Assembly: GCA_037834085.1 (NCBI GenBank)
Contig: JBBMKC010075162.1
Span: 1-38,839, forward strand
DNA from: Bipalium vagum
Lineage: Eukaryota
DNA length: 38,839 nucleotides
Direction of reading: 5' to 3'
Numbering within the stretch: the stretch's first letter is position 1; each line of letters starts with the position of its first letter. Shown in pieces: positions 1-38,839 of the stretch. Under the pieces are notes generated by a model. The model had not been told where the DNA came from. It searched no databases and worked only from the letters and a program-made list of their open reading frames with translations. Both the position numbers and the translations under genes were made by a program.

Positions 1-13384: not shown

Positions 13385-13939
13385 ATCCAGAAATATTGCA
13401 ATTTGTAAAATATATTTTGATTTCATACTTAGCATTATAAGTAGTATATAAGCTAATCGATGAAATTACTCTAAATACACCCTATGATTATTAAGATTTC
13501 GGTTGAATAATGATTATATTTAGTATATTATTATATAATATTCAATTAGATTTTTATAAATAGAATTAAATAACTAAAGATAAGTTAAATTTTATTTATT
13601 TTTCACATATTATTCATTTGCCTTTTATTTAAGAAAAACTAGTTTCAATTGTCTAGTTCAAGTATACTTTTGCATTTTAGGTACACCTAATTTTATATTT
13701 TTCGTATATGATTAATAGTAAAAATTGATATGTTCAGCTAAGTGATTTAAAATTTTTATAAAAAATGTTCAAAAATATTGCATAATGTTAAAAGGTTTCG
13801 AACAACTTTTTCTGCAAGAAATTGTCATATTAAAATTAAAATTAATTTTTATCTAATAATTGTACTTATAAAACATAAAATCTGAATGTTCCTATTTTGA
13901 TTAATAAAATTGATTTTGAACTGAACTATTACATTATTT

Positions 13940-14256
13940 CCCACGAGTTTTCAGTAAAGACAAGTTTTTTACTTTGAAAAATGTATTGGATCTAAGTCAT
14001 AAAATTTAGAAAAAATTTATGACGATCCCTTGACTAAGACTGTAGTTTACTAAAGATTTTGGTATATATTCATCTAAAGAGTCTTGAATACACAGTTTCT
14101 AGGACCTTATTTGGAAAGTGCCTTACTAAAATACAAGGAGATAAATTTTGTGATATCTTAAAACCAATCTTTCATATCGCTCTTTATGAGAATTATTTTA
14201 ATGTCGAGATTTTTTCGGATTTATGGAGTACATCCTGCAATTTTTACTTAAATTAG
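13940..14256 (+). pseudogene. Decayed gene-like segment (putative orphan family, copy C)
   Basis: DDPLTK...YIHLKSLEYTVSRTLFGK...WSTSC parallels KDPSSK...YVDKL*RVSGTLFGE...FSSPC at 5.86-6.05 kb. Confidence 0.3.
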
Positions 14257-16030
14257 TATGTTTGACTTTTAAATAAAGTAAAGTAGAAACAATAAAAATA
14301 ATTTCCAGTGATTTTTTTCTTCTTTCAAACTTTGTGCCAACAAGTCTTATTAGAAAAAAAAAGGTTCTTCTGACTTATTTTGTGAATTCATTGACTCTTA
14401 TATTTACAAAACTATTTTAAAAATTGAATATGTCCTAATCAGTATACATAAGAATCAGTAAAGGAACATCATAATAACCAAAAATGATTGCAAAGACGAT
14501 CATCAGAAATATTTCGTGGAACAACAAAAGAAAGTTGGAAATTTAAACTTGTAAGACTTAACAAATATTGAGTTGATTGAACCTTGACATCACTGCCGGT
14601 CTTTTGTCAAGGTTACAAAAGGAAAACAAAAATTAATATGTATTACTTTGAGATTAAATTAGTCATTTAAAACAAAGACAACATGATTCAGATATTTCGA
14701 ATGAGATTCATTGAATTTTATTAAAAAATCGTTAAATTAAAAATATAAAAAATAAATAATTAAAATTTTTAATTATAAACTATTTTTGAATTTTTTTTTC
14801 TATATTATTTCAAATTAAATCATAAAATATTATTCTTTTTATTAGTTATTTTTATTACTTTGACAAAATTTTAGTGCTTTTAATATAAATATTCGTGGTC
14901 ACAGATCTTGAAAGTAAAATTGGTGTACCCCGTTTCTTGAACCAGAGTATTTGAAAATATAAAAGATGAGAAAATGATATTAATTATTTTGATTTTATTA
15001 AAACACAAGAATTACCCATAACCTTTCGATATCCAACATTTGATCAATCAAAATATGGTGATTATTTGATTTAATAAAACAAAGAATAAAAAATACACTT
15101 TCTATTTTGCCTTCGATATAAACCAATAAACAATGATAATATAAAAGAAAAAATGTTAAAAATTAAAATATTTTTAGTCCTTAAAACTACAAGCACTGGA
15201 TGTTTGTTGGTTATTTGCATGTATAAATGAAATTCAAATATCCAAGATCTGATGAAATATATCTGGCTGGTTAAAAGGGTTTTTTCAACTCAATAAATGC
15301 TCATAACTCTCCTAAAGGATACCTTATTATTTAGCGTAATATAAATAATTCTGTTCCATTTCTATGGAAGGTACGTATGAATAGATACCAAATGGTCTCA
15401 TTAATAAACAAAACAAACACAGTTCTTGATCATTCAGGATATTGCTCAGAAATAAACCTATTAAAATAAAAAAAACGTTTAATTAGTTTTCTCGTGTTAT
15501 TTGTTCATATGCCTAGTGTCCCTAAATAATATTTCTTTGTACAAAAGATTGTTGAATAGAGTATTAAAAATGAAAACAAAAAAATACTGATACAATTATT
15601 TTTTTGCATTTTTTTAAAAAAGTGGTCTATATTTTGAGAAATTGTAATATTTATGCTCTGTAAATAACTGGCAATAATCTTGGTTTTATTATCTTGATTA
15701 TTTTAATACTGAAACACATCATTATCATACTGAAATAAATTTTTATTGTAAGAGACATTTTTTTAATTAATATTTGACAATAGTGGTTTTCATTTGTTTG
15801 CTCCTTTAATTCCATATAAGTATTGAATATCATGGGCAATGAAACATCTTTCTTAGTGTACTTATCCTATTGTACGTGGCTTAAAAGCGTTTTTTGGGAA
15901 GCCTGAAAATTTATTTACATAGGCTTGTTTATGTATAGGACATTTTATTAACTTAAATGATTTTTCGAGCATTCCAATGGATTTGCTTGTTAAATATATT
16001 CAATTTGAATGACTTTATTTTAAAATATTA

Positions 16031-17003
16031 TTAGAGGTATGCATAAGTTCCCATCGTTCACATATTTTTAACATTTTAAAATTAATTTTTTTAACAAATG
16101 CTTTGTTTGGAAACATTTGTTTAAGTAAGTCATTATTGATTATATTGATGTGCATGACCTTATAATATATTTAAATTTGCCTACTTATTTCAAGCAATAA
16201 TTAAGGAAGTTGAAATGCATATTCGCCACTACATGTTGTTAATGCAAAAAAACCTGCTAAAGCAACCCGTTTAATTTGTAAAACTTATGGTGATGGAACA
16301 ATATGCAAGAGCTGACAATGCTAATGGTTCAGACGCTTTAGAAACGGTGATATTGATTTAAATGATAAATATCGAGTTGATCGACCACAATAAATGAGTT
16401 CGGACGAATTAGAAGCGCTTTTGAAATAAGATTCAACTCATTCGGGTGCAGAGCCAGCAAGAAGGTTGCATGTTAATCAAAGCACCATATTTCTGCGGTT
16501 GCATCAGATGGGAAAATTTTCAGAGAAAAAAATTGATTCCTTATGAATTATCAGAGCACAGTAGAATCAGCCGAGTCATCTTTGATCATTTTCTTCAGAG
16601 ATACGAACAAGTATTTTTGTATAGAATTGTAAACGCAGGCGAAAGTTGATATATTATAATCCCAATCTCAAAAGATCGCTGGTAAATCCTGGAGAACCGG
16701 GATCTTCACAGTCAAAAGAGAAATAATTATGGTCTTAAGGTCTTCCTGTGTATCTGGTGTGACATGCAGGGAGTGTTTTATTATGAACTATTAAAACTAT
16801 CTGAAACTGTTACTGTGAAACTATACCGTCGCCAATTGACACAGTTGAACTAGCAATTAATTGCCAAACAGTCATATCTTGCAACTAAACAGAATAAAGT
16901 GCTTCTTCTGCAGGACAATGTTAGACCATGTGTGGCATTAAGAACGAAGAAATCTTTGATGGACTTAAATTAGGAAATTCTAAAATACCCGTCCTGGTCC
17001 CTA
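16031..17003 (+). mobile_element. Mariner element (Mos1/mauritiana-like), 3'-truncated pseudogene
   Basis: TA followed by a TIR-like TTAGAGGTATGCATAAGTTCCC; MHIRHYML...WFRRFRNGDIDLND...IPYELS...FLYRIV...KVFLCIWCDMQGVFYYELLK...LLQDNVRP...EILKYPSWS; breaks before the third catalytic D. Confidence 0.92.
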
Positions 17004-18115
17004 ATAATAATTTTTGCATTCATTTAACCAATTGCGAATAGTCCTTGGTAAAAAAATTTTATATAATTTTAATTCATTGTATTTTACATTATTATGCTTT
17101 TGAATATGTGCATTTTTCTTTTTTTTTAATTTTCATAATTTCCAGTTGACTTAAAATTTTTACTGATTCAAAGCTGTCATTTTCCTATGTTCTATGCCAA
17201 TTTTTCGTCAAGCTAATCCAAAATTGTTACATTTACAAATTATCACTATACATGTAAATTTCTGTCTTAATTCGGAATTATTATTTTTTGCACAAAAAAT
17301 TACCAAACATCGTGATTTAAATTAAATTTAAATTATTACTTGTTTTATACTCGTAGTTCAATATTAAATTGGCTTACATAAACAAAGTTACTAAAAAGTT
17401 TGATTTGATAGAAATAACTTTTATATTTTTAAAAGAGATAAAATCATTTTTTGTCATGCTCTCTATATATAGACGTATTTTAAAAAATATATTTTGCAAT
17501 TTATTCATTGATATAGTTGGTATGATAATAAATTTTATTTATTAATTTCCTAATTAATTTATTTATTAATTATCATCAATTCAAACAAACTCAGCAAAGA
17601 GAAGAGATTTATTTGAAAAACAACTATGGAATTCTGATTTTATCTAAAATATCAACATTTCCCAATATCATATTTTATCCCAAATTAAACAGAGAGGGCA
17701 AAAAAAGAAGTTAAATCTATGCATTAATATTTAAATAAAAATAAAAAAATTAAATATTTCTTTCGAAATAGATTTAATCATTTGTATTCGATAGAAAGGA
17801 AGGAATATCTGAAGAAAAAAAAATAATTCTGATTATTAATGATGCTGAGGAATGGGATAAGGGAAGTGGTAAATTGTTAAGGAAATCTATTCATTTGTAT
17901 TAATTGAGAGAAAAGCTTGGAGAAAAAAAAACTGAAATATTTGTTCAGGGAATTTTTTTTTCCAATCTGTTTCAGTGGCTTTCTTGCATAAAAGTAAACA
18001 TTTTTCCAATGATTTTTCAGGGAAAATTTTACTGGTATATTTGAAGACATCAAAACGATAAAAATGAAACACAAACAAAAAGAGTGGTTTGTGTTTTCAC
18101 TCGTTTTGCCAATAC

Positions 18116-19530
18116 CTATGTTATCAACGGTGAAAATGATAAGAAATCGATTGGGTTTCTCTCACGAGCCCATATGTCGTCATGGTAGTCAGCATGATAA
18201 GCAACAATATCGCCCAGCTGCTCGACTAACTGGTTGAGAATAAAAGATAATTTTCTGCTCCGCCCGCCAGAGAAATAATTAAATATTGGGATGAGGCGCA
18301 CTCACACAGGCCTTGCCCAAGCCTGCATCTGTATGCACGGCCCAAGTATCTGCCATGGAATCAATGGAAAATTCTGATGATAGTGTTCGTTGAGTCTTTG
18401 TTTCAATAGGCTGTTTAAATTTGGCTCAAAAATAATCCTAAGTGATTAGAAGGGAAGCATGCTCACAGAAAACCAGCGGGGAAGCATATGGAGCAATGAA
18501 CTGATTGAGATTGTTCAACAGAACAACTAAGCTGAAGCCTGCAATACGGGCAACCAATAATAGGGCATCTTTTTTCAAGAAGAACAATGTTTGAATTATT
18601 TGAGATTACTTTAGCATGCATCTTCAATTGCTGATTTTATGGCTATAAAAGGATGTGAGCAAATAATTTGCATTATTTTCAATTTTGATTTAGATTGGTT
18701 TCCTTGTCCCATGGTTGATGTTGGAGGACAATGAACGTTGTCATTTGTTTCGAAATTCCATCGAGCGATCCGTTCCCATCGTATTCATGCAGCATTAACC
18801 CCGTTGTCTTAAACCGTTGTAGATTACAATATAAACCTTTAAGGCACGCGGTGAATGCCATATGAGATGGACAGTCATCTTGCGTTGAGGATGGTGGTCG
18901 AGAGTTGTTTGTATCATTCATTGCCATACCGAACACACGTCGACCATAGTTAGCATTTATAGAACTAGTGCGCCTTTTCTGGTTCAGATGGTAAGATTTG
19001 TCATTTCCAACATGATTTCCGTTTAGTTTAAGATTAATAATATTTTTGTTGGAATTAATTACATCTCCAATCTTCAGAATGTCATTGAATTTGATTTTTG
19101 TTTGGAACAACCGAAGAAAATTAAATTCGACCATAAGCACTTCAAATTGGAGGACCTTTTAAATCGGATGAGCTGATCACTGTCTTAGTAAAAATCGACA
19201 GTGTTTTTACTGGAACAGAGATTTGCAGATTTAATTCTATAATATCGAACGTTATTTCTATTTTTATCGTAACGATGAAATATTTTCTGAAAAAATATAT
19301 ATACAAAAATTAATTTTAATGAAAATATAAATTAGATATCGTAAACATCTGTCTATCTCTCTCGTTCGTATTCTTTGGCTAAGCTGGTAATGAGCCTTAA
19401 CATTTTGTATGATAAAAAAATTATTTTTCATATTTGCTCATTGTACGAATTAAGAGAAAACCTCCACAATGTCTCTCAATTTCTATAAGACGAGAAAGCG
19501 CTGCTGACCCCGACAGAATTTCCATTATGG
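18116..19530 (-). pseudogene. GC-elevated gene-like region with one RNI-type LRR-like repeat
   Basis: ORF 18679-19140 contains TKIKFNDILKIGDVINSNKNIINLKLNGNHVGND; flanking exon-like frames have GTGAG donors; no clean spliced model could be built. Confidence 0.35.
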
Positions 19531-21709
19531 GAGATAAGATTAATCACAAAGATAGTAATTTCATTAGTCATTAACGTGTTTCTTCCCAATTTTAGGCAGT
19601 TAGGAACATTTTTAATAATAATGTGGAAATTTTATAAAAATACGGTTTTCGTCTTTTTAATTATAGAAAAAATTATTTTTCATCCTATATTTCAATTCAT
19701 TAAATATAAAAATATAAATAATATTTTATTTATTTTAAATTTTATTTTTTTTTAAAAATTAATTTTGGCGATGATCGTTAAATATGTTAATTAAATAATT
19801 TTTGTAAAATAAAATTTTACAAGGAAAAATTTGTCACTTCAAACCTTGAGGTATGATTTATTGATTTTTTATATTTTTTTTGAAAAATAAAAAAAAATTA
19901 ATTAATTCATTTTTTTTTCGTTGTCAGAAATTCAAAAGAAACTTTTTCAAAATTTTATTAAGCTGTATTATGTTCTGTATTTTTTTTTTGTTAAAATAAA
20001 ATTAATTCAAATTTAAAATTTATTTTGTCTAGAATAAATTAGCAGGAAATAATAAATATTCTGTGAATTCTGAAATTTATCATTGGGCAGATGGGAATGG
20101 AAATTTATGACAGACATAAACCTGAAATTTCATGTTATTTTAATAAGTGAGTTTTTATGTACAGTTATTGTATATTATTTTATTATTGTACAATATTTAC
20201 TTAATGCACTTTAGAATGACAAATAAAGTCAGATCGAAAACTCTTCACTGAAATAAATATTCATCAAACATTTTTATGTTCAAAGATTAATTGAACGATG
20301 AACATTTCTTTTTCAAATTTTTAGAAAAACGTTGAGAGAATTTCGGGACTTCCCTGAAACTTTGGATCGGCTTGAAATTTTCTAAGCGATTTAATTATTG
20401 ATCAATTTGAAAAAATATATTTGTTCAGCTCAATTATTTCAATATAAAATAAAACATCTTTGAAAATATCGTGGAAACAAATTGCGTTCTCATTTCAGAA
20501 TTTTATATATTTTATATTTTACTTTTATCTAGTTATATTATAAAAAATTTTTATCTTTATTTATCAACTATTTTTATAATATATTTTAAAAATATTTTTT
20601 CATAATTATTTCGTTTTATATTTTTAAAAAACAGATGTTATTCAAAATCAATAATTTTTTATAAAAAATGTTTATTAAAGAAAAATAAAATAAAAAATTA
20701 TATCAAATATTATGACTCATGTTTCATCGAAATACCGTTCAGATCATTTCATCAGATAATGGGAACACTAATTCTGCAAATCTAATAATGAACTGAACCG
20801 TGTCATCATCAATATATGGATTTCCAAAGCATTCATTAACGATTTTTTTTTCAAAAATATTTTTCCCTGGGAAATTGTGATCCAATCTTGATAAAATTGT
20901 AAATATTCTACGAAATAATACCAATATAATATTAAGGTATTTTGATCATTCATTTATTTTGTAATGCTCAAAATAATTCGATTCTGTTATATCTTAATTT
21001 TTTATTCATCAGAAAATCATTAAAACAAATCTACATTTTAAATTACTTGTGTTTATTAATTTGAGTTTATAATTTTATATTAACAATATTTATAATAAAA
21101 TAAAAATAATTTTATTTTTTAAAATCAAATATTTCAAATCAATTTTCTCTTCAAGGTGTAATATATGTCAGAAAACTTTGATTGAATAAAAGTTCCAACT
21201 TAAAGAAATAATAAATCATTGATTTAAACAAAAAACTTTTAATTGATTTACAATTAAAATCCAATAAAAAGAATTCGAAATGAATTCCCATTTTAAAGTC
21301 CAAAGTAAAAATGGTTTATTATTTTTTATTTTATTGTATAAAAAATTATTATTTTCTCACATATTGATTTCTAATAGACACCATTGATTATCATTTGGTT
21401 TTCTTTTTAAATTTAATATTTTATCTTTGGTTTTTTATTTATTAAATTCGATAAATATTTTTAATTTTAAAATTTATATTTCCAAACAAAAATGCTTATT
21501 GAAAAAAGCAAAATAATTAAATGATTAAAAAAAATACTTAATAAATATTAAAAAAAATAGTTAAAAGACATTTTAAAATTATACTTTAGCATATTTATTT
21601 AATTTTATATATAATGCATATATGAAAGAATTAAAGTTTTGTTTATTTTTATAAAACATCTTTATTTTGTTATTGTTCATTTTGTATGAAAGTGAAAAAT
21701 ATTGCCCCT

Positions 21710-22200
21710 AAATGATTGAACCTTCTTGTCGGTGCTCCCGGAATCGAATGTTTGCCTTCACTTCTCATTGAGTCTTATTAAATTATCCCAGCCTTACGAA
21801 AAAAGCTGTTGGGATGACTACTTCCTTCCATCATGTTAAAGAGATCAGTGTGAGTAGCGACTAGCGACTGGTGAATATAGATAAATTATGGTTATTTGCA
21901 GAATTCGTTTTTCAGTTTATTTATTGCTCAAAATTGTTTTTGACTAATTTGATTCAATCAGGGAAAATTTATTATAACATGATTATTAATCATTAGTTTT
22001 GGAAATGGATTTGATTATGTCGTTCCGGCGGTCTCCTGAGATTATTTTGAAGGCCATTCTTTGCTTCAGTAAAAACAAATTGGAACTCTATGGGCATGCG
22101 AGATTCCATTTGAAAAATCAGTTATAGAACAGCTTTCGAATAATGTAGTATTAGCAAATTATCGATGAACGGTGGAGAAGACCAAGGGAAAATTAATTAT
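21710..22200 (+). pseudogene. Decayed gene-like segment with an intron-like interval
   Basis: GTGAGT...TTTGCAG intron-like segment (about 21851-21901), raised GC, and broken frames including VS*DYFEGHSLL. Confidence 0.25.
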
Positions 22201-23171
22201 TGAAAATTAAAAATATTGAATCAAAAATTATAATAGACTTATTAAAAAAAAAGAAAGAGATTTGAAATTTTTGCAAAATTTTATGGGAAATTAAATGAAT
22301 AAAAATTATTGGTATTATAAAACGGAATTTTTGTTTCAATTTTAAGTTGAGTAAATTTTGAATAAATAAAATTAAAGACATTGGATATTGTCTGAATAAA
22401 TAAAATTCATATATTATCATTTTTTATTTTTTATATATATTGAATATTATATATCTCAAACTTTTAATTATTTATTTTTACTCAAATTTAATGTTTTTTT
22501 TTGTTTTAATTATTTATTCAGACCGAACCCAATATATGAATGAATAACGTCTATCTCAATTCAGTGTATTGAAAAACACATATTTCCAAGCTGTCCCAAT
22601 TATTTTACACCGAAAAAAATTACAGGCGTAAAAAAAAATTTTTATTAAATCATTTAATTTAAATAAATAAGTTGACAATATTGTTTTTTTTATTAATTTT
22701 TTTTTAATGAAAATTTTAAAAGATTATAATGTTTACAAAAATTTTTTGAAAATAAAATAATTATTTATCGGTATTTATCAGATTACATAGCAGAGAACAG
22801 AGTTATTGAAGATCTTTCCACAAAAATCTTCATGAGATTAAAAATTTAATCCCCGATATCAATGCCAATATACGATCCATTGGTTTAGAACTGAATTTAA
22901 ATCCCTCAATTACATCATTTTCTGTAATTTCATCCTTATTAACCTGCTTTAGAAATGTAAAACGAATTACGTTATTCAATGTGATGTCTATTTATTTTTT
23001 AATTAATATTGGAAAAAAATAACTAATTGATCTATAATTTTTTTCAATGACTTCATTTATTGGTTTGTATAGTATTACCTGATAGTTATTCTTCAATGTT
23101 CTACATAAAATGAAAATTATACTCTTAAATATTTAGTAATATAAACACAATTTAACTGTCTCACAAAGTTA

Positions 23172-23689
23172 CCATAGATACGCGAGTATAACGCCCCCCG
23201 ACTATAACGCGAGACATACAAAATTGGGTGAAAAAGTATTAAAAAATGCAAAACGCGATTATAACGCGAGAGTAAAAATTGGCCAAATGCTATGTTTTGT
23301 GAACCGGTAAAATATATTTTTTTTTAAAACACCATTAACTTTATATTGAAATCTCTTAACCATATCGTAACGATATTGATTTACAAAGTGCGGTGAAACA
23401 GTCTACCGGTATAACAGGAAAGCGGTTTATATCGGCCATTTGTTTATGATGGTTTCGAAATATGAGAACTTCAGAATCCATTCTTATTAATATGTGAATA
23501 TTTCGTCTTTTGAGCCAACAAACGATTGATTTCGATCCCTAGCTATCGTAACAAGTTTCTAAAGTTTCCGACAGGTGAAATTAGTGTCCAATAAATTAAA
23601 TTATTGTTGTGTCTCGAGAATACCGCGACTCCCCAAATTTCACTCAAATACTAACTAAAAAATCTCGCGGTATACTCGCGTATCTACGG
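23172..23689. mobile_element. pogo-superfamily MITE (518 bp)
   Basis: TA on both sides; TIRs CCATAGATACGCGAGTATAACGC and (reverse complement) CCGTAGATACGCGAGTATACCGC; subterminal repeats of CGxxTATAxCGCG; no ORF. Confidence 0.85.
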
Positions 23690-23819
23690 TATTATTTCAA
23701 CAAAATCCAAGAACTAATCAAATACTCTGTATTATTTCTACTCGTAACCAATATTATTTCGACTAGAAAATTTTAAAATACATTTATATTTAACCAACAA
23801 ATTATTCAATATAAATTTA

Positions 23820-25077
23820 TACCCATCATCAAAAGTCTGAGGCAGGTAACATTTATTAATCAACAATAAGCATTTTCACAAGCATTGCTAATAACATATG
23901 TGACCTCCTTTTTTGATACGCATTCATTGATTCTTTTCGGCATCGATTCAAATAAACACGAACATTTCCCATGAGTTAGTTCTTTCCATTTTTCATTGAG
24001 ACGCTGACGAAGTTGAGGTAGGATTCCTGGTGGATAGCCATATGTTGAAGGCACTTGCTTGCTCAGAATGTCCCACACATGTTCTATTGGGTTCAAATCT
24101 GGAGATCTTGGCAATCATGGAAGCATTACAATACCGGATTTTTCCAGAGCGATTTTTGCGGTAACATCAGGCCTGATTTTTCGTGATACAAGGAAAAAAC
24201 CTCACCATCTTAAATCTCTTGAACGTATCGCTGAGCATTCAGAATGCCATCAATAAACAACAGTCTAGATCGGAAACCATAACCGAGAGCGCCTCATACT
24301 ATAACACTGCCTCCACCATAGCAGTCATGATGTGTAATGAACTCTTCATTAAACCTTTTAGAAATCTGGCGATCCACTCGAACTCTACCATTATGAAAGT
24401 CTAGATTAAAACGTGACGATGGAAAATACAATACTCCTCCAATACGCCATACCTTCATTTATGAGCTCTTTGGACCAGTGTAACGGACAATATCTGTGGG
24501 ACGGTGACAGAGGAATTCTCAACAATGGTCGTTTAGATTGGAAGCTAAATTGTAGAGCACGTCTGTTAAATGTTTCAGCAGATAATGAAATTGGAAACTT
24601 TGCTGCTACATAATTTTTGTTGATTTTTATCGTATTTAATTTATAATAATAATCTAGCAATCTGTATGGGACAAAACGATTGTTCTTTATTGGTTCTAAC
24701 TAACATGCGATCATCTGTATTGCTTGTTAATCGCGGTCTACCTGATCTGGGAAGGTTATTACATGCATGTGTCTCTTTCCATTTCTTCCAAATACACTGA
24801 ACACCACATCTGGATCGCCCAACTACAAAAACAAACCAGCTTCTAATAACTCAAAAATACGACTTCTCTCAAATTGGAATTTTTCATGTCTGACACTAAT
24901 TTTAAATTTTTAAATTAATTATAATGATGAATTAAAACACTAAATATATATTTTACATAAAATAGTTAATTATTCTAAAATAAATTACTTTTAATTCATG
25001 GGCTTAACAAAAATTATATGAGCTCATCACGTTTCCTTTAATAAATTTCACCTGCCTAAGAATTTTGATGATGAGTA
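23820..25077 (-). mobile_element. Tc1 (DD34E-type) element with both TIRs, transposase pseudogene
   Basis: About 40-bp TIRs TACCCATCATCAAAAGTCTGAGGCAGGTAACATTTATTAA and TACTCATCATCAAAATTCTTAGGCAGGTGAAATTTATTAA, with TA flanks. Translation: PRSGRPRLTS, WRSIVFS/SRFNL, YGGGSVIV*GA, LNAQRY, PRSPDLNPIEHVW, FESMPKRI. The second catalytic D (QDN) region appears deleted. Confidence 0.93.
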
Positions 25078-25099
25078 TATGAACCCCTGCTTCAATTTT

Positions 25100-25800
25100 A
25101 GATGCTTTCATTTATTAGATGTATTGTCTGTGGTTCAGTTCTGAAATTCACTCTTCTTACAGATTGACTATGTAATAATCATTGGTTGTGGCTGTAATTA
25201 TTCTGGTGTCCTTCATCGGAATTTTAGATAATTTGTACTTCTAAAATCAGAAATATTGCTATTGTTATAACTAATACTAAAAGCTGGATTTCTATTATCT
25301 AATATATTACTCCAAGAATATAGCATATTCCTCTTATTTCTTTTTAATATTTACTGATGTGTTTCTATTTTTCTTGACTCTTTCTTTTCATGATAATTAT
25401 TCTTTCTTATTAATTTATTTTTATGATAATTCACTTCTATTGAGTCATCCTGCTGATTATTATCATTTATGGATTCGCCGGATACTCTTGTTTGACGATT
25501 CCAGATGTTTCTTGATACCGTATTCCGCTGGTATTCAGTATTGCTTGGTATTTACTTTCAATGATACTCAAACTTTCCGATACTTCCTTTCCGTGTTAAT
25601 TCTTTTTTCTTGATGTTTTCATCGGGCAATGATAAAAATTTTGATTTTTTTAAATGATGTTCACTTTCTTTGTAGTTCATTTTGATAATTTGTGATTTTC
25701 ATTGGCTCTTCTTTCAGATGATAATCTTTATCTTTTCTGTTTTGGAGTTTAACTTCTGCTTTTACACATAAATTCCCACAAAATGTCTACATTTTTATTG
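25100..25800 (-). pseudogene. Decayed low-complexity K/N/E-rich reading frame of unknown origin
   Basis: Strong purine bias on the minus strand and long frames with scattered stops, e.g. SKFLSLPDENIKKKELTRKGSIG...NIWNRQTRVSGESINDNNQQDDS. Confidence 0.3.
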
Positions 25801-26232
25801 ATCATCTTCAAATTTCAAACTCTATTAATGATCAAATCAATATCTTACATCTTATGATCAAAACTCAAATATTCCGAGGTATTACAAAATTTGACCCTTA
25901 ATAACTTTTTTCTGTAAAAGATTTTTAAGTTTAAGTTCGACTGAGGCTTTCGTGAGACAAATTTGATTTTGAGAATCTCTAACTGATAGAATCAAAATAA
26001 ATTTTATAAACTATATAGTTTCGAATATATAATTAATATTCGTATTTTACATGTATTTCACTTTAAAAAGAACTGAAATAGTTATTAGTTTTCTGTTAAA
26101 GTTACGTGTAAAATTTGGTAACTTCAATGCCAAATAGAATTTATGAGACTATTTATGCTCACGGCAGCTCAAAAAACTATTAGAATCGTATTGATACATT
26201 TTTTGTGAATAAAAATCGATTTTTTGGAAATT

Positions 26233-26257
26233 GCGGCAATTAATTTGTGGCGCACTG
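26233..26257 (-). mobile_element. Tc1-type right terminal inverted repeat
   Basis: gcggcaattaatttgtggcgcactg followed by TA; reverse complement CAGTGCGCCACAAATTAATTGCCGC. Confidence 0.45.
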
Positions 26258-27099
26258 TATTAAACTAAATATAAATATCTAACAAAAAAATTTAATATTT
26301 GATTGAATAAAGCTTAAAATATTCGCTGTTATAATTATTCGAATTTCAAATATTCTGAGTCGAATATCTCATTAATGAAGGTAACTAATATTTTGGTTCA
26401 AACTTTATCATAAAACCTTATTGATGCTCTTTTGAATAAAATATGTTTCTTTTTAATAGAATAAAAATGTCATTTCATGTTAAAATTTTTAATTTTTATA
26501 AAATTTTATATTAAATAATTTTCTTTTTTATTTCATAATTTTCAATAATATGTTATATTTTTCATTCGAAATATAATGTTGTTTTTTATTAATTTCCTTT
26601 ATTTTTTGAATAATATAAATATAATTTAATAATAATAATATAATATATAATAATAATATAATATAATTTTATATAAAGACGACTAAAATTACAGAAAGAA
26701 AATTGAGAAAAATTATTGATGGCCACAACTTAAAAGGAACTCCCCAAACATTTTTTTATTAAATAAAATTGCTATATTTATTTATTACGTTGGTAAAAAT
26801 GAAAGTCCTTCTGAAATTTAACGAAAAACGGGGAAGACGAGCATGATGCTCCGAAAATTGTCAGAGGTTTAATAACTAGAAAGTTTTGCGCATTAATCTA
26901 AGATGTTAACAAAACAAAATGTCTGATAGCCCGGTCTAAAATTCTGGGTAACTTGAATAGTCCCACGGATAATCTCGCTTACCAGAAAATTACCAGTTGT
27001 CAAAATGCCTGAAAACTATACAAGAAAAACATTTGAGGTCGCCCGGGACTAAAATAGTTCCGTCAACTCTTTACAAATAAATCATTGATTCGCATCTCT

Positions 27100-27700
27100 T
27101 AAAATCCTGTTGTTCTCCAAAAATTATTTTTTAAATGTGTCCTTAAAATTATTTGTCGAAACTTCTTTCTTTAATCAATTCTTAATTACTTCACAATAAC
27201 TTTAATTACTCAATAACCCAAATATACTCTGAAGATTATCTAAAATTTCTTCAGCAAATTTTTATTAAAATAACTTCAGATAAAAAAATATTAACTTACT
27301 ACTTTTCAAAAACTAACTTCAACTTTTTCCAACTTGACTTTTTTTACTACTTTTAACTACTTCAAAAGTTGGTTCTGATTTCGGACAGGAGCAAAAATTT
27401 CTTTTATCACTCTCCAGAAAATAGAGATTATTGCTAGAAACTAAAAAAACTAATTACCAGAAATCATCTCTTCCTTTAACTAAATTACAAATAATTCATT
27501 CCCTTTTGGTTTCATTATATGAGAACTATATTTATCAAATGAGGAAATACTTTCTCTCTAAACAATTCCTTTGTATATGTATTTTATTTTCCAATCATCC
27601 GATTTTCGAATTAATTAGCTTTTCTCCTTTAACTTATTTGCATATCAACCTAATAAACAAATATCTTTTAAGCTTTGGGGTTTTAGTTTGTTTAGGTTAA
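27100..27700 (-). pseudogene. Decayed intronless ORF remnant with a BC-box-like motif
   Basis: Purine-rich minus strand; begins NLNKLKPQSLKDICLLG. Confidence 0.25.
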
Positions 27701-28284
27701 CTGAAAACTTAATAATACCTTTCCAAAACTTAACGTGGCTCGTTTATTTATCAGAAAGATTTAGAGTGTGTTACGTTCGGCTTATATGAGAGGTTGCGTT
27801 TATTTATTTTATTTTTTAATCGACTGGGTAACTGTAAGTTGCGTCTAAATAAACAATAGTTTTTAATCAATTCGTAAACGTGACTTTCAATAAATAAAAA
27901 TTCGATCACTAAGTCAAATCAAGACAATTTTTATAATTTTAAAAAATTTATTTAAATATAGATGTAAAACTTTGTTGAACAAATAAAATTTTACTAGTAA
28001 ATCCCGGAGAAGAGTCAGAATATTATTTACGATCTTCGCTATCCTAGCCTCAAGAGCCATCAAAAGTAAAAAGCGCCTCTCCGCCCTACTTGACGTTGAG
28101 AAGGCAAAAAAATAAATAATGGAAGAACAAAGAGTTACAAGTTATTTGATGTTTTCCAAAGTACTCGGGGATCATTTCCGGTTACTTCGAATTAATTATT
28201 TAACTTAATTATTTACTAACTTGTAATCAAGTTAGAAATTGAATTATCCAATTTGGAATCAAATTGCAATTCTCAAAGTTTATA

Positions 28285-28790
28285 TTAATTACAAATAACT
28301 GAAAAATTACTTAAATATACTGAAATTTCCTCGCTGTATGATAATCTTTGTAGATCCTGACCTCTAGTATATCCAGTTGGATTAAGAATTAATTGTCGGA
28401 CTGATTTATCTGGTTTCGCACAGTGTAACTGATTTTTGCTTTGTCGAATCGAATATCGGGTTTCCTCAATTGTCAAGTCGAATGAATATTTCTTTATGGC
28501 CTAATTATATAACTGCTTTTGGATGAATATCTTCCTTGCGAGATTTATGGTTTGACTAATTGTACTCCGATTCTCCTGGCTATTCTAAATTGTCTGCCGC
28601 TTGACTCTTCTCGTGGAAGCTTTTATAGTATTAACGGCTCTGGTAAATTGATAGTATCTGTCAATTATATCGAGAATGGATATCGGCTTGTCCGACTCAA
28701 TTGGTAATTGGAGATGCAAATAATTTTCTTTTGGTCAGTTCTGGTAACTTGACACTCTGAATTTTTCTGCTATTTTTCTTCTGCTTATTT
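28285..28790 (-). pseudogene. Decayed intronless ORF remnant, unknown product
   Basis: A frame of about 150 codons with two TAG stops (LPIESDKPISILDIIDRYYQFTRAVN...) running into track ORF 28285-28476. Confidence 0.35.
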
Positions 28791-30819
28791 GAATAAATCT
28801 TTTATATTTATACTAAATTTTTTATTTATTTTTATTTATAGTAACTTTAATATACTATTATTATTTTATTGTGACTATTTAGTTAATTTTAATATCACTT
28901 TTTATTTTAAGTAATAATTTTTGTTATTTATTCTAATTTTAGAATTATTTTTAATTTCTTCCATATTTTTTATGAATTTTATTTATATTTTAATTATTTA
29001 TTTAATTTTAAATATTTCACCGGATTTACTAGTAATTAAAATATTTTATATACATTTACTAAAGCGTTATAATAATTACATCTTGATACAGGTTATACAG
29101 ATTTATCATGCAAAGGATTTCACAAAAATTAAATCACATCAGAAATGTTGAATTATCAAAAGATATTGAATTTGGATCATATACAAGTCACATAAGGGTT
29201 CTTTTTTATTTTTTGTCTTCCGATCGTTGGCCTGGGAGTCCCCACATATCCATTAGGACCACTGTTGATCCCTTATCTATTAACGAAGCTTACGCAGAAA
29301 AAAATATTATTTTATTATTGTTTTTTATTAATTATTATTGATTTATCACACACTTCCCAACAAAGATACTAGAAAAAATATTTTAAATTGTTTCACTTCG
29401 ACCAAAAATTGGGTAACAAAAGACCCATGTAGCGTAATATTACTTAAAATAATCCAAAAATGATCACAATTTTGATGAATTTGTGGAAGTCCAAGAGAAA
29501 GAAAAATAAAAGCAATTAAAAATCAAAAAGCTAATCAATAATAAAAAAAATTCAATTTTAATTTGGTTTTATAACGGGTTTATAAATTTCATATGATTTT
29601 TGTTTCATTGGCTATGCGATTTTAGTTTCTTTCATATTAAATGTAATTTTAGATTCTCAAAGATTTATAATAATATGTGATTTTTTTCTCAAAATATTTT
29701 TTTATTAATAATAAAATAATTTAAATTGAAAGAAATAATAAGAAAACTTGAATCTGTGATCGCAATTTTCAGGTTGTCTAGAATAATGGAATTAAAATCA
29801 AAATCAAAAAACTTACAGAATAGTTCGAGTTATAGTAGTTCGAGTCACAGTCGCACTAGGTCGAAGCTAACATAAAATAAAAAAGTACCTTTATAAAAGT
29901 TAAAATAAATAACAAATTAAACTTCTATAAGTAAGATAAATTAATAAAAAAATAAAAAATATAACAAATCAGAATAAGGTAAAAATAAACACAAGAACTG
30001 ATAAAAATATGTGATCACAAATAATTTTGACTCAAAATTTAAGCGTTTTTTTTATTATATCTCAAAGTTAAATTTGATTTAAAATAATATTAGAATTTAT
30101 TAAAACTCATTGATATTATAAACATAATAAGATTTAAATAAATTATTACACTATCACATATTACTTCAGTACGCAGAAGGTACATAAGATTTCCTGCTCC
30201 TACTTTGTTTAATAATTGCTTCTAGTTTATTCTTTTTGTTTTAGTTTCCGACATTTATGACCTACTGAAATAGTCACCCGACTGGTTATTTTACTTCAAG
30301 GGCGTCTACACTCTTCCTATTATAGATTGATTTCTGCTTACAATTAAAATATAATTGTCAATTTGATTCAGAGTGAAATATTACAATCTATCATTTTGAA
30401 ATTTTTCGTAAAAGAAAAGTGAACATTCATCGCTTCATACCCATGATCAAAACGCTCAGTATAGACTTACAACCTCTTCAAAATTTACAAAGACCTGAAG
30501 TAATGTTAAAGGCCAAGGCTCAGGTGTCGAGAAGGATAAAATGTCTCAAGGGTCACTTATATTTATGACGACACTTTCGAAACTGAAATTGGCCTGAGGT
30601 ACATGGCTCAGTATCAGAAGGTAAAAATGGGGACTGAAGTGTATCTTTTTATAATTATAGTGTTTCTCTTGTATATTATATAAAAATTCTTATTATTTTA
30701 GTGATAGTTTAAATGTGTATCTATCATATTTACTTTTTCTGAAAGGATTGTTCGTAAGAATTCAACTCACACTAAAACATTTTTGTATTTATTCCTAAAT
30801 TTTATATAGGGTATCTTCT

Positions 30820-31400
30820 TTACCTACCTGTGATATATTTATTATGAGTTTGCAAATAGGATATATGGAATATGTACACTAATGGCGACTTGAGATAATT
30901 ATGAACAGTCATTATGAATGTGTCATTTTGCCACTTTACCTGAATGCTCATCCATATCAAGTCATTACAGTCACTGAGACGCTGAGATTTTTTCTTGTGA
31001 CTCAATTAATAAGGAATCCATCGATTATGCTTCTACACTTTGAGAATATGATGAAAATGGTTTGCAAGTCTTAGATTGAACATGGAGAAATTTGGTAAGT
31101 TCACATAATCTTTGAGAGGAATCAGATTAAATCTGCTCTTTTAGAACTTCATTATCAACATCCTTCATGAGATTTATCTTCAATTCTAAAATCTCTGGAA
31201 CAAAAACCTGCATAAAGCTGAACCGTGTGTTCTGTAACAGTTCATTGTCATCGACCAAAGTGTATTAGGCAGTAATTTCAACAAAGTAACATTATTCTTT
31301 TACACTTTGCGTGATCTCATCCAAGAATTGTTAGTCCCACCTAACAAAAAATGTTTCATTGATATCGGAATATAACTTCATATTGCCAACAATTGATCTA
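30820..31400 (-). pseudogene. Decayed gene-like segment (putative orphan family, copy D)
   Basis: Long broken frame containing VPEILELKINL.../NLIPLKDY, with spacing similar to KEISEILISI...SLIPTKDY at 12.4 kb; splice-like sites at both ends. Confidence 0.3.
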
Positions 31401-32916
31401 GTAGTTACCTCATAAAAATCATTGACATTTCCAAGACTAAAAGAAAGTATACAAAATACCTTATGTTGTAAATTCGGTTCATTATAATTATTTTCTATTG
31501 GTAATAAATTAGTGTAAAGATATTCGACTTGTAACTCAAAATCTAATGGAAAAGAAATGCAAATAAAATATAACGTTATTCAAACTTCTGCACAAAACTG
31601 TATTTTGAAGTTAAACATTTAAATTTTATTGATATTATCTAAGACATCAATTTTTTTGGTTTGAAAATAATACCACCTATCAAACACTTCAAATAATTAA
31701 TATTTAAAATGGTTCGATTTTTTTAGAGTAAAATTTTTTCACATAAAAATATCACTGAATATCGATAGATTTTCATAAAACATACTAAAAATGAATTTCG
31801 ACAATTTATTTTTCTTCAGGTAAAAATTGTTCTTTAATTTCAATATTCCTTTATTCCTGTTAACTGATTTAAAATTCTGTTTTCTAAATATTTCACATAA
31901 ATATTTAAAAACTAATTCTAAATAATCAAATTTTAAAACATAAAGTAATAATGATTATATTTAAATATAGTTGTTATGGTTCATAAGTACTAAAACAAGA
32001 ATGATAATCATAATATAATTGCTATTAAACATTAAAATCACAAAGATATTTCATTTTGTTGAATAATGACTTATTTTTATGTGTAAGAAAAATTAGAGAA
32101 AAAAATATTTAACCGAAATGGTTATAAATATAAAAAAGATTAAGGTAAGACCTTTACCACTAATTTTTATTTAAGAATAGTATTTGCAATGTAGTTAAAG
32201 AAGTGTGTAGAAAATAAGGTTTTCGCTAATTAAATGAAGAAACAAGACATTTCAAACTCCATCAGGTATCAAACCATGTAGCAAATTTTAAAACAGAAAC
32301 AAGAAATACATTATACCAAAGAAAATTTCACGATCAAAGTCTAAATATTGAATCGGCGTTATCAATACATCATTAACCCTTAACAATATTATAAGTCAAT
32401 AAATTTTGTTTAACTAATTATCGCTCCGATTTTAAAAGTATTGACTTCAACCAAAATTACTTACACAAATTGATCATAAAACACTAGCGAATTTGTTTTT
32501 TTAAATTAATTTAATTGCCATTTTTAAGACTAAGATTTTGTTTATTAAGCAATTTTGAGTAATTTAAATTAAAACCTGGTCCTAATTTTAAGCTGTCAAC
32601 CCAGCAGCCTTACCCAAACTTACCTATTAAACTTATTTCTTTAATATACGGCAAACCCTGATTAATACGGATTGTCTGTTGGCAAGAAATTTAGCATGAC
32701 GATTGAATGCGTCATAATTAGTCTTTTAATCATGCCCCTATTATTATTTTTATTTTCGAAAGGTTGTGTTAATATTTTTAAATAATAATTTAAAGACCAC
32801 GTAATCAAAATAATAAGTACCACAAAAAACAATTCAAAGGAACTCGGAATCAAGAAGAATTCAAAAAAAACGGAATCGTGAAAGCCGATCAGGCATCATG
32901 GAATGAATAATTACAC

Positions 32917-32922
32917 TTTATT
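32917..32922 (-). promoter_or_regulatory. Polyadenylation signal of the USP gene
   Basis: AATAAA on the minus strand about 27 nt after the TGA stop. Confidence 0.55.
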
Positions 32923-32948
32923 TCAGATACAAAAACCAAAATTAATAT

Positions 32949-34680
32949 TCAACTGTTCTGACAAACGACCTGCTTTGAGTTGCAACTTATAGACGGAGCC
33001 GTGACATTATTAAACGAGTTTTTATCTGAAAATTCAGTTGGCTGCTGCTGTCTTTCCCCGTTCTTTTTTAAAATCTGCGTCATTCCATGAGAACTGGTCT
33101 GAGACGCCTTGAAGTCGCACTTTCTTCGCTTGAAAGACGACGAACCGTTTCTGTGATGATAGTACATAGACGAAAGCGATTTGTCGGACAGCTTTCGCTT
33201 GAGGTCCGCGGAAGGACCGGTAGTGGTAGTGATGTGCTTGGTCAGGAAGCCATTTTTAATGAGACTGGATTGATGATTGTGTTTTGATTCAACAGATTTT
33301 GACCGATTCACCGACTTCACGGACGTTTGGGTGAAAATGTAGATATAACTTGAGTTTTTCATTGACATCATAGCTTGGAGCTCGTTGATTTTAGTCACCA
33401 TACTGTCACTTATGCGATGCCATTGGCCGCCCAGTTTAGATATGCACTCGTAGTGACCGCTGGAAAGCGAGTTACCCAAGTGGATTACTACTGCTGCGAT
33501 CTCATATGTGACACTGGTACGGTTGCCTTGGGTATCGATGTAAGGAAGTTGGATATGTTTGCAGAACTCGACGTCGCGAACATTCTTTGAGCTATTGAAG
33601 AAACTGTGTTTAAACCTGAAAATAAACAAATCAAATGTCAGCCAATACTATAAACGAGAAAGAATTTTAGGAAGTTACCTTTTTAAACAACAAATGAAAG
33701 ATTTCGGTAATGAAGTAAAAACGGCGTCCATCTGAGCTGAACCGTTGGTGATTTTACAATTATCACATTTGAAATTGTTGTTCTGTGTTTTGAGTGCCAT
33801 ATTTAGCATAACCGGAAGATTATGTGCCAATTCGAGAAAAAATGTCAATTCTTCTTGAATTTGGGGAGACTTGATGTTTGACTTCTTACACTTACTACAA
33901 TAATAACGACAATCGTAAAACGGTGCGTAAGTCTTTCGTACAGGGTTATTTTGTCCTTTATACGTATCGATTTTATCAAATTCTTCTCTCAACCGATCCA
34001 GAAATCCATTGAGAAATTCCTGAGCATCCTCTTGAGCACCGTTTCGAAAGTTCTTGCTAAAATCTAATATGCCGTGGATCAGATGATTCGTTGTCATGAG
34101 AAAAAGCACTTACATTTTAGACTTCTGATATGGCTGATAGGTGTCCAGCAGTCTGATTTATTTTCTAACTTATCCAGATACAAGTTAAATAATTCAATTG
34201 CTGGATAATTAAATTTTCTGGCATTTCGTAATGATGATTTTAATTCTTTATTAATGGTTGGCAAAAGAGCTTGTATTGAAGAGTTAATATAACAGTTATT
34301 TCCATTGTTAAATAATCTTAAAGGTGTTTTATATAAAATAATAGGTTCTTCTTTTTTCACTGTAATTTTAAAATTTTATTTAAATGACATACATTTATTG
34401 AAATTACCATTTTCCTTTGTTGTTCCACTATATTCTGTTGTTATCACTTTTAAAAGATCTGAAGATTGTAATTTACTTTTCTTGAAATTGAGGTTAAGTT
34501 TAAAATCTTCAATATTCTTAGATAATATTGTTATATATTTTCCATTTGGATAAATAAATGAACAGTTTTTATTTTCCTAAAAAAAGAGAGACTATTAAAA
34601 TGTTACTTATTCAATTAGAAAAGATTAAAGGTTAAAATAAAATGTTATATCAAATATAAAAATATATATCTATAAACCAT
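32949..34680 (-). CDS. Ubiquitin carboxyl-terminal hydrolase (USP/C19 family; divergent, USP36/42-like architecture), about 489 aa
   Basis: Spliced model: 34680-34678 (ATG only, tentative), 34576-34408 (alternative donor ends the exon at 34393), 34359-34114, 34063-33679, 33615-32949. All introns are GT-AG and phase-consistent; total 1470 nt. Motifs: Cys box LFNNGNNCYINSSIQAL, QEDAQEFL, CSKC/CDNC zinc ribbon, LKRF, His box YEIAAVVIHLG..SGHY, WHRISDS; basic C-terminal tail (KRK...KRRK). Confidence 0.93.
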
Positions 34681-36169
34681 AAAATTTCACGCGAAATTCT
34701 TAATTTAGTATTTGTTGATATTAACGGATATTAAAACAATTTTGCATAATAATTATGTATATTAAAAATTTGAATTTAAATTTATTAAAATCTATGACAC
34801 GTTTATATGATATTTAATTAATTTTAATTCAAGTTATTAATTTTTATATTTTAATCAAGATTAATAAAATAATTAAATATTGACAATAATTATTTATAAT
34901 AGCTAAAACTAATGAATTCTTCATTGCATACTATTTCAAAGTATATATTAATAAAGTTAGAAGGAGCATCTACAAGGTCATTAAAAAAGGCAAGAGAGAT
35001 AATATCGCCTAAAAACCAAGAAAGAAAAATAAAAATAAAAGAAGAATAATTTAAATTTTATTTAATGAGGATTAAATTTATAATTTAAAAATTTTTTAAG
35101 TAATATATTATCATGTCATGTATTAAGTATAATAGTAAATGTAAAATTATTGAATAATAAAGTTAAATTCTTTTAATTAAAATAAATTTATAGATTTCTT
35201 AAATATCTCTTTAAATTAATTTCAATAAAAATTTTATTAAATATCTTAAGATAATTAGTTTATTTAATTATTAAATAAAAGAAAAGCACTTTTCGGCTAC
35301 TTAATTATTTTCATTACTTAAAAATTACATTCAATTTTGGCTTAATGAGTTCAAACTATACCGATAAGTGACAATAACTACCAATTAAGAATGTTCTTTA
35401 TATTCAAAAACTGCAACAGATTTAAATAAAAATGAACTAGTTATTTTCCTTCAGGACATCTAAGCCCTTTCTAGAGTAGATTGAACTCTTCGTGGAAATA
35501 AAAATTATTGTCATTTTGATCACAAATAATTAGTTTTTAGTTGTAAAAAAACAAATTTGTAAATTATGATAATCAAAAAATAAATATTTTTAAAAATAGT
35601 GTTGTCTGTTAATTGGAATTTGCATTTGAAATTCTTTTGATTAATCTTTCAAATCTTTATTACATATCTTGAAGTCTTCCAAAGCCAACTAAATCCTTCG
35701 TTTAATTTGTTCTGAAAAATTTACCAAATCTTTGACATTCAACGTTTAGATACACTTTTGAAATATTTATTCTGTAATTCTGATTGAATTTCATATCAAT
35801 TTTTCTTTATAACTAAAATAGCTTGATTAAATTTAGATGTACGTCTTGTCATTTTGTAACTGAAGTAAATGCTTATAGCATTTAAATTTTAAAAATTTAA
35901 ATAATTATCTTACACTAATACTACTTCAACAATTTAGTTAATAATAAATACATAATTTTGAATTTGAGTTCCTAAAACACAAACCATATCAATAAATAAA
36001 TTATTAGTATATTTTACAAGAGGTGAACAAACTTTTGAAGAGTACTGTATTATGCAACAAATTTCAACATCTTCAACTTTGAATTTATTTAAATGTTCTT
36101 TAACACTATCTACAACTTCATTAATTTTAGGTAACACATTAATTATAAATAAAATACCATTTTTAATTA

Positions 36170-36969
36170 TTAAAGAAAATAAAAAATATCTTTAAAATAT
36201 AGTAGTCCAGATAAACCTAAACCAAATGATAAAGAATTATTTGAATTAACAGGTGATTTAAAATATCTACTAGAAAGAAAATTCCATTTTGAATATCCAG
36301 AATACATCAGTAAACGTTCTACCAAGTCAGTTAATATTAAACACACCTACTCACAAACAGACATGTAAAATCTTGTTTTTCCGACAAATATCCAATCAAA
36401 TGATCGCTCCTATAATTACTCGCCACACAAACGAACCAACGCAAGACACACAGACACATCAAGACACCCAAAGGTATCCGTCCGGTTGTTGGACTCCCTG
36501 CTGAACTTCCAATCTCGACACTACTACACGCTAAACTCAACAAGAGTATTATAAAAAATGAATGATAACCCAATTTCTTCAAACATTATAATATAACTAA
36601 ATATCTAAAGGATGTATTGTTTTTTTTTCAGAAAATATATTTGAGTGAAATTTTAGGATTTGAAAAAAAACGTTATACAGAAAGTAATTATGAATAAAAA
36701 CTGTTCAAAATTTCAATCATAAATAGAATTATGATTGAATTGTAATATTGTTGAAGGAGGATTTTATAATGGGGAAGGAGCAAATATTATTTTTGACTTT
36801 CCCTCGAACAATGTTTCAAGAGGACATAGAATTATTAAAAGGTCAAAATTATAATTAAACTACAAAACATATTAATGAAATAAAATGAAAGATATTTTCT
36901 AAGAAAAAGGAAAAAATACATTTTAATGGAGAAGAAATCAGTTTTAGTATTCATATAAAGCAGGTTTAA
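36170..36969 (+). pseudogene. Maverick/Polinton minor capsid (penton) protein, decayed and interrupted
   Basis: Frameshifted translation LSEILGFEKKRY...ISIINRIMIE/CNIVEGGFYNGEGANIIFDFPSNNVSRGHRIIKRS...HINEIK*KIFSKKKEKIHFNGEEISFSIHIKQV* matches the Polinton penton pattern LLGF...IxIxCNIVxGSYxNG...FxPNVxPGYKIIExP...IDFxGExIxxxLHxK. Confidence 0.85.
36270..36598 (+). mobile_element. Possible Penelope-like reverse transcriptase fragment inserted in the penton gene
   Basis: Distinct C/A-rich block; TRHTNEP...KTH..GIRPVVGLPAELPISTLL resembles the Penelope KTHK...IRPI[IV]S...P...IS..L motif; flanked by AAATATCTA at 36261-36269 and 36599-36607. Confidence 0.35.
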
Positions 36970-37249
36970 CCTGTTTAAAAACAAAGTTTACTTTACAAAC
37001 CGCACTTGAAACAAGTTTGAGTTTAAGAGATTAAACATTTTTTATAAAAAAATTGTAGAATTTTTGTTTTGTTAGTGAAATAAAATTTAATCATTATCTT
37101 AATTTATCACAAGTTATTAGAATTTTGTTATTACTTTTTTTTATTTTTATTTTATTATTATTATTTTATTACAAGTTTTTAGAAATTTCTTTTTTAATAT
37201 GATTTATATAAAGAAAAAGGTTATAATAAATTTAAAATTAAAAAAAATA

Positions 37250-38520
37250 TATATAATATATTAGAATTATAATAATAATTTTTTTATCTTCAGATGTTAA
37301 TACCTTATCTTTATAATATTCTTTAGTAATTTTTATTATATTAATAAGATGATTATCTATTTCATTTATTACATTAAAAAATCATCTAAAACATTTTCTC
37401 CATAAAATTGAAAATATATTGATTAAAATAATTCTAGTTAATTCGATTTAATATAAATTATTACTGATAAAGGATGTTGTTTAGTTATCAATTTTTTATC
37501 ATCAGAAACGATTTCATTTTCACATGTATTATAAAATTCAAAATCAATATATACTACAAATGGAATTTTATCTCTAAAAAATTTATTTATAAATTTCAAT
37601 AATCTTCTTTTAGAAATTCTTTCTGCATATTATTACATGTTCATAAAGTAAATTTTCTGATCTATTTGAATCTAAACCATTTAGACAAATATGATTACTA
37701 TGAAAATTTGTATTGGAAAAAATATTCATATTTTTATATAATACATAATGGTTATTATATAATAAAAATTTACATTTTTCTCCTTCGATAGTTGGATGAG
37801 ATATAAAATGCTATAAATTGGTGTCTATATTTTATTGTCACTTGTGTTATCTTTTGATAATTAAAAACATGTACTTTAATATTATTTTGTTTATTAATTT
37901 TTTTATATCTTCTATTTGTTTAAAAAAATATTATATCATTTAAATTTATTTCATTTATATATGGAACATAAGTATTTACTCTATCACTATTTATGTACTT
38001 TATTATTTACTCTATCTTTTGCTGGATGTGAATAAACAATTACTGAATAAATAAAACATTTTGAATATTATTTTTACAATATATGTTGATTTAAATGGTA
38101 ACTCAACATATGAAGAGCCAATTAAACTTTGATATTTAAATAAATCTAATTGAATTGATTTCATCCTTTCAAAATTCCATTCTGATTATGTATGTTCATT
38201 TTTTTCTATAAAATTATTTAATTGTTCTAAATTTCATAAAACTGAACTTATTTTTGCTTTCATATTAATTTTTTTCGGATTTAGAATAATATGAAGATGT
38301 TAATTCCTGTCTTCTAAAATATTTCTCTCATAATTATATTATATTAATACCTTATATTTAAATTTCTTATTTAATTCAAAATATTTTAGTAAAATTTTGG
38401 TTATTTCATTTTTAAAATTAAGTATATTTTATTCATTGGTTTCTTTGGTTATTTCGATTTTACTATCTTTAAATATTATTAATATTGTAATTGTATGTTT
38501 TATATTCTTAATTAACGTTT
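37250..38520 (-). pseudogene. Maverick/Polinton protein-primed DNA polymerase B, N-terminal part (OTU-like region, Zn finger, Exo I)
   Basis: Motifs in the expected order across frameshifts: SEWNFERMKSIQLDLFKYQSLIGSSYVELP, KCFIYSVIVYSHPAKDRV, YINEINLNDIIF, NNIKVHVF, LLYNNHYVLYKN, HICLNGL...LYEHVIIC, KIPFVVYIDFE, KQHPLS, FYGENVLDDF, LTSEDK. The polymerase core is absent. Confidence 0.9.
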
Positions 38521-38839
38521 TCGTTGTAATAATCATGATCATCACTGTGAGATAAATTGAAAATTAGTCGATGGATGTAGCTCAGCGGTAGACAAGTCCA
38601 TGCGCATGTGATGGGTCCTTTTCTAAATCAGAAACATTAAAACCGATTCGTAACTTTGTGTCAGCGCAAAGTACTTTCATTTCTCGTATATCAATGGCTG
38701 CAAGTTTGTTTCTGCTTGCTTGGAACAAAATTTGTCTAACGATAATTTTGATTCAAAACTTGTCAAATATATATACGAATTGAGACAGATTAAAGAAAAG
38801 AACTTATTTCTTGGTAAATCTTCAGGTCAAAGATCATCC

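Follow-up and report, generated by a model that had tools for sequence, protein, structure and literature searches.

Mavericks of vertebrates are described in the relevant sections of PMC8097293 as having (AGT)2//(ACT)2 ends and 6-bp target duplications, with 96% of loci decayed. In the passages of PMC8502044 that treat polymerase classes, an OTU-bearing PolB without similarity to PF03175 defines the Beta class of adintoviruses, or Polinton group 1. Planarian elements have been reported as well: in Schmidtea, Polintons are silenced by piRNAs (PMC8532177), and Mavericks have expanded in Dugesia (10.64898/2025.12.11.693146). Both appear as repeat classes in the text consulted, and the likeness to the elements presented here is one of description only. 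Mavericks as such were thus already on record for planarians, to which the host likely belongs, and the 'undescribed lineage' of the original prediction was overstated in view of these publications. The placement of the host comes from one gene, a divergent alpha-tubulin frame in L038 that shares 75% identity with a Schmidtea polychroa protein and with one external record, against 42–60% for the other 118 of the 120 matches listed. Inteins are scarce in eukaryotes and found mainly in unicellular ones, going by the intein passages of PMC10710043 and PMC5784728. Endonuclease inserts in polinton polymerases have been suggested to stem from intein invasions (PMC11161782, in the passage on such inserts), and HNH and VSR inserts are described in the accessible text of 10.1101/2023.08.22.554363.

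The locus studied here lies in a window of 38,839 nucleotides, the whole stretch of DNA that was analysed; it makes up contig C75162 in a 441-Mb genome assembly split into 272,664 contigs. By itself, the relic in the window is an ordinary Maverick fossil that now does nothing; the notable result lies at the level of its family. This family shares an OTU-bearing PolB, penton, major capsid protein, ATPase and rve integrase with the Beta adintoviruses as far as PMC8502044 sets them out, and degraded endogenized copies are common in both. It resembles the vertebrate Mavericks, as the same sections of PMC8097293 portray them, in its AGTAGT-type ends and decayed fossils, and differs from them in its host, in having yielded no intact copy here and in a protease that is unconfirmed.

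The Maverick relic in the window

The stretch is very probably the non-coding fossil of a single integrated Beta-PolB Maverick/Polinton, in which geneX (an unknown gene ahead of the penton in sister copies), the penton, the packaging ATPase and the N-terminus of the protein-primed polymerase (pPolB) are partly kept, and from which the ∼4–5 kb between them was likely lost in one deletion private to the window copy. All seven motifs named in the original prediction are found in the order it gave: LGF, CNIVEG and FNGEEI of the penton at 36653, 36741 and 36922 on the forward strand, and GSSYVELP, KCF, HYVL and PFVVYIDFE of pPolB at 38119, 38061, 37750 and 37563 on the reverse strand. The pair had been called invisible in the open reading frame track, and neither gene is indeed covered by any frame of at least 80 amino acids; Pfam, run on 21 fragments of the window, recognised no viral piece. 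The extent first proposed was right about a penton facing pPolB but has to be moved at one end, the relic starting near 36046 rather than at 36170, and three components had been missed: what is left of geneX, the 5′ stub of the ATPase, and a repeat that has nothing to do with the virus.

On the reverse strand, 37253..38544 holds a Beta-type pPolB reduced to its N-terminal part, with 6 stops and with 12 of 13 indels breaking the frame. Its proposed identity is borne out by tblastn with sister frames, which yields five collinear pieces of 42–58% identity (E 1e-44). The best piece scores 103 bits, against no more than 22.3 bits when the region was block-shuffled 200 times, and the external record P0010 matches the gene with E 2e-9. 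The terminal-protein domain spans about 38476–38125; an OTU protease with its Cys in KCF and its His in HYVL, a C2H2 finger and the ExoI motif are also kept, and the gene stops ahead of an endonuclease-VII-like insert, its polymerase core deleted. For structure prediction, an open 382-aa sister frame was used with an alignment of 42 sequences. Residues 70–189 of the model show a middling resemblance to the little finger of Y-polymerases (Z 8.7, rmsd 2.9, 102 aligned) and residues 197–312 a likewise middling one to OTU (Z 7.3, rmsd 3.3, 104 aligned), and Foldseek with this N-terminal part gave no match at E 0.001. OTU residues Cys214 and His306, the counterparts of the Cys and His in the window's KCF and HYVL, are invariant across the 42 sequences. 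This succession of terminal protein and vOTU is the layout set out in the corresponding passages of PMC11161782.

In sister copies pPolB goes on beyond the point where it breaks off in the window, into the endonuclease-VII insert and then the exonuclease, which upholds the earlier claim of an interior deletion that took the polymerase core; a family-wide short pPolB was considered and rejected, since sister frames carry on past the break. The whole gene, though broken, is present in contig C201705. Four full-length relatives hold ExoI (4/4), PolA (4/4) and PolB (3/4) motifs, and Pfam detects the endonuclease-VII insert. By sequence, the family pPolB is classed with the Beta adintovirus PolB, an OTU-PolB divergent from the PF03175 type: per-protein Pfam searches at E 0.01 leave PF03175 absent from L017, L025 and six full-length relatives, and the Alpha-type L016 matches it at 1.6e-32. 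L017 was nonetheless picked up weakly (7e-13) by a genome-wide PF03175 family search. PDB sequence searches with the Beta pPolB gave nothing useful.

The C-terminal half of a penton (minor capsid, single jelly roll) pseudogene lies at 36542..36969 on the forward strand, with 2 stops and with five of its six indels breaking the frame. Sister frames recover it by tblastn in three pieces of 47–69% identity (E 9e-19), in agreement with the original assignment; the best piece reaches 53.5 bits (at most 23.9 bits after the same 200-fold block shuffling), and the external record P0002 matches with E 6e-20. An open 260-aa sister frame, modelled from an 11-sequence alignment (mean pLDDT 75, pTM 0.53), is penton-like in fold. 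Its best Foldseek match is the mavirus penton (E 1.2e-10), followed by adenovirus penton bases and Sputnik. A wide structure search with the same model ranked mavirus and a PBCV-1 chain highest, both at Z 11.5 (rmsd 9.0 over 227 aligned residues and rmsd 3.4 over 127, respectively), followed by Sputnik (Z 10.1, rmsd 8.6, 226 aligned). The penton of the window and its family is, on this model with its high rmsd and pTM of 0.53, predicted to be the single jelly-roll penton of Mavericks/Polintons. Atlas placements of the penton fall solely in viral/cnidarian clusters, and a PDB sequence search with it gave nothing useful.

Ahead of the penton, the geneX remnant (36046..36287, forward strand) is 54–62% identical in amino acids to a frame in L112 (E 3e-15) and 74% identical in nucleotides to C201705; geneX matches no Pfam family. 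The rest of geneX and the N-terminal half of the penton have given way to the terminal portion of another repeat (36306..36543), unrelated and at least 1.1 kb long, which all 40 copies scored of 355 candidates match. The 39 other scored copies are 75–84% identical and mostly end at 36542–3, and copies have up to 1.2 kb in common beyond this segment. A candidate TIR at 36341–36543 was rejected as the end of this other repeat. The repeat is unclassified and has one sharp end (L073–L086); in L009 and L077, too, it borders on Maverick pieces.

Behind the penton, a degraded 5′ stub of an A32-type packaging ATPase that has lost its Walker A region lies at 37049..37250 on the forward strand, where 37003–37126 and about 37190–37247 match contigs in which the ATPase begins; a reading of 37060–37250 as non-coding flank was rejected in favour of this stub. 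The stub meets pPolB in an A/AT-rich tract at 37245..37260, where matches from the left end at ∼37247 and matches from the right begin at ∼37244–37256. The junction runs from gene to gene without a spacer, and among 40 scored of 379 candidates the window alone spans both its sides, other copies breaking at different points. We infer that ∼60% of pPolB was lost together with the major capsid gene and the remainder of the ATPase, roughly 4–5 kb by an estimate from gene lengths in broken sister copies. The 5′ end of pPolB is truncated by a tRNA-derived repeat (38545..38615, forward strand; 85–89% to L007, L049 and L126). Of four loci scanned with ARAGORN, only the L049 copy yields a tRNA-like gene, and fuller copies of this repeat (e.g. 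L049:2078–2190) are framed by short inverted repeats.

An arrangement of two or more independent Maverick fragments, brought together fortuitously or by one inserting into another, would be the main rival to one deleted element, and we regard it as improbable. Fragment density in this genome is very high, nested copies occur elsewhere (e.g. L152, L159 and L160), and more than one pPolB orientation is seen in sisters. A scrap of the major capsid 5′ end also lies out of order at 35384..35434 on the forward strand (80–84% over 45–50 nt to L115, L116 and L118; also L062, L091 and L103), probably through another insertion or a rearrangement, so that a composite of two insertions keeps a small probability. 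Against this stand the collinearity of geneX, penton and ATPase in their native order, a pPolB that faces them as in 4 fuller copies, the similar divergence of all parts from C201705 (67–75%) and the spacerless junction. Still harder to sustain is a relic that is a non-autonomous deletion derivative amplified in trans: a penton facing a truncated pPolB recurs in L002/L122 and L057/L127, and L111 and L126 are short and TIR-bounded, but the former pairs are broken at different points, no other copy among the 40 scored of 379 candidates spans the window junction, and the window has no TIR. Co-option of the terminal-protein/OTU part or of the penton by the host is largely refuted by the many stops and frameshifts and the lack of codon-position bias, despite the surviving OTU Cys and His codons and a host ubiquitin-protease gene 1.5 kb away.

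The single deleted element that we prefer has decayed neutrally, as judged from its frame-breaking indels and from mismatch rates spread over codon positions (0.27/0.20/0.29 and 0.23/0.20/0.20 in the two genes). No TIR was found in the window, either by local alignment (scores of 26–42 against shuffled maxima of 42–56) or by blastn, and no target-site duplication is left in it.

Sister copies across the genome

The family ranks among the major repeats in this genome, so that 'hidden' in the original prediction overstated the case. At least 152 matches were obtained for the penton (150 scored of 2592 candidates), at least 122 for the double jelly roll (126 scored of 446), at least 47 for the pPolB/penton DNA (40 scored of 2191) and at least 26 for the A32 ATPase (150 scored of 318). 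The best long DNA matches are no more than 70–79% identical, and the elements form a specific Maverick family without a close named relative, its penton being 56–61% identical to external records.

Sister architecture was read from 20 and then 12 longer stretches picked for carrying several genes. In fuller sisters the order is geneX–penton–ATPase–major capsid, converging on pPolB. Penton and major capsid face pPolB in L117+L151, L112, L118 and L115, as do geneX and ATPase where preserved. The Maverick origin and the old age first proposed for the relic are both upheld. A double jelly-roll major capsid (PF21738, E 1e-18) is linked to the same penton in sisters, of which the window keeps a scrap at most, and Pox_A32 passes its cut-off in a sister. 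An rve integrase (PF00665, E 1.5e-9, over cut-off) is present in L153 and absent from the window; the same integrase gene, at 64–70% amino acid identity, occurs in the TIR-bounded L111. AGTAGT/ACTACT inverted repeats are seen at both ends of L111 (143/178) and L126, and the left TIR is found in L117. The flanking 6 bp agree at 5/6 bases in L126 and 3/6 in L111. Of the Maverick hallmarks sought in sister copies, integrase, packaging ATPase, major capsid and TIRs were thus recovered, but the protease was not confirmed: a PF00770 search gave no match anywhere, controls included. A candidate frame in L167, presumably akin to the adenovirus-like cysteine protease, has no Pfam or PDB match. No complete element of 15–40 kb was seen or assembled.

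The ancestor, to judge from the literature, would have replicated by protein priming, with the terminal-protein domain as primer and the OTU protease probably cleaving it off. For integration it would have relied on an rve integrase acting on inverted repeats with AGTAGT ends, and its major capsid, penton and A32 ATPase could have served to package DNA. In the window copy, a single interior deletion of ∼4–5 kb, likely private to it, may then have joined its ends at A/T-rich microhomology, and later repeat insertions would have taken away both ends.

Several further arrangements were observed among sisters. The short TIR-bounded copies without polymerase, L111:2023–7145 (5.1 kb) and L126:2161–5168 (3.0 kb), are candidates for non-autonomous derivatives. 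The orientation of pPolB relative to the right-arm genes varies between copies (L157, L167 and L153 versus L117), and more than one architecture therefore exists. The left arm of L116 differs from those of L111 and L117, and its frame at 1040–1609, upstream of the capsid module, encodes putative fibre-like repeats. In L152 (C6067), L153 (C87370) and L130, an Alpha-type (PF03175) polymerase adjoins geneX/penton/capsid or integrase/PLA2 genes of Beta type, possibly through a polymerase swap or nesting. Polymerase swaps are a described phenomenon. The family also has a PLA2-like gene, which the part of PMC8502044 on virion modules describes for those of the Alpha class.

A predicted intein in the polymerase of sister copies

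In C201705, motif C of the polymerase is interrupted by an insert with Hint and LAGLIDADG regions, at G000:C201705:7560–8800 (L117/L162); copies with such an insert are also found among L163–L176 and L197–L206. Motif C lies inside the window's deletion, and the intein is known from sister copies. The insert opens with a Ser behind GD and, in the better-kept copies, closes with KN ahead of TDS; it measures ∼1,050–1,220 nt. The Hint N-terminal splicing region was recognised by TIGR01445 in two of five frames scanned (34.1 and 31.4 bits, cut-off 24.5), and LAGLIDADG_3 passes its cut-off in a sister insert; Pfam Intein_splicing stays below its cut-off in these partial frames, and the Nanoarchaeum polymerase intein structure (NEQ068, PDB 5oxx) is matched weakly (E 0.009). 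The endonuclease part has at least 154 genomic matches (150 scored of 279 candidates, some contigs matching twice). An intein-bearing state of the family is thus well supported by sequence, and the intein is predicted to be self-splicing.

Filled and empty sites occur side by side. Among 9 junctions examined, KN|TDS is read in L166/L204, L172, L200 and L201, and RN|TES in L192; empty sites of GDTDS type are found in other copies. With an intein-containing query, 15 of the 15 top loci were filled, and of twenty further loci, mostly picked for ending at the site, 4 were filled and 16 empty or broken; given this choice of loci, the counts should not be read as frequencies. Compared with C201705 over 174 nt of extein, identity is 95–96% in three filled copies and 92–94% in four of six empty ones, the other two standing at 81% and 72%. 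No uninterrupted intein copy was found among those inspected.

The nearest relatives of the intein are same-site inteins of RNA-primed family B polymerases. In a representative protein library, 864 proteins match it at 1e-10; such polymerases account for 12 of the 15 matches scanned, with the insert at the same site in most top matches, and no long Beta pPolB is found among the best 150 of the 864. With the giant-virus and archaeal motif-C inteins (PMC5784728, in its passages on these; NEQ068, PDB 5oxx), it shares the GD|S...|TDS site, the Hint and LAGLIDADG regions and 32–52% identity over matched stretches. Unlike in those cases, the host protein in the sisters is a protein-primed Maverick polymerase, amplified in what is likely an animal nuclear genome. 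The family also departs in its motif-C intein from the viruses of PMC8502044, where the word 'intein' is absent from the main text and from the one supplement searched. Three external records, P0241, P0249 and P0251, are short fragments in which a Maverick-like extein leads into the start of an intein, and two of them score 78–84 bits against the Beta pPolB. Phage records and viral contigs gave no match to the intein, and the PolB/intein leads in the atlas were all under 0.9.

On balance, though by no means firmly, we favour a history in which the protein-primed polymerase of a flatworm Maverick was invaded by a homing intein of giant-virus type, which then multiplied along with it. A predicted self-splicing, endonuclease-bearing intein would then occupy about 100 or more animal nuclear sites and home between filled and empty copies, and P0241, P0249 and P0251 would suggest recurrent, so far unreported intein-bearing Mavericks. 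The LAGLIDADG intein would have been captured from an RNA-primed family B polymerase and then likely spread by homing between copies. If true, a complete intein of Hint and LAGLIDADG parts, present in some alleles and missing from others, would provide direct evidence for the intein-invasion route, and Mavericks would have shared cells with large DNA viruses bearing the same intein allele.

An intein in this Maverick pPolB family is possibly unreported. Within a literature search whose scope ended short of subscription journals, Repbase and bioRxiv supplements, no description of an intein in a Polinton/Maverick polymerase was found. The intein passages of PMC12220804, PMC3671162, PMC5718144, PMC10710043, PMC5784728 and PMC6431247 describe none in a Polinton, and the word does not occur in the accessible text on Dugesia (10.64898/2025.12.11.693146).

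Neighbouring features of the window

A host ubiquitin carboxyl-terminal hydrolase gene lies at 32949–34581 on the reverse strand (PF00443, E 3e-9). Its apparent introns, as read from the sequence, are very short (∼33, 56 and 60 nt). The first exon of this gene was not found, and the intron behind it may therefore contain the relic. Elsewhere in the window, the frames at 3256–3668 and 23860–24699 are putative fragments of mariner/Tc1 transposases, and a repeat at 16162–16660 is common to L008 at 70% identity.
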